Below, one piece after another: positions 1-64,000 of a DNA stretch of 64,000 nucleotides. Source of the stretch: an uncultured Nitrososphaerota archaeon (GTDB taxonomy: Archaea; Asgardarchaeota; Njordarchaeia; Njordarchaeales; Njordarchaeaceae); NCBI GenBank assembly GCA_964518475.1, contig CAZFGR010000001.1, forward strand, positions 224,001 to 288,000, given 5' to 3'. The number at the start of each line of letters is the position of its first letter. The first letter of the stretch is position 1. A program made the translations under genes and the position numbers. The notes beneath the pieces were generated by a model, which ran no database searches, had not been told where the DNA came from, and saw nothing but the letters and a program-made list of their open reading frames with translations.

Positions 1-239
1 AGCCACCATCGCTTCTCTAAAGTTCCTGATTATGAAAATTTATTAAAAATACCAATTACGGAAAAAATTTATTTACCTTCTTCCTTCCTAGAGAATAAAG
101 GTCTATTTAGGAATGGTAAGAAGATTGTTTTGAAGACATAATACAACGACTAAGGTTCTTCCTGTACGAGAATATTATATTTATTTACGGCCATAGAGGG
201 GTTGGGAAAACTACTCTTGTTCTGCAAGCGAGCGCCAAT

Positions 240-848
240 ATGCTTTTGCGAGGATATACTCTATACCTATTAGTGCCAAACTATCCGAGAACATTAAAAC
301 TTCTCTGTCGATTATATCCGCATATAAAACGAAGGAGAAATCTTAATATATATCTCTTGAACGATCTGGATGAACTTATAGATACTCTCACTGAGATATC
401 GCTAAAAGATACAAAAGAGAGAAATAAAGCAGTTATACTTGACGACGTCCTTCCTATCCGTTTTTTTGTTGGAAAACTATGGGATGAAGATTTTGCGAAA
501 AGAATAGGTCTTATGTTTTCATTGCTGGGAATGCTCCTAGAAGATAAAGTGAAGGTGATATTAACATTACCTGAACATGATAACATTCCACTGCCAAGAA
601 GATGGAGCGCTTTTATAGAGTTTACAGATTACTTCTATAGGTTGCGCAGAAGGGGGAGAATTAGAGAACTTTTCATTGTTAAGCCTCTCAATCTCTCCCC
701 CGAAGGATACCCATGGAACATATCACTCAGCAATCTCGAACTAGAAACCATACTTCTTGCTAGGTTATATCCCATGGAATACGGATTTTCTTTAATTGAG
801 AGAGAGGAACCTTCTGATAACCACAGAACGGATACACAATATAATTAG
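240..848 (+). CDS. P-loop NTPase-like protein (RecA/KaiC/RadB-like); true start probably upstream of 240
   Basis: The frame is open from 120 and encodes IFIYGHRGVGKTTLVLQ (Walker A) just before the ATG at 240; AVILDD is Walker B-like. Confidence 0.55.
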   Translation: MLLRGYTLYLLVPNYPRTLKLLCRLYPHIKRRRNLNIYLLNDLDELIDTLTEISLKDTKERNKAVILDDVLPIRFFVGKLWDEDFAKRIGLMFSLLGMLLEDKVKVILTLPEHDNIPLPRRWSAFIEFTDYFYRLRRRGRIRELFIVKPLNLSPEGYPWNISLSNLELETILLARLYPMEYGFSLIEREEPSDNHRTDTQYN

Positions 849-2487
849 GAAAAAGGCCTCTCTCTTTGAATATAGCGAAGTGCTGCCTCGTATTTGGCAT
901 TGTGAAATGCCTATGGGCGCTTGGTGGAGGTAATATTCTCTTATTCTCATCTAGCTTTCTATCTCCCAGTATGATTATTTTTCTCTTATTATCTACTCTA
1001 AATCCGCATTTTATGCAGTAAAAAGCTCCTTTCCCTTTGCTTTTTAACCTGTTACCACATTTTGGACAAAAAGGATTTTTATAAGTCTCTTCAGGAACAA
1101 GCCTTTCAATAGTCAATTCTTCGGCATTAAGCACAATATAGTCTTTTTCTCGTCCAATAACGGCGCCCGTTATTTTTATCCAATCGCCTTTTAATAGCTT
1201 CTCAGCCACCACTTTTAGCATCCCCGTAGGTGCATAGAAATTTATTATTGCTTTAGAGATACCATCAGAAGCTTTCACAATAACTTTGTTTCCCTCTTTA
1301 AGCACTTCTTCTACTTGTAGGGAAACCTTAATTGTCCAATATAACCTAGCGACACATAATTCATCAACCGGAATAACATGTGCATTAGTCCCCTGGTTCG
1401 TCTTATATATGCACCAGAAATCAAAGTCTTCATGCTCTAATATGTTGAAACCTAGCAATAATGCTTCTGCAACATCACCCCTAATACCTAATAGAACTGG
1501 ATCCGGACCCATAGGTGTTATAAGAAGACGCTTTTTCTCAATATTGTCAAAGGTTAAACATCCAAGTAATCTATCCATTATCTCTACACTGTTCTTTTCA
1601 ACAAATCTTTTAGATCCCCATCTCTTTCTCTTTCTATAAACTAATAATTCGAAGGTATAATCGTTAAAGAAGGCTCCAGTGGCTGCTAGGGCTCCTATAA
1701 TTCCACGAGCCCAATGCTCTTCTGCCCAAATCTCAATTACTCCGTTAGAAATTTTCTTTACATATTCTAGAGCTTCTTCTACTGTAATTACGTCTCTTAA
1801 AGCTTTTTGGTAAATAGTTTTTAGCTCCTTAGGTATCTTAAGGGAGTTACTATAGTAGAATACAATGGCTGGCTGTGTTTTTTTGAAGCCAGACACAAGG
1901 TTCTCTTCGACAACTTTCAGGATTCTCTCTTTTAGTTCCTCTAAAATTTCTCCTCGTGTTTTTATGTAGAGAGATACTGATGCATTTCCTCTTGTTTTCC
2001 ATGGAATGTTTGGATTTAGCCTAACTAGATAGGGATAATCGATAAACTCGATACTCTTTATTTTGCTGAGTTCTAAAGCTATTAAAGCACCTAAATACGT
2101 TGTACATAGTCCATAAGGTGTATCCGTGTCATCAATACCAATCCTTAAAAAAATGTCTCTCTCTGGTCTAATATTCTCTCTTTGAATAGTGAATACTTCT
2201 TTAAGGTGGTTTTTTTCTTTCATTGCTTGCTGTAATTTCTTTAGCTGAAAGCGTTTAAGATCGTCATAGGTTCTTATCTCGGGATACTTTGAAAGACATT
2301 GATTACATACTCTTGCGTATCCTATCATTACACCACATTCGTCACATATTATCCGTCCGCAAATCGCACAGTAACCTCTTGCTGGATTCGAGTAACAATT
2401 TTCACATAAGGAACTCTTACAAATCTCGCAGATAATCCCTTTAGAAACCTTACGACCACAAAAGACACATTTACCCAATAACTCCAC
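760..2487 (-). CDS. tiaS: tRNA(Ile2) agmatinylcytidine synthetase with extra N-terminal Cys-rich zinc-finger region
   Basis: IGIDDTDT..G.CTTY, LVRLNPNIPWKTRGN, TNQGT, C-terminal CPKCG..CIKCG zinc ribbon and RHFTMP motifs. Confidence 0.93.
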   Translation of the reverse strand: MELLGKCVFCGRKVSKGIICEICKSSLCENCYSNPARGYCAICGRIICDECGVMIGYARVCNQCLSKYPEIRTYDDLKRFQLKKLQQAMKEKNHLKEVFTIQRENIRPERDIFLRIGIDDTDTPYGLCTTYLGALIALELSKIKSIEFIDYPYLVRLNPNIPWKTRGNASVSLYIKTRGEILEELKERILKVVEENLVSGFKKTQPAIVFYYSNSLKIPKELKTIYQKALRDVITVEEALEYVKKISNGVIEIWAEEHWARGIIGALAATGAFFNDYTFELLVYRKRKRWGSKRFVEKNSVEIMDRLLGCLTFDNIEKKRLLITPMGPDPVLLGIRGDVAEALLLGFNILEHEDFDFWCIYKTNQGTNAHVIPVDELCVARLYWTIKVSLQVEEVLKEGNKVIVKASDGISKAIINFYAPTGMLKVVAEKLLKGDWIKITGAVIGREKDYIVLNAEELTIERLVPEETYKNPFCPKCGNRLKSKGKGAFYCIKCGFRVDNKRKIIILGDRKLDENKRILPPPSAHRHFTMPNTRQHFAIFKERGLFPNYIVYPFCGYQKVPLSQLKKIRIPWDIT

Positions 2488-2550
2488 CTTAATGCCCTTT
2501 ATTTAATAATCAAGTTTTTAACCCGTGACTAATCCTTAATAATTATTATA

Positions 2551-2694
2551 GCCTGGCACGGCTCCTTGGTCTGCCAAGATAAACAATGCGGCAGACCGAG
2601 CCGTGCCATGGTACACCCCGAGCCGAGAGAGCTCACCCGAGGAAAGCTGGAAAAGCGATCCGATGAGGGCTGGGTGTTAGTTGCTCGGGGAACA
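2551..2694 (+). ncRNA. Two-hairpin H/ACA-like RNA with K-turn
   Basis: GC-rich island. Hairpin 1 (2554-2608) is followed by ACA at 2613. Hairpin 2 (CCCCGAGC/GCTCGGGG, 2616-2690) has an internal loop and the K-turn cccGAgga...tccGATGAggg, followed by ACA at 2692. A TTTTTAA box lies about 30 nt upstream. Confidence 0.55.
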
Positions 2695-2775
2695 ATTCTC
2701 AATAATAAAAAATAAAAAATCAACATGTGGGTCTACTAAGTATTCGGAATATCATGATCTCCAGCTACAAGACAC

Positions 2776-2865
2776 GCCGCGGTAGCTCAGTGGTAGAGCG
2801 CGGGACTCGTAAAGCATACTCGAGAAATCCCGAGGTCGCGGGTTCGAATCCCGCCCGCGGCTCCA
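2776..2865 (+). tRNA. tRNA-Thr(CGT) with 15-nt intron (2812-2826) at 37/38, CCA encoded
   Basis: Cloverleaf with GCCGCGG/CCGCGGC acceptor, TTCGAAT T-loop, BHB motif CTCG/CGAG with TAA and AAA bulges, T73 discriminator. Confidence 0.93.
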
Positions 2866-3137
2866 CTACTTTGTTTACTGTTATTATGTCAACACACTTT
2901 TCCTGCCCCGACTGGTTATTTATTTCCATTACTCTAAGAACACTTATTACTAATCGTTACCTTATGTCAATTGCTAATGTAAAAAAAGTAATCATTACGG
3001 TTATTGTGCAACTAGTATGTTATCTAGAAAGCAGTGAAATATCCTCATCAATAATTGGTATGAGTTTATTGAATCTTGAGACCCAACCAAAGTTTTTATA
3101 TCATTTACTAAAGTGATAATGGATTATCTTAAAAGGA

Positions 3138-3842
3138 TTGAGGGAAGGAACGATGTCGATTAGTGAAAGAGAGTTATATAACAATGTACTAAAGGCTATT
3201 CGAGAATTGAGAAAAGTCTCTCCAAAAAGAAATTTCACAGAAGCTGTTGAAGTTCAAATTGCTCTTAAGGATTATGATTTATCGAAACCAGAGAATAGAT
3301 TTAGAGCTCGTATAACTCTTCCATATCCACTCGCTAAGAAGGATAAAATAGCAGTTTTCGCGGACGATCCTCATATCCCAGCGCTCAGAGAACTGGCTAA
3401 AAAAGGAGAAATAACTCTTATCGATAAAGCCAGAATAGAAGAATTAAAATCAAATATAAGAAAGATGAAGAAGATCGCTAGAAAACACAGAATCTTTATC
3501 AGTAGCGCTACATTAATGGGAATCATTGGTAGATATTTCGGTAGACTATTAAGCCCTAGAAACAAGATGCCAATTCCAGTTGGGATAACCGACGATATTA
3601 CTAACGCTATTAACTTAGCTAAAAGAACGGTATTGGTAAGGCTTCATAAGTCGCCTACTATACATGCGAAAGTCGGCAGTATTGACATGCCAGATAACGA
3701 ATTAGCTGAGAATATCGTGGCTTTTATAAATGATATTAAAAATAGACTTCCGAAAGGGTGGCGAAACATTAGAAATATTGTCATTAAAACGACTATGGGT
3801 CCACCAATCAAAGTTGAGATAGAGACTAGAAAACGAAAATGA
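3138..3842 (+). CDS. rpl1: 50S ribosomal protein L1 (uL1)
   Basis: [15 protein letters not shown] and KTTMGP motifs; start probably the ATG at 3153. Confidence 0.96.
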
Positions 3843-3864
3843 GATATCGCGAGGTGCAATCGAC

Positions 3865-4911
3865 TTGTCTCTAATGGTATATAAACGTAAAAAACCGATT
3901 CCACCCGAAAAAGTAAGGAAGCTAGAAAGGATAAAGAAGCTACTTGAGAAGTATTCTAAGTTTCTAATAATTGATTTTCATGAAGTATCAGCAAACCTAA
4001 TGCATAAATTGCGAAGCAAACTACGTGGCAAAGCAGAAATAGTAGTTATCAAGAATACTCTGACAGAAAAAGCTATTGATGAACTCTCGAATAAAAAGCC
4101 AGACTTAGTTAAAATGAAAGAGTACTTAACGGGTATGCGAGCTTTTGTATTTACTGAAGGCGATCTCTTCGAGATAGCTCGGATGATAGCTGAAGAAAAG
4201 GAAATAAAACCACCTACACCCGGTAAAATATCTCCTATCGACATCGTGATTCCCAAGGGATCGACAGGTCTGCGTCCAGGCCCAGCAATGACTGATCTCA
4301 GACTTGCTGGTTTGCCCGTTCGTATAATAGAAGGCGAGCTTTTCATAATGGAGGACACAGTGCTTGTCAGAAAGGGCCAAAGATTATCCTCTCAAGTTGT
4401 TAAAGTATTGCAAATTCTAGATATTCATCCATTTGAGGTAAGCCCAAAGGTAATCTGCGCATACGATAATGGCATTATAATACGCGGAGAAATACTATTG
4501 AAACCAATTGAAGAATACGAAGAAATGATTGCTAAAGCCATAAGTGAGGCAATGAATATTGCCGTAAATCTGGCAATTCCAGTACCAGAGGCTATAGAGA
4601 ATATCATTAGAGTTGCGTATATGCATGCTACATCATTAGCTATAGAAACAGCGATCCCACTACCTGACACAGCTGAACACCTCCTCGCACGAGCGATGAA
4701 TATTGCCCGAGCTTTAGTAAGTGAAATAGCCAAAGAGAAACCAGAAATATTACCAAAGAATCTCAAAAAATTAGCTCAAGCACCGGCTGCGCCTGCTGCC
4801 GAAGCAGCCCCTGCAGAGGAGAAGAAGGAAGAAGAGAAGAAAGAGGAAAAGAAAGAGGAAGAGAAGAAGGAAGAGGAGTCACTAGCAGGCCTAGCAGCCC
4901 TATTCGGATGA
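3865..4911 (+). CDS. rplP0: 50S ribosomal protein L10/P0 (uL10)
   Basis: KNTL motif, domain II, acidic hinge and GLAALFG C-terminus; L1-L10-L12 order. Confidence 0.96.
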
Positions 4912-4912
4912 A
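4779..4912 (+). repeat. 134-bp exact direct repeat, copy 1 (3' end of rplP0)
   Basis: Identical by eye to 5186-5319. Confidence 0.9.
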
Positions 4913-4976
4913 AAATTTTAAAAGAATGTGGGAGTGATAACTTTTTATCACACACAAACTCTAAACCAGTAAAACG

Positions 4977-5318
4977 GTGAGAACTATGAGCAACATGTCA
5001 TATATTTACGCTGCTTTAATCTTACACGAAACTGGGAAAGAAATCACTCCAGAGGGTATTGTTTCAATACTCAAGGCCGCTGGTATGTCTGAAATTGATG
5101 AGAGTTTCGCTAAAGCTGTAGCATCAGCGCTTGCTAAAGTAGATATTGAAGAAGTAAAGTCCAAGGCTCTGTTCGCTCCAGTAGCAGCACCGGCTGCGCC
5201 TGCTGCCGAAGCAGCCCCTGCAGAGGAGAAGAAGGAAGAAGAGAAGAAAGAGGAAAAGAAAGAGGAAGAGAAGAAGGAAGAGGAGTCACTAGCAGGCCTA
5301 GCAGCCCTATTCGGATGA
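4977..5318 (+). CDS. rpl12: 50S ribosomal stalk protein P1/L12
   Basis: [10 protein letters not shown]-terminus, Ala-rich hinge, GLAALFG end. Confidence 0.97.
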
Positions 5319-5319
5319 A
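5186..5319 (+). repeat. 134-bp exact direct repeat, copy 2 (3' end of rpl12)
   Basis: Identical by eye to 4779-4912. Confidence 0.9.
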
Positions 5320-5327
5320 TTTTTTAG

Positions 5328-5567
5328 GTGTATCATTTGCCAAAATTACCTCTTGCAGTACTAAGATCAGCAGTAAATAAGAAAGTCCGTATCAGGTTGA
5401 AGGATAACTCGACTTACGAAGGACAATTAATAGCGTTAGACGAGTACATGAATGTCGTACTTTCAGATACCGTTGAGTTGGACGAAAACATGAATCCAAA
5501 GGTTCGGTGGGGCGTAACTCTGATTCGAGGAAATAACATACTATGGGTAGAAATAATTGAAGAGTAG
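5328..5567 (+). CDS. Sm-like (Lsm/SmAP) RNA-binding protein
   Basis: Sm1 motif GQLIALDEYMNVVL and Sm2 motif LIRGNNI. Confidence 0.95.
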   Translation: MYHLPKLPLAVLRSAVNKKVRIRLKDNSTYEGQLIALDEYMNVVLSDTVELDENMNPKVRWGVTLIRGNNILWVEIIEE

Positions 5568-5582
5568 AAAGGTAGGATTCCA

Positions 5583-5858
5583 TTAGAAAAAGTTCCAGAA
5601 GAGAGCCCACGAGACTATTAGCAAAATGAAGTAACTGAATGTACCATCCCAAAGAGCAAGCTTCAGTATCGGTACCTCTCGTAACCTAGTAAGTTTGAAA
5701 GCTGCTATAACCAAAGCTAGTATTAGGATCGCTATTAGAAAACCATAGATTCCTGTTATATCTAGCAATCCTAAGATAGCCCCTAGAACTAACCCTACTA
5801 CCATTTTTGTCAAAACGAAAATATCTTCTTCTCTTTCTATCGTTTTATTTCTCTTCAA
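5583..5858 (-). CDS. EMC6/Rab5ip-like small three-TM membrane protein
   Basis: GAILGLLDITGIYGF and C-terminal GTFSYFILLIVSWALFWN resemble EMC6-family patterns. Confidence 0.65.
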   Translation of the reverse strand: MKRNKTIEREEDIFVLTKMVVGLVLGAILGLLDITGIYGFLIAILILALVIAAFKLTRLREVPILKLALWDGTFSYFILLIVSWALFWNFF

Positions 5859-5895
5859 CTCAATTCACCACGCATCTTCTCCTGAGGGATCATTA

Positions 5896-7911
5896 ATGTA
5901 CCGCGATGAGACTATGTCATCACCAGACATACTAGCTATTTTAAAAGAATTAAAAATATTGGAGAACGCAACTATTGACAATTTATATCAGCAGGATAAA
6001 CTAATTAGCTTAAAAGTTAGGACGCAGAAGGGTACAAAGCTTCTCTTAATAGAACCAAGTGTCAGAATACATTTCACAGAAACGATCATTAACTGGCAAG
6101 CAACAAACTTCATTCTAATGATTAGAAGACACCTCAATGATAAGAGAATTCTAGAAGTTAAGCAATACATGTTTGACAGAATTATTGAGATTCTCTTAAG
6201 TGAAGGCTATCGCATAATAGCCGAAATCATACCTAGAGGAAACTTCATAGTAACAAAGAATAGCAAAGTACTTTTTGCATTAGAGCATGTCCATATGCGA
6301 GACAGAGCTATATATCCGGGAGCTACTTTCAAGTACCCTCCAAGAAGTCCAGAAAATCCCCGAAATCTTTCAATAGAACAATTTAAACAAATATTACTGG
6401 CAGGAAAAAACATTCTACACGGTTTATTAAGAACAGGTATCGGGAAAAAATACGCATTAGAAGTCTGCTACAGAGTAGGTGTGGATTGCGAGAAAAAACC
6501 TAATGAAATCTCGGAAGAAGACATAGTTTCAATTTATGAATGCTTAATAAAGATACTTGAGATCATTGAGAGAGAAAACCTTTCTCCTCGCGTGTATATG
6601 AAAGAAAATAAAGTAGTAGCGTTCGCGCCGATTGAGCTAAAATATTTCGAAGAAAACGGCTATGAGAAAGGATTATTCCCTACATTTAGCGCTGCTTTAG
6701 ATTTCTATTTCAGTAAACTTCAGACAGAAAAACCTGAAACAACCCTTATAGCCACGCTAGAAAAAGAAAAAAAGAAATTATTAGCAAGGATAGATAGTCA
6801 AAAGAAGAGAATAGAGGAACTATTGTTAGATGAAAAAAGAGCTAGAGAATTAGCCGAAAAAATCTATGAGAATCTCCCGATCCTACAGTCGATACATGAA
6901 ACCATAAGAAAAGCGAGACTAGAGAAAAAACTTGAATGGGATGAAATAATAGCCCGTGTTAATGAGGGAAAGAAATTAGGTCTCAAAGAGGCATTAATGA
7001 TTGAAAAAATATCTCGTGATGGAAAAATCCATGTGAAACTGAACTCTCACAAAATAGTCCTAGATATTCGAAAAAATCTCCATGAAATTGCTGAAGAATA
7101 CTATCAGAAGGCTAAAAAAATTCGCGAAAAAATAGAAACTGCTAAGAAAGAACTTGAAAAATCCCTCGCCGAGCTTCAGTTATTAGAGGAGAAAATCAGG
7201 AAAGAACTGGAGGAAGAGCGAATAATCATAAAAACTAGGCCAAAACAATGGTATGATTCATTTTATTGGTTCATCTCAAGTGATGGTTTCTTAGTAGTTG
7301 CTGGTAGAGATGCTTCCTCAAACGAAAAACTCGTAAAAAAATACTTAACAGAGAAAGATCTCTTTCTGCACGCCGAGATCCACGGAGGCGCAGCAGTAGT
7401 TATAAAGAATCCAGAGGGAAAAGAGATCCCTCAAACAACTCTAGAGGAAGCAGCCATATTTGCTGCTGCTCGATCCAAAGCTTGGCAAAAAGGTTTAACA
7501 GCAATAGACGTTTTCTGGACGCCCCCGGACAAAGTCTCGCTTACACCACCCTCTGGTATGTATAGACCAACAGGCGCTTTCATAATAAAAGAAAGAAATT
7601 ACCTCCATAACGTTCCATTAAAACTCGCTATCGGAGTAAAAATTGTTCGAGAAAACGACGAGGTAATCATTGATCTACTAGCTGGACCACCAACTGCAAT
7701 AAGAAAATTAACAGATCTCTACGTAGTAATCGTTCCCGGAAATTGGAAGAAGAGTGCTGTTGCGAAGAAGATTATTGAAATATTATTAAGAAAAGCCGGG
7801 AACGATCCCGTAAAGTTAAAAGCCGTAAAAAGTATAAAGTTGGAGAGGATCATTGAGCTTATTCCTGGTCCTTCCCAAATCCTAGAATCTGGAGATGAGA
7901 GTAATGACTAA
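5896..7911 (+). CDS. rqcH: Ribosome quality-control factor Rqc2/NEMF (NFACT family)
   Basis: FDRI, EIIPRGN, long coiled coil, WYDSFYWFISSDG.LVVAGRDA..NE and HAEIHG motifs. Confidence 0.95.
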   Translation: MYRDETMSSPDILAILKELKILENATIDNLYQQDKLISLKVRTQKGTKLLLIEPSVRIHFTETIINWQATNFILMIRRHLNDKRILEVKQYMFDRIIEILLSEGYRIIAEIIPRGNFIVTKNSKVLFALEHVHMRDRAIYPGATFKYPPRSPENPRNLSIEQFKQILLAGKNILHGLLRTGIGKKYALEVCYRVGVDCEKKPNEISEEDIVSIYECLIKILEIIERENLSPRVYMKENKVVAFAPIELKYFEENGYEKGLFPTFSAALDFYFSKLQTEKPETTLIATLEKEKKKLLARIDSQKKRIEELLLDEKRARELAEKIYENLPILQSIHETIRKARLEKKLEWDEIIARVNEGKKLGLKEALMIEKISRDGKIHVKLNSHKIVLDIRKNLHEIAEEYYQKAKKIREKIETAKKELEKSLAELQLLEEKIRKELEEERIIIKTRPKQWYDSFYWFISSDGFLVVAGRDASSNEKLVKKYLTEKDLFLHAEIHGGAAVVIKNPEGKEIPQTTLEEAAIFAAARSKAWQKGLTAIDVFWTPPDKVSLTPPSGMYRPTGAFIIKERNYLHNVPLKLAIGVKIVRENDEVIIDLLAGPPTAIRKLTDLYVVIVPGNWKKSAVAKKIIEILLRKAGNDPVKLKAVKSIKLERIIELIPGPSQILESGDESND

Positions 7912-8713
7912 GCTCCTTCTCGTTCGCGACTTTGTTAGAGAATACACAAAAGTTGATAAAGACGATCTAATTCCGCAAGCATACTGGACTCTAGAGAGTA
8001 GAAAAGACACTCATCTAGTAGTTACAGAGGAAGATGAGCCCATAGGTATCGTTTCTTATAGAGATTTTCTTAGAGTTCTTACTGATAGAGCGCGGAGAAG
8101 GCACATTGCAAAACTTCACGTATCTAGCTTAATGACTGAAAAACTAATAACAATTGACGAGACAGCATCTATCAGGGAAGCTTGTGAATTAATGCTTCAA
8201 AAAAACATCTCCAGCGTTCTTGTGACAAAAGGAGAGAAAATAGTAGGAATAGTAACTAAGCGCGATATCCTTCAAAAAATCGATTTACTACCGCCAAAGA
8301 CGGTTAGAGAACTCATGACTCCAAAAGATGAAGTAATCGTTGCTTCAAGCGGAACAAAAATAACTGGTGCTGAACAAATAATGCGAGAAAACAATATAAG
8401 TACACTCCCAATAGTATCTGGTGATCGATTAATAGGTTATATCGACATTCATATCTTATCGCGATTTCTAATGGATCTCTTCCTTGATCCGAAATCAAGA
8501 CACCCCGAAAAAATGTTGAAAGAAGTAACTATCGGCGACATCATGAAAGGTCCAGTATACGTCTTACTAGAACAGTCAATACAAGAATTTGCCAAAGAAG
8601 TCCTAAGAAAACACACTAAAGGAGCAGCAGTAGTACTATCAGAGGAGAATATGAGATTAGAGGGCGTAATAACCGACACAGATATCACAAAGTACATTTA
8701 CTTAGAACTCTAA
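7895..8713 (+). CDS. Tandem CBS-domain protein
   Basis: Four CBS repeats (GIVSYRDF, GIVTKRDI, GYIDIHIL, GVITDTDI). Confidence 0.9.
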   Translation: MRVMTKLLLVRDFVREYTKVDKDDLIPQAYWTLESRKDTHLVVTEEDEPIGIVSYRDFLRVLTDRARRRHIAKLHVSSLMTEKLITIDETASIREACELMLQKNISSVLVTKGEKIVGIVTKRDILQKIDLLPPKTVRELMTPKDEVIVASSGTKITGAEQIMRENNISTLPIVSGDRLIGYIDIHILSRFLMDLFLDPKSRHPEKMLKEVTIGDIMKGPVYVLLEQSIQEFAKEVLRKHTKGAAVVLSEENMRLEGVITDTDITKYIYLEL

Positions 8714-8741
8714 GAAAACACTCAGAAAATATTAAAGAGAA

Positions 8742-8840
8742 TGGCGGGCCCGGCGGGACTCGAACCCGCGACCGACGGCTTTCCCCGCCACTAATTACTG
8801 TTAGGAGGCCGCCGCTCTATCCTAGCTGAGCTACGGGCCC
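8742..8840 (-). tRNA. tRNA-Arg(CCT) with 21-nt intron at 37/38, CCA encoded
   Basis: Reverse complement reads GGGCCCG...GCGGC-CT-CCT-A|intron|A-GCCGT...CGGGCCCGCCA; BHB with central helix CTCC/GGGG. Confidence 0.92.
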
Positions 8841-9004
8841 ATTAGATCCGAAATAATTGTTGAAGGCTTGAGAGGAATTAAAAAATTTATGGCTCTCTGC
8901 TTGAAAGTATTATTTGCTAAATAATGTGGCTTTAAAATGAGGGAAATATCAATCTCAACTCGATGGTCGTCAAATTGTCTGATTTGTCTACTTGATAATA
9001 AACC

Positions 9005-10438
9005 TTATCCAACGCCAATTCGCCTTTTTCCTATTTCTATCCAATCATCATTTAGTCTTAGGTATCCCATTTTTATTATACTAGGTTCTCTCTCCTGGTG
9101 AATATATGCTGCTTTTACTTTGAGCTTCCTTGCTTGGAAATCTATGTCTTTAAGAATTCCCACTCCTAGGAGTTCTCCGTTCTCATCCAGAAGTCCTACA
9201 TAAAGGTTGTTGTAAGTTGATTTCGGAATTATCTGAATGCGGATATCCTGAATATTTCTTCGGAAAATTATTCGCGCGATGTTTTCAACGGTTTTAAGAT
9301 CCATTTTTGATAATATAGGCGATTTTCTTATGATCTCTTCTGTTAGTTTCATTTTTGAGGCGATGTAGATTGTTTTTATTGAGACTAAGAGTCTTCTAGC
9401 CTTTGTTATTAGTTCTTCTCTAGCCTGTACATGTTTTGGTTCTCTGGTGATTATGAGGAATACGTCGGGGGATATCTCTGCCCATAGTATAGTATTGTCC
9501 TCAAATATTTTTGCTGGATTCTCTAGAGGATAGCCGCTACCGAAGACGCATTCTTGGAAACTCACTGTGTTTATATCAAGTTCTAGTGTTTTGAGTGAAA
9601 CTTTCTCGATGAATTTCTGGAAACTGTAGCTCCTTAATGCTATTCTAAGTTCTCTTCCAGTGGTTTTTAGCGTCTTGGGTGCTGGTAACCTTATTATTTT
9701 TTCTACACTGTGTCTAAGCATTCTTGACAAGTGTTCGGATTCTCTTTCTCTCTCGAGAATAATGACTATTTTTGGTTTTATGATTTCCATTTTGTACAGT
9801 TTTAATGCTCTAGCTGGTCCTCCATAGATCATACCAGTAGTGTCAATGAAGATTATGTCGCTTCTTTCTCTGAGAAACGAGATCATTTTACTAACTCCTA
9901 CGATGCATGGTAAGAGATGGCCTTCCGGTGTTTTATCGCCTACGAAGTATCCATTTTTCATGGGAAGATCTGTTAGATCAATTAATTGTTTGGAAATCAC
10001 TGCTGCGCCGATTACTCCGGGAGGACCTATTTTTGATTGCCCAATATCCGCGTCGCATATGCCTATCTTTAACCCCTTATTAACAAGAATATTTGTAGCT
10101 AATAGAATGAATGAGCTTTTGCCCACGTCTGTATAACCGAGAACGCTTATAATAAGAGGTTTCACTCGTTTAGCTTGCTCTTCTATAAGTGTAATGGTAT
10201 GATACCATTCCTCAGGAAATAGTTCGTTGCTGATGTTAGATATTTCACAGCCATTTATTAGGAGTGTTGTATCTTCGAGAACTCTTGTTGGGAGAACTCG
10301 GCCTCTAGGAACTCTAACTTCTTTTTCAGCACCAATAATTGCTCCAAATATTTCCAGTAATCCCCCCCGGATAATTATAGAGCCGTCTGAAATACCGCGA
10401 ATAAGGCATCTCTGCCCTTTTCTAAGCTTAGCTTCCAC
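9005..10438 (-). CDS. Clp1/Grc3/Nol9-family polynucleotide 5'-hydroxyl kinase
   Basis: Walker A GYTDVGKSS, DADIGQ..IGPPG, IDTTG clasp, R...R lid and N-terminal LEIFGA beta domain. Confidence 0.9.
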   Translation of the reverse strand: MEAKLRKGQRCLIRGISDGSIIIRGGLLEIFGAIIGAEKEVRVPRGRVLPTRVLEDTTLLINGCEISNISNELFPEEWYHTITLIEEQAKRVKPLIISVLGYTDVGKSSFILLATNILVNKGLKIGICDADIGQSKIGPPGVIGAAVISKQLIDLTDLPMKNGYFVGDKTPEGHLLPCIVGVSKMISFLRERSDIIFIDTTGMIYGGPARALKLYKMEIIKPKIVIILERERESEHLSRMLRHSVEKIIRLPAPKTLKTTGRELRIALRSYSFQKFIEKVSLKTLELDINTVSFQECVFGSGYPLENPAKIFEDNTILWAEISPDVFLIITREPKHVQAREELITKARRLLVSIKTIYIASKMKLTEEIIRKSPILSKMDLKTVENIARIIFRRNIQDIRIQIIPKSTYNNLYVGLLDENGELLGVGILKDIDFQARKLKVKAAYIHQEREPSIIKMGYLRLNDDWIEIGKRRIGVG

Positions 10439-10623
10439 ATTCTTGCACCCTTACGAGATAACGCCTTGTCTTACGAGAAACTCTCTACGCAACACATAAG
10501 AGTTCATGGATGGTACAACCTGCTAGCAATCTCTCTCATAGATAATCGCGGATATTACACATTTGTTTACGCTTCACACTACAAGATTACTCTGAATTAT
10601 TGCTTAAGAAGAAGATAGAAGGA

Positions 10624-10773
10624 TGGTGGGCCCGGGCGGATTTGAACCGCCGACCTCCCGGTGTCTGAGACTATCTAGACTCCGAAGCTATTTATGACAC
10701 TTGACACTTATTATTTTTATCAGGTGAGGCCTCTTATCAGCCGGGCGCTCTAGCCAGGCTGAGCTACGGGCCC
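10624..10773 (-). tRNA. tRNA-Ile(GAT) with 72-nt intron (10663-10734), CCA encoded
   Basis: Reverse complement reads GGGCCCG...CCCGG-CT-GAT-A|intron|A-CCGGG...CGGGCCCACCA; CTGA/TCAG central helix with 3-nt bulges. Confidence 0.92.
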
Positions 10774-11052
10774 AAGTTTCATTTAGCTATTCTAATCATC
10801 TTTCTACTCGAATAAGTTTTTAAAAATTTTCTTGTGGATGATTCTGCATTATATATTCTATGTTTTTACCCAGCTATACTCAGTATTACTTACTTTTCTT
10901 CTTAACTAGTTGCACACCTATAATTAACGGGCAAATATTTAGTCATTGCTTTTCACTTGTTAATTTACTCGTAGTTTATTTTGCTATTCTTTAAGCTTTA
11001 AATATTCTGTCAAGGGATTAGATACCATATCCAGATTGCGAATTAGTTGTAG

Positions 11053-11550
11053 GTGTTCATTATGGGTAAAAAAGTAACCTTGACATTTCTAGTAAAGGGC
11101 GGAGAGGCTACACCCGGACCCCCAATAGGTCCTGCTCTTGGTCCATATGGTGTGCCTATTGGCAAAGTAGTAGCTGATATTAATAAAGCCACGAGTAACT
11201 GGAAAGGTTTAGTGGTTCCAGTTAAGGTGATTATTGATACGGCTGAGAGAACTTGGCAAATAGAGGTAGGAACTCCCTACACCTCAGCATTGATTTTGAA
11301 AGAACTCAGAAAAGAAAAAGGGTCTGGGCAAGCTGGTAAAGAAATCATTGGGGATCTTCCTCTTGAGAAAGTTGTAGAAATTGCTAAAATGAAAAAAGAC
11401 AGTATGTATGTGAAGGATCTTCGAGGAGCCATTAAGAGTGTCCTAGGTACAATGGTTTCCATGGGTGTTACTTGCGAGGGCAGAGATCCTCGAGAGATTA
11501 TACGCAATCTTGATGAATGGTTAAAAAAGAAAAATATAAAGCTTGAATGA
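11053..11550 (+). CDS. rpl11: 50S ribosomal protein L11 (uL11)
   Basis: GGEATPGPPIGPALGP and GT..SMG motifs; start probably the ATG at 11062. Confidence 0.97.
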   Translation: MFIMGKKVTLTFLVKGGEATPGPPIGPALGPYGVPIGKVVADINKATSNWKGLVVPVKVIIDTAERTWQIEVGTPYTSALILKELRKEKGSGQAGKEIIGDLPLEKVVEIAKMKKDSMYVKDLRGAIKSVLGTMVSMGVTCEGRDPREIIRNLDEWLKKKNIKLE

Positions 11551-11628
11551 TATACTCATTATTTCACCCGAATCGTTTGGGTCTTGATTTGGGAGATGAA
11601 CCGATGAATCTTTGAAAGGTGATTTAAT

Positions 11629-12012
11629 ATGTCTTTGCCCCCGTATGTGACTTGGGAAACCCCCAAAGAGCTTGCTGAAGAAGCATTAAAACTTTTAGAG
11701 GAAGTAAGAAAAGAGGGTGGAAAGGTAAGAAAGGGCGTTAATGAGACAACAAAAGCTGTTGAAAGGGGTCAAGCAAAGCTTGTGTATATCGCTATGGATG
11801 TAAATCCGCCAGAAATAGTCATGCACTTACCACCTTTATGCGAGGAAAGAGGTGTACCGTATCTTTTTGTGCCATCTAAAGCAGAACTAGGTAAAGCAGC
11901 TGGAATTGAAAGACCAGCCTCCTCTGCAGCCATAGTGGAACCTGGAAGAGTAGCTGAAAGACTTCAGCGAATAATTCAAAAGATTCGGGAACTAAGGCTC
12001 ACTAAAAAATAG
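11629..12012 (+). CDS. rpl7ae: Ribosomal protein L7Ae (K-turn binding)
   Basis: [13 protein letters not shown] and HLP.LCEE motifs. Confidence 0.97.
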
Positions 12013-12059
12013 GCCTTAAATACTCTTTCTAGTTCTTCTTTTTCTTCAATTAGTAAGAG

Positions 12060-12347
12060 GTGTACGCGGTGCCAAAAGCGAAACGATCAAAAGAAACTAA
12101 AGAAGATGCAAAAGAGGATCAGGAATTCAGCGTTGAAGATATCGGTATCCCCGCGGTAGTAGAATATATTGTAGAGAGAATGGGTCGTGCTGGAGAAGTA
12201 ATTCAAGTTCGTGCGAGAATACTTGAAGGACCAGATAAAGGAAGGATAATTACTCGTAACGTTAAGGGCCCTGTAAGGCCAGGAGATATTCTTATGCTTC
12301 GAGAAACAGAGAGGGAAGCTACAAGAATCAAAGCCCAGAGGAGGTAG
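12060..12347 (+). CDS. rps28e: 30S ribosomal protein S28e
   Basis: [25 protein letters not shown]. Confidence 0.96.
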
Positions 12348-12353
12348 AAAGAT

Positions 12354-12545
12354 ATGGTTAAATGTTCCTTTTGCGGAAAGGAGATCCCTCCAGGTACTGG
12401 TTTAATGTATGTTTTTAACTCTGGTAGAATTTTATGGTTCTGTTCCAAAAAGTGCAAAGTACATGCATTGGAGAGGAAACGTAGTCCAACTAAAGTCAAA
12501 TGGACTAGGGCCTATAGATTAGCTCGTAAAAAAGCTAAAACATGA
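12354..12545 (+). CDS. rpl24e: 50S ribosomal protein L24e
   Basis: CSFCG..I.PGTG.MYV...FCS.KC. Confidence 0.96.
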   Translation: MVKCSFCGKEIPPGTGLMYVFNSGRILWFCSKKCKVHALERKRSPTKVKWTRAYRLARKKAKT

Positions 12546-12694
12546 TGAGTACTATTTTGCTAATCAGAAATTTTATTTACAGTTTTACTACCTTTTATTC
12601 TCTTCTAGTGACCTTGTAGTGTAAAGAACACTAGTAGTGCATACCCCATAACTAGCTATTTTCTTTTAGCCCTATTTTTAGGAGGTGAGGAAAA

Positions 12695-12964
12695 ATGAAA
12701 AATGATGAAAAACAGCAAGCTCTTGAGAATGCTAAGAAAATTTTAATAAAAATTTCCCGCGATTTAAGTACTCCGAGAAATATTAGAAGAGCCGCCCGTA
12801 ATGCTTTGCGGGAACTTGAAAACGAGGATTTGAGCCTAGCTTTAAGAGCCGCAAATGCTATAGATATTCTTCAGGAAATCACTGATGATCCTCAGATTCC
12901 TCCTTTCGCAAGAACAGCTATTCTTGAGGCAATTTCTCTTCTGGATATGGTAGCGAAGGAATGA
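12695..12964 (+). CDS. UPF0147 family protein
   Basis: D.STPRNIRRAA and DP.IP.FART motifs. Confidence 0.9.
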   Translation: MKNDEKQQALENAKKILIKISRDLSTPRNIRRAARNALRELENEDLSLALRAANAIDILQEITDDPQIPPFARTAILEAISLLDMVAKE

Positions 12965-13031
12965 AGAACGAGAGAAATGAATAACACAGATAATACTTGG
13001 CAAACTTTTTCTTAAAAATTAAAATTAATTT

Positions 13032-13670
13032 TTATTCCCGAACTTCCGAGATTCCTAGCTTTTCCTTAGTCATTCTGGCTAGATTCTCAAGCTCGGCTTT
13101 ATAGATTTCTGGAAAGACTCTATACAGCATGGCTAGACGAGCTGCTTCTTGGAAAACTCTCTTAACTCCTTTTCCATCGATAGCTATTGTTCTAAAGACT
13201 GGAAGTGGTCTGTCTATTCTTAAAGTTCTAAGAAGAACTGTTTCGGGTAATGCATCTGGCAAATCTCTTTTATTTAATGCAATAACTACTGGGATTTCAC
13301 CCCATTTTTTACCAAGAAACTCTCGTAACTCGTTGATACTGTAAACGTTCTCATTTATGGCCTCGGGGTCACTATCAGCTACGAATACTACCGCATCGGC
13401 TCCCTCCAGGATAACTCTTCTTTGACGCTTATGTCTCTTCTGACCCGGTACGGTGTATACATCAAACAATACTTTCCCTTTCGTTAATAGTGGCATATAA
13501 TCAAAGTATAGAGTTCTGCCCGATGGGTCTTCTACAGAATGTATTCTTCCTTTTTTTAACCCTAGGATTCTATTATATAACGCTTTAACCATAGTTGTTT
13601 TTCCGGCCATCGAGGGGCCATAGAAAACAATTTTAAACCGATAGTAACCATGTCTGTCCTTATATACCAT
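13032..13670 (-). CDS. MglA-like small GTPase
   Basis: KIVFYGPSMAGKTT, RTLYFDY, TVPGQ (G3 of the MglA type), NKRDL. Confidence 0.88.
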   Translation of the reverse strand: MVYKDRHGYYRFKIVFYGPSMAGKTTMVKALYNRILGLKKGRIHSVEDPSGRTLYFDYMPLLTKGKVLFDVYTVPGQKRHKRQRRVILEGADAVVFVADSDPEAINENVYSINELREFLGKKWGEIPVVIALNKRDLPDALPETVLLRTLRIDRPLPVFRTIAIDGKGVKRVFQEAARLAMLYRVFPEIYKAELENLARMTKEKLGISEVRE

Positions 13671-13921
13671 CTAGCTGTAACCTCCGCTCAGCCTTAATTC
13701 TATATCGTTAGCTAAGTATGGTAATTCAATATAATATTAAATATCAATTTTCTGCAGCATATGATAAAATGATTACACTACCGGAGAGACACCTCTATCT
13801 TTATTATTTAACCTCTTATGATTTATTGGAGGGATCGGCACCTAATCTTGCTTTGTGTTACTTTGTACTTAATTCTCCCTATTTTCTTTCCTTCACTATA
13901 TTAACTTATTATAAATTATTT

Positions 13922-14728
13922 TTAAAGAATGCGGGGCGCCAGTAGGTAAACTAATTCTGTTCCTCCACCTACCATGAAAGTCATCTTAAGTGGCATGTTC
14001 TTAGAATACTCTATTCTAACGACATCTGCTACCTTAGCGGCTCTTATGAATTTTCTAAGGAAGTCTAATGAGTATAAGGCCTCTGCATCATTTTTTATCT
14101 CGTATTGGACAACAGTGTCCTCTCGTTCTAAGGGTGCTACATATTCATAAAATCCACCTGTTTCGCTCTCAGCGATAAAACGCATTTCTTTTGTATCACT
14201 CGTAGTAACTAATCGTAGATCCTCTCCCACAACTTTAGCATCTGAGATTATGTCATTGAGGAAACTAGCAGGGGCGAACTCTACTAGTACGTCATACTGT
14301 AACTCCTTAACGTTTATCCTAGCTTCTTCAGGGATCTCTATAATTGGTAATGCGAAAGTCCTTTGTAATGATCGTTCGTCAAGGGTCCCCCTGAAGAAAG
14401 TGATTGCAAAGAATTGTCTATTTCTTTCCTTTCTGAGAGATAGTAATATGCTATCCTTTGCCTTTCCTCGTTGGAAAACTTTTTTCAACTCTCCAAAATT
14501 TACACCAATAACTATTGTGTCTCCATCCTCTGGGGGTTCAAAATCGTACTTGTGAAAAACATTAGCCGGCATTTTTAATATAACCATGGCCACTCTTGAT
14601 TCATCAATTGCAGAGAATTCGATACCATCTTCTCGAACATAGAAATTGCCCTCACTAATGACACCAGATATTGCCGCGATAATCTCTCTTAGCGTTTTCG
14701 CTTCATCATAAGCAGCTTCCCATCTCAT
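13922..14728 (-). CDS. pcn: PCNA sliding clamp
   Basis: AIDESRVAMV, YSLDFL, MPLKM and C-terminal YLLAPR. Confidence 0.93.
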   Translation of the reverse strand: MRWEAAYDEAKTLREIIAAISGVISEGNFYVREDGIEFSAIDESRVAMVILKMPANVFHKYDFEPPEDGDTIVIGVNFGELKKVFQRGKAKDSILLSLRKERNRQFFAITFFRGTLDERSLQRTFALPIIEIPEEARINVKELQYDVLVEFAPASFLNDIISDAKVVGEDLRLVTTSDTKEMRFIAESETGGFYEYVAPLEREDTVVQYEIKNDAEALYSLDFLRKFIRAAKVADVVRIEYSKNMPLKMTFMVGGGTELVYLLAPRIL

Positions 14729-15039
14729 CTCTATTCACCGGTACATGATAATATTAACTAAACACTGATCCAAATAAAGAGATAGAAAGATAAACATTAA
14801 ACTTTTTTGGAGACTCTACACTAATCACCAGAAGATAGACACTAAAAGAACAAAGATATAGGGAGATATTATTAATGGAATATGCTCGTAAAGGTACCTT
14901 ATTGTTTATCCTTCTTAATAGGTGGTGAGATAAGTTTGAAAGCTTTGATTTCGAGAGCCCAGAAAAATATGAAATAGCCTTACCTCCTTAGGTGCTTCTT
15001 TTTTCTCCCAATAGTTATCAGGTTGATTAGAAATTAGTG

Positions 15040-15203
15040 CCCGCCCCCGAGGTTTCCGTGTTCGGAATGGGAACGGGCGTGACCCCTCCCCTGTGGCCGC
15101 GTCCCCCTTTAAGGAGGACGCAGCAAGGGCCTTTCCCGCGCCCTCGCGGAGCGCGGTACTCGGTCCCTCGTGGGAGGGCTTAGCTTCCGGCCTCGGGGGC
15201 GGG
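15040..15203. repeat. Perfect 13-bp inverted repeat (15040-15052 / 15191-15203) forming the processing stem around the permuted 5S
   Basis: CCCGCCCCCGAGG and CCTCGGGGGCGGG are exact reverse complements. Confidence 0.95.
15054..15184 (-). rRNA. rrf: 5S rRNA, circularly permuted gene (3' half 15184-15113, linker 15112-15108, 5' half 15107-15054)
   Basis: Contains loop C CCCATTCCGAAC, helix II GGGAGGG/CCCTCCC, GCTAAGC, loop E AGTA/GAAA and a 12-bp helix I, but in permuted order. Confidence 0.93.
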
Positions 15204-15240
15204 TTCGCCTGCCAACATCATCCATTACTACAGCTCATTC

Positions 15241-15256
15241 ATTTTTAAATTTTATT
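15241..15256 (-). promoter_or_regulatory. Putative BRE/TATA promoter of the 5S precursor
   Basis: Minus strand reads AATAAAATTTAAAAAT about 20-25 nt upstream of the leader. Confidence 0.45.
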
Positions 15257-15313
15257 CTTCTTTTTATTCCTCAATCCAAATTACTGCTTGATTAGTGAAG
15301 GACTGCTGAAATC

Positions 15314-15363
15314 TCAGCCTGCCCATCGTCGCTCATCAATTCGCTCAAGGATGAATTCATCAT
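15314..15363 (-). ncRNA. Box C/D sRNA
   Basis: ATGATGA-12 nt-GCGA-at-TGATGA-15 nt-CTGA. Confidence 0.78.
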
Positions 15364-15420
15364 CGATGCCTTGTTAAAAAATCTCTTCTACGAGTTAATG
15401 TCTTATAGGGCTGTAATTGT

Positions 15421-16773
15421 TTATATGAATTTCTTAACTCTAGCTAATCTCGGGAACGGTAAAGTGTCTCGAATATGATCTAATTTTAGTATCCACATAA
15501 GCAGTCTTTCAATACCTAATCCGAAACCACTATGAGGAACGCTTCCGTATCTTCTTAGATCTAGATACCAATCATAATCCCTCGGATCGAATCCTTCAGC
15601 TTTTATCCTTTCGATTAAAACATCTGCGTTATCTTCTCTTTGACTACCGCCTATTATCTCCCCGTAACCTTCAGGAGCCAATAGATCTGCTGATAAACTT
15701 ATCTCTGGTCTTTTCTCGTCAACCTTAACGTAGAAGGCTTTAAGATGCGTGGGAAAATGCGTTAAGAAGAACCATTCTCCAATCTCTTCTGAAAGTATCT
15801 TTTCTTCATCTCCTCCAATATCATCTCCCCATTTTATTTTCATACCTTTGGATTGCAGAATCTCTATTGCCTCATCATATTTTACTCTTTTAAACGGTGG
15901 TTTTACTTCTTCTAAGGAATCCAATGAGCCCCTAAATTCCTGAATTATTTTCGAGACTACATCATTTTCAAGCAGTTTCTGGATGATGAGGTAGATAAGC
16001 TCCTCTTCTACCTTTAAAATATTTTCGAGATCATACCAAGCAGCTTCAGCTTCAAGGTGCCAATATTCTGCTAAGTGCCTTCTAGTTCTCGATTTTTCGG
16101 CTCGGAAAGAGGGAGTAAGACTCCAGACTTTTCCCAAAGAGAATATCATAACCTCCAGATATAGCTGGGCTGATTGTGAAAGATAGACCTTTGAATTGTC
16201 GAAATAATTGACGGAGAATAGCGTTGCACCTCCTTCACATGCTGTACTGACTAGAATCGGTGGGGAGACTTCATACCAACCATTTTTTCGGAAATATTCT
16301 CGTGCTGCATGTAATAATGCGTCTCGTACGACCCATATTTTGGTATATCTGAGAGAGCGAATCGCTAGATGCCTCCATCGCATAAGGACATCGGGCGGTT
16401 GTTCTTTTTTCCCCAAGGGGTATGGAGACTCGGCCACACTCGTAATCTCTAAGTCTTTTACTATGAGCTCCTCTCCTCCGGGAGCTCTAGGATTCTTGAC
16501 TAATTCACCCCTTACAACAACTGATGATTCCTGTGAAACACGCTCTAGAAGATTCCACTTATTATCTGGTAACACACCTTTTTTGGCGACAGCCTGGAGG
16601 ATTCTCCATGGAAAATCGGTAGTCCTCATATCTAAGAAGATTATTTTACCATGTTCCCTCTTCTTTACAACCCACCCTTTAAATTCTAGCAATTTATCTG
16701 TGCTCGTCATCTTAAATACCGCATGTAAAATCATACTTGCCTTGCTGTTTAATGTGTAACTAAACCAACTCAA
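15421..16773 (-). CDS. asnS: Asparagine--tRNA ligase
   Basis: OB-fold, CEGGATLF, FRAEKSRTRRHLAEYWHLEAE, EIIGGSQRE and PHSGFGLG; real start probably the ATG near 16709. Confidence 0.93.
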   Translation of the reverse strand: MSWFSYTLNSKASMILHAVFKMTSTDKLLEFKGWVVKKREHGKIIFLDMRTTDFPWRILQAVAKKGVLPDNKWNLLERVSQESSVVVRGELVKNPRAPGGEELIVKDLEITSVAESPYPLGKKEQPPDVLMRWRHLAIRSLRYTKIWVVRDALLHAAREYFRKNGWYEVSPPILVSTACEGGATLFSVNYFDNSKVYLSQSAQLYLEVMIFSLGKVWSLTPSFRAEKSRTRRHLAEYWHLEAEAAWYDLENILKVEEELIYLIIQKLLENDVVSKIIQEFRGSLDSLEEVKPPFKRVKYDEAIEILQSKGMKIKWGDDIGGDEEKILSEEIGEWFFLTHFPTHLKAFYVKVDEKRPEISLSADLLAPEGYGEIIGGSQREDNADVLIERIKAEGFDPRDYDWYLDLRRYGSVPHSGFGLGIERLLMWILKLDHIRDTLPFPRLARVKKFI

Positions 16774-16887
16774 ACAATTCCACTATCATGTTAAAGTTAG
16801 GTAGTAGTTTATGTTTAAGCATATTTATGACATCTTCTTAAAAGATGATTAACCAATTATCATACTTGACAACGTTATAAACGATAG

Positions 16888-17469
16888 GTGTCTCTCTTGT
16901 TAATAGAAGTTAGCTGGCTTGGTCGCGGTGGTCAAGGCGCTGTAACAGCTTCTCGGCTTCTTGCTAAAGCATTAGTTAAGGAAAACTTATGGGCTCAATC
17001 AATAGTCTTCTTTGGTGCAGAAAGAAGAGGTGCTCCGGTATACGCTTATAATAGGATATCTGATAAATACATAAAGTACCATCATTTCGTGCACAATCCG
17101 GATGTAGCCATAGTATTTGATGAAAGCTTGCTCAAAATAACGAACATCCTTGACCAAATAAAAGAGTCTGGTACCCTAATTCTTAACTCCACTCGAGTCC
17201 CAGAAGATCTTATTGGCAATAGAAAGAAGCTAAAAATAGCCATCGTTAATGCAACGGATATAGCATTGGAATTAGAGTTAACAGTTGCGGGGATACCTGT
17301 GGTCAATACTGCGATGATCGGAGCCTTTGCTAAGGTCATGAATATTCCATCGATAGATGCGGTAGTTGAAACAATAAAGGAAACGTGGCCAGGTAAAATG
17401 GGAGAGTTAAATGCTAAAGCAGCTAGATATGCTTACGAAAAAACAGAAGTTGTTCGTAATCTAGACTAA
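16888..17469 (+). CDS. porG: 2-oxoacid (pyruvate-type):ferredoxin oxidoreductase gamma subunit
   Basis: GRGGQGAVTA and FGAERRGAPV. Confidence 0.92.
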   Translation: MSLLLIEVSWLGRGGQGAVTASRLLAKALVKENLWAQSIVFFGAERRGAPVYAYNRISDKYIKYHHFVHNPDVAIVFDESLLKITNILDQIKESGTLILNSTRVPEDLIGNRKKLKIAIVNATDIALELELTVAGIPVVNTAMIGAFAKVMNIPSIDAVVETIKETWPGKMGELNAKAARYAYEKTEVVRNLD

Positions 17470-17490
17470 TGAGATTTGGAGGTATTGTAA

Positions 17491-17757
17491 ATGAGCCAGC
17501 CTCATTTGTTATTACCAATCTCTCGTCCCAAAATAGGTGCAGGCGGGAAAACGGGAAGTTGGCGTGTTTTTAAGCCAATAATTGATAAAGAAAAATGCAC
17601 TAAGTGCTATCAGTGCTGGATGTTTTGTCCCGAAGGAGCTATAATAGTAGGTAAAAGAGGCGATTACCCAAAAATAAACTATGACTACTGTAAGGGTTGC
17701 TTAATTTGCTACGATGTATGTCCCGTTAAAGCAATTTCTAAAGAGAAGGAGGAGTAA
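17491..17757 (+). CDS. porD: 2-oxoacid:ferredoxin oxidoreductase delta subunit (2x[4Fe-4S])
   Basis: KTGSWR..KP and two CxxCxxCxxxCP motifs. Confidence 0.93.
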   Translation: MSQPHLLLPISRPKIGAGGKTGSWRVFKPIIDKEKCTKCYQCWMFCPEGAIIVGKRGDYPKINYDYCKGCLICYDVCPVKAISKEKEE

Positions 17758-17759
17758 AA

Positions 17760-18890
17760 ATGGCACGAACTGATGTGATTACTGGTAATGATGCAGCTGC
17801 TTGGGGAGCCCGTTTAAGCAGAGTAGAAGTAATTGCTGCCTATCCCATTACTCCACAAACAACCATAGTTGAGACATTATCAAAATGGGTTGATACGGGG
17901 GAAATGAAGGCTAAGTTTATAACTGTAGAGTCCGAGCATTCCGCAATGGCCGCAGTTATAGGAGCCAGTGCAGCGGGAGCAAGAGCATTTACGGCAACAT
18001 CGAGCCAGGGTTTCTTCTATATGTTCGAAATGGTGAGCTGGGCCGTCGGAGCTAGAGTACCCGTTGTCATGGCACTGGTTAATAGAGCTATGGGACCCCC
18101 TTGGAATATATGGGCGGATTGGAATGATGCCTTAGCAGCTCGTGATCTTGGATGGATAATGTTCTTCGCATCCAATAACCAAGAAGTCCTTGACACTATT
18201 ATCCAAGCTTATAAAATAGCGGAAAATAGAGATGTACTATTGCCAGCAATGGTTTGCTTAGAAGGTTTCGTTTTAAGTCATACAACGATGCCCGTGATAA
18301 TCCATGATCAAGAAAAAGTGGACGAGTTCCTCCCCTCCTATAATCCTCCCCACTACGTGGTAAATCCCAAGGTCTCAGAACCAATAACTTACGGTAATAT
18401 CCTTTTCCCATGGGATTATGTAAAAGTACGTATGGCTATACAAAAAGCTATGGACAACGCTGTAAATGTTATTAGGAAGGTTTCAAGAGAATTCAAGGAA
18501 ATCTTTGGACAATGGCACGGAGATCTCATAAAGGAATACCGCACAGATGATGCGGAGTATTTGATTGTTTCAATGGGAAGCGTGGCAGAAGAGGCAGAGA
18601 CCGTTGTGGATAAATTGCGGGAGAAAGGTCTGAAAGTTGGTGCTCTTAAAGTTCGTGTATTCAGACCATTTCCAAAACAAGATATAGCAAGAGTTGCCGA
18701 TGGTGTATCAAAGGTATTCGTAGTTGATAGAGATATCTCCTTTGGGTACGGAGGAATATTAGCTGGTGAGACAAAAGCAGTTCTTCACGAAGCAAAAATC
18801 GACACTCCAGTCAAAGAAATAATCCTTGGTATTGGCGGCGATGAAATCCTCCCAGAACACATTGAGAAAGTAGTATTAGAGAATAGATAG
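17760..18890 (+). CDS. porA: 2-oxoacid:ferredoxin oxidoreductase alpha subunit
   Basis: AYPITPQT, ESEHSA and TATSSQG. Confidence 0.93.
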   Translation: MARTDVITGNDAAAWGARLSRVEVIAAYPITPQTTIVETLSKWVDTGEMKAKFITVESEHSAMAAVIGASAAGARAFTATSSQGFFYMFEMVSWAVGARVPVVMALVNRAMGPPWNIWADWNDALAARDLGWIMFFASNNQEVLDTIIQAYKIAENRDVLLPAMVCLEGFVLSHTTMPVIIHDQEKVDEFLPSYNPPHYVVNPKVSEPITYGNILFPWDYVKVRMAIQKAMDNAVNVIRKVSREFKEIFGQWHGDLIKEYRTDDAEYLIVSMGSVAEEAETVVDKLREKGLKVGALKVRVFRPFPKQDIARVADGVSKVFVVDRDISFGYGGILAGETKAVLHEAKIDTPVKEIILGIGGDEILPEHIEKVVLENR

Positions 18891-18891
18891 T

Positions 18892-19824
18892 TTGGTGATA
18901 AAGATGGCAAAAAACATATTGGGTGAAGTTATAGAAGCTGGGGAATATCTTCTTCCAGGCCATACAGCTTGTCCTGGTTGTGGATCTGCATTAGCTTTAA
19001 GATGGGTTCTTAAAGCACTTGGTAAGGACACAATCCTTGTTATCCCGGCGAGCTGCTCTAGCGTGTATCAAGGAATATATCCATCATCTGCAATAAATGT
19101 ATTCGTATTCAACGTAGCCTTTGCCTCTGCAGCTGCTGTCGCTTCGGGTATTTCGCAAGCGCTGGAAGCAAGAAACTTTAAAGATGTACATGTTGTTGTA
19201 TGGGGAGGAGACGGGGGACTAGTAGATATAGGATTTGCTACTGTTAGTGGAGCAGCTGAGAGAAATGAGAATATTCTCGTAATCTGTTATGATAATGAGG
19301 CTTATATGAATACTGGTATTCAACGTTCAGGTAGTACTCCACCAGGTGCAATAACTACTACGACTCCGCTAGGAAAAATTGTGGGTTTCAAGAAACCAGC
19401 TCCATTTATATGGCTTCTCCATGGTATCCCATATGTTGCCACTGCTAGTGTTGCGTATCCTCTAGATCTCTACCAAAAGGTCAAAAAAGCTGCTAAGATA
19501 AAAGGCTTTAAGTACATCCACATCTTTTCACCATGTCCACCAGGATGGCGCTTTGACGACTCAAAAACGGTTAGTGTTGCGCGATTAGCTGTCGAAACTG
19601 GTTATTGGATATTGTGGGAAGCTGAGAGAGTAAATGGAAAACTGAGATTTACACTCTCTCCGCCCTCAAAACCTTACCTAGATCCGTCAAAACGCAAACC
19701 AATAGAAGAATTCCTCAGATTGCAAAAACGCTTCTCACAATTTACAGAAGATAGCATAAAGCGTATCAAGGAGTTCATAGACTTTCAGTGGTCCCTAGTG
19801 AAAAAGTTCTTAGGTGAGGAATAG
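18892..19824 (+). CDS. porB: 2-oxoacid:ferredoxin oxidoreductase beta subunit
   Basis: GHTACPGCG, GGDG and YDNEAYMNTGIQRS. Confidence 0.93.
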   Translation: MVIKMAKNILGEVIEAGEYLLPGHTACPGCGSALALRWVLKALGKDTILVIPASCSSVYQGIYPSSAINVFVFNVAFASAAAVASGISQALEARNFKDVHVVVWGGDGGLVDIGFATVSGAAERNENILVICYDNEAYMNTGIQRSGSTPPGAITTTTPLGKIVGFKKPAPFIWLLHGIPYVATASVAYPLDLYQKVKKAAKIKGFKYIHIFSPCPPGWRFDDSKTVSVARLAVETGYWILWEAERVNGKLRFTLSPPSKPYLDPSKRKPIEEFLRLQKRFSQFTEDSIKRIKEFIDFQWSLVKKFLGEE

Positions 19825-19889
19825 CCATAAGTAAGTTTTGGGATACCATACCCCCATTTCGCTTACAATTTATTTTTTTCGGTGTTTTA

Positions 19890-20768
19890 ATGTCGAATTT
19901 TTTATTTGGACTCGTCTTCTCAAAGAAAGATCCGGTAAGTATGAACACCTTTAGAACACTTAGAGAATTTGTAAGTGATATCAGCTCTTGCGACGAGATA
20001 CAAAAACTTAGTTCAATAGATTATGATCTATTTATCTCAAAAGAATTAAATGCTCTCCTTATCGTGACTTCAGAAGATCTCATATATGCCGAGAATGTTA
20101 ATAGCTTCAGGTGGTATGTGAATAGGTTTATCTTCGTTAGTCGTCATGAATCATCATCTCATCTACCTAGTCTACTCACTCACTTTCCAGGTAATTGGTT
20201 AAGAGAAAATCCTCTCGGCGGAAATCCAGAAGAGCTTGGAGTAGCGGATCCTATATTTGAAAAAACGTATTTTCAGATGTTGCTAGAAACCGTTGAGGAA
20301 TTCAACCTAGATGATAAATATCATGTCAGTTTAGAAGCTACTCATCATGGTCCTACATCCATAGAAAAGCCAGTCACATTTATAGAAATTGGCAGTAGTC
20401 CCCAAGAGTGGAACGATCAAAAAGCGATCAAGACTCTTATTGAATCCCTAATAAAGACCTTGAAAACACTTTCTTGTAGTAACGTAAAGTATACAAAAGT
20501 AGCTGTGGGTTTCGGAGGCCCTCATTACGCCCCTACCTTTACGAAAATAGTTTCTCAAACAGACATCGCTATAGCACATATAGCATCAAGATACGTGATA
20601 GATAAGGCAACAGATACTATTCTCTTAAATGCTTTAGAGAAATCCTATACAAAACCCACGATGATTTTGTTAGATTGGAAAGGACTAAGAAAAAGCCAGC
20701 GTGATCGATTACTAAGAATATTCTCCAACACCAATCTTGAAATTCTAAAAACAAAGGCCTTGCTCTGA
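19890..20768 (+). CDS. dtdA: D-aminoacyl-tRNA deacylase (archaeal DTD2)
   Basis: SRH.S, TH.PGN, EATHHGP, FIEIGS and GFGGPHYAP. Confidence 0.93.
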   Translation: MSNFLFGLVFSKKDPVSMNTFRTLREFVSDISSCDEIQKLSSIDYDLFISKELNALLIVTSEDLIYAENVNSFRWYVNRFIFVSRHESSSHLPSLLTHFPGNWLRENPLGGNPEELGVADPIFEKTYFQMLLETVEEFNLDDKYHVSLEATHHGPTSIEKPVTFIEIGSSPQEWNDQKAIKTLIESLIKTLKTLSCSNVKYTKVAVGFGGPHYAPTFTKIVSQTDIAIAHIASRYVIDKATDTILLNALEKSYTKPTMILLDWKGLRKSQRDRLLRIFSNTNLEILKTKALL

Positions 20769-20941
20769 ATTAGTGTTATTTTCTTAATTCCATAAACCAT
20801 CCTTAGCTTATACTTTTCTAGTTTCTTAAGTGCATCTGAGTTAATAAGAATGAAAAATCCCAGCTCTTAACTATAAAAGTTTCGTCAAGAATGAGCCATA
20901 AATCTTAGATAAGGTTTTTAGGTGGCGGAAATGCCTGATTT

Positions 20942-21565
20942 TCAACTTCTTTGTTGCTTTTTCTTTAGTTCTATCATTTTCGCTTGGATATAGTCAAAAA
21001 TTACTTTTGCTAAAAAGTTGAATGCTTTGTCGATGTTTTCGCCAGTTTTTGCTGAAGTTTCTATATAGGGGATTGTAACTCCCACTTGTCTACTAGCAAG
21101 TTCGGCATATTTATAACCAGCTTCTGACGGAACTACGTCCTTTGCGGATCCTCTTAGATCTATCTTATTACCAATAAGAACAAAGGGCCACATCCCCCCA
21201 GCATGTCTCCAGAATTCGCTTATCCATTTCGGCACATTATAGTATGTCTTAGGATTAGTTACATCAAAGACAACAAGAGCTGCTCTAGCGCCCTTGTAAT
21301 AGAGTGGACGTACTTGGTCGAAAGTTGGTTGGCCCGCTAGATCCCATAAGAACCAGTTGATAATGACTTCACCGACCCGCTCATCATAATATCTCTGAGA
21401 CTTTATGTAAAAGTCAGCACCGATTGTCTTTTTGTACTCATGTATAAAACTTTTTCCTAAGAATCTACGCGCGATAGAAGTTTTTCCTACTCCACCATCC
21501 CCTATCAAGACAACCTTTATCTGTACTGCTTTAGGAGATGCTTTTCTTTTTGTTATATCAGACAT
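20942..21565 (-). CDS. Rab-like small GTPase
   Basis: GDGGVGKT, TIGADF, WDLAGQ, YYKGA, GNKIDL and ETSAKTG. Confidence 0.93.
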   Translation of the reverse strand: MSDITKRKASPKAVQIKVVLIGDGGVGKTSIARRFLGKSFIHEYKKTIGADFYIKSQRYYDERVGEVIINWFLWDLAGQPTFDQVRPLYYKGARAALVVFDVTNPKTYYNVPKWISEFWRHAGGMWPFVLIGNKIDLRGSAKDVVPSEAGYKYAELASRQVGVTIPYIETSAKTGENIDKAFNFLAKVIFDYIQAKMIELKKKQQRS

Positions 21566-21912
21566 TTAATAGCCACCATTATACTGGATTTTTTTCATGA
21601 ACTAATGATGATGTTCCTTTTTCTATTTTTAAAGTAATCACTTAAACTTTCTCATTGACAAGCATTTTTTATCAGCTCTATTCGAAATTAAAAAGTATTA
21701 TGGTTGAAAGTTCTTTGCAAAAACTAACTATAAAGAGCCCTATTGGATATACAAGAAATTATCCCCATTTTACAACCATCACAATTTTTATCTGGTATTC
21801 TTGATTACATTAATGATACGCTAGTATCCCATAGATAATCCACTAGAATATATTAGTACGGCTGTGTTTCTTTTTTAACATTAGTAACACGCGGGCGTGT
21901 AAGGCGTTAACT

Positions 21913-22806
21913 ATGCTTGAGTCAGATAATTCCGACTCCTCCATTATAAATGAAAATAATGAAAATTATGAAAAATGCCCTAACTGCGGATCCACTAACC
22001 TAAGTCTTGATAATAATGGAATGTTAGTTTGTTACAATTGTGGTTACGTGATAGAGAATATTATTTTAAGTAGTGAATACGAGAAGCGAATTTTCAGTTC
22101 TGAAGATACTATTTTTTCATCACGAATCACACCTCCTACCGATCCTCTATTGAAACATTCCCGTATGGAATTATTACGAATGATTCAGAAAGAAGATAAA
22201 GAGCTGCTCTCTTATGAGCCCTCAGAGACCAGACTTAAAAGAAAACTTGAGGGCGTTATGATTGAAGTCTGCAAAAATCTGCATTTACCATCATCTACGT
22301 TCAAAACTGCTCTAAACATGCTTATAAAGTATGCTCAAAGATACAGTATAAGAGAAAAGAAGCTAAAAGCCTTTGTAGCTGCTGCGCTCTACGTAGCTGC
22401 TCGTCAGACCGGTCATCCACAGCCTATAGATAAGATTCTTAAGAAGACCGGATTAAGCAAGAAAGAGTTCTCTAAAGCATTTAAATTGCTAAGAGAGCGA
22501 TTAAAGCTTCACTTAGCTCCTATAAGTCCAGAACAATACGTAATATCTTTTGGAAAAGAGTTAGGTCTATCGGGTAAAGCTATAAAATTAGCAATAAAGA
22601 TTTTGAAACATGCCTATGAATATGGTTTAACAATAGGGAAAGATCCAGCTGGTCTTGCAGCTGCTTCTCTCTTCGCTGCTTCTATCGCGACTGGCGAGCA
22701 TAGAAGCCAGAGGAGGATAGCGGAGATAGCCTCTATTACAGAGGTTACGGTGAGAACCCGATACAAGGAGTTGAAAAAATACATTACACAACTTAGTATA
22801 TTGTAA
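21913..22806 (+). CDS. tfb: Transcription initiation factor IIB (divergent TFB)
   Basis: CPNCG..CYNCG zinc ribbon, two cyclin repeats, GKDPAGLAAA and TEVTVRTRYKEL. Confidence 0.9.
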   Translation: MLESDNSDSSIINENNENYEKCPNCGSTNLSLDNNGMLVCYNCGYVIENIILSSEYEKRIFSSEDTIFSSRITPPTDPLLKHSRMELLRMIQKEDKELLSYEPSETRLKRKLEGVMIEVCKNLHLPSSTFKTALNMLIKYAQRYSIREKKLKAFVAAALYVAARQTGHPQPIDKILKKTGLSKKEFSKAFKLLRERLKLHLAPISPEQYVISFGKELGLSGKAIKLAIKILKHAYEYGLTIGKDPAGLAAASLFAASIATGEHRSQRRIAEIASITEVTVRTRYKELKKYITQLSIL

Positions 22807-22926
22807 GAACTATGAGGCATATTTATATAAGTATTTAATATTATTGACAAACAAGATCTTCAAACAAGCGAAGAACTAGAGATTTATTGATACCTATCAT
22901 CGAGGTTTTGTTTTAATTCTCGTCTA

Positions 22927-23604
22927 ATGACGACTTCGAGGCGAGAAAAATTGTTAGGAAAAGATAAGGAAGAGCACCCATTTGAATTCAAAATTGAGAA
23001 CTGCGTTGGTTCGGCAAATTTAGGCATTACAATCGATCTACAAGAACTTTATAAAAGACTTCTAAAACTTCAGACAGAAATGCGTGAGACTGTAAGAGAC
23101 ACAGAAATGACTGAGGAGTGGCCGTTCTTAGTTAGACATCAGCCAAGAGAATTCCCCGGACTAATTCTTAAGCTTCGATATAAGGTTCGGGCTAGCTTGT
23201 TAATTTTTAGCTCGGGTAATATTGTCATCACTGGCGCAAAAAGTAAAGAGGAGATAGAGAAGGTTGCTGAGATAATTGTTAATCTATTAAGAAGAGCTGG
23301 CTTTAACATTGAAAGAAAACCTAATATTGAATTACAAAATATAGTAGCTAGTGCGGATCTTAAAAAACCCATTAATCTTGAGTTAGTAGCCATGCTCGGA
23401 GGAGAAAACGTCGCTTACGAACCCGAAATTTTTCCTGGTCTCATTTATAGAATTGAAGAACCTAAAGTGGTCTTACTCCTATTTAGGTCGGGTAAAGTAG
23501 TTTGTACTGGTGCAAAATCTCGAGAGATGATTATTGAAGCTTTAAAGATCATTGATGAAAGATTAAGAGAAATGAATGCTTATGTTGAAGAGCTTGGTTT
23601 CTGA
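22927..23604 (+). CDS. tbp: TATA-box-binding protein
   Basis: ENCVGS/QNIVAS, FPGL twice, LIFSSG/LFRSGKVVCTGAKS. Confidence 0.96.
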   Translation: MTTSRREKLLGKDKEEHPFEFKIENCVGSANLGITIDLQELYKRLLKLQTEMRETVRDTEMTEEWPFLVRHQPREFPGLILKLRYKVRASLLIFSSGNIVITGAKSKEEIEKVAEIIVNLLRRAGFNIERKPNIELQNIVASADLKKPINLELVAMLGGENVAYEPEIFPGLIYRIEEPKVVLLLFRSGKVVCTGAKSREMIIEALKIIDERLREMNAYVEELGF

Positions 23605-23954
23605 CCTTTTCTTTTTAAATAATATTTCAACCCTGCTTCTGGAATTTTTCTGATCCATTTAGCAACAAGATACTTTTTATCTCTCCACCATCTCCCGACC
23701 CCATAAGTTATTACGAAATCGCCTTCTGCAATAGAGTGTATGTTTGTTTTATCATATAGCTCTCTGTAAATCACAACTTCTATTATTTTATCAGGGATAT
23801 CCAAATCTTCCAATATTACGGATGTCCCATCCTCCGATCTTACAATTTGTTTTACGCGTCCAATGATCTTAAGCGTTCTTGAGAAAGATTTTCGAGGGTC
23901 AAGATAGGTAAACTCATAAGGAGTTAGAAGAGGAGACGCACTCATCGTTACCAC
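23580..23954 (-). CDS. Small OB-fold nucleic-acid-binding protein (RPA small-subunit-like)
   Basis: KIIGRV...VILED...EGDFVITYG pattern of an OB barrel. Confidence 0.55.
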   Translation of the reverse strand: MVTMSASPLLTPYEFTYLDPRKSFSRTLKIIGRVKQIVRSEDGTSVILEDLDIPDKIIEVVIYRELYDKTNIHSIAEGDFVITYGVGRWWRDKKYLVAKWIRKIPEAGLKYYLKRKGQKPSSST

Positions 23955-24006
23955 GTATCATCACAACGCACTAGATGATAACATAAGTGTAAAGAATAAA
24001 TAGGTA

Positions 24007-24789
24007 CTATAGAGAAGTAATTGTCTTCTCTATTATCTTTATCACTTTAGGTTTCACACTATCAAAAATTTGAAGAACCTCTTCATGAGAAACTCTGTCC
24101 TGAAGTCCTGCAGCATAATTTGTCACAATACATATTGTCGCATAGCAAATTTCTAGCTCTTTAAACAAAAAAACTTCTGGCACCCCGGTCATTCCAACGA
24201 GATCCCCTCCAATCATCGCAAAAAATCTTATCTCAGCTGGTGTCTCAAACCGAGGCCCTTCTGTACACACGTAAGTTCCCCCATCAAAAATTTCAACCCC
24301 AAGTTCTTTAGCTGCTGAAATAATTTTCTTGCGTAGAAATTCACAATAGGGTTCAGTTACATCCGTATGGACTACTCCTTTCTTCTTTCTACCGTCAGGA
24401 AACTCTATTTCAAACTCACCATCAAAGAAGGTATATATTCTAGATTTTGTAAAATCAATTACTTGATTTGGTACCACTAGGGATCCTGGAGGAAAGTCTT
24501 TTCTAATGGATCCCACAGCATTGGTAGCAATCACGTATTTTACTCCTAATTTGAACATAGCATATGCGTTTGCCCGATAATTGATTTTATGTGGCGGAAG
24601 CTTATGGCCCTTTCCATGCCTAGCAATAAAAGCAACTCTTTTAGATCCGATGTTTCCCACTACAACATTTACAGAGCCGAAAGGGGTCTTAACCAAAACC
24701 TCTTTCATAGATTCTAGAGAAAAGAACTCATAAAAGCCGGAGCCGCCTATCACTCCTACATCTATTCGTGTGCTCATGTAGACCCCCAA
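24007..24789 (-). CDS. mtnP: S-methyl-5'-thioadenosine phosphorylase
   Basis: GVIGGSG, ARHG..H..PPH.INYRAN, EGPRFET.AE and VGMT. Confidence 0.9.
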   Translation of the reverse strand: MGVYMSTRIDVGVIGGSGFYEFFSLESMKEVLVKTPFGSVNVVVGNIGSKRVAFIARHGKGHKLPPHKINYRANAYAMFKLGVKYVIATNAVGSIRKDFPPGSLVVPNQVIDFTKSRIYTFFDGEFEIEFPDGRKKKGVVHTDVTEPYCEFLRKKIISAAKELGVEIFDGGTYVCTEGPRFETPAEIRFFAMIGGDLVGMTGVPEVFLFKELEICYATICIVTNYAAGLQDRVSHEEVLQIFDSVKPKVIKIIEKTITSL

Positions 24790-24884
24790 ATTATTGCCTT
24801 ATCACTAAATGATTCTTAACAGGTTGATAAAAACTTTTAAGTGCAAACTTGGCAATTGATTAAAGCATAACGATTATCAGAAAA

Positions 24885-25397
24885 TTGGTGTCGAGAATGG
24901 GAAAAAGAGCAAAAGTTGAGATTCCTAAAGAATTACTAGAAAAGTTGACAAAGCCGAAAGAATATAGACATTTGTTAAGATTAGTGCATGTGGATGTGCG
25001 GGGGGATATTCCATTATACTACGCTTTAACTCAGGTGAAAGGGATAGGTCCTGCATTAGCGAATGCTATTATAAAAGTGTTAAACCTTGATCCTAACATG
25101 CCAATTGGTTTTTTGAGTGATGAACAAATAAAAATGATTGAAGATGTAGCTAGAAATCCTACAAAGTATGGCATACCTGGTTGGCTTGTGAATAGACCGC
25201 GAGATCCTCAAACTGGAGAAAATCTTCATTATATTGGTCCAGATTTAGTTTTAAGAATACGACAGGACATTGAATTAATGAAGCAGATCAAATGTTGGAA
25301 AGGAATTAGACACGCTTTAGGTCTTAAAGTGAGAGGTCAGAGAACTAGAACTACTGGAAGAAAAGGTTTGACTGTAGGTGTGTCTAAGAGGAAATAG
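24885..25397 (+). CDS. rps13: 30S ribosomal protein S13
   Basis: GIRH.LGLKVRGQRTRTTGR. Confidence 0.97.
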   Translation: MVSRMGKRAKVEIPKELLEKLTKPKEYRHLLRLVHVDVRGDIPLYYALTQVKGIGPALANAIIKVLNLDPNMPIGFLSDEQIKMIEDVARNPTKYGIPGWLVNRPRDPQTGENLHYIGPDLVLRIRQDIELMKQIKCWKGIRHALGLKVRGQRTRTTGRKGLTVGVSKRK

Positions 25398-25409
25398 AGG
25401 TGAAACATT

Positions 25410-25949
25410 ATGGGCGATCCCAAAAAGCCTCGAAAAAAATATGAAACTCCCTCGCATCCATGGCAAAAAGATAGATTAATTGAAGAATTAAGACTTGTTG
25501 GGCAATACGGTTTGCGAAATAAGAGAGAATTATGGAAATTTAAGACAATGCTTTCCGAGATTCGAGGAAGAGCTAGACAGCTCTTAGCAGTTCCATCAGA
25601 AGAAAGAAAAGTTCAGGAAAAAGCGTTAATTCGCCGGCTATACGAGATGGGTATATTAGATGAAGATGCCACACTCGATGATATTTTAAGCTTAACTGTG
25701 GAGGATCTATTGAAGAGAAGACTCCAAACAGTAGTTTATGAGTTAGGAATTGCACGTACAATACATCAAGCAAGACAAATGATCGTTCATCGTCATATAA
25801 CAGTAAACGGTAGAATAGTTACCTCTCCGAGCTATATTGTTAAGAGACACGATATTGTGGCTTTGCATCCTGGATCCCCATATAACAAACTATTAAGGGA
25901 AGCACAACAAACTCTAGAAGAATTAGAAAGCCAAGCTGAGGGAGCATAA
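25410..25949 (+). CDS. rps4: 30S ribosomal protein S4
   Basis: MGDPKKPRKKY, YGLRNKRE and RRLQT. Confidence 0.97.
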   Translation: MGDPKKPRKKYETPSHPWQKDRLIEELRLVGQYGLRNKRELWKFKTMLSEIRGRARQLLAVPSEERKVQEKALIRRLYEMGILDEDATLDDILSLTVEDLLKRRLQTVVYELGIARTIHQARQMIVHRHITVNGRIVTSPSYIVKRHDIVALHPGSPYNKLLREAQQTLEELESQAEGA

Positions 25950-25989
25950 GATATTTTGAATAAAAGAAGACGCGACGAGGTGATAAGAT

Positions 25990-26397
25990 ATGTCAAGTAC
26001 TAAAGAAGATCCTCTAAAGATAGGTATTGTTTACATTTACGCAAGCAAGAATAATACGATAGTTCACATAACGGACGCGACAGGCGCTGAAACGATATCT
26101 AGAAAAAGTGGTGGTATGTTTACAGATGCTGATAGAAACAAGCCCACTCCTTGGGTTGCCATGCTAGTAGCTAAGGCAGCGGCAGAAGAAGCGCGAGCCG
26201 CTGGTATTACGCGAGTTATTGTTAGGGTTAGAGGTATTGGAGGGAATAGATCCCCTCAACCAAATAACAGGGCAGCTAGTGCTGCTATTAAAGCTCTCGT
26301 GAGAGCAGGGTTAAGAATTATATCAATTGAAGATGTCACACCGATACCTCATGATAGCATCCGTAAACCTGGAGGTAGGAGAGGTAGAAGAGTCTAA
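25990..26397 (+). CDS. rps11: 30S ribosomal protein S11
   Basis: NNTIVHITD and [18 protein letters not shown]. Confidence 0.97.
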
Positions 26398-27074
26398 TGG
26401 GTGATCATAATATGAGTAGTAGGGGGCGTTTAAGAAGAAAAAGAAAATTCTGGATAACAGTCTACGCGCCAGAATTGCTTGGTGGTACAAACAGACCTTT
26501 AGCTAAGGTTCTTTGCTCAGAACCAGAGGATTTAATCAATAGAATCGTATTGGTGAAAGGTATCGAGTTTACAAAGGATTTTGAGGATAGAGGAATGAAC
26601 CTATATTTCAGAATTGTCAAGGTAACCCCTAGCGGTGCATTTACTACGTTAATAGGACATGACTATGTTCGAGAAGTGATATCATCAAAGGTCAGACGGA
26701 GAATGTCACGTGTAGAAATAATAACCCATGTTTATACGAAAGATGGACACAGAGTGAAAGTAAGTATACTAGCTATGACTGCTCATAGATGCAAAGAAAT
26801 CCATAAGAAATTGATTAGAAAAATCTTTGAGGAATTCCTTATTACAAAGGCGAAAGAATATAGTTACGAAGAATTCATTTATCACCTAGCCATTGCTAAG
26901 ACGTGGCATGCAGAAATGATAAGACTAGCGCATAAGATTTACCCATTGAGAGAATTCTTAATCTATAAAAGTCGGGCTGAGACGGTTATAGTCCCGAGTG
27001 ATGAAATAGAAAAAGCTGTCGAACAAAAAGAAGAGATAGGGAGAAGGGCCGAAACGTTTACTGCGAGGAGATAA
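26397..27074 (+). CDS. rps3ae: 30S ribosomal protein S3Ae (eS1)
   Basis: W.TVYAP, VRRR.SRV, TKDG and KIYPLR. Confidence 0.9.
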   Translation: MGDHNMSSRGRLRRKRKFWITVYAPELLGGTNRPLAKVLCSEPEDLINRIVLVKGIEFTKDFEDRGMNLYFRIVKVTPSGAFTTLIGHDYVREVISSKVRRRMSRVEIITHVYTKDGHRVKVSILAMTAHRCKEIHKKLIRKIFEEFLITKAKEYSYEEFIYHLAIAKTWHAEMIRLAHKIYPLREFLIYKSRAETVIVPSDEIEKAVEQKEEIGRRAETFTARR

Positions 27075-27077
27075 TCT

Positions 27078-27368
27078 TTACCCTTTTTTAGCTAATATTA
27101 TCTCTATTGTGCTTATTCTATCAATTCTACCTTCTGGATTTTTAACAGTACTAGTACCGATTTTCACAGATTCTATTTCTACTAAATTCTTCAGGTATCT
27201 GGTTCTCAGGATTTCGGCTACATCTACAGCTCTGCTAATTCCAGCACCTCGTGCACATATCCTAATCTTCTTTGTATCCTTATTCATAATCATACTCATT
27301 GCTGTTACAATATAATTCATAAGACCCTTGCGACCAATAAATATCGTTGGGATTTCCTCAGCTCTCAT
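27078..27368 (-). CDS. albA: DNA/RNA-binding protein Alba
   Basis: IFIGRK..MNY, ARG..ISRAVDVAE and STIEI; ATG at 27368 preceded by GGAGGTG. Confidence 0.95.
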   Translation of the reverse strand: MRAEEIPTIFIGRKGLMNYIVTAMSMIMNKDTKKIRICARGAGISRAVDVAEILRTRYLKNLVEIESVKIGTSTVKNPEGRIDRISTIEIILAKKG

Positions 27369-27564
27369 CAAACCAGAACACCTCCGAAACACGCATGGAT
27401 ATTATTTTTCGCCTAAGTCTGATAATCCAAGACGTGTGGATCGCACGCATAGAAGATATGTTAAATAGAGATACAAATAGGTTTTGCTATAATAAAAAGT
27501 TGAATCCAATATGCTTCTCACGCTGTATACTTGGCCTTTTTAATTATTTATTCTATTCTTCTAA

Positions 27565-28515
27565 TCAATCCCCGCCTATTAATCTCCTAGCACCGTCTTT
27601 GCTGATGATTACTGTATCTTCTGCTTGAGCTACAAAGCTGTTCTCTTTCTCTACAAGGACTGGATATGATATTAGAATACCCGTCATGTCCAATGCTGCT
27701 AGGCCTATTCGAATATCTTCTTTTCTAAATTTTTTAAGTAACCATCTTGTAGTAAAGGGCAACCCCTTTCTATTATTGTAAACATACCTGAGAATCTCTC
27801 GTGCTATCCTTATATGCAACGGCAGTCGGCGAGGAATTTCAGGCAATATACTATATATCCGCACATCATCGGAAGCTCTTGCATACCCCTCTCCATTTGT
27901 CACAAAAATCTCTACAGCATAGACTTCCTTTTCCTCTATGCGCCCTGGGCTTCTGACGATTGAGGACGTGGGAACTTCTTTCTCTCCATGTAATACATAT
28001 TGATCGAGAAGATGACCATTGAGATTTCGAATGACTTTAAACCCACTTTCCTTTACCGTATCTTCTATAATCCCTCCTATATGTGATAGTTCAACTCCTG
28101 GTTTCATTGACTCAATAGCCTTATTGAGTGCCTCTTTGGCAATTCTAATCATTTCCATTTTCTCATCGTCATCACCAAAGTAGAATGTTAATGCTCTGTC
28201 AACAGGGTAACCATCAACATGTACTCCAAAGTCTATTTTTACCAACATCTCTTCGGTTATTTCTGTCGTCTCTTCGGGTAATGGTGTATAATGAGCGGCT
28301 ACATTATTAATGCAAACGTTAACTGGAAACGCTGGATGACCTCCCCTGCTCCTTATCTCCTCTTCTATTTTCTCGGCTATATCCAATATTCTTTGTCCCG
28401 GTTGGATAATGTTTGCGATAACTTCTTTCTCTACGCTTTTTGCGATTTCAGCAGCTTTGATGTATTTTTTTAATGCCTCTTCGCGGTTCTCTGGAGTATT
28501 TTCCAAAATTCTCAC
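27565..28515 (-). CDS. map: Type II methionine aminopeptidase
   Basis: AFPVN, AAHYTP, KIDFGVHVDG, NLNGH and AQAEDT. Confidence 0.95.
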   Translation of the reverse strand: MRILENTPENREEALKKYIKAAEIAKSVEKEVIANIIQPGQRILDIAEKIEEEIRSRGGHPAFPVNVCINNVAAHYTPLPEETTEITEEMLVKIDFGVHVDGYPVDRALTFYFGDDDEKMEMIRIAKEALNKAIESMKPGVELSHIGGIIEDTVKESGFKVIRNLNGHLLDQYVLHGEKEVPTSSIVRSPGRIEEKEVYAVEIFVTNGEGYARASDDVRIYSILPEIPRRLPLHIRIAREILRYVYNNRKGLPFTTRWLLKKFRKEDIRIGLAALDMTGILISYPVLVEKENSFVAQAEDTVIISKDGARRLIGGD

Positions 28516-28522
28516 CGATAGT

Positions 28523-28960
28523 TTACTCTCTCGCTCTCTTCAAGGACACTATCTTCGGTTTTCCAAGCATTATCCAGTACTCAACATAAGTTCCTGGCTC
28601 AATTTTACTTCTGAGATTCTCATCGTCTGGCATTCTCATTTCTATAACTTCATATGTCTCACTATCCATAACTTCCACGGTATCCCCCATCACGTTTATC
28701 ACTTGTCCTTCGCGCTTTGAAATAACAGGTATAGGTATCTTGTCGCTCACCGGCTTAATAATCGTTCTTTTTACTCCATCAAATATTCCTACAGCAACTA
28801 TTCTTGCCTTGGCACTACCATGCTTGCCAGGTTTACTCTTCGATATTGAAACAACTTTGCTTGGTTCTCCATCCACGACAATATAGTGTCCTTCCTTTAT
28901 CTTAGAGACGGGCACGTATTTAACATCACCAGATATTTCCTCTGCCATACTACTCACCAA
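28523..28960 (-). CDS. eif5a: Translation factor aIF-5A
   Basis: SKPGKHGSAK hypusine motif. Confidence 0.97.
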   Translation of the reverse strand: MVSSMAEEISGDVKYVPVSKIKEGHYIVVDGEPSKVVSISKSKPGKHGSAKARIVAVGIFDGVKRTIIKPVSDKIPIPVISKREGQVINVMGDTVEVMDSETYEVIEMRMPDDENLRSKIEPGTYVEYWIMLGKPKIVSLKRARE

Positions 28961-29201
28961 TTTTTTGATCTCTTAATAAGGCTTTCCTTAACCACTTATT
29001 TGAATATTCGGGATAGAGACTTTATTACCCATTAAGTTTTACAATAATGTTTTCAAGAATAATTAGGGAAGACACTTTTTGTCAGAGCTTATTCGTTAAT
29101 GTCATCTAAAGAAAACAAAAGTTTATAAATGCTTCAAGAAGTCTATCAACATACTCAATGCTATGTTTTTTAGTTCACAATCTATAAAACGAGGCCCCCG
29201 T

Positions 29202-29471
29202 ATGGTTAAGTTTTGCCCTAAATGCGGATCAATAATGAGTATAAAGAAAGAAAATAACAAGCTTTTCGCCTATTGTAATGTATGTGGCTTTTCCACAGAG
29301 ATTACTAAAAACAAAAAAGAGAGAGTAACTGGCCTTACACCATCAGAAATTCGAGAGGAAACAGCCGTTAAACAAGGAATAATTAAGGAGAGACCTGCTA
29401 AGAAAGTTTCGATAGACGAAGATACAATAAAGGAAGCATTAGAACTCTTAAGCTCCTCTGAATCAGATTAA
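29202..29471 (+). CDS. RpoM/TFS-like N-terminal zinc-ribbon protein lacking the C-terminal ribbon
   Basis: MVKFCPKCGSIM...CNVCG; no second zinc ribbon or ADE loop. Confidence 0.65.
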   Translation: MVKFCPKCGSIMSIKKENNKLFAYCNVCGFSTEITKNKKERVTGLTPSEIREETAVKQGIIKERPAKKVSIDEDTIKEALELLSSSESD

Positions 29472-29611
29472 ACATTCTTGGAAGTGTACTAAAAAATGAT
29501 GTTGACTCGATGTTATGCCTGTCTTTATAAATTATAACTCATTATAACTCATTCTTTTTAGTAAGTCACATTTTTATTCCATCGACGCCACCTATTAAAC
29601 AAAAAAGTTTC

Positions 29612-31375
29612 ATGCCTCTGGGAGATGCCTTAATGCACTTTAATAAAGAGAAAGTACATAGAGAACCACAATTTATCTATCATGATAAGATAACTCAGTT
29701 CTATTCTGAGCTTTTTAAGAGATGGTATACTGATGATAGAAACCTAAAAGATCTTATAATTTCTTCAATTCTCGTTAGGGACTCAAAAGTCTTATTAATA
29801 GGACCTCCCGAGGCTGGAAAAACTACTCTTATCCGTCTTATAGCTAAAGGCTTATCTAAAAAATCTAATAATCCAAGCAATGGTGAGGAAATAATATATG
29901 CCAAAGTCATTGGTGCACCCGAGAAAACCCTTCAAAAAGTTTTAGTCACTACCAATATTACTAAGCTTCTCCGCGAAGGAGAGGAAGAATTCATAGTTAG
30001 GCCTATCGTTAAAGCACGCGTAAAATTCATCAACGAGATAAACCGATTTAGTAAAGCTGTACAGGACGCTCTGCTTTCATTATTAGAAGAAAAAGAAATC
30101 GAGTATGGAGGCATAAAGTTTACTACTCCCTCATTCATCGCTTATGCAGATATGAACCCTTATCGGGGAGAGATTGATAGAGCTCTCCAAACGCGTTTCA
30201 TGGTTTCTGCTTATGTCCCCCTAATATCACTACCAGGTTCAATAAAGGTCACACAACAAATGTTCCAAACAGAGAAGGAAGTTCGCGATTTAGTAGAAAC
30301 AATGCCTGAAATCTTATCTATTGATGAACTAGAAAAAATCTGGCGCGATACAGAGAAAGTAGCTATTCCTTTTACTGTTTCTCTTTTCGCCCACATGCTA
30401 TTATGGGCTTTTAGGGCTTGCAAATTTGACAAATCTCGAATAATTCCAGGTTATCTCCGCTTGGCTTGTGCTCAGTGCGAATATAACAACGAGATCTGTT
30501 CTCACATTCTTATACCTCCCGGAGAAAGAGCAATAATATCTGCTCTGTTATTTGCAAAGGCTCGCGCTTGGTTTTACAAACGTAAAAGAATTACTTACGA
30601 CGACGTAATTTGGATTATGCCTTGGGTTGTTGCACATAGAATAGAGTTAGTAGCATCAATAAAAGCAGAGGTACCAAATCCTTGGGAATGGAGTAAAAAC
30701 GCGGTAAGAACGTTAATAGAGACAAAGTGGCACTCACACGAAAACGGAAAAGAAACTTTTGGTGTATGGGCGAAAGGACTTGCACTAGCTTCTCTGGCGT
30801 TAGGTGCTGACTTAGACCACTTACTTAACACAGTCTTAGAGATGTATTACCCCGAACTTCTACGTAATAGTGATGGATTTAAGGCACTAAAAGAACTGAG
30901 AAGCTTAGCTTATGGGGAAAAAGACGGGCGAGGCGATTTAGTTCTACAGGAATTATATAAGTTGCTGAAAGAAAAATATACTGAACGCTCTAGAAAAATG
31001 CTTGCAGAAATAGAACCAAAAGCTATTGCAATAGCTTCTAAGGAGAATGTGGAGCTTGACGAGATCTTAGAGATTCTAGAGAAACTTAATGACCCATTGC
31101 CAGAAGATACTGAGAAGCTTCGTGATCTTGTATTAGCACGGTTAGAGGAATTGACGATCAGAATATCCTTAATGATGCCAGGGGTTGTTGAGAGAGTCAG
31201 AGAAGTATTACAAAGATATGGATTTTCAACCTCCGAAATAACACGATTTCTTCAGGGGCAATTACGAGTCCTTAAAAATGATTACATTCAAGCAAAGATT
31301 ATAGGGGGTTTCCTAACGATACGGGCTAAAAATTCGGAAATAGCTCAAGAAATTCGGGAGTATCTAGAGGGTTAA
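29612..31375 (+). CDS. MoxR-family AAA+ ATPase
   Basis: GPPEAGKT, FINEINR, QDALLSLLEE, MNP, ALQTRF and AHRI. Confidence 0.88.
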   Translation: MPLGDALMHFNKEKVHREPQFIYHDKITQFYSELFKRWYTDDRNLKDLIISSILVRDSKVLLIGPPEAGKTTLIRLIAKGLSKKSNNPSNGEEIIYAKVIGAPEKTLQKVLVTTNITKLLREGEEEFIVRPIVKARVKFINEINRFSKAVQDALLSLLEEKEIEYGGIKFTTPSFIAYADMNPYRGEIDRALQTRFMVSAYVPLISLPGSIKVTQQMFQTEKEVRDLVETMPEILSIDELEKIWRDTEKVAIPFTVSLFAHMLLWAFRACKFDKSRIIPGYLRLACAQCEYNNEICSHILIPPGERAIISALLFAKARAWFYKRKRITYDDVIWIMPWVVAHRIELVASIKAEVPNPWEWSKNAVRTLIETKWHSHENGKETFGVWAKGLALASLALGADLDHLLNTVLEMYYPELLRNSDGFKALKELRSLAYGEKDGRGDLVLQELYKLLKEKYTERSRKMLAEIEPKAIAIASKENVELDEILEILEKLNDPLPEDTEKLRDLVLARLEELTIRISLMMPGVVERVREVLQRYGFSTSEITRFLQGQLRVLKNDYIQAKIIGGFLTIRAKNSEIAQEIREYLEG

Positions 31376-31378
31376 ACT

Positions 31379-33082
31379 ATGAGTATAATTGAGAAACTTC
31401 ACTCATCAGCAATATCATCTCTAGAGTTTCAAAAACTACTTTCAGCATTTTGTCGGAAACACGGCATGTATCCTTCCTTCATTGTAATTGCCCCCTTTAA
31501 GAAATATATCGAAAAATGGGGAGAACTACCATTACCAAGAATACCAAGAGAGAGCTTCTTACATCCCGATGAGAAATACTATTTGCTTATTGGTCTCAGT
31601 TACCATGCCATAATGCCTAGGAATGAACTAAATCGTTTAATTCTCCGTTCTATAATTTCTAAAGCATTAGGTATCTCGTGGAAATCCCCTCTTGTATCAC
31701 AGCTTTCGGGCTTCTTCTCTACCTTATATGGATTTACAAAACTCTCTTCAAGTCATGATAATATAAGACACTGCAAGGAAGCATTAAATTGGGCTTGCTC
31801 CATCCTATCCTATCAGAGACATAAGCTTGGTTTAGCAGAATTCCTATACACTTATTACCGATTGTTAATGGGTGCGAGAGAAGAGAGCGAATATTACCCC
31901 TTAGCAGAGAATGTTAAAGATATCATAGAATCCAATTTATCACCAGAAGAGAAAGCACAAGCATTCTTTTTCATTCTTAAGGAAATTATTCAGAGAGATC
32001 TATTCAACGAGAATACCTTCAAAAAATTTCTTAGTCAGTACTCTATTTCGCTAGGTCCTCCACATTCAGAGGAAAAGGAAAAAACTTGGGGAAGAAACTG
32101 GCGAGCAGAGAAGAATAAATCTAATGAAATTTCTCCAGAAGAGTTACAAAGATTAGCTAAGATCGATCAACAAAACGCCTTAGAAATAGCGAAGGAGCTT
32201 GATAAAAATCTAGAGAAGAAAAAAGCCCCTTCTAAGCAGAAAGAAGAAACTCTAAATAAGAAACAAAAAAGTTTCTTACCAGGATACTCTAGTAGGCTAC
32301 GAATGTATCAGAAGCTACTCAGTAAGCGGAGATATATTGCTGCTGTAAGAAAAGTTAGATTAGAGAAAATCTTAGCATCTCTTGACATAAGACCCTCTGG
32401 TCAACAAGCTCTGGCTATCCGAGGACAAACTATTTGGGAAATAGGTGATGATGAAACAGAATTAAACATCGAGATGTCTGCTGAGACTTTTGGCTATGTG
32501 ATACCAAATTTAACCACGTTGAGAAACCTATACGAAGAAGATGAGGAAGGAAAAAAGAAACGTGGAATAACGCATTTTGAAATAATAATCGATACTAGTG
32601 GCTCTATGAATGGTCAACCATTGGAAACAGCTATAGATGTAGCCGTGGCTTTAATAGAAAAAGCTCGAAGACTTGAAAATTCGGTAGCTTTAGTGACTTT
32701 CTCAAGCGGGGCTTGGGAAGCGCTACCTCCCTCTTTTGAATATGACGCTCTACAAGATATCGTTCTTCGTCTAATGGCTGATGGAGGAACAAACTTACGC
32801 GGAACTTTAAATATCGTAGACACACATCTTAGCCAAGTAACGGGTCTAGGAGCTATCTTCATTATAACAGATACTGCTATATGGGATATAAATAAGCCAG
32901 AGGTACGGGATAAGTTGCGTGAATGGGCGCGTAAACATCCAGTTTATTTGCTTGCGATTACCGACGAACTATATGAAGAAACTACTTACGCTCTCCAAAA
33001 CTCTGCCATAAGATTACTTAAGATCTCTCCGTCACATGAAGCTCCATGGGAAATCGTGTTAGATGCTTATGAACACCTTTAA
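31379..33082 (+). CDS. VWA-domain protein (MoxR partner)
   Basis: MIDAS motif DTSGSM, GGT and ITD. Confidence 0.88.
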   Translation: MSIIEKLHSSAISSLEFQKLLSAFCRKHGMYPSFIVIAPFKKYIEKWGELPLPRIPRESFLHPDEKYYLLIGLSYHAIMPRNELNRLILRSIISKALGISWKSPLVSQLSGFFSTLYGFTKLSSSHDNIRHCKEALNWACSILSYQRHKLGLAEFLYTYYRLLMGAREESEYYPLAENVKDIIESNLSPEEKAQAFFFILKEIIQRDLFNENTFKKFLSQYSISLGPPHSEEKEKTWGRNWRAEKNKSNEISPEELQRLAKIDQQNALEIAKELDKNLEKKKAPSKQKEETLNKKQKSFLPGYSSRLRMYQKLLSKRRYIAAVRKVRLEKILASLDIRPSGQQALAIRGQTIWEIGDDETELNIEMSAETFGYVIPNLTTLRNLYEEDEEGKKKRGITHFEIIIDTSGSMNGQPLETAIDVAVALIEKARRLENSVALVTFSSGAWEALPPSFEYDALQDIVLRLMADGGTNLRGTLNIVDTHLSQVTGLGAIFIITDTAIWDINKPEVRDKLREWARKHPVYLLAITDELYEETTYALQNSAIRLLKISPSHEAPWEIVLDAYEHL

Positions 33083-33153
33083 TTTCCTTGCAAGACAACA
33101 CTATTTATGGAGCAGTTAATTCCCATCTAAAGTACCATTGTTGATGAAAATGG

Positions 33154-33783
33154 GTGCTTAGAATGCCAATACTTGCAAGAATACCCCCCGAGAAAGTTAT
33201 TGATGCCGCTCTTGCATTAATATCATACTTTCGTTCTTTGAAGAATTTAGTCATTCACGACATGCAGATAAATGGGTATTTTCTTTATCGATACCGAGGG
33301 ATACTCTTAGTTAGGAAAGGCATATCCGATGTGTTACTTCTCAATGATTTTGATGCCGTTAAGAAGTATCTCGTTTATGTGATGCGTAGTGTTTTAAGAT
33401 CAGATCTTATCACTTGGGCTAAAACTGCTGGTTTAGTCGAAATAATTATGAATGTTAATAGGGAGAAAAAATATGGGTTTATAGTGCTGGAAGTTTCTAA
33501 TGAAGAACAAATTTCTCGTGGAAATCTTAGAATTAGAGTAATCCTACGAGATCATAAAGATAAGCAATCTAACAAAAACATTTTGAAAGAAAACGGAGGA
33601 ACATCCACCGACTCGTTAATTAATGAAATAGACGAGTTAGTGTATCAGGAAGATCTAAGAGATATAGCCCCTCTCGATATATATGAGTTCTTCAAACCTA
33701 AGGAAATAGAGGAGATCCTCTCATTGATAGCAAAATTTGGTGGTGTAAGCGTGCTTATAGATTACGAAGAAACTCGTGAGTAA
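33154..33783 (+). CDS. Hypothetical protein
   Basis: 209-aa ORF co-oriented in gene-dense context; no recognised motif. Confidence 0.6.
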   Translation: MLRMPILARIPPEKVIDAALALISYFRSLKNLVIHDMQINGYFLYRYRGILLVRKGISDVLLLNDFDAVKKYLVYVMRSVLRSDLITWAKTAGLVEIIMNVNREKKYGFIVLEVSNEEQISRGNLRIRVILRDHKDKQSNKNILKENGGTSTDSLINEIDELVYQEDLRDIAPLDIYEFFKPKEIEEILSLIAKFGGVSVLIDYEETRE

Positions 33784-33893
33784 ACAATTAGAAGATTTTT
33801 TCAGCAATTACTTTTTTCTTATGTAATACGCCATAAAGATTGTTACTGTTGTATAAACTCTACGCTTAATTCATCGCGCTGTACGTTCTACAA

Positions 33894-35564
33894 ATGCGAG
33901 GGAAAAAGATGCCAAAGTACATTTTCGTGACAGGTGGCGTCCTTTCTGGTCTAGGAAAAGGCACCGTAGCTGCTTCAATAGCCAAAATTCTTCAATTCAG
34001 AGGATTCTCGGTCTCGATGGTTAAGTGCGATCCATATCTAAACGTAGATGCGGGCACAATGAACCCTCTTGAGCATGGCGAAAATTTTGTATGCGAAGAA
34101 GTCTGGGAGTTTTCTCCGGTTCCAGATATAGTCTTTAGAATAGCGGAAGTGGACCAAGACTTTGGTACTTACGAGCGATTTACTGGAGAGAATATCCATC
34201 CTAGCCACAATATCACTAGTGGTCAGATATATCTTACAATCATCCTAAAGGAACGTTATGGAGAATTCTTAGGTAAAACCGTGCAGATAATCCCACACGT
34301 TACTGATGAAATAAAAAGAAGAATTCTACTCACAGTTGATGAGAAAAAAGATGTGATAATAGTTGAGATAGGAGGGACCGTAGGAGATATAGAAGGAATG
34401 CCCTTCCTCGAAGCAATACGGCAGCTAAGACATGAATTGCCCCCAAACGATACTCTTCTCGTACATGTCACATATGTGCCTTTTCTTAGAACAATAGGTC
34501 AACAAAAAACAAAACCAACCCAGCACAGCGTGCAAAGACTGTTGCAAGCTGGGCTCCAACCTGATATCATCGTGGCTCGAAGCGAAACCCCCCTCTCTAA
34601 AGAAGCTAGATCAAAAATAGCACTCTTTGCTGGATTGCGAGAAAACGCGGTTATCTCAGCCCCCGACTGTGAAGTTGTCTACGAGTTACCCCTAATTTTT
34701 GAAAACCAAGGAATGGGAAATCTTATACTCCAGAAACTCAATTTGACCCCTAAAACGCCTCCAGAAAGGAATATTGTTGAATGGAGATCTATTGTGGAGA
34801 AGTTTAAACACTCGGAACTACTAGTAAATATCGCTATGGTCGGGAAATATACCCACATTAAGGACTCGTACATCAGTATTGTGGAGGCATTAAAACATGC
34901 TGGTGCCCATGAAAACGTTAAAGTAAATCCAGTTTTTATAGATGCTGAAAAGATTTCTGAGAATGAATTGAAAACATTTGATGGTATACTCCTTACTCCC
35001 GGATTTGGCCGTAGAGCTACAGAAGGGATGATCTTAGCCGCCAGAATAGCATTACGTACTGGAATGCCCTTCCTAGGCATTTGTTTTGGAGCACAATTAG
35101 GTACTGTAGCCTTTGCCCGCGAAATTATGAAATGGGAAAAAGCGAATTCTACAGAGATTGATCCTTCTACACCGCATCCCGTAGTAGACTTGCTACCCTC
35201 TCAGAAAGAGGTAAAAGTTAAGGGTGGAACAATGCGATTGGGGGGCATAAAGATAAAACTAGTACGTGGTACAAAATTATGGCAAGCGTACGGACAAGAT
35301 TGGATAGTGGAACGTTTTAGACACCGTTACCATATAATCTGGGAGTACGCTAAAATTATGCGAGAAAAAGGCTTCATAATCAATGCTATTGATACTGAAA
35401 ATAATATCGCTGGTTTCGAAGTAGAATGGCACCCATTCTTTATAGGTGTTCAGTTCCATCCTGAATTTAAGAGTCGACCTTTCGCACCCTCTCCAACGTA
35501 TAGAGCGTTTATTAGAGCTGTAAAAGAGAAAAAGAAAAATGAGCATCTAAAGAACAAAAACTAA
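33894..35564 (+). CDS. pyrG: CTP synthase
   Basis: GGVLSGLGKG, KTKPTQHSV, GICFG and QFHPE. Confidence 0.97.
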   Translation: MRGKKMPKYIFVTGGVLSGLGKGTVAASIAKILQFRGFSVSMVKCDPYLNVDAGTMNPLEHGENFVCEEVWEFSPVPDIVFRIAEVDQDFGTYERFTGENIHPSHNITSGQIYLTIILKERYGEFLGKTVQIIPHVTDEIKRRILLTVDEKKDVIIVEIGGTVGDIEGMPFLEAIRQLRHELPPNDTLLVHVTYVPFLRTIGQQKTKPTQHSVQRLLQAGLQPDIIVARSETPLSKEARSKIALFAGLRENAVISAPDCEVVYELPLIFENQGMGNLILQKLNLTPKTPPERNIVEWRSIVEKFKHSELLVNIAMVGKYTHIKDSYISIVEALKHAGAHENVKVNPVFIDAEKISENELKTFDGILLTPGFGRRATEGMILAARIALRTGMPFLGICFGAQLGTVAFAREIMKWEKANSTEIDPSTPHPVVDLLPSQKEVKVKGGTMRLGGIKIKLVRGTKLWQAYGQDWIVERFRHRYHIIWEYAKIMREKGFIINAIDTENNIAGFEVEWHPFFIGVQFHPEFKSRPFAPSPTYRAFIRAVKEKKKNEHLKNKN

Positions 35565-35616
35565 TATCGAAAACCTTAACATGAAATTAACAATCCTTAA
35601 ATCATCACACCTATGT

Positions 35617-36066
35617 TTAGGATCCTCGTGAAGGCACTAGTTCTCTAGCTTTCTTAAGATCACTTATGATTTTCTCTATTTCATCGGCCACTTCTCGGAG
35701 TTTTCTAGCAGTACTCATAAGCTTATCTAATGCTTCTTCGAGCAATTTATCCTGTTCCTCCATCTGAGCGAGCAGTGCGCTCATTTTTGCCCCAACTTCT
35801 GCTGCTTCCTCGTAGGCTTCTATTCGCAAAGAGTTCCAATCCCAGACCACTTCGCCATTCTCTATATCGAATTCGCACATTATCCGAATAACATCTCTTT
35901 TCTCTATTCCTTTTTTCTGCAACTCTTCAAAAACTTTTTTATTAAGTTCCGCAGCTGCTTTTAGTATAGCGTCATCAGATAACTTATCACCCAACATTGC
36001 AAAAAGAACTCTCCTAACTTTTCTATCATATCCAGACGCACGAACAAAACCAGTACTTAGACGCAT
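35617..36066 (-). CDS. DUF2258 / ThermoDBP-related single-stranded nucleic-acid-binding protein
   Basis: MRLSTGFVRASGY..KVRRVLFA, AELN, DVIRI and C-terminal coiled coil; GAGGTG ribosome-binding site before the ATG at 36066. Confidence 0.85.
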   Translation of the reverse strand: MRLSTGFVRASGYDRKVRRVLFAMLGDKLSDDAILKAAAELNKKVFEELQKKGIEKRDVIRIMCEFDIENGEVVWDWNSLRIEAYEEAAEVGAKMSALLAQMEEQDKLLEEALDKLMSTARKLREVADEIEKIISDLKKARELVPSRGS

Positions 36067-36253
36067 ACATACTTCACCTCTTAATATTGTAAAGGAAATT
36101 AATAAAACGCATTCTCCAAAATAGTAATAAAGCATTACAAGTGTTTAAAACTTATTTTCTCAAGCCATAAGCTAATAAAAGGCTTAAAGACTCGATAATT
36201 ATGGGATTGTTCGCTTCAAATTTTCAATCAAGAATTTTTAGCAGGGACGAATT

Positions 36254-37378
36254 ATGCGCATCAAATTGAATGACGAAGTGATCGATATTAGAGCCATATG
36301 GTTAGATAACAAGGATCTAGGAATAGTTAAGATGATCGACCAACGCCTACTGCCTTTCCAGTTTAAAATCTTCGAGAGCAGAACTGTCCAAGATACCGCC
36401 TGGGCTATAAAGAATATGGTGACTAGAGGCGCACCAAATATCGGTGTCGCCGGAGCTTACGGTATCTATCAAGCAACAGTAGAAGCTATCAATAAAGATA
36501 CTTTCCCGGAATATGTATTCGAGAAGGCGCAGGAGATAATGAAAACTAGACCAACTGCTGTTAATTTATTCAACGTTGTAAAGGAAGTACTAGATTTCTT
36601 GCAAAAGAAGTTATCAGAAGGCTTATCCAAAGACGAAATACTCGATGCACTATACAAAAAGGTGGAGAGTATAGCGAATAGAGAGGTAGAAGCTAACCGC
36701 AGAATTGGTGAAATCGGTAAAAAATTGATTCGAGACGGCGATAACATTCTAACACATTGCAATGCTGGCGCATTAGCAGCGGTAGATATTGGAACAGCGC
36801 TCGCTCCTATAAGGTTTGCGTACTATGAAGGAAAAAACATAAGAGTCTATGTGGATGAGACCCGTCCGTGGCTTCAGGGTGCTCGCTTAACTGCGTGGGA
36901 ACTAGAAATGGAAGGAATCCCCTATTACTTAATCCCAGATAACACGGCTGGTTGGCTGATTCAGCGCCGTGACGTTGATTTAATAATAGTTGGTGCTGAT
37001 AGAATTGCCATGAATGGGGATGTAGCTAATAAAATAGGTACATATAAATTAGCGGTACTCGCTAAGGAGAACGGAATACCTTTTTATGTAGCAGCGCCAT
37101 TAACAACTTTTGATCCAAATATAGCGACTGGAGATGAGATACCAATAGAGGAGAGATCACCAGAAGAAGTTATCTATGTATTAGGCTATGATGAAGAAAC
37201 TAAAAAACTAAAGCGTGTTCGGATAGCTCCGGAGAATTCAAGAGTTTTAAATCCAGTATTTGATGTAACGCCTTTTAAGTATATTGATGGTATAATTACG
37301 GAAGTTGGAATATTGAGAGAGCCTCAAGAAATTGAACGAGCTGTAAAAGCATTAAGATCATCTGCTACACAATCATAA
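36254..37378 (+). CDS. mtnA: Methylthioribose-1-phosphate isomerase
   Basis: DQRLLP, RGAP, TRPTAVNL, THCNAG and ETRPWLQGARLTAWEL. Confidence 0.95.
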   Translation: MRIKLNDEVIDIRAIWLDNKDLGIVKMIDQRLLPFQFKIFESRTVQDTAWAIKNMVTRGAPNIGVAGAYGIYQATVEAINKDTFPEYVFEKAQEIMKTRPTAVNLFNVVKEVLDFLQKKLSEGLSKDEILDALYKKVESIANREVEANRRIGEIGKKLIRDGDNILTHCNAGALAAVDIGTALAPIRFAYYEGKNIRVYVDETRPWLQGARLTAWELEMEGIPYYLIPDNTAGWLIQRRDVDLIIVGADRIAMNGDVANKIGTYKLAVLAKENGIPFYVAAPLTTFDPNIATGDEIPIEERSPEEVIYVLGYDEETKKLKRVRIAPENSRVLNPVFDVTPFKYIDGIITEVGILREPQEIERAVKALRSSATQS

Positions 37379-37401
37379 TGCAACTATTGTGAAGTGATGT
37401 T

Positions 37402-38643
37402 ATGATGCTTTTCCAATATCTCGACTTAGTAATCCTTTTTGTATCCATTGGAATTGTAATTACTCTAATCTACCTATTTATGACCCACGATCTTTTACGC
37501 AAGTACCGAATTTATCTTAAAATTAGATGGCGTATGCTTTATTCCTTCGCAAAACATCTTTACTATGATCTGCTATACCTAGTTAAGCTTACAGAATTAC
37601 TCAAGGTTGTTTTAGCTATTGTTTTGGTGATAGGTTTTATCGGCGTCTTAGTACTTGGTTTTATTGCTTTTTGGAACACATATTTTGTTAAGTATCTTGG
37701 ATTGAAACCTTTGATCCTCCCACTACCCCAACAGCTTTTAAGTAGTAGATTCAATATTTTTTGGATAGCAGGAGCTGCGGGGGGCTCACTTTTGTCTATG
37801 TTTATTAAACCTAAATTAGATAAGTTTGCGGATAAGGTTAGCGCAAAGCCTAAAATGATATACATCTTTGGATCAAACGTTCTCACCGAGAAACTAATTA
37901 AAAGCTTAGTAGATTTGGGCATCGGACCTATGATAGCGCTAATTGCTGAGAAGAAATATTATTGGATAGAAGATTTAGGTAAAACCGTGGACGTATTAAT
38001 TCTAGATTCTCCCGATGAGCTTCGGATGCCTACTCTATATGATAAGATAAAATTTACAAACGCTATCAAAGTTATTAGCTTGGTTGAGGATCCAGAGCTC
38101 AACCAGCATATAATACTTAATGTTAGGCGAAATAATCCAGATGTAGAAATCGTTATTTTATCTAGAAATAGACCTTATATCCTCGATTTGGTAGGCGATC
38201 ATGTCAAAAACATAACTGTGATTGAAGATCTTGAAACCATTACTAGGGAAATTATAAGACGTTTAGCGCTCGGTTTTATATACTCACCAGTTATTGAGGC
38301 ACCTACTCCTAAGGAATATGTTAATAAGAAACCATCTGACATTGAAAAGGATTTCAATGGAAAAGTGGTCGTTCTAGGAGTAAAACGGAATAATGAAATA
38401 ATTCCTTCCCCTGAAACAATAGAACCTAATGACGTCCTCATTATGTACCTTGTAGATCCCGGAGTTCTGAGAGAATTTTTGCAACTATTACCTATAGAAA
38501 AAGCAGAAGCAATAACTCAAACTCAGGAAACACAAATTCGAGAGACACAACTAGAGGCCTCTACCGAGGAATCTAATAAAGATCGAAAAATGGATACCGT
38601 ACTTAAGAAGTTTACAAAACCCTCCGATGAGACACAACAGTAA
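37402..38643 (+). CDS. Membrane protein with RCK (TrkA-N/TrkA-C)-like cytoplasmic domains
   Basis: Three hydrophobic segments, then a Rossmann-like IYIFGS region and VVLGVKRN.EIIP.P...I...DVL. Confidence 0.65.
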   Translation: MMLFQYLDLVILFVSIGIVITLIYLFMTHDLLRKYRIYLKIRWRMLYSFAKHLYYDLLYLVKLTELLKVVLAIVLVIGFIGVLVLGFIAFWNTYFVKYLGLKPLILPLPQQLLSSRFNIFWIAGAAGGSLLSMFIKPKLDKFADKVSAKPKMIYIFGSNVLTEKLIKSLVDLGIGPMIALIAEKKYYWIEDLGKTVDVLILDSPDELRMPTLYDKIKFTNAIKVISLVEDPELNQHIILNVRRNNPDVEIVILSRNRPYILDLVGDHVKNITVIEDLETITREIIRRLALGFIYSPVIEAPTPKEYVNKKPSDIEKDFNGKVVVLGVKRNNEIIPSPETIEPNDVLIMYLVDPGVLREFLQLLPIEKAEAITQTQETQIRETQLEASTEESNKDRKMDTVLKKFTKPSDETQQ

Positions 38644-38666
38644 TGATTTAGGAATGGAGTATAGAA

Positions 38667-38717
38667 TCAGCGAGGGCTCCACTCCTCATTGCTATCGGTC
38701 GACTGTTTACTCATCAT
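38667..38717 (-). ncRNA. Box C/D sRNA
   Basis: ATGATGA-gtaaacagtcga-CCGA-tagca-ATGAGGA-gtggagccctcg-CTGA; the D' guide is complementary to the conserved LSU rRNA motif CGACUGUUUA. Confidence 0.87.
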
Positions 38718-38856
38718 CAAACTGATCTAATCGTCCTAATGCATTATGCCCAATGAGAATATATAACTTACGGTACTCACTAATTATTATTTTGAGTACT
38801 TTCAAATAACCATTAATCCCTAGATAGTTCGAGTAAATTTCGCAAAGGGGTTAGCA

Positions 38857-39765
38857 ATGAGCGAATATTTAAGAGAACCTGCTGTTGCTGGATACTTTTA
38901 TGAAGGAAGAAAAGATAAGCTAATGGAGCAGATTAAGTGGGCCTTTCTTCATCCATTAGGTCCTGGAAGACTTCCGGAGCAATCACCAGGAACCTCTAGA
39001 AATCTTATTGCTGCACAAGTACCTCATGCTGGATACATCTATTCGGGTCCCGCAGCAGCCCATGTCTATTATGCATTACACCAGGATGGAAAACCGGAAA
39101 CATTTATTATACTAGGCCCTAATCACACTGGATTTGGTTCCGCCGTTTCTGTTTATCCAAAAGGTATTTGGAGAACGCCTTTAGGCGATGTGAAAATTGA
39201 TGAGGAATTTTCACGTGAGCTCTTAAAATACGAGCCTTTTGAGGAAGATTTGCTTGCTCATGCTTCAGAGCATAGTATTGAGGTTCAGATTCCATTCATA
39301 CAATTTACCTTTGGAAATGATGTAAAGATAGTCCCGATAACGTTATTAGATCAACGACTAGAAACCGCAAATAAAATTGCTGAGGGAATATTGAAAGCTA
39401 AAGAAGCACTAGATAAAGACATCATTGTCTTAGCTAGCTCCGATATGTCACATTATGAGCCGCATGAAGAAGCTCGTTTAAAGGATCTCCAAGCTATAGA
39501 ATATATTGAAAATCTAGACGTAGAAGGTCTTTACAGATACATCCTCTCAGAAAATGTTACAATGTGTGGCTATGGCCCCGTAATGGTAGCAATGATTATT
39601 GCGAAATACCTTAATGCTACTGGTCTCCTCTTACAATACTATACATCAGGAGACATAACTGGAGACAAACACGCCGTTGTAGGATACGCTTCCATTATAT
39701 TTGGTAGAGGGCTGATAAAACCAAAGCGAAGAACGCTCGAGATAAAAGAGCCCCTTCCTGTATAA
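38857..39765 (+). CDS. MEMO1 family protein (AmmeMemoRadiSam protein B)
   Basis: R.PAVAG.FY, PHAGYIYSG, GPNH, EHSIEVQ and SSDMSHY. Confidence 0.94.
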   Translation: MSEYLREPAVAGYFYEGRKDKLMEQIKWAFLHPLGPGRLPEQSPGTSRNLIAAQVPHAGYIYSGPAAAHVYYALHQDGKPETFIILGPNHTGFGSAVSVYPKGIWRTPLGDVKIDEEFSRELLKYEPFEEDLLAHASEHSIEVQIPFIQFTFGNDVKIVPITLLDQRLETANKIAEGILKAKEALDKDIIVLASSDMSHYEPHEEARLKDLQAIEYIENLDVEGLYRYILSENVTMCGYGPVMVAMIIAKYLNATGLLLQYYTSGDITGDKHAVVGYASIIFGRGLIKPKRRTLEIKEPLPV

Positions 39766-39814
39766 GTGATTATTATAATATCTTAAATCTTAAAACTGAT
39801 AAAGGTTAGTTTTC

Positions 39815-40288
39815 GTGGAGGGGAAATCCCACCCCGTAAAACCCTCGGAGATTACTATCAGAAAGGCCTCTATAGAGGATGTAGAAGAAATTTTCGAGAT
39901 CGAGAAACTTTCTTTTAAACGCCCTTATCCTAAATACTACTTGCAATGGCTCATAGAAGGCCTTGCGGATATTTTTTTAGTTGCAGAAGTAAATGGAAAA
40001 ATCATAGGCTATATTGCGGGTAGAGTGGAGTATGGTAATCTAGGCCATATAGTAACAATCGCTGTTCACCCAAACTGGCGCAGAAAAGGTCTAGGAACTA
40101 TGCTTATGAGAAAGATTCTAAATTACTTTCGCAAGAATAGTTGCAAAAAAGCTTATCTCGAAGTAAGGGTAAGTAATGAACCAGCCATCAAACTATATCA
40201 GAGATTAGGTTTTCGCAAAGTAAGGATTATTAAACATTATTATGAAGATGGAGAAGATGCCTTCTTAATGGCGAAATTCCTGGAATAA
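39815..40288 (+). CDS. rimI: N-terminal acetyltransferase (RimI/Ard1 type)
   Basis: HIVTIAVHP.WRRKGLG, LEVRVSN and YYEDGEDA. Confidence 0.9.
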   Translation: MEGKSHPVKPSEITIRKASIEDVEEIFEIEKLSFKRPYPKYYLQWLIEGLADIFLVAEVNGKIIGYIAGRVEYGNLGHIVTIAVHPNWRRKGLGTMLMRKILNYFRKNSCKKAYLEVRVSNEPAIKLYQRLGFRKVRIIKHYYEDGEDAFLMAKFLE

Positions 40289-40404
40289 TGCAATGTACTC
40301 AATTACATTATTATACTTTTAGCGATTAGTTAAAAGAGTATAACTTAGCTTCAGTATTATTTCTAAGGCATATGTTCTCTAAGATTCATTATTAGTTTAT
40401 GTCG

Positions 40405-40455
40405 ATGATGATAAGGCATTTGTGGGATAATAATGACCGTTGCTCCCGCATCTGA
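40405..40455 (+). ncRNA. Box C/D sRNA
   Basis: ATGATGA-taaggcatttgt-GGGA-taata-ATGACCG-ttgctcccgcat-CTGA; the D' guide is complementary to the LSU motif AAAUGCCUU. Confidence 0.75.
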
Positions 40456-40498
40456 GAGCATTATCTCAATTGCGTAATAAATCAGATGACTATAAAAC

Positions 40499-41764
40499 TC
40501 ACGCGTATCTTAGTATAGCTGCTATTCCTTTAAATGCGTTTAGAAACATCTCTCCTATTTCACCTTCACTTGAAATGAATTCGACCTCAGCTCCAATATT
40601 TTTCGCTTTATTCATCAAATATTCTACAACATCATCACTAATAACTTCTACCTTAGGAGAAGAGCCGTATTTAGAGCACAATTTACTGGCTCTTTCTTCG
40701 ACTTTTTTCCTTTCAAAATCACTGGTTACCAAAACTTCTATCGGATCAATGTCCACTCTTTCACATGAAACTCTAACCACATAACCTCGAAGCTCCTCAT
40801 GAATTATTAATTTCTCTATTTTCCCTTCGTTTAATGCTTTATTAACTTCTTGAAAACCGTAAGCTACAAGCTCCGGGGATGTGGCAGCTAGCCTCATTAA
40901 TTCATCCACAATCTCCTTTTCTCGGATATATTTGCTCTCTTTTATTAATTCTCTTGCTTCATAAAGAGCTTCTCTTAAGCCTTCCTCTCCTAGATATTGC
41001 GTCGTCACTTTTCCTAAGATCTTTTGTCGCAATCTATAGTCTAGATACTCGCTTTCTAGGAAATCTTCTTTGGCGAAACCAGGTCCTCCTATAATTAGTC
41101 CCTTAATGTCTAGGTCAAGAAATACTTTGTTAGCTTCCTCTGCTACCTTCTTTAGAAATTCCTTATAAGCTCCTTCAATTAATCGCTCAAATCTCCTAGC
41201 TGATTGTCCTCCCTTACTATGTTTGGGAGGAACATAACCAGAAATATTTTTGATAACTTCTATCCTTGTACCATCTAATAAACCAATCGTAGCTTCATCA
41301 CGCTCTAGTAATATGATCCCATACTTCTCTCCTTCTTCAAGCATTTCCTTTAATACACTCGTATCAAATCGAGAATCACAGAGATACTTCTTCACACGCA
41401 CTGGTTTGGGAGGAACAATTTCATAATACTCTAATTTACCCTCTTGAGTAATACCAGCATAGATAATCAGTCCTGTCTCTGGTATTTCTTTCCAATATCT
41501 CAACCTACTTTGAATGCTGGATAGCGCAGCTTGCACATTTTTCCTAGTGGTTCTGGACTTTATTCTTGCTGCCGTGGCTAGTTCCTGTCTTATCAATTCT
41601 GTCACTTCACCCATGGGTGTGCCAGGAGGAATTATTAAAGAGACTAATGTAGTGGAGTGCCCATCAATCGCCGTCTTTTTATCAAGTTCCTCTATGAGCC
41701 TTTTTAATTCAAATTTCTGTCTTTTCTCCATATGGTGTTCTTCTTTGCTGCTTTCATTAGCCAT
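40499..41764 (-). CDS. prf1: Peptide chain release factor aRF1
   Basis: xIKS, YLCDSRF, GGQSARRF and GGPG. Confidence 0.96.
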   Translation of the reverse strand: MANESSKEEHHMEKRQKFELKRLIEELDKKTAIDGHSTTLVSLIIPPGTPMGEVTELIRQELATAARIKSRTTRKNVQAALSSIQSRLRYWKEIPETGLIIYAGITQEGKLEYYEIVPPKPVRVKKYLCDSRFDTSVLKEMLEEGEKYGIILLERDEATIGLLDGTRIEVIKNISGYVPPKHSKGGQSARRFERLIEGAYKEFLKKVAEEANKVFLDLDIKGLIIGGPGFAKEDFLESEYLDYRLRQKILGKVTTQYLGEEGLREALYEARELIKESKYIREKEIVDELMRLAATSPELVAYGFQEVNKALNEGKIEKLIIHEELRGYVVRVSCERVDIDPIEVLVTSDFERKKVEERASKLCSKYGSSPKVEVISDDVVEYLMNKAKNIGAEVEFISSEGEIGEMFLNAFKGIAAILRYA

Positions 41765-42017
41765 TTCTAGTCCTCCATAATAGCATTTATCTCATGATAA
41801 AAGTCTTGTCTAGATTTGCGAGCAGATTTAAAATTAAGCATTCAATCGGTGACTTCAATAGCAATTTTCCTTATATTTTCCCGCGACATAAGTCTGAGAG
41901 GAATTTCCCAAATAGCGTTGGAAAGTATTACTTATAAGCGACTATTACTATAAGTTATAATATTGTAAAGTTTTGCTTGCAGATTAATAAGTTAATGTTA
42001 GTTAGTGGTTAGAGTGG

Positions 42018-42620
42018 GTGGAAATTATGACTGATGACAAGAAGAAAAGGAAAGATGATTATTGGGAGGAGGATCCATTCGAACGTTTTCTAAGACGTTT
42101 CTTTGGCTCACGCTCTCCTTTTGAGGAATTCTTCCGTGAATTTAATGATATGCTACGTAGATTCATGAGAGAGATCGAATCTTTTGAATACCCCTTTGAG
42201 AAAGACGTATTCAAAGAGAAGAAGGGACCTATAAAGAGTTACGTATACGGATTCAGCATTACAATCGGCCCCGACGGCGTCCCTAGAATAAAGGAATTTG
42301 GCAATATAAGACCCACAGCTGTTGGTGTAGTGACTCGCGAAGAATGGGAACCACTTTCTACAGTATATTCCGAGGATGATAAAATTAGGGTAATAATAGA
42401 CCTTCCAGGGGCTAAGAAAGAGTCTATAAAAATTAATGCATCAGAGACTGATGTAGAGGTTAAAGCTGAAGCTGGAGACCGAAAATACTATAAGCGAATT
42501 CAACTGCCAGAAGAAGTTATTCCCGAGAGTGCTAAGGCTAGGTACAATAATGGTATCCTAGAAATTACCTTTGAAAAGAAGAAAAAAGGCAAAAAGACTA
42601 CTGAGATCCCAGTAGAATAG
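42018..42620 (+). CDS. hsp20: Small heat-shock protein Hsp20
   Basis: YGFSITIGPDG.P.I.EFGN, ARYNNGILEI and IPVE tail. Confidence 0.95.
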   Translation: MEIMTDDKKKRKDDYWEEDPFERFLRRFFGSRSPFEEFFREFNDMLRRFMREIESFEYPFEKDVFKEKKGPIKSYVYGFSITIGPDGVPRIKEFGNIRPTAVGVVTREEWEPLSTVYSEDDKIRVIIDLPGAKKESIKINASETDVEVKAEAGDRKYYKRIQLPEEVIPESAKARYNNGILEITFEKKKKGKKTTEIPVE

Positions 42621-42836
42621 CGTCAAAAATCATTACTTCAAAGATAATTCCAATAGTCTTTGCTACAAAAAGTTTTCAAGCAAAAATAATTATTCATAGA
42701 ATTTTTGCTTCGACAGCCCTATCTATGCACTTTATCTCTTCTCACTAAAATATTTATGTATAATCACTTGATGTTGGATGTTGAAATAGTTTACACATAT
42801 TTATATTTTAGAAGACTAGAGTTGTGTTTAAACTAA

Positions 42837-45080
<2,244 letters not shown>

Positions 45081-45120
45081 ATCTTACACCGAATTATTCA
45101 CACGCATTATATTACTACTT

Positions 45121-45600
45121 TTAATGTGATTCCTTTCCCTCTCCTTTCCAAATACCCTCATATAATTTTTCACTCCTCGCGCTTATAAAGATTATTTGCG
45201 CTATTCTAGCTCCTTTTTTTAGTTTTATGCCATGGGGATTCATTACGTGGAGTAATCCGATTCCTCGACCTTCATAGCCAGAATCCCAAACCGCTGTGTA
45301 AATAGTAGCACCCATCCTTAATAAGGATGACCTCGGAAGAACTAGCCCTATCGCGTTCGGAGGTATTTTTATCCATTCTCCATAACGTACTAAGTATACT
45401 CCAGACGTCAATAACCATTCGATTCCTTCTAATTTTTCATACCTAGGCATCTCTCTCTGTTCTTCATAGAGCTTTCCTTCGGATCCAAATGCATAGATCT
45501 CCGACACTGTTAGGTCTACTCCATTAGGTTGAACTCTAATTTGTTTAGATGCTACACCTGCAGATATCCATTTAGCCACTTCTTCACCACTCCAAATCAT
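45121..45600 (-). CDS. dUTPase / dCTP deaminase family protein
   Basis: QPNGVDL, PRSSLLRMG, WDSGYEG and RIAQ; start set at the ATG following GGAGTG. Confidence 0.88.
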   Translation of the reverse strand: MIWSGEEVAKWISAGVASKQIRVQPNGVDLTVSEIYAFGSEGKLYEEQREMPRYEKLEGIEWLLTSGVYLVRYGEWIKIPPNAIGLVLPRSSLLRMGATIYTAVWDSGYEGRGIGLLHVMNPHGIKLKKGARIAQIIFISARSEKLYEGIWKGEGKESH

Positions 45601-45924
45601 TTTCACTCCCCTTTTAACAAAAAGTATTCCCGAACTCTCAGTATTCAGTTTTCTAGAATTGATAGAGGATGAATTTGGAATTTTAATATACGGAGCCGAG
45701 ATTTCAAGGGACATATGGTGATTAATCATACTATTCTCAATAAAGTCCGAATACAGCCTAATTCTCTTCACTCATAGGAAAGATCTTTGACAATAATCAA
45801 AATGTCACGCAATATTTTTGAGAAAAATCACTCTACTATAAAGCATCTTTGAATAAATTATAATCCGTTAATGAAGTCTAGGCCTTATGATTAACTATGA
45901 TGTAAGCTTGATAGGGGATCTATC

Positions 45925-46104
45925 ATGGCGAAACCAAAAATAAAGCCTAAGATTATCGAAGCGCTGAAAGAAGGACCTAAGAGTCTAGACGAGATCGTAA
46001 ACTATGTAGGTGCGGAAGCAAGAATTGTTAAAGGAGTATTAACAAAAATGGTCAAGAAAGGAGAGATCGCGGAAGAAGGGGGCAAGTACAAGCTTGTTTC
46101 CTGA
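45925..46104 (+). CDS. Small basic winged-helix DNA-binding protein (59 aa, not in ORF track)
   Basis: Manual translation: MAKPKIKPKIIEALKEGPKSLDEIVNYVGAEARIVKGVLTKMVKKGEIAEEGGKYKLVS; GGGGA ribosome-binding site. Confidence 0.85.
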   Translation: MAKPKIKPKIIEALKEGPKSLDEIVNYVGAEARIVKGVLTKMVKKGEIAEEGGKYKLVS

Positions 46105-46169
46105 ATAGAAGGCTATCATCAATAGCTTATTACTTAACCCTCAAAAGCTTTTTTATCTTTCTATTTTTC

Positions 46170-46577
46170 CTACTCTACGCCTTCCCCTCTTGGTGGTTTT
46201 TCCCCTAATTCCTTAAAAAAATTCTTGAGAATCTGACAGCCCTTCTCTATTTCTTCTTTAGAAAGAAGATCTACATATGGGCAAACTTCATCATCTGGCA
46301 CACACTCGGAGAAAAAACCCATCACGATAGGATATGCTTGACAGCCCAATGGTCTATTATCATAGATCTCGCATAACCCCTCATCTGTAAGAAATACACA
46401 CCTATTATTTACATTCTTCAATCTCCAATATTCTCCGTCATAATATATGCTCTTCTCAATGTTTACGCCAATAATTAAAAGCCTAATCAGATCTCCCATC
46501 GTAAGAATCATCTCAGTATCTAAACAGCACTTGTAACACTTATTTTCAAGACAGTGCTTTCCATCAAGAATACCCAT
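46170..46577 (-). CDS. YkgJ-family cysteine-cluster protein
   Basis: C..CC, CVFL....CEIYD.RP.GC..YP. Confidence 0.9.
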   Translation of the reverse strand: MGILDGKHCLENKCYKCCLDTEMILTMGDLIRLLIIGVNIEKSIYYDGEYWRLKNVNNRCVFLTDEGLCEIYDNRPLGCQAYPIVMGFFSECVPDDEVCPYVDLLSKEEIEKGCQILKNFFKELGEKPPRGEGVE

Positions 46578-46669
46578 AAAGTCGTCCTCAGGCTAATTAA
46601 TTTCAAAAAGCAAATATTTGAAGAGACCCGGATTTTTTGGGACAATATCTACTGAAAAAGGTTTAAGAA

Positions 46670-49573
46670 TTATTGAAAGTTTATTCCGGGCTTTAGGGGG
46701 ATCGCGTATTTTGCCCTCGCAATTCCTCTTTCTAAAGCGTCTTCTTCTCTTAAAATCTCTAAGGGTATTCCGAGAGTTTTTTCAAGAAAGCCTTTTGCTT
46801 CATTAAATAACGCAAGCTCTTCTTCTTGTTCTGGCACGAACGATGGAATAAGCTCCTGATTTTTCATGATTCTCTGCACGAATTCCATGGCATTTTTCAT
46901 TGGAATTTTTTGCAATTGTTCGTTCTCCTTAATTCTCTTAGCAACTTCTCGCAAGTTTAGTCCTAAATTATTCTTCTTCATCTCCAATAGTATCCTAAGT
47001 ATCTCCCGTTTCCATTCAGCAGCGATGATAATTATGCTTTTCTCAGGTTGCTTCTTCATGGTCTTTAGGATTTCTTTCGCATCATCTATTAACCCAATTA
47101 CTGCGTTTTCCAAGACCTCCGCCCGTTCATCTATTTCACTTTCAACTACTTTTGGCCAGTTAGCAATCGATACGAAATAGTCCTTACCCATACGACTCCA
47201 GATTTCCTCTGCTAGATGTGGGATGACAGGAGACAATATGATTATCCAGGGCTCAAGGATGTATCGTACTCCTCCTAAGCCTCTTTTCTCTCCCACCCGT
47301 CTAATGTAATACATAACATCTTTCAGCATTTCGAAGAAAGCTGTTACGATGTAATCCCTTATTCTCATTCTTTCGAGGTATTCTTCAGCTTTTTTTACTC
47401 TCTTGTAAAAGCGCGTTAGTAACCACCTATCAACTATCTTCGCACCAAAGTCATCGGGTATTTCGGCTTTTGCTGCCTCTATGGCTAGTTCAGCGAATCT
47501 TAGTAGCCTATTTTTAACGCTCTCTACTTCTTTTCCTTTCCAATCCAGTATAGTATCAAGATCCGCTGCAAATGCTATATATAATCTAAATAAGTCAGCA
47601 CTATATTGCTTGGCAATATCTCTAAGAAGGATTACATTACCTTTACTCTTGGCCATTTTTTTGCCTTCTCTTATGACTAATTCATTTAATGTGATTGCCC
47701 TTGGCCAATACCGCGGTTCGAAAATCGCTATGTGATGCATGATGAAGAACATTAGATGATTAGATATGTGTGGAATACCAGTATGTCTCTGATCTACTGG
47801 ATACCAATACTCAAACTCTTTTCGCATAGTTTCTAGCAATTCCTTTTTGATCCCCGTTTTTTTAGCTAATTCTTCAGGATCTCCTTTTCCCAGAAAGACA
47901 TAATCGAAAAATTCTGGCACTAATTGATCAGCTGAAATATTGTATCGCCGTAGATAATGTACTATAGTATAGAAAGCCATGTAAATAGTTGAGTCGGAAA
48001 GGCTCTCTATAATCCATTCTGGGTCAAAAGGTAGGCGCGTACCGAGCCCTCTTCGTCTTGCGCATGGCCTTTCATGTAACCAATCAACAGTATCAAAAAA
48101 CATCTTTTTGTACTTCTCTGGGTATATCCACATTTTCTTAAGCCATTTCTTTGTTTGCTCTTTCCACCATTCTTGAGAGTAGTCAATAAACCACTGATCA
48201 CGTATCCTAGCTATTATGATTTTTCCGCCAGCTCTGCATCTAGCTTTTCTAGAAGTTTCATAGAATAACAATGCTTTATGATTCTCCAGTAACCAGTTTT
48301 TGACCTTCTCCTTTGCCTCACTGACTTTTAAGCCAGCAAATTCTCCCGTTTTATCATTTAGCACGCCATTATAATACTGCTCCTTGTAGACTATTTTTGT
48401 TGCTTCCTCCAAACGTTCATCTAATTGAGATTCGATACCCATTCTCTTAACGACTACCTCAGCATGATGGCCATCAATTCCTGGTACATCTATTATCTTT
48501 ATTGGTTCTATTTTACGCAAAACTTCGGGACTAATACCGTATTTTTTAAGTTTCTCGGGGTTCCTCCTCAAATCCATTAAAGCTATGTAGTCATAAGGAG
48601 CATCAGAGGGCTCAGAATATACAAATCCCGTAGCCACGTCTGTGTCTACGAACTCCGCTGGAAGAATTATTAATTCTTTACCAAGAGGATCAATAACCTT
48701 CTCACCAACAAATTCTTCTCCACCTATTTCCTCGAGAACCTCCACTTTATCATATTGATGCTCAAACTTCACTAATGCGTCTTTGGAGATGTATAGGATT
48801 TCACTATTGTATTTTACCTTTACATATTTTCCAGAAGGATTTACCCACATGTTTGTAGCTCCGAAAATAGTCTCAGGTCTTAGCGTTGATGCTAAAATAT
48901 ATCCGTCCTTATACTTGAACTTAATGGCTACGAATTCTACAATGTCCACCGGGTTCACATCAGCATCCGCGATATCATCCTCTCCCTCAGGTTGTTTATG
49001 AAGAAGACAATAAGTGACATAGTGAGAACCTTGTTTGAGTAAGTTTTTCTCTTTCAGCTTAAAGTACTGCCACTCAACGAACTTATTATATATCGGCTCT
49101 CCTGTGTGAAACTTTCGTCTCCAGTCAATGCTATATCCAAGCGCCTTAAAATCTATGTGAATGCGCTCCGCAAAGAATGTAGCTACATTGATGGGATCTG
49201 TAAAGGATTTTAATATTTCCTCGACTTTTTGCGGATCATTCACGTATAAAGACACATAGTGTCTGTACATTCTTATGGCTTCGGGATTCCCTCTTTGGAT
49301 TCTATCAGAAATTGCTGCAATAGGAGTCCCGGTTATGTGAAAAGCCATTGGAAATAAAACATTATATCCTTTTAGTCTCTTGTAACGAGCAACTATATCC
49401 CCGATTGTATAGGTTCTACCATGACCTATGTGAAGAGGCCCGCTAGTATAGGGGTAAGGTACTGTAATGAAGAAGTTCGGTTTTGAAGGATCAGGATCAG
49501 CCTCAAAAACTTTCTCTTTTTCCCATTTTTCTTGCCATTTACGTTCAATTTGTCGTAGTTCGTCTAAGTCCAT
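46670..49573 (-). CDS. leuS: Leucine--tRNA ligase (archaeal type)
   Basis: PYPYTSGPLHIGH, TLRPETIFG, IESLSDSTIYMA and KMAKSKGN. Confidence 0.96.
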   Translation of the reverse strand: MDLDELRQIERKWQEKWEKEKVFEADPDPSKPNFFITVPYPYTSGPLHIGHGRTYTIGDIVARYKRLKGYNVLFPMAFHITGTPIAAISDRIQRGNPEAIRMYRHYVSLYVNDPQKVEEILKSFTDPINVATFFAERIHIDFKALGYSIDWRRKFHTGEPIYNKFVEWQYFKLKEKNLLKQGSHYVTYCLLHKQPEGEDDIADADVNPVDIVEFVAIKFKYKDGYILASTLRPETIFGATNMWVNPSGKYVKVKYNSEILYISKDALVKFEHQYDKVEVLEEIGGEEFVGEKVIDPLGKELIILPAEFVDTDVATGFVYSEPSDAPYDYIALMDLRRNPEKLKKYGISPEVLRKIEPIKIIDVPGIDGHHAEVVVKRMGIESQLDERLEEATKIVYKEQYYNGVLNDKTGEFAGLKVSEAKEKVKNWLLENHKALLFYETSRKARCRAGGKIIIARIRDQWFIDYSQEWWKEQTKKWLKKMWIYPEKYKKMFFDTVDWLHERPCARRRGLGTRLPFDPEWIIESLSDSTIYMAFYTIVHYLRRYNISADQLVPEFFDYVFLGKGDPEELAKKTGIKKELLETMRKEFEYWYPVDQRHTGIPHISNHLMFFIMHHIAIFEPRYWPRAITLNELVIREGKKMAKSKGNVILLRDIAKQYSADLFRLYIAFAADLDTILDWKGKEVESVKNRLLRFAELAIEAAKAEIPDDFGAKIVDRWLLTRFYKRVKKAEEYLERMRIRDYIVTAFFEMLKDVMYYIRRVGEKRGLGGVRYILEPWIIILSPVIPHLAEEIWSRMGKDYFVSIANWPKVVESEIDERAEVLENAVIGLIDDAKEILKTMKKQPEKSIIIIAAEWKREILRILLEMKKNNLGLNLREVAKRIKENEQLQKIPMKNAMEFVQRIMKNQELIPSFVPEQEEELALFNEAKGFLEKTLGIPLEILREEDALERGIARAKYAIPLKPGINFQ

Positions 49574-49765
49574 TAGATCACCAATTACGGCTATTCGAAT
49601 AAAAATAAGTGCTTAGTATAAAGAATTATGGGGAAGCACTTAATAGTTTTTAATTTTTCTTTGCTCTACCAAAAAATCTTAGAGATATTAAGGACTATAT
49701 CGCTTTGATAACTCCACTCAATATTCTAGCTGAATGCTCCTTTCGTTCTTGTAGGGTTTCGTCCT

Positions 49766-50275
49766 ATGGTAGTTAATCATAATGCAAGAGTCATAATCCG
49801 AAAAGCGCATCCAAATGACTTACGCCAGATAGAAGCCCTCGCTAAAAAAGTATTTAGAGACAGTCCAGATGCTTATTGGGCCGTAGTAGGAGCAAAAAGG
49901 GCTCAAAGAACATTCGTTGCGGAGATAAATAATCGTATAATAGGCGTTATTGAGGTCGAAGTAATTAATTTATCAACAGGTAAACACGGCCACATAGGAT
50001 ATATTTTTGTAGATCCAGATTTTCAAAGAAGAGGCATAGGAACAAAACTCCTTATAACTGCTGAAAAATTCTTTCTAGAGAAAAAAGCAAGCAGTGCTTG
50101 GGCTCTCACAACTCCAGAAAATATAGCAGCTCAAAGATTATTCGAAAAAAATGGTTACGAGAAGATTTCACTTGCTTATTTGTATAAAGTATTACCCGAG
50201 AACGACGTCCAAAAACTGCTTAGACGAATGGTTTACTGGGAGGGCGATATAATCTACCATAAAAAACTTTATTAA
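49766..50275 (+). CDS. GNAT-family acetyltransferase
   Basis: VDPDFQRRGIGT and N..A..LFEK.GY. Confidence 0.9.
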   Translation: MVVNHNARVIIRKAHPNDLRQIEALAKKVFRDSPDAYWAVVGAKRAQRTFVAEINNRIIGVIEVEVINLSTGKHGHIGYIFVDPDFQRRGIGTKLLITAEKFFLEKKASSAWALTTPENIAAQRLFEKNGYEKISLAYLYKVLPENDVQKLLRRMVYWEGDIIYHKKLY

Positions 50276-50526
50276 GTGTCGCCAACACAGCCTTGTCATA
50301 GCTGTTCTTTGTTATGAATATAGAATATATTCTCTAAATCTTCATGCAGAGGAGATAGAAATCAATTGAACTGAAATCTATTTCGTTATTAGGTAAGTCC
50401 TTGCAATGTGATTCTAGAGAATCTAAGGATTTAAGAAAAAAGCAATGTACGTTACTTTATTTTTCTTAGTCACGATAATCTTTTTAATAATCACATTGTC
50501 AATATGCTAAACGATCTAAACTACCT

Positions 50527-51684
50527 ATGATTTGGTTACTAGTTGCATCAGAAGGGTTCAAAATGAGTATTAAAAAACGACTAGAACTAGTGTTAAGAAA
50601 CGTAGCAAAACCAATAGATGAATTCGTTATCACACTAGAAGATCTAGAACAATTACTATCTTCTAAGCCTAATCCAACAGCATACATAGGCTATGAACCA
50701 AGCGGTCCTATCCATGTTGGATATTTACCCGCTCTTGAAAAGATACTGGATCTACAAAAAGCTGGATTCCATGTTACCATACTATTAGCAGACCTTCATG
50801 CATTTCTTAATAGAAAGGGCCCATTAGAACTTATCAAGGAAGTATCGGAGACGTATTGGCCAGAAATCTTTGCTGCTTTGGGTGTAGATCATGCAAAGTA
50901 TGTCTTAGGGAGCTCTTACCAGTTAGAAAAGGATTACGTATTAGATTTAATGATTCTTAGCGAGAGAGTCCGCGTAAAGGAAGCTTGGAAGGCTATGACT
51001 CTAATTGCTAGAGAGGCTGAAGACCCCACTGTTAGTCAATATGTTTATCCTTTGATGCAAGCACTTGATATTTTGTATCTAGAGGCTGATCTAGCTTTTG
51101 GAGGTACCGATCAAAGAAAGGTTCATGTCCTCGCTAGAGAACAGTTTTCTTCCTCAGAACTAAAGCTTAATCATGAGAAGTGGGTACCAGTGGCTATACA
51201 CTTACCTATAATCCTTGGATTAACGGGCGAGAAAATGTCTAGTAGTAAACCAGAAACCCACATAGCTGTTCATGATAGACCAGAGACAATTCGCAAAAAA
51301 ATGCGAAATGCGCTGTGTCAGCCAGATATTACTGATCCAGAACAAAACCCGATATTCTCATATCTACATTACATAATCTTCCCATACGTTGATAAATTTA
51401 TAGTACGTAGACCAGAAAAATACGGAGGAGACGTTACTTATAAGACTTTGGAGGAGTTGGAAAGGGATTATTTGGAAGGAAGACTTCATCCCCTTGATTT
51501 GAAAATGGCGATTGCAGAATACTTCATAAAACGCTTAGAGTCTGCAAGGAAGAAACTCGAAGCCGATCCTGATATATTGCGACCAGTCTACAATTTGCAG
51601 AAGTGGCAATGGGAACACGGTCTAATTAGTCGTACTGCTTGGGAAAAGCTCTCAACAGAATATTCCTATTATGGGTTAAGGTGA
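50527..51684 (+). CDS. tyrS: Tyrosine--tRNA ligase
   Basis: YIGYEPSG.IHVG, YPLMQALD, GGTDQRK and KMSSS; start probably the ATG near 50563. Confidence 0.95.
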   Translation: MIWLLVASEGFKMSIKKRLELVLRNVAKPIDEFVITLEDLEQLLSSKPNPTAYIGYEPSGPIHVGYLPALEKILDLQKAGFHVTILLADLHAFLNRKGPLELIKEVSETYWPEIFAALGVDHAKYVLGSSYQLEKDYVLDLMILSERVRVKEAWKAMTLIAREAEDPTVSQYVYPLMQALDILYLEADLAFGGTDQRKVHVLAREQFSSSELKLNHEKWVPVAIHLPIILGLTGEKMSSSKPETHIAVHDRPETIRKKMRNALCQPDITDPEQNPIFSYLHYIIFPYVDKFIVRRPEKYGGDVTYKTLEELERDYLEGRLHPLDLKMAIAEYFIKRLESARKKLEADPDILRPVYNLQKWQWEHGLISRTAWEKLSTEYSYYGLR

Positions 51685-51690
51685 TGAAAC

Positions 51691-51978
51691 ATGGGGAAAC
51701 TGATTCTTTATGGTGATTTAGCACAACGAGTTGGTAAAAAGGAAGTAGAGATATCCACACGAGGAAAAAAGGTCATAGATATATTGCGTGAATTCGCACG
51801 TAAATACAATGTGCAAGATCTTCTTTTTAAGAATGACAAGCTACGACCTCTTTATCTAATACTCATAGATGGTCGCGATTACTATAGTCTTGGACTACTC
51901 AATACAATCCTAGATGATGAGAAAGAAATTCGTATAATTCCCACATTTCATGGAGGCACTCGTTTTAAGCAAATCTAG
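51691..51978 (+). CDS. Ubiquitin-like beta-grasp protein (Urm1/SAMP/MoaD family) with C-terminal extension
   Basis: LRP.YLILIDG.D...G and IIPTFHGG followed by TRFKQI. Confidence 0.85.
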   Translation: MGKLILYGDLAQRVGKKEVEISTRGKKVIDILREFARKYNVQDLLFKNDKLRPLYLILIDGRDYYSLGLLNTILDDEKEIRIIPTFHGGTRFKQI

Positions 51979-52047
51979 AAAAACTGCTTAAGTTATACCT
52001 TTAGAGTATTATTGTGGTAATTTAGGAATAGTTTATGGTGGCACTGA

Positions 52048-53622
52048 ATGCATGAAATCTCAGAATTAATAAATATGCTAACTGAGAGCGAGAGAAAACT
52101 CCTTGCTTTTTTGCGAGAGAATAACTTAAGTCAGGCTTATGAGGACTCTATTGCAGAGGCATTAAAAACGGATATTGCAGAAATTTCTCGCGCAGCATTA
52201 TGGTTAGAAAATAAAGGAATACTGAAACGAGTAAAGGAAGAAATAGAAATAATAACTATAAGTGACAAAGGCAAAAAATATTTGACTAAGCCTTTGCCAG
52301 AGCAACAACTTCTCGGCTTCTTAAAGAAAAGGAGGAGCGTAAAATTTGATGAAGCACTCCAGGAGCTTTCCATGGATTTAAAAGAACTAAATGCTGCTGT
52401 GGGTAAACTTATACGAGCAGGTCTGCTACGCTTATTAAAAAAGGACTCTGAGAGGTACCTCCAGATAACCGAAAAAGGTTTAACTATTGAAGAGTTACCA
52501 ACATCAACACTATTCAGAGAGATTGCTAAGAAAGGTACAGTGTTTTTTAGCGAAATAGATTCGAAAAATAGAGCATTAAAAGAACTTCTTTACAGAGGTA
52601 TAGTAACAAAGAAAAAATTAAGTCGCATCAAACTACAATTAACAGACCTCGGAAGGGAGATAATAAAGCACGAGATCCCTCCAATTGAGATTATAGATAC
52701 ATTATCACCCGAGATTATTGTAAGTAAGGAATGGATGCGGAAAAAAATTAGATGGTATGATGTTTCATCCAAAGTTCCTAGAATATGGGGTGGGCGAAAA
52801 CATCCTCTTAGAGAAATAATGGAGATGATTAGAGAAATTTTCCTAGAAATGGGATTCATGGAAATGCGAGGCCCGTGGGTAGAACTAGCGTTTTGGAACA
52901 TGGATAGCATGTGGATTCCACAAGATCATCCAGCTCGAGAAATGCAGGCGACATTCTATTTAGAGGTTCCGAAAAGAGGATTTGTAAGAGATGAAGCATT
53001 ACTAGCTATTGTTAAAGAGGTTCAAGAGACTGGTGGTGATACGGGTTCTACAGGATGGCAACAGCCATGGCGTATAGATGAGGCCCTAAAAACACTACTA
53101 AGAACCCATACCACCGCAGTAACTTTTAGAGTTCTAGGTTTTTTGCTTCGCCGCAAAATAATAGAACCTCCCGTAAAGTTCTTCTGCATAGATAGAGTCT
53201 TCCGCAACGAAACAATAGATTGGAAACACTTGGCAGAGTTCCATCAAGTGGAGGGGTTCGTCGCAGCCAAAAATTTAACGCTTAAAAGCTTAATGGGATA
53301 CATTAAAGAATTTTATCGCAAGATGGGCATAGAAAAAATACGATTTAAGCCAACTTACAATCCTTACACAGAGCCCAGTATGGAGATCTTTGCACTACAT
53401 CCTAAGGTTAAAAAGTGGATAGAAGTGGGCAATAGTGGCTTATTTAGACCAGAAAGTTTACGTCCTTACAATATTGATGTGCCTATAATAGCATGGGGCT
53501 TGGCCGTGGAGCGTTTAGCAGCAATAATTTATGACATAGAAGACATCCGCAAATTAGTTGGTCCTATGTGTGATATAGATTGGATCAGATGGCATAGGAC
53601 TCCTATCGGTAAACTATTCTAA
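52048..53622 (+). CDS. pheS: Phenylalanine--tRNA ligase alpha subunit
   Basis: PQDHPAREMQ, LRTHTT, FRNE and YNPYTEPS. Confidence 0.96.
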   Translation: MHEISELINMLTESERKLLAFLRENNLSQAYEDSIAEALKTDIAEISRAALWLENKGILKRVKEEIEIITISDKGKKYLTKPLPEQQLLGFLKKRRSVKFDEALQELSMDLKELNAAVGKLIRAGLLRLLKKDSERYLQITEKGLTIEELPTSTLFREIAKKGTVFFSEIDSKNRALKELLYRGIVTKKKLSRIKLQLTDLGREIIKHEIPPIEIIDTLSPEIIVSKEWMRKKIRWYDVSSKVPRIWGGRKHPLREIMEMIREIFLEMGFMEMRGPWVELAFWNMDSMWIPQDHPAREMQATFYLEVPKRGFVRDEALLAIVKEVQETGGDTGSTGWQQPWRIDEALKTLLRTHTTAVTFRVLGFLLRRKIIEPPVKFFCIDRVFRNETIDWKHLAEFHQVEGFVAAKNLTLKSLMGYIKEFYRKMGIEKIRFKPTYNPYTEPSMEIFALHPKVKKWIEVGNSGLFRPESLRPYNIDVPIIAWGLAVERLAAIIYDIEDIRKLVGPMCDIDWIRWHRTPIGKLF

Positions 53623-53628
53623 AGAAAG

Positions 53629-55350
53629 GTGAGAAAACTGCCAGTTCTTGATACTCAATTATCTCGTTTAAATAAACTTCTCGGAAAAACTTTGACTCTC
53701 TCAGATCTCGAAGAAATATTATTCAAATTCGGTATGGAATTAGAAAGCTACGAGAAACTAGCTAATGAAGATTATGCATTGAAGATAGAGATAACGCCCG
53801 ACCGACCAGACATGCTATCAACATTCGGTCTCGCTCGAGCCCTTAGAAAATACATGGGTTTAGATCCCGGATTTGACGAATATAAACTTCACGAAAACGA
53901 AAATTACAAAATAATTGTTGATAAAAGTGTACTACCGATAAGACCGTACATAGCATCCGTAGTTGTAAAAAATATTCAATTAGACGAAGATACTATACGA
54001 GATCTAATCTATACACAGGAAAAATTGCATGAAACGTTTTGCAGAGGACGAAAGAAAGCGTCTATAGGGTTCTATCCTTTACGCCGTGTTGTCTGGCCTC
54101 TCCACTATTTTGCAGAAAAACCCGAGAAGATAAGATTTAGACCCTTGGGATTTAATGTAGAGATGAATGGTTATGAAATTCTTCAGAAGCATCCTACTGG
54201 TCAAAAATACGCTCACATACTTATAAAGCATGAAAAATACCCGCTCTTTACTGACGATATGGGTAACGTGCTTTCACTCCCACCTATAATAAACTCTGAA
54301 GATTATGGAAAAGTAACTCCTCAAGATAAGGATGTACTTGTCGAAGTAACCGGAACTCATAAACCCACAGTAAAATTAGTAGTAAATATTCTTGCATCTA
54401 TAATGCACGATCTAGGGGGGACTTTATACTCCGTTAAAATAATTTATCCAGACTTCTCAGAGAAAAGTCCTTACTTCGAGGCTAGAGAAATCGAAATAAA
54501 AACAAGATATGTTCAAGAGGTTCTTGGGATTGCTTTATCAACTCAGGATATTTCCGAACTTCTTGCTAGAATGGGCTTTGGAGCAAAGATTATAGATAAA
54601 GAGACTATTTTAGTCCGTGTACCTCCTTATAGAGCAGATATCTGGCACCCTATAGATATTGTTGATGATATAGCCAGAGCATATGGATTTGATAATATGT
54701 CTCCAGACTTAACACCCGTCTTTACAACAGGTTCTGTTTTAGAAAAGAGCAAAGTTATTGACTATATACGTGAGATATTTGTGGGACTAGGATTCCTAGA
54801 AGCTTTCACATTCGCTCTCACTAGCGATGAAGATCAATTCGATAAAATGCTCCTCGAGAAAGAAAAAGATATAGTTCGGATAGCGGGGGCTAAAGAAAAG
54901 AGAATAAACATGGTACGTAAATGGCTTTTGCCAGAACTCCTCAAAGCGCTAGCACATAATAAAGATAAGAAATACCCGATAAAACTCTTTGAAGTTTCAG
55001 ATGTTGTGATACTCAGCCCAGAGGCAGATACTGGTGCTATCAATAAAACTCATTTAGCTTTCTTAGTGGCTCATAAAGATGCAAACTTCACCGAGGCACG
55101 GCAATATTTAGAATATACGCTTCAAACATTAGGTTTTCAAGAAACATCATTTGTTAGAACTAATCATCCCTCGTTCATAGAGGGTCGCGTAGCAAGGGTA
55201 ATCATTAACGGAAAAGAACTAGGAGTCATAGGCGAGCTTCATCCTCAAGTGATTCTTAACTGGGGCTTATCAATTCCTATAGCTGCTGCAGAAATAAGTA
55301 TTAGTGATCTATTTGACTGGGAGTATAAACCAGTAGACGTTCCTTCTTAG
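53629..55350 (+). CDS. pheT: Phenylalanine--tRNA ligase beta subunit
   Basis: RPDMLS, SLPPIINS, PPYRADI and GELHP. Confidence 0.96.
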   Translation: MRKLPVLDTQLSRLNKLLGKTLTLSDLEEILFKFGMELESYEKLANEDYALKIEITPDRPDMLSTFGLARALRKYMGLDPGFDEYKLHENENYKIIVDKSVLPIRPYIASVVVKNIQLDEDTIRDLIYTQEKLHETFCRGRKKASIGFYPLRRVVWPLHYFAEKPEKIRFRPLGFNVEMNGYEILQKHPTGQKYAHILIKHEKYPLFTDDMGNVLSLPPIINSEDYGKVTPQDKDVLVEVTGTHKPTVKLVVNILASIMHDLGGTLYSVKIIYPDFSEKSPYFEAREIEIKTRYVQEVLGIALSTQDISELLARMGFGAKIIDKETILVRVPPYRADIWHPIDIVDDIARAYGFDNMSPDLTPVFTTGSVLEKSKVIDYIREIFVGLGFLEAFTFALTSDEDQFDKMLLEKEKDIVRIAGAKEKRINMVRKWLLPELLKALAHNKDKKYPIKLFEVSDVVILSPEADTGAINKTHLAFLVAHKDANFTEARQYLEYTLQTLGFQETSFVRTNHPSFIEGRVARVIINGKELGVIGELHPQVILNWGLSIPIAAAEISISDLFDWEYKPVDVPS

Positions 55351-55533
55351 GAAATAATTGAAGATACTTGTTATTCTACATCAAAGGCTTGGTAAAAGCA
55401 CTAGCATATTCTTTAATATATCTAGTTTTCGAGACAATACTTATCTCGTAATGCATTACTTTTTATTTCATTCTCACCAAAGAAAGCTTCCAGATAAGAT
55501 ATTAATCTTGACATTTATTTACTATTTTTTACT

Positions 55534-57324
55534 TTGGTGGAGTATATGCCCATGTTATTCGAAACCCTATGCGAGTACTATGATAGATTAGAGAAGCTCT
55601 CAGGAAAAATTGAGATGACTAAAGTTCTCGTTGATTTATTTATTAAAGCGGATCCGGATGAAATAGATAAAATTGTTTACTTAACGACTGGTGAGCTCTG
55701 GCCAGAGTATCTTGGTCAACCAGAGTTAGGCGTTGCTGAGAGATTGCTATTGCGAGCTATTTCTAAAGCAACGGGTGTTCCATTAGAAAGACTAGAGAAA
55801 ATGCTGAAAACTTTAGGAGATATAGGCAAAGTAGCGGAAAGAGCTGTTAGCATGAAGAGAACTCAGGCATTACTTGTTACACCCTTAACAGTTAATGAAG
55901 TCTATGAGAAATTAGTAAAAATAGCTCATGCGACGGGTGAGGGGAGTCAAGACTTAAAATTACGAATTCTAGTCGGGCTATTAGTCTCTGCAAAACCTTT
56001 AGAGGCAAGATACTTAGCACGGATAATCGAGGGGCAGCTTCGATTAGGAGTAGGAGAAATGCTAATTCTAGATGCATTAGCAGAAGCGTTTCTTAGAGTA
56101 AAAAATGGTCGAGAAATTATCGAAAGAGCATATAATAAAGTCCCGGATCTTGGATATATTGCAAAAATTGCTGCAAAAGAAGGAATAGAGGGACTCACTA
56201 AGTTAAAAATAGAACCTGGAAGACCAATCCGACCTATGCTTGCTGAAAGATTAAGTGATCCAGCGGAAATCCTGAGAAAATTGGGTGGAGAAGCCGCGGC
56301 TGAATGGAAATATGATGGAGAACGATGTCAAATACATAAAAAAGGTGATAAGGTATGGCTTTTCTCCCGCCGGCTTGAAGATATAACTAGTCAATATCCC
56401 GATGTTGTAGAATATACTAAAAAGTATGTTAAAGCTGATGAATGTATTATAGAGGGAGAGATCGTCGCAATAGACCCAGAAACTGGAGAAATGAGACCAT
56501 TCCAAGAATTAATGCGAAGAAAAAGGAAATACGACATCCATAAAATAATGGAAGAAATACCTGTAAAGGTATTCCTTTTTGACCTCATTTATCTAAACGG
56601 AGAGGAATTCTTGGACAAACCTTATTTGGAGAGACGGAAAAAGCTTGAAGAAATACTTGTACCAAACGATAAAATGCTACTTTCACATATGAAAATAGTA
56701 AAATCACTGGAAGAATTAGAGCGTTTCTTCTTAGAAGCTATCGAAGCTGGATGCGAAGGTCTCGTGGTAAAGTCTCTAAGAGATGACTCCATTTATCAGG
56801 CTGGTGCACGAGGTTGGTTATGGATTAAGTATAAGCGGGATTATAAATCAGAGATGGCTGACACTGTTGACTTAGTAGTAGTTGGAGCTTTCGCGGGAAA
56901 AGGACGAAGAGCTGGATCTTACGGCGCACTATTAGCAGCTGCTTATAATCCAGAAAAAGACGTTTTCGAAACTGTTTGTAAAGTTGGTTCTGGATTTACT
57001 GATACCGAACTTGATAATTTACCTGTCCTTTTACAGCCGTATATAAGAGACAGAAAACCAGCAAATGTTGAAAGTGTAATGGAACCAGATTACTGGGTAG
57101 AACCAGCATTAGTAATGGAAGTCATAGGCGCTGAACTTACCCTTTCACCAGTCCATACTGCTGCGAAGGATTTAGTCAAAAATAAGCTTGGTAAAGACGC
57201 TGGAATCGCCATTAGATTCCCTAGATTCTTACGTTGGCGCCCAGATAAGGGCCCAAAAGAAGCAACAACGGCAAAAGAACTATTCGAAATGTATCTTGCT
57301 CAGTTAAAGAAAGTTGAGAAGTAG
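55534..57324 (+). CDS. lig: ATP-dependent DNA ligase
   Basis: PMLA, EWKYDGER, EGLVVK, WIKYK and RFPRF. Confidence 0.97.
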   Translation: MVEYMPMLFETLCEYYDRLEKLSGKIEMTKVLVDLFIKADPDEIDKIVYLTTGELWPEYLGQPELGVAERLLLRAISKATGVPLERLEKMLKTLGDIGKVAERAVSMKRTQALLVTPLTVNEVYEKLVKIAHATGEGSQDLKLRILVGLLVSAKPLEARYLARIIEGQLRLGVGEMLILDALAEAFLRVKNGREIIERAYNKVPDLGYIAKIAAKEGIEGLTKLKIEPGRPIRPMLAERLSDPAEILRKLGGEAAAEWKYDGERCQIHKKGDKVWLFSRRLEDITSQYPDVVEYTKKYVKADECIIEGEIVAIDPETGEMRPFQELMRRKRKYDIHKIMEEIPVKVFLFDLIYLNGEEFLDKPYLERRKKLEEILVPNDKMLLSHMKIVKSLEELERFFLEAIEAGCEGLVVKSLRDDSIYQAGARGWLWIKYKRDYKSEMADTVDLVVVGAFAGKGRRAGSYGALLAAAYNPEKDVFETVCKVGSGFTDTELDNLPVLLQPYIRDRKPANVESVMEPDYWVEPALVMEVIGAELTLSPVHTAAKDLVKNKLGKDAGIAIRFPRFLRWRPDKGPKEATTAKELFEMYLAQLKKVEK

Positions 57325-57335
57325 AAAGATAGGTA

Positions 57336-57387
57336 TCAGGAGAGGGGCACGTCTTCATGAGTCTCCGGTAGGTGGGGTTATCATCAT
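57336..57387 (-). ncRNA. Box C/D sRNA overlapping the ribL stop codon
   Basis: ATGATGA-taaccccaccta-CCGG-agactc-ATGAAGA-cgtgcccctctc-CTGA. Confidence 0.82.
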
Positions 57388-57875
57388 GTCTGGCAACCTT
57401 TAGTCTTAGTAAATATTTTTAAGATTTTTTTCCTAACTTCCGAAGAACTTTCTAATCCATTAAAGCTGAATTTGGGTAGCCGAATGATTTTTAAGCTTAA
57501 ACCTTGTTGTTCAGCCCACTTTTTTATATCTTTTTCCGAGAATTTCTGATCATATCCAAGAACTACTATATCTGGCTTTAACTCTTGGAGAATATCGTAG
57601 AAACTATCCTTATCTAATTCTCTTCCCAAAATAGCCTTATCAACTGGCTTTAAATTTTGAACAATCTCCAATCTTTCTTTCTCGTTAAATACTGGATCTC
57701 TTCCTTTAAGTTTCCTTACGGTGCTATCGCGAGCAACAATAACAATTAATTCTGTATTTTCTGCGACCTTCTTAGCTGCCCATAGAAATTTTAAATGCCC
57801 AAGATGAATGATGTCAAAAGTACCTCCTACGACTACACGCACTTTCCTACTCATATAACACACATCTTTAAGCAT
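57384..57875 (-). CDS. ribL: FAD synthase (archaeal cytidylyltransferase-family)
   Basis: GGTFDIIHLGH, VARD, LKPVD.A and LGYDQ. Confidence 0.88.
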   Translation of the reverse strand: MLKDVCYMSRKVRVVVGGTFDIIHLGHLKFLWAAKKVAENTELIVIVARDSTVRKLKGRDPVFNEKERLEIVQNLKPVDKAILGRELDKDSFYDILQELKPDIVVLGYDQKFSEKDIKKWAEQQGLSLKIIRLPKFSFNGLESSSEVRKKILKIFTKTKGCQT

Positions 57876-58004
57876 ATCTTATCAAATATAAAGAGATCTT
57901 CGAGGATTATTTTTCATCCAAGTATTATTACTCTCAGAAGTCCGAGATGGTTTTTTATTTCCTTATAGCATCCCCGTATTTTGATAGAAAATGTGATAAA
58001 AAGT

Positions 58005-58688
58005 TTAGAACTGATAAATTTCACCCGGGCTTAGAATAACGACTTTTACTTCTGGGCACCTCTTCTCTACCTCTTTTTTGAATTCTTCAGGATCACCTGA
58101 AATTACATCAAATGTTTTGTAATGCATAGGGATAGCTACTTTTGGTTTCAATAATTCTACAGCTTTTGCCGCTTCGAGAGGACCCATTGTAAAGTGTCCT
58201 CCAATCGGTAAAAGTGCGATGTCTGGCTTGTAGAGTTCGCTAATTAATTGCATATCTAGAAAAACTCCGGTATCTCCAGCGTGATATATTGTTGCCTCAT
58301 TACCTTTTATAACTACTCCTACTGGTGTACCAGTCGAGCTTGAATGATAAGCTGGTACAAGAAATGCTGTTAATCCCTCAAGTTTAATGGGTCCACCAAT
58401 ATTAGCTCCAATAGCCTTTTTTACTCCTTCTTGTTGTGCTTTTGCGGATAATTCGAAGATTCCAACAAATGTGGCATCGAATCTCTTAGCAATTTCAAAA
58501 GCTTCTCCAAGATGGTCTCCGTGATCGTGTGTGACAAATACGTAGTCAGCTTTTTTTACATCGTTAAGAGTTATTGGGGATTTTGGATTCGTTATCCAAG
58601 GATCAATATATATCACTTTATTATCAAGAAGAATTTCAAAACTCGCGTGCCCTAACCATTTTACATAACCCATAAAATATCCCTCCAA
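58005..58688 (-). CDS. UPF0173 metallo-beta-lactamase-fold hydrolase
   Basis: WLGHA, THDHGDH, YHAGDT and PMHY. Confidence 0.92.
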   Translation of the reverse strand: MEGYFMGYVKWLGHASFEILLDNKVIYIDPWITNPKSPITLNDVKKADYVFVTHDHGDHLGEAFEIAKRFDATFVGIFELSAKAQQEGVKKAIGANIGGPIKLEGLTAFLVPAYHSSSTGTPVGVVIKGNEATIYHAGDTGVFLDMQLISELYKPDIALLPIGGHFTMGPLEAAKAVELLKPKVAIPMHYKTFDVISGDPEEFKKEVEKRCPEVKVVILSPGEIYQF

Positions 58689-58842
58689 AATCTTCTATCA
58701 TGCTAAATGCATAAGTTATTCAAAAATATTGTACAAATTTCAACTCTACGTATAATGCTAATAGGGTTAGTGGTGTGCTAGTGGATAAAAATAACATATT
58801 ATGTATCATTTATCGAAGTGAAAAATTTTTTCTAAATGCTAG

Positions 58843-59577
58843 TTATAGGACTAAAAGTATGTACATTAGCAATATGCTGAGCGGTATTGTTATGAACTTT
58901 GATATCATGTAAACTTTCGAGTAACCATAACCACTAATTACGCCTGTAATAAATGTTGTTCCCAGAAGTACTATTCGTGCTGATGAGAATGAATGATAAA
59001 CTTGAGTTGGATTGAAAGTTATTAGGAATGAACTATGTAATTGTGTAATGTAAAAGATGTTGCTTATAGACATACCAATGATTATTGGCCATAGAGAGTA
59101 CCCTAATATAGCGAAGCTTAAACTAAAGTTTGTTTCTGCACCAAAAAGGTTTAGGAAGAAGTTAAGAAATAAGATATAGAACACAGCCCATGCGAAGCAT
59201 ATTACAAAACTTAGCAACAATACTGTGAGTAAGTGAATAATACGCATTAGCGCTGTTTGAGTTGCAGGTACTATAGGCAGCAAATAATTAAGAGTTATCT
59301 CGAAACGTAATGTTAGTAGTAAGGATAATAGAATTAAAAGGAGAAATCCGCCCTGAAGATCAGGAGCTAGTAATATTTCGGAGAATAAACTAAAAGGATT
59401 TAAAAGGGCCTTCTTTAACCTGTTAATAATGTCTCGAAGAGTTACTTCTCTAGTTGCTCGGAACCTAATTATTAACCTGAGATCGTAGCCGCAGTAGGGA
59501 CATATTGGGTAGCCGATAGGAACTACCGATTTACAGTTAGGACATTTTATATGTAGTTTATCTTCCATAATCATCAA
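58843..59577 (-). CDS. Zinc-ribbon plus Yip1-like multi-pass membrane protein
   Basis: CPNC..CPYCG, L.NP...F, about five TM segments and ILGYS.WP (Yip1-type GY motif). Confidence 0.65.
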   Translation of the reverse strand: MMIMEDKLHIKCPNCKSVVPIGYPICPYCGYDLRLIIRFRATREVTLRDIINRLKKALLNPFSLFSEILLAPDLQGGFLLLILLSLLLTLRFEITLNYLLPIVPATQTALMRIIHLLTVLLLSFVICFAWAVFYILFLNFFLNLFGAETNFSLSFAILGYSLWPIIIGMSISNIFYITQLHSSFLITFNPTQVYHSFSSARIVLLGTTFITGVISGYGYSKVYMISKFITIPLSILLMYILLVL

Positions 59578-59582
59578 CTTCG

Positions 59583-59870
59583 TTAAGAATCGACCTCTTG
59601 AAGAAGTATTTTCTTTATTATATCCTTGTCAGCGTGTTTTCGTAAAAATTCTTTTTCAATTTGTTTGTTCCTGAGATTGCTGGGATATAACCAAGGAACT
59701 CCTTTAATGATTGGGAACCATCTAGAGCATTTTTCGCATACAAGAATACCCTCTAGAACGATTTCTTGTTTCGAGTTTGATACTATTTTTTCTTGCGTTT
59801 CAAAGGTATATAGTTTTAAATGTCCTTTACAATCAGGACAGGCTAGAATATTAACAAGATCTTTGCGCAT
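59583..59870 (-). CDS. Trm112 family methyltransferase activator
   Basis: ILACPDCK..L, EG.LVC..C.RWFPI..GVP. Confidence 0.9.
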   Translation of the reverse strand: MRKDLVNILACPDCKGHLKLYTFETQEKIVSNSKQEIVLEGILVCEKCSRWFPIIKGVPWLYPSNLRNKQIEKEFLRKHADKDIIKKILLQEVDS

Positions 59871-60356
59871 TTAATTCTCCTTAGTGGTACTTTCTTCTTC
59901 CAGTTCTAATAACTCTTTAAGTAAATCCTTGAAATAGGAATCTTCAACATGTATTACGTCTGGTAATGCATTTTTATCATATTCCAACCCAAGAGTCTTT
60001 TTTAATTCCTCTCTCTCACTATATACCCGGGCTATTATATGGTAGCAATACCTCCTTCTAATCAGAGATTCCTGTCTTGCTTTTAAAAGTACGTGAAATA
60101 AATAATCGGGACAAGAGCATAGGAACATATATTCCTGATCGGTTTCTTTCTGGTATGAAGTTACTATATATTCAAAACTCCTGCCAACAACTAACCATAA
60201 TATTTTTCTAGACGGAAAGAAAATGTATTTTTTTACGCTTTTTCTTCGGGCAGCTTGCACTCCTTCGGCATATATTTCAGGGAATAGTTTCTCGTACGTT
60301 TCAAGAATTCCTGAGAGAAAGTTAAGGCGTTTTTTCATTTTTGTTTCTGTTAACAT
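59871..60356 (-). CDS. SWIM zinc-finger protein
   Basis: CSCPDY...CYH. Confidence 0.8.
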   Translation of the reverse strand: MLTETKMKKRLNFLSGILETYEKLFPEIYAEGVQAARRKSVKKYIFFPSRKILWLVVGRSFEYIVTSYQKETDQEYMFLCSCPDYLFHVLLKARQESLIRRRYCYHIIARVYSEREELKKTLGLEYDKNALPDVIHVEDSYFKDLLKELLELEEESTTKEN

Positions 60357-60364
60357 ATTTTATC

Positions 60365-60946
60365 TCACTGCTGTAATAATTGCTGTCTTCGGCGTCTTTT
60401 TTCTAGAACTTGCTTAAGTTGGCTCATAAGCTCTTGTCGTGCACTCATTTTACTAGCAAAGCGGGGGGTAGCTGATTGTTGAGGAGAGGGCTGAGCAGAG
60501 GGCCCTGCTGATGTTAATTGTAGGGATTGTTCTGAAGCAGTTTGTTGAGTGACGGGGTACTGTGGAACAGTTTGTTGAGTTGGTGCTGGTGGACTTTGAC
60601 TAGATTGCTGAGGAGCTACGGTAGTAGCCGATTGTTCTGGTGCAACACTTGCTTTAGTAGGAGAAGAAGCTGGTTGAGTAATTGGTTGGATCTGGAGAGA
60701 AGCCGAAGTTTGGCGTGATAAACGCTGTTCTATTTCGTTTGCTTTGTTTTCTAGCATATCTAGAGACTCATGAATGTCCTGTAATATTATTATTAGTTGA
60801 TTAACAACTTCTTTTAGGAAAGTATCAATGTCTGAGATCTCGCTCTTTATTTTCTGGTATTCTTTCGTAACCTCTTCAAGCCTTTGTCGCATGTTTTCCC
60901 AAATCTCCGCGGTTTCTGAAGGAGCTTCTGGAGAATCTTTGCTCAA
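60365..60946 (-). CDS. Coiled-coil / Pro-Gln-Ser-Thr linker / C-terminal amphipathic basic helix protein
   Basis: Heptad-rich N-terminus, low-complexity middle and SARQELMSQLKQVLEKRRRR end; GGAGGTG ribosome-binding site before the TTG start. Confidence 0.75.
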   Translation of the reverse strand: MSKDSPEAPSETAEIWENMRQRLEEVTKEYQKIKSEISDIDTFLKEVVNQLIIILQDIHESLDMLENKANEIEQRLSRQTSASLQIQPITQPASSPTKASVAPEQSATTVAPQQSSQSPPAPTQQTVPQYPVTQQTASEQSLQLTSAGPSAQPSPQQSATPRFASKMSARQELMSQLKQVLEKRRRRQQLLQQ

Positions 60947-61091
60947 AAAGACACACCTCCAATACTACTATCAACAATAGAATTTCTTATAAAAAATGAT
61001 ATGGATTGCAGACGCTCTCGAAAATATATAGAACGTCAACAGTTAAGAGATTTCTAAGGCAATTATTATTTACATTGTCGGTAATTCGGGA

Positions 61092-61142
61092 ATGATGATA
61101 CCTGGCAAGTGAGATCTTAATGATCGATCACAGTTAATCTGA
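61092..61142 (+). ncRNA. Box C/D sRNA candidate
   Basis: ATGATGA-tacctggcaagt-GAGA-tctta-ATGATCG-atcacagttaat-CTGA with two 12-nt guides. Confidence 0.65.
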
Positions 61143-61598
61143 CCCTTTCCTCAACATTTCAATTTCTTTCTCTAATTCTTCTGGAGAAAAACTAAAGTAT
61201 CCTGGAAACTTGAAACTGATGTGTATAATATCATCTCCCCAACCTAGTTTTATATTTCCTAGGTACGCTACTTGCTTATCTAAGCGGATATATAGTGTTT
61301 TTGTTGAGCTATCAAAACGCTCACTAATCCAATTAGGATATAGAAAACCTTCAATTTTACTCATGATCCACCTAAAAATAGCCTCTGCCTCTTTCTTATT
61401 TCTTATAAACGCTTCTAACCTAATGATTGGATTTCCATAATGCCCCGAAATCACTTCACGTGACAATTTTATTTTCAGATTCGGTGGAAGAACATTTCTA
61501 ATAGCCTTGATAACTTTTTCCTCATCTTCTGTTGCGTGTACATGCACGGCTATTCTAACCGATATCGGCTTAATTTTTCCTCTATTCACCAAAGTCAC
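61134..61598 (-). CDS. DUF54 / RNA_binding family protein
   Basis: HATEDEEKV..A, GHYGNPI and LYIRLDKQ.AY.G. Confidence 0.9.
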   Translation of the reverse strand: MTLVNRGKIKPISVRIAVHVHATEDEEKVIKAIRNVLPPNLKIKLSREVISGHYGNPIIRLEAFIRNKKEAEAIFRWIMSKIEGFLYPNWISERFDSSTKTLYIRLDKQVAYLGNIKLGWGDDIIHISFKFPGYFSFSPEELEKEIEMLRKGSD

Positions 61599-61692
61599 CT
61601 AAAAATAAAAAATAAGGTAAGGTTCCATATGATCATAAAGTAAATAGAAGACTCACCGTTTTACGTTCTTATATTTATGCCATTAAATTGGG

Positions 61693-61747
61693 ATGATGAG
61701 CCCGCGAGGATCCAACTTTAAGGATGACGAGAGCACGGCGCTTCTGA
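61693..61747 (+). ncRNA. Box C/D sRNA
   Basis: ATGATGA-gcccgcgaggat-CCAA...ATGACGA-gagcacggcgctt-CTGA. Confidence 0.78.
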
Positions 61748-61749
61748 CC

Positions 61750-62070
61750 TTACTTTAGAACATATTCTCGTAACCACTTAAGGTAATCCCCATACGCTTG
61801 AGCATCTAAAACAATTAGCTCAGGCACAGTATATGGATGGTTTTCCTTAAGCCAATTCAGAATTTCATTTTGCTTCTCAGAAGCTGTCTTTATTTCCAAG
61901 ATATACTCGCGCTCACGCTCAATTTTTCCTTGCCAATAATACGTTGAAAAAGCTTCAATCACACTAATACATGCAGCAAGTTTGTTACTTACAAGTTCCA
62001 GCGCTATTTTATCCGCTTTCTCCTTAGAGTTAACGGTTGTGAAAATAATGATGATCTTACCTTTCTCCAT
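61750..62070 (-). CDS. cutA: Divalent-cation tolerance protein CutA
   Basis: LAAC, S.YYWQG.IE and HPYTVPE. Confidence 0.95.
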   Translation of the reverse strand: MEKGKIIIIFTTVNSKEKADKIALELVSNKLAACISVIEAFSTYYWQGKIEREREYILEIKTASEKQNEILNWLKENHPYTVPELIVLDAQAYGDYLKWLREYVLK

Positions 62071-62196
62071 TTCAAACGCCCTGATTTAATGCTTATGCGT
62101 TCAAAAGTTAATGTCTTACAACTCAACTTGTTCTAATTCGCTAAAAAGCTATATATTATATGCTCTTGTCATAATTCTTCCTATATGCGAGGTTGA

Positions 62197-63060
62197 GTGA
62201 GGATTTATGGAGGAATAAGATTGAAACTAAAAGAAGTTGTGCCAATGAATCGTCAAAAGTTACAACAAGTGTTAGAAGAATTATCGGGACTAAAGTATGA
62301 TTTCGTAGTAGATGCTCATTGCCACATAGAATCAGATCTATTCACCCAGGAAGAAAGAGAGAGAATATTGGACATAGCTATTAAAAAATATCGTGTACGA
62401 ATGTTCACTACACCTATAACAATGCAGGAAAGAGTTCTAGCCCTTAAACTCTCAGAAAAGTATTCTAGCTCTTTATTCATTGTTACTGGATCGCACCCAC
62501 TTTCTGAGGAACCATTAGATGACGTGATAGAGTTTATAAGAAAACACAAGAAGATCATCGTGGGGATAGGAGAAGTCGGTCTAGATTTCACGCCCCCAAA
62601 CAATACATCAGAGATAAAAGAAAGACAAATCCGAAAATTTGAGACTTTTATACAGCTTGCGAAAGAGATGAACAAACCTCTTGTCGTTCATTCACGTAGT
62701 GCTGGAAAGTATGCCTTGGATATACTTATAAAAAATGGTGCTGAAAAGGTTCTTATGCACGCATTCTCTGGTAAAGCAAAGTATGCTAAGAAAGGAATTG
62801 AGGCTGGTTTTTATTTTAGCATACCGCCTAATGCTGCTTTTAGTCCTCAAAAAAGGAGTCTCATTAACGTATTACCGATAGAGAATATTTTGTTAGAAAC
62901 GGACTCCCCCTATATGCGACTATTCAATAACGTAATTACGTATCCTTGGCACGTCTTGATTTCTGCAACGATCATTGCTGTAGCAAAAGAAATGGAAGTA
63001 GAGGAAGTGATACGTGTAACTACCCAAAACGCTCAGCGCTTATTCTCTGTCTACTTCTAA
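62197..63060 (+). CDS. TatD-family nuclease
   Basis: DAHCH, GEVGLD, HSR and ETDSP. Confidence 0.93.
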   Translation: MRIYGGIRLKLKEVVPMNRQKLQQVLEELSGLKYDFVVDAHCHIESDLFTQEERERILDIAIKKYRVRMFTTPITMQERVLALKLSEKYSSSLFIVTGSHPLSEEPLDDVIEFIRKHKKIIVGIGEVGLDFTPPNNTSEIKERQIRKFETFIQLAKEMNKPLVVHSRSAGKYALDILIKNGAEKVLMHAFSGKAKYAKKGIEAGFYFSIPPNAAFSPQKRSLINVLPIENILLETDSPYMRLFNNVITYPWHVLISATIIAVAKEMEVEEVIRVTTQNAQRLFSVYF

Positions 63061-63064
63061 TGTT

Positions 63065-64000
63065 TCATTTTGTTACTTCGTTGATAGTATCTAAAAGCAT
63101 TTTTTTGAATTCTTTATGAATTTCTGTGAGTTTGTCTTTCTTTCTACTCTCCGTCATCATCCTAATAACGGGCTCTGTGTTGCTAGGTCGTATGAGAATG
63201 GATGCGCCTTCTAGATACACTTTAACACCATCTATGGTGCTTACGTCAGAAAACTTGCTCAGTATTTTCTCTTTTAGTTTTTCAATTACGCTCCATTTGA
63301 TAACATCGTCGACTGGGATATTTTCACGAAGAACATAGTACGTACCTATCTCATCGTAAAGTTTGCCTAATGGTTTATTCTCCTTAGTTATTATTGAAGC
63401 TATAGTATATGAAGTAAGCATAGCATCATCATAATAAAAACCGTAGAGAGGTAGGAAGAAATGATAGCTTCCCTCTACTCCTATTTTTGCATTATGCTCC
63501 TTCGCTGCCCGTGCCACAAACACGTCTCCCACTCTGGTCTCTATAGCTTTAATTCCCATTTCCTCAAGCTTTTCTCTTAGTAATGATGAACATTCTGCGT
63601 TATAAACGACTGTATCCCCTGGTTTAAGAAGATTTCTAGCTAATAAAACGCCTATTACCTCCGCTGGAACTACTCTCCCCCTCTCATCAAGTATCACTGC
63701 TCTATCTGCATCACCATCAAATGCTATGCCAATATCCCCCCTCACAGCCTCAATTACTTTTCTCAAATTTTTCAAATCACTATGAACAGGATCAGGTGAT
63801 CCAGAAGGAAATGTTCCATCAACCTGCCCATTTAGGACAATTATTTCATGATACTTACTAAACATTCTTGGAATAACTATTCCTCCGATACCGTTCATTG
63901 TATCTAGTACCACTCTTAGACTATCATTTGGTTGAAGGGGTGTATTCCATACGAAGTCTAAATAATTATTGATTACCTCTTCTCTATCCCCTGTGATAAT
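63065..64000 (-). CDS. Phosphomannomutase/phosphoglucomutase (5' part outside the window)
   Basis: FDGDADR, VGD, IRPSNTEP. Confidence 0.9.
   Translation of the reverse strand: MITGDREEVINNYLDFVWNTPLQPNDSLRVVLDTMNGIGGIVIPRMFSKYHEIIVLNGQVDGTFPSGSPDPVHSDLKNLRKVIEAVRGDIGIAFDGDADRAVILDERGRVVPAEVIGVLLARNLLKPGDTVVYNAECSSLLREKLEEMGIKAIETRVGDVFVARAAKEHNAKIGVEGSYHFFLPLYGFYYDDAMLTSYTIASIITKENKPLGKLYDEIGTYYVLRENIPVDDVIKWSVIEKLKEKILSKFSDVSTIDGVKVYLEGASILIRPSNTEPVIRMMTESRKKDKLTEIHKEFKKMLLDTINEVTK

What the first reader, a model, noticed from the sequence alone, without database searches (positions are those of the whole stretch)
15040..15203. Circularly permuted 5S rRNA gene that splicing-type cleavage and ligation would restore as a circle
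Seen in sequence (minus strand, 5'->3'): CCCGCCCCCGAGG-CCGG-AA^G-CTAAGCCCTCCC...loop E...GCTGCGTCCTCC-ttaaa-GGGGGACGCGGC...GCCCGT-TCCCATTCCGAAC-ACGG-AA^A-CCTCGGGGGCGGG. The normal 3' half of 5S comes first. The natural 3' and 5' ends of helix I are joined by a 5-nt loop, and the gene is opened at the bulged AA of helix III. A perfect 13-bp stem encloses the unit and is followed by a 3-nt AAA bulge, a CCGG/ACGG helix (3 Watson-Crick pairs plus G.A) and AAG. This is a relaxed bulge-helix-bulge/loop motif. Established: archaeal EndA cuts after the second nucleotide of each bulge and RtcB circularises the excised piece. Applying that rule gives ...GAACACGGAA|GCTAAGCCC..., exactly the canonical 5S junction, in a 131-nt circle (126 nt if the linker is removed). 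The short CGGAA duplication at both ends is thereby explained. Analogous permutation is known for Thermofilum tRNAs, Thermoproteus SRP RNA and some organellar 5S rRNAs. I am not aware of a gene-level permuted, splicing-dependent 5S in archaea. Inference: the tRNA-splicing machinery is needed to make 5S here, the mature 5S may stay circular, and standard annotators will miss or truncate the gene.
Basis: partly seen in the sequence, partly recalled or inferred. Interest (0 to 1): 0.96.

Follow-up and report, generated by a model that had tools for sequence, protein, structure and literature searches.

The report
Back-to-front 5S rRNA gene, splice-repaired
This hot-vent Asgard archaeon (Njordarchaeum group) encodes its only detectable 5S ribosomal RNA with the back part first, between flanks shaped like a tRNA-intron cut signal, so a working 5S most likely arises only after the transcript is cut and its ends are joined, probably into a 131-nt ring.

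Summary
Window 15040-15203 (minus strand) holds a circularly permuted 5S rRNA gene. Its order is 13-bp leader arm, CCGG, AAG, 5S 3' part, TTAAA cap on helix I, 5S 5' part ending ACGG, AAA, 13-bp trailer arm.

Rfam misses it: two sub-threshold partial hits. The in-silico rejoined molecule gives one full-length 5S hit. No colinear 5S was found in this genome or in its order.

The flanking stem covaries at 13 of 13 pairs. In 23 loci the best stem/4-nt helix/3-nt bulge geometry predicts the canonical 5S junction, in two different registers. The genome encodes two EndA paralogues and RtcB.

A model of the permuted gene hits 84 of 151 Asgard genomes in 20 of 27 families.

No RNA run holds this window's locus. 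In a Hodarchaeota relative with the same register, RNA contigs from three studies wrap a 120-nt cycle joined at the predicted cuts.

Whether the ring is the ribosome's final 5S is not shown.

This scan has reported the same thing many times on other Asgard DNA. I found no publication describing it.

The parts
15242..15249 (-). TATA-like box TTTAAAAA, 39-46 nt upstream of the outer stem (putative own promoter; inferred)
   Evidence: A TTTAAA(A) box lies 33-49 nt upstream of the stem in the other members of the genus, whose flanks are otherwise diverged. A TATA-like box sits 18-48 nt upstream in 18 of 22 loci. The context is AT-rich, so this is weak evidence.
15191..15203 (-). Leader arm of the 13-bp outer (processing) stem, CCCGCCCCCGAGG
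   Evidence: It is perfectly complementary to 15040-15052. All 13 pairs show changes on both sides across 15 loci, and 93% of cells are paired.
15187..15190 (-). Leader strand CCGG of the central 4-nt helix of the BHB-like motif
   Evidence: It pairs with ACGG at 15056-15059 as 3 Watson-Crick pairs plus G.A. Three pairs are invariant. The fourth is A-U in family f2, G-U in G005 and G-C in L180.
15184..15186 (-). 5' bulge AAG; the predicted cut lies between 15185 and 15184, so G15184 becomes the first nucleotide of the excised RNA
   Evidence: Follows from the geometry rule. The same position is the observed RNA joint in relative L130.
15113..15184 (-). 5S rRNA 3' part (about Rfam model positions 52-120): 3' strand of helix II, helices IV/V, loop E, 3' strand of helix I
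   Evidence: Helices covary.
15108..15112 (-). TTAAA cap loop joining the ancestral 3' and 5' ends of helix I
   Evidence: In relatives the cap is often a UNCG or GNRA tetraloop: 11 of 23 loci.
15054..15107 (-). 5S rRNA 5' part (about model positions 1-51): 5' strand of helix I, loop A, helix II, helix III and loop C, ending ACGGAA
   Evidence: ACGG at 15056-15059 serves both as the 3' strand of helix III and as the central helix of the motif.
15053..15055 (-). 3' bulge AAA; the predicted cut lies between 15054 and 15053
   Evidence: The equivalent position is the observed joint in L130.
15040..15052 (-). Trailer arm of the outer stem, CCTCGGGGGCGGG

Best explanation
This is the organism's single detectable, functional 5S rRNA gene, written in circularly permuted order and probably transcribed from its own promoter. 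In the primary transcript the leader and trailer pair into a 13-bp helix. That helix continues into a relaxed bulge-helix-bulge motif: a 4-nt central helix CCGG/ACGG and two 3-nt bulges, AAG and AAA. The tRNA-splicing endonuclease (two EndA paralogues, alpha/beta-like) cuts after the second nucleotide of each bulge. RtcB then joins G15184 to A15054. This discards the leader and trailer and recreates the universal 5S junction ...CGGAA-GCUAAG... (Rfam model positions 51/52). Helix III, whose 3' strand was held by the leader, can then form. The product is a 131-nt covalently closed RNA with a capped helix I. The ring most likely serves as the 5S rRNA itself. Shown here: the permutation, selection on the structure, the motif geometry, the lack of another detectable 5S gene, the enzyme genes, and the joined RNA in a relative. 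Inferred: cleavage and ligation in this organism, the enzymes responsible, and persistence of the ring in the ribosome.
For: 1) Permutation. Native DNA gives two partial hits in swapped order; the rejoined sequence gives one full-length 72.5-bit hit.
2) Only detectable copy. RF00001 finds nothing else in the own genome, which is 91% complete. No colinear 5S was found in the 14 genomes of the order. Closed relatives G014, G024, G034 and G037 have only permuted loci. The permuted-gene model R1 hits this genome once.
3) Selection on structure. 92.9% of cells are paired, against 66.9% when shuffled and 36-52% when slid. The outer stem has 13 of 13 pairs with compensatory changes, and 5S helices II, IV and V also covary.
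4) Geometry. An unbiased scan of 23 loci for the best stem + 4-nt helix + 3-nt bulge always predicts the junction CGGAAG(Y/A)YAAG. It does so in two registers: GGAA|GYTAAG with bulges AAG/AAA, and GGA|AGTYAAG with helix CGTG/CACG. This outcome is expected only if the cut-after-second-bulge-nucleotide rule is what selection sees.
5) Machinery. There are two EndA-domain genes, 215 aa with a strong catalytic domain and 203 aa and divergent, plus RtcB. All three tRNA genes in the window carry introns.
6) Not a misassembly. The locus is held in runs from 17 studies. Model R1 hits 84 of 151 Asgard genomes at 47 bits or more.
7) RNA in a relative. Hodarchaeota locus L130 has the same register and also a mismatch at the fourth central pair. 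RNA contigs from three studies are 150 nt, which is 120 + 30, the length of a k=31 cyclic unitig. They run from 7866 straight on to 7985, the predicted cut sites, and do not cover the flanks. A contig from a run whose type is not on record (probably DNA) is colinear with the genome.
8) A capped helix I is compatible with active ribosomes. Engineered E. coli cp5S links the native ends with a 4-nt connector (PMC7283268).
9) Precedent. The permuted SRP RNA of Thermoproteus is cut by the splicing endonuclease and circularised (PMC4731332).
Against: No RNA data exist for this organism.

The motif is relaxed. The fourth central pair is G.A and there is no inner helix h' after the 5' bulge, so a strict EndA would not cut it.

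Forming the central helix means displacing the lower part of native helix III. In ViennaRNA the motif-constrained fold is 5.4 kcal/mol above the unconstrained minimum.

In one search the shorter side of each wrap-around piece is 23-27 letters, under the tool's own 31-letter criterion, and its joint table listed nothing. Contigs cannot show RNA ends, so ring versus reopened form is undecided.

The genome is a 91%-complete MAG with 5.8% contamination, so an unassembled second 5S cannot be strictly excluded.
Confidence: 0.8

Rival explanations
1. Circular intermediate only. The transcript is cut and joined as above, but the ring is then reopened in or near the TTAAA cap. The ribosome would then receive an ordinary linear 5S with normal helix I ends, as is generally assumed for archaeal circular pre-16S and pre-23S rRNA.
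For: Archaeal 16S and 23S rRNAs pass through BHB-dependent circular intermediates that are widely believed to be relinearised (PMC12918454). Contig data cannot show RNA ends.
Against: Cap loops have no conserved sequence or length that could act as a processing signal. Eleven of 23 are extra-stable UNCG or GNRA tetraloops on 7-13 bp stems, which looks like a permanent cap. The RNA contigs of the relative are unbranched cycles that include the cap. Ribosomes tolerate a capped helix I.
Confidence: 0.13
2. Linear permuted 5S. The flanks are trimmed, by EndA or other nucleases, but the ends are never joined. The ribosome would use a 5S with a nick at the helix III / loop B boundary, as proposed for permuted organellar 5S rRNAs.
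For: Permuted 5S molecules are reported in organelles (PMC4267664). No ligation evidence exists for this organism.
Against: Two different motif registers both restore the canonical junction exactly after joining. That would be pointless if no joining took place. RNA of the relative contains the joined sequence, which is not in its genome.
Confidence: 0.04
3. Artefact or dead locus: a misassembly, or a pseudogene, while a normal 5S gene lies in the unassembled 9% of the genome.
For: The genome is an incomplete MAG, and rRNA genes often fail to bin.
Against: The same layout was assembled in runs from 17 studies. It occurs in 84 of 151 Asgard genomes, including closed chromosomes that lack any colinear 5S. 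All helices covary and conserved loops are intact. The literature reports that 5S could not be predicted in closed Heimdallarchaeum genomes (PMC8813620).
Confidence: 0.02

Closest known systems
Permuted, circularised SRP RNA of Thermoproteus tenax and T. uzoniensis (Plagens et al. 2015, PMC4731332)
   Same: A gene-level circular permutation of an essential structured RNA. The termini lie in a motif cut by the tRNA-splicing endonuclease, and ligation restores the functional fold as a circle.
   Different: The RNA here is 5S rRNA, a ribosome component. The trait is spread over most families of a whole phylum rather than a few species. For the window's organism neither cleavage nor circles have been shown experimentally.
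Circularly permuted tRNA genes (Cyanidioschyzon merolae; Thermofilum pendens), cited from my own knowledge and via PMC4267664
   Same: The 3' half is encoded before the 5' half. Leader and trailer form a BHB, and maturation passes through a circular RNA.
   Different: Permuted tRNAs are reopened by RNase P and tRNase Z to give linear tRNAs. No such reopening signal is visible here, and the ancestral ends are closed by a stable hairpin cap.
BHB processing stems and circular pre-16S/pre-23S rRNA of archaea (PMC12918454, PMC7758197)
   Same: A long leader-trailer helix carries a BHB. EndA excises the rRNA and the ends are joined.
   Different: Those genes are colinear, and the joint lies outside or at the edge of the mature rRNA. 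Here the joint lies inside the conserved core (model 51/52) and is needed to create the 5S sequence at all. PMC12918454 states that 5S rRNAs are not processed in this way.
Permuted organellar 5S rRNAs (Valach et al. 2014, PMC4267664)
   Same: 5S with ancestral ends closed and new ends elsewhere. These genes are also missed by standard models.
   Different: They are organelle-encoded, have no BHB motif, and no ligation is proposed.
Engineered cp5S in E. coli 23S-5S hybrid ribosomes (PMC7283268)
   Same: The native 5S ends are linked by a short connector, and the ribosomes remain active.
   Different: It is artificial, and it is opened in loop C or D and tethered to 23S rRNA rather than closed into a ring.

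Membership tests
5S rRNA (Rfam RF00001) | Full-length match to the family profile above threshold | tested here: inconclusive
   Native DNA scores 24.5 and 21.1 bits against a cut-off of 38, so it fails. Infernal could not be run on the rejoined sequence. As a surrogate, an HMM of 54 normal archaeal 5S genes gives one full-length hit of 72.5 bits on the rejoined sequence.
5S rRNA (Rfam RF00001) | Helices I, II, IV and V supported by covariation; conserved loop A, loop C and loop E sequences | tested here: met
   Helix II has 5 of 7 pairs with compensatory change, helix IV 6 of 6, helix V 6 of 7 and helix I 5 of 12. Between 87% and 100% of cells are paired. The invariant columns include loop C and the junction sequence.
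5S rRNA (Rfam RF00001) | Presence in the large ribosomal subunit | not testable with these tools
   Needs ribosome purification or cryo-EM.
Archaeal bulge-helix-bulge (BHB) splicing motif | Two 3-nt bulges on opposite strands, each 3' of a central 4-bp helix | tested here: inconclusive
   Bulges AAG and AAA are in the correct positions. The central helix has 3 Watson-Crick pairs plus G.A in this window. It has a full 4 pairs in family f2, G005, L180 and all O-type loci.
Archaeal bulge-helix-bulge (BHB) splicing motif | Flanking helices h and h' on both sides (strict hBHBh') | tested here: not met
   Helix h is present as the 13-bp outer stem. No h' can be drawn after the 5' bulge. The motif is therefore of the relaxed hBH-loop type, not a strict BHB.
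Archaeal bulge-helix-bulge (BHB) splicing motif | Cleavage by the splicing endonuclease after the second bulge nucleotide | not testable with these tools
   Two EndA paralogues are encoded. The RNA joint in relative L130 lies at exactly these positions. The enzyme acting there was not identified.
Permuted RNA genes matured by circularisation (Thermoproteus SRP RNA type) | The 3' part is encoded upstream of the 5' part, with the ancestral ends fused | tested here: met
Permuted RNA genes matured by circularisation (Thermoproteus SRP RNA type) | RNA molecules carrying the joined new ends | tested here: inconclusive
   Met for Hodarchaeota relative L130 in RNA contigs from three studies, with short sides of 23-27 letters. 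No RNA run holds the window's own locus.
Permuted RNA genes matured by circularisation (Thermoproteus SRP RNA type) | No canonical colinear gene in the genome | tested here: met
   None was found in the own genome (91% complete), in the order, or in closed relatives G014, G024, G034 and G037.

The most novel reading that the evidence does not exclude
In this Njordarchaeum-group archaeon, and in most Asgard lineages, the mature 5S rRNA inside the ribosome is a covalently closed circle. The tRNA-splicing enzymes are then essential for making ribosomes. The arrangement may have arisen from an intron-bearing 5S gene by tandem duplication: colinear Woesearchaeota-type 5S genes carry BHB mini-introns at the very same phosphodiester.
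Probability: 0.5. Interest if true: 0.92.

Novelty: new variant of a known kind. Interest (0 to 1): 0.85.

Why it matters
5S rRNA is a universal ribosome component, and its gene is normally trivial to find. Authors of closed Asgard genomes reported that it could not be predicted (PMC8813620).

A permuted gene that must be cut and rejoined would explain that gap. It would make ribosome production depend on the tRNA-splicing machinery in the closest archaeal relatives of eukaryotes. It also predicts a naturally circular rRNA in the ribosome.

This window adds the hyperthermophilic Njordarchaeum group. Its motif is relaxed (G.A, no h'), and the locus shows that two different motif registers converge on the same mature junction.

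In practice, genome annotation and completeness checks for Asgard archaea need a permuted 5S model.

Tried and rejected
Genome-collection pattern scan. My first anchor, TAAG, was too weak, so most of the 120 hits were ordinary 5S genes with a chance TAAG upstream. The scan was useful only for organism names and for a few true permuted loci.

RNA runs for the window's own locus: no RNA holder listed.

Infernal on the in-silico circle. This is not possible with the tools, which search only stored sources. I used an HMM surrogate instead.

Single-sequence MFE folding. It reproduces the outer stem and helix I but neither the canonical 5S fold nor the central helix. The motif-constrained fold is 5.4 kcal/mol above the minimum. 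I therefore relied on covariation.

Sigma-70 promoter and intrinsic terminator scan: nothing found, and not relevant to archaea.

ARAGORN mis-reads the intron-bearing tRNAs.

Reading the CGGAA repeat at both ends as a duplication relic. I rejected this as sufficient because in family f2 the leader is CCGA opposite TCGG. It is complementary to the 5S strand, not a copy of it.

Placing L107 in Asgard. Rejected: its spliced 5S is 89% identical to a Woesearchaeota 5S.

Literature searches for a described archaeal permuted, circular or intron-bearing 5S found none.

Full report
**What is in the sequence**

On the minus strand of window 15040-15203 the order is as follows:
- a 13-nt arm CCCGCCCCCGAGG at 15203-15191;
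- CCGG at 15190-15187 and AAG at 15186-15184;
- 72 nt that match the 3' part of 5S rRNA, 15184-15113;
- a TTAAA loop at 15112-15108;
- 54 nt that match the 5' part of 5S, 15107-15054, ending ACGGAA;
- one more A at 15053;
- the perfectly complementary arm CCTCGGGGGCGGG at 15052-15040.

**Is it a permuted 5S?**

Rfam at gathering threshold reports only three intron-bearing tRNAs in the whole window. At relaxed threshold RF00001 gives two sub-threshold hits at the locus. One scores 24.5 bits and really matches only the 3' part. The other scores 21.1 bits for model positions 28-51 at 15054-15077.

I could not run Infernal on an edited sequence, so I built an HMM from 54 ordinary archaeal 5S genes. 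On the native locus it gives two partial hits in swapped order: HMM 49-118 upstream and HMM 8-54 downstream. On the sequence rejoined at the predicted cuts and reopened at the cap it gives one full-length hit of 72.5 bits.

**Is there another 5S?**

RF00001 finds nothing else in the organism's genome, which has 121 contigs and is 91% complete. A covariance model of the permuted gene (R1) hits that genome once.

The order holds 14 genomes. Twelve have the complete permuted layout, one has it cut off by a contig end, and one (77% complete) has none. No colinear 5S was found in any of them. Closed chromosomes of relatives G014, G024, G034 and G037 also carry only permuted loci.

**Who is it?**

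Record titles name a genome of the same genus as Candidatus Njordarchaeum guaymaensis. They place the other permuted loci in Odinarchaeia, Hodarchaeota, Asgardarchaeum, Atabeyarchaeia and further Promethearchaeati (Asgard) records.

Model R1 gives strong full-length hits, 47 bits or more, in 84 of 151 Asgard genomes and 20 of 27 families. Four families (f9, f13, f14, f18) instead have an ordinary 5S above the Rfam cut-off.

The window's locus is held in public runs from 17 studies of vent and sediment samples. Misassembly is therefore not a serious option.

**Selection on the structure**

I aligned 15 loci with the window's motif register. Of all cells, 92.9% form standard pairs, against 66.9% after shuffling and 36-52% when partners are slid.
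- All 13 outer-stem pairs show changes on both sides.
- Helices II, IV and V covary.
- Three pairs of the central helix are invariant.
- The fourth central pair is A-U in family f2, G-U or G-C in two loci, and a mismatch in eight loci, including this window's G.A.

In f2 the leader reads CCGA opposite TCGG. The leader is therefore complementary to the 3' strand of helix III, not a leftover copy of it.

**Geometry test**

The archaeal splicing endonuclease cuts after the second nucleotide of each 3-nt bulge. Each bulge lies 3' of the central 4-bp helix on its strand. This is established knowledge of pre-tRNA BHB motifs.

I scanned 23 loci blindly for the best stem + 4-nt helix + 3-nt bulge arrangement. 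I did not use the 5S sequence in the scoring. Every locus then yields the canonical junction CGGAAG(Y/A)YAAG and a circle of 120-131 nt.

There are two registers:
- This window, its order, f19 and the Hod-type loci split as GGAA|GYTAAG, with bulges AAG and AAA.
- Odin, Asgardarchaeum, f10, f11, f20 and LC30 split one nucleotide earlier, GGA|AGTYAAG, with central helix CGTG/CACG.

Two different registers converge on the same mature sequence. I regard this as the strongest sequence-level argument that cutting and joining by this rule is what selection maintains.

**Machinery**

The genome encodes two EndA-domain proteins. One is 215 aa with a catalytic domain scoring 101.8 bits. The other is 203 aa and divergent, at 31 bits. 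RtcB is also present.

From my own knowledge, a catalytic plus a divergent subunit is the heterotetramer architecture known for broad specificity toward relaxed motifs. That would suit this locus, which lacks the inner helix h' and has a G.A at the fourth central pair. All three tRNA genes in the window carry introns.

**RNA evidence**

No RNA run holds the window's locus. I therefore tested Hodarchaeota locus L130. It has the same register, the same AAG/AAA bulges and also a mismatch (A.C) at the fourth central pair. Twelve RNA runs hold it.

In three RNA runs from three studies the laid contigs are exactly 150 nt, which is 120 + 30, the length of a cyclic unitig at k=31. Each contig reads the last 23-27 nt of the unit up to 7866 and then continues at 7985 through the whole unit. 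Positions 7866 and 7985 are precisely the predicted cut sites. The flanks are not covered. A contig from a run whose type is not on record (probably DNA) is colinear with the genome.

There are caveats:
- The short side of each joint is under the tool's 31-letter bridging criterion.
- The tool's own joint table listed nothing.
- Contigs cannot show RNA ends or abundance.

So the joined sequence exists in RNA of a relative. A ring is the simplest reading, but it is not proven, and nothing is shown for this organism.

**Ring or reopened?**

The cap on helix I has no conserved sequence. In 11 of 23 loci it is a UNCG or GNRA tetraloop on a 7-13 bp stem. That looks like a permanent cap rather than a processing site.

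Active E. coli ribosomes tolerate 5S whose native ends are linked by a 4-nt connector (PMC7283268). I therefore favour a persistent ring, but only at about even odds.

**Context**

The gene lies in a 690-nt spacer between a class II aminoacyl-tRNA synthetase gene (15421-16773) and a PCNA gene (13922-14728), both on the same strand. A TTTAAAAA box lies 39-46 nt upstream of the stem, and similar boxes are found in the other members of the genus. This suggests the gene has its own promoter.

**Comparison and novelty**

The mechanism is the one shown for the permuted SRP RNA of Thermoproteus (PMC4731332) and for permuted tRNA genes.

It differs from archaeal 16S/23S circular intermediates. The joint here lies inside the conserved core, and a recent paper states that 5S rRNAs are not processed that way (PMC12918454).

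Authors of closed Heimdallarchaeum genomes wrote that 5S genes could not be predicted (PMC8813620). Eight literature searches found no description of a permuted, circular or intron-bearing archaeal 5S.

This scan itself has reported the same layout many times on other Asgard DNA, including notes of joined RNA in Hod-type genomes. I used those notes as leads and repeated the RNA test myself.

Noticed in passing
window 2776-2862 (+), 8745-8840 (-), 10627-10773 (-): All three tRNA genes found in the window carry inserts at the anticodon-loop position, of 17, 23 and 73 nt (Rfam). ARAGORN finds only two of the three genes and reports four-letter anticodons with no amino acid. The splicing machinery is clearly in heavy use in this genome.
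   Followed up: partly
L140 and L025 (Atabeyarchaeia-1 chromosome), L031 (G034), L013 (G037): In these permuted 5S genes the leader carries an extra hairpin of about 30 nt between two copies of the CGTG-AGA element. In G037 the element is CAG-AAA. After circularisation this hairpin would itself be a BHB intron at the same junction, so the gene is both permuted and interrupted.
   Followed up: partly
L107 (about 6254-6385, minus strand) and L179 100-248: These are colinear 5S genes of Woesearchaeota type. L107 is labelled Methanosarcinales, but its spliced 5S is 89% identical to a Woesearchaeota 5S. They carry inserts of 27 nt and 37 nt with perfect BHB geometry (central helices CACG/CGTG and CTCG/CGAG). 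The inserts sit exactly at the phosphodiester GGA|AGTTAA where O-type Asgard genes are permuted. This fits an origin of the permuted gene by tandem duplication of an intron-bearing 5S.
   Followed up: partly
family f12 genomes, e.g. G021:C88:199-355, G031:C158:18830-18985: Family f12 has 25 genomes of 3-4.5 Mb. RF00001 found nothing there. The permuted model R1 does hit 19 of them, at 47-87 bits over 126-157 nt. These are probably more divergent or insert-bearing permuted 5S genes.
   Followed up: no
G110 contigs C77, C90, C106, C132; G037, G079, G016, G089: Some Asgard genomes have more than one permuted 5S locus. G110 has four identical hits, three of them at contig ends. Four family f7 genomes (G016, G037, G079, G089) have two copies each.
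   Followed up: no
own genome G000:C55:1173-1589, C18:30073-30752, C5:1-1212: Besides a near-full RtcB cut off by a contig start, there are RtcB fragments on two other contigs. One has two in-frame TAA stops. Possible causes are a split or intein-bearing gene, a pseudogene or contamination (5.8% by the quality figures).
   Followed up: no
window 13922-14728 (-) and 15421-16773 (-): The 5S gene is not linked to 16S or 23S genes. Its neighbours are a PCNA homologue and a class II (Asp/Asn/Lys-type) aminoacyl-tRNA synthetase.
   Followed up: yes
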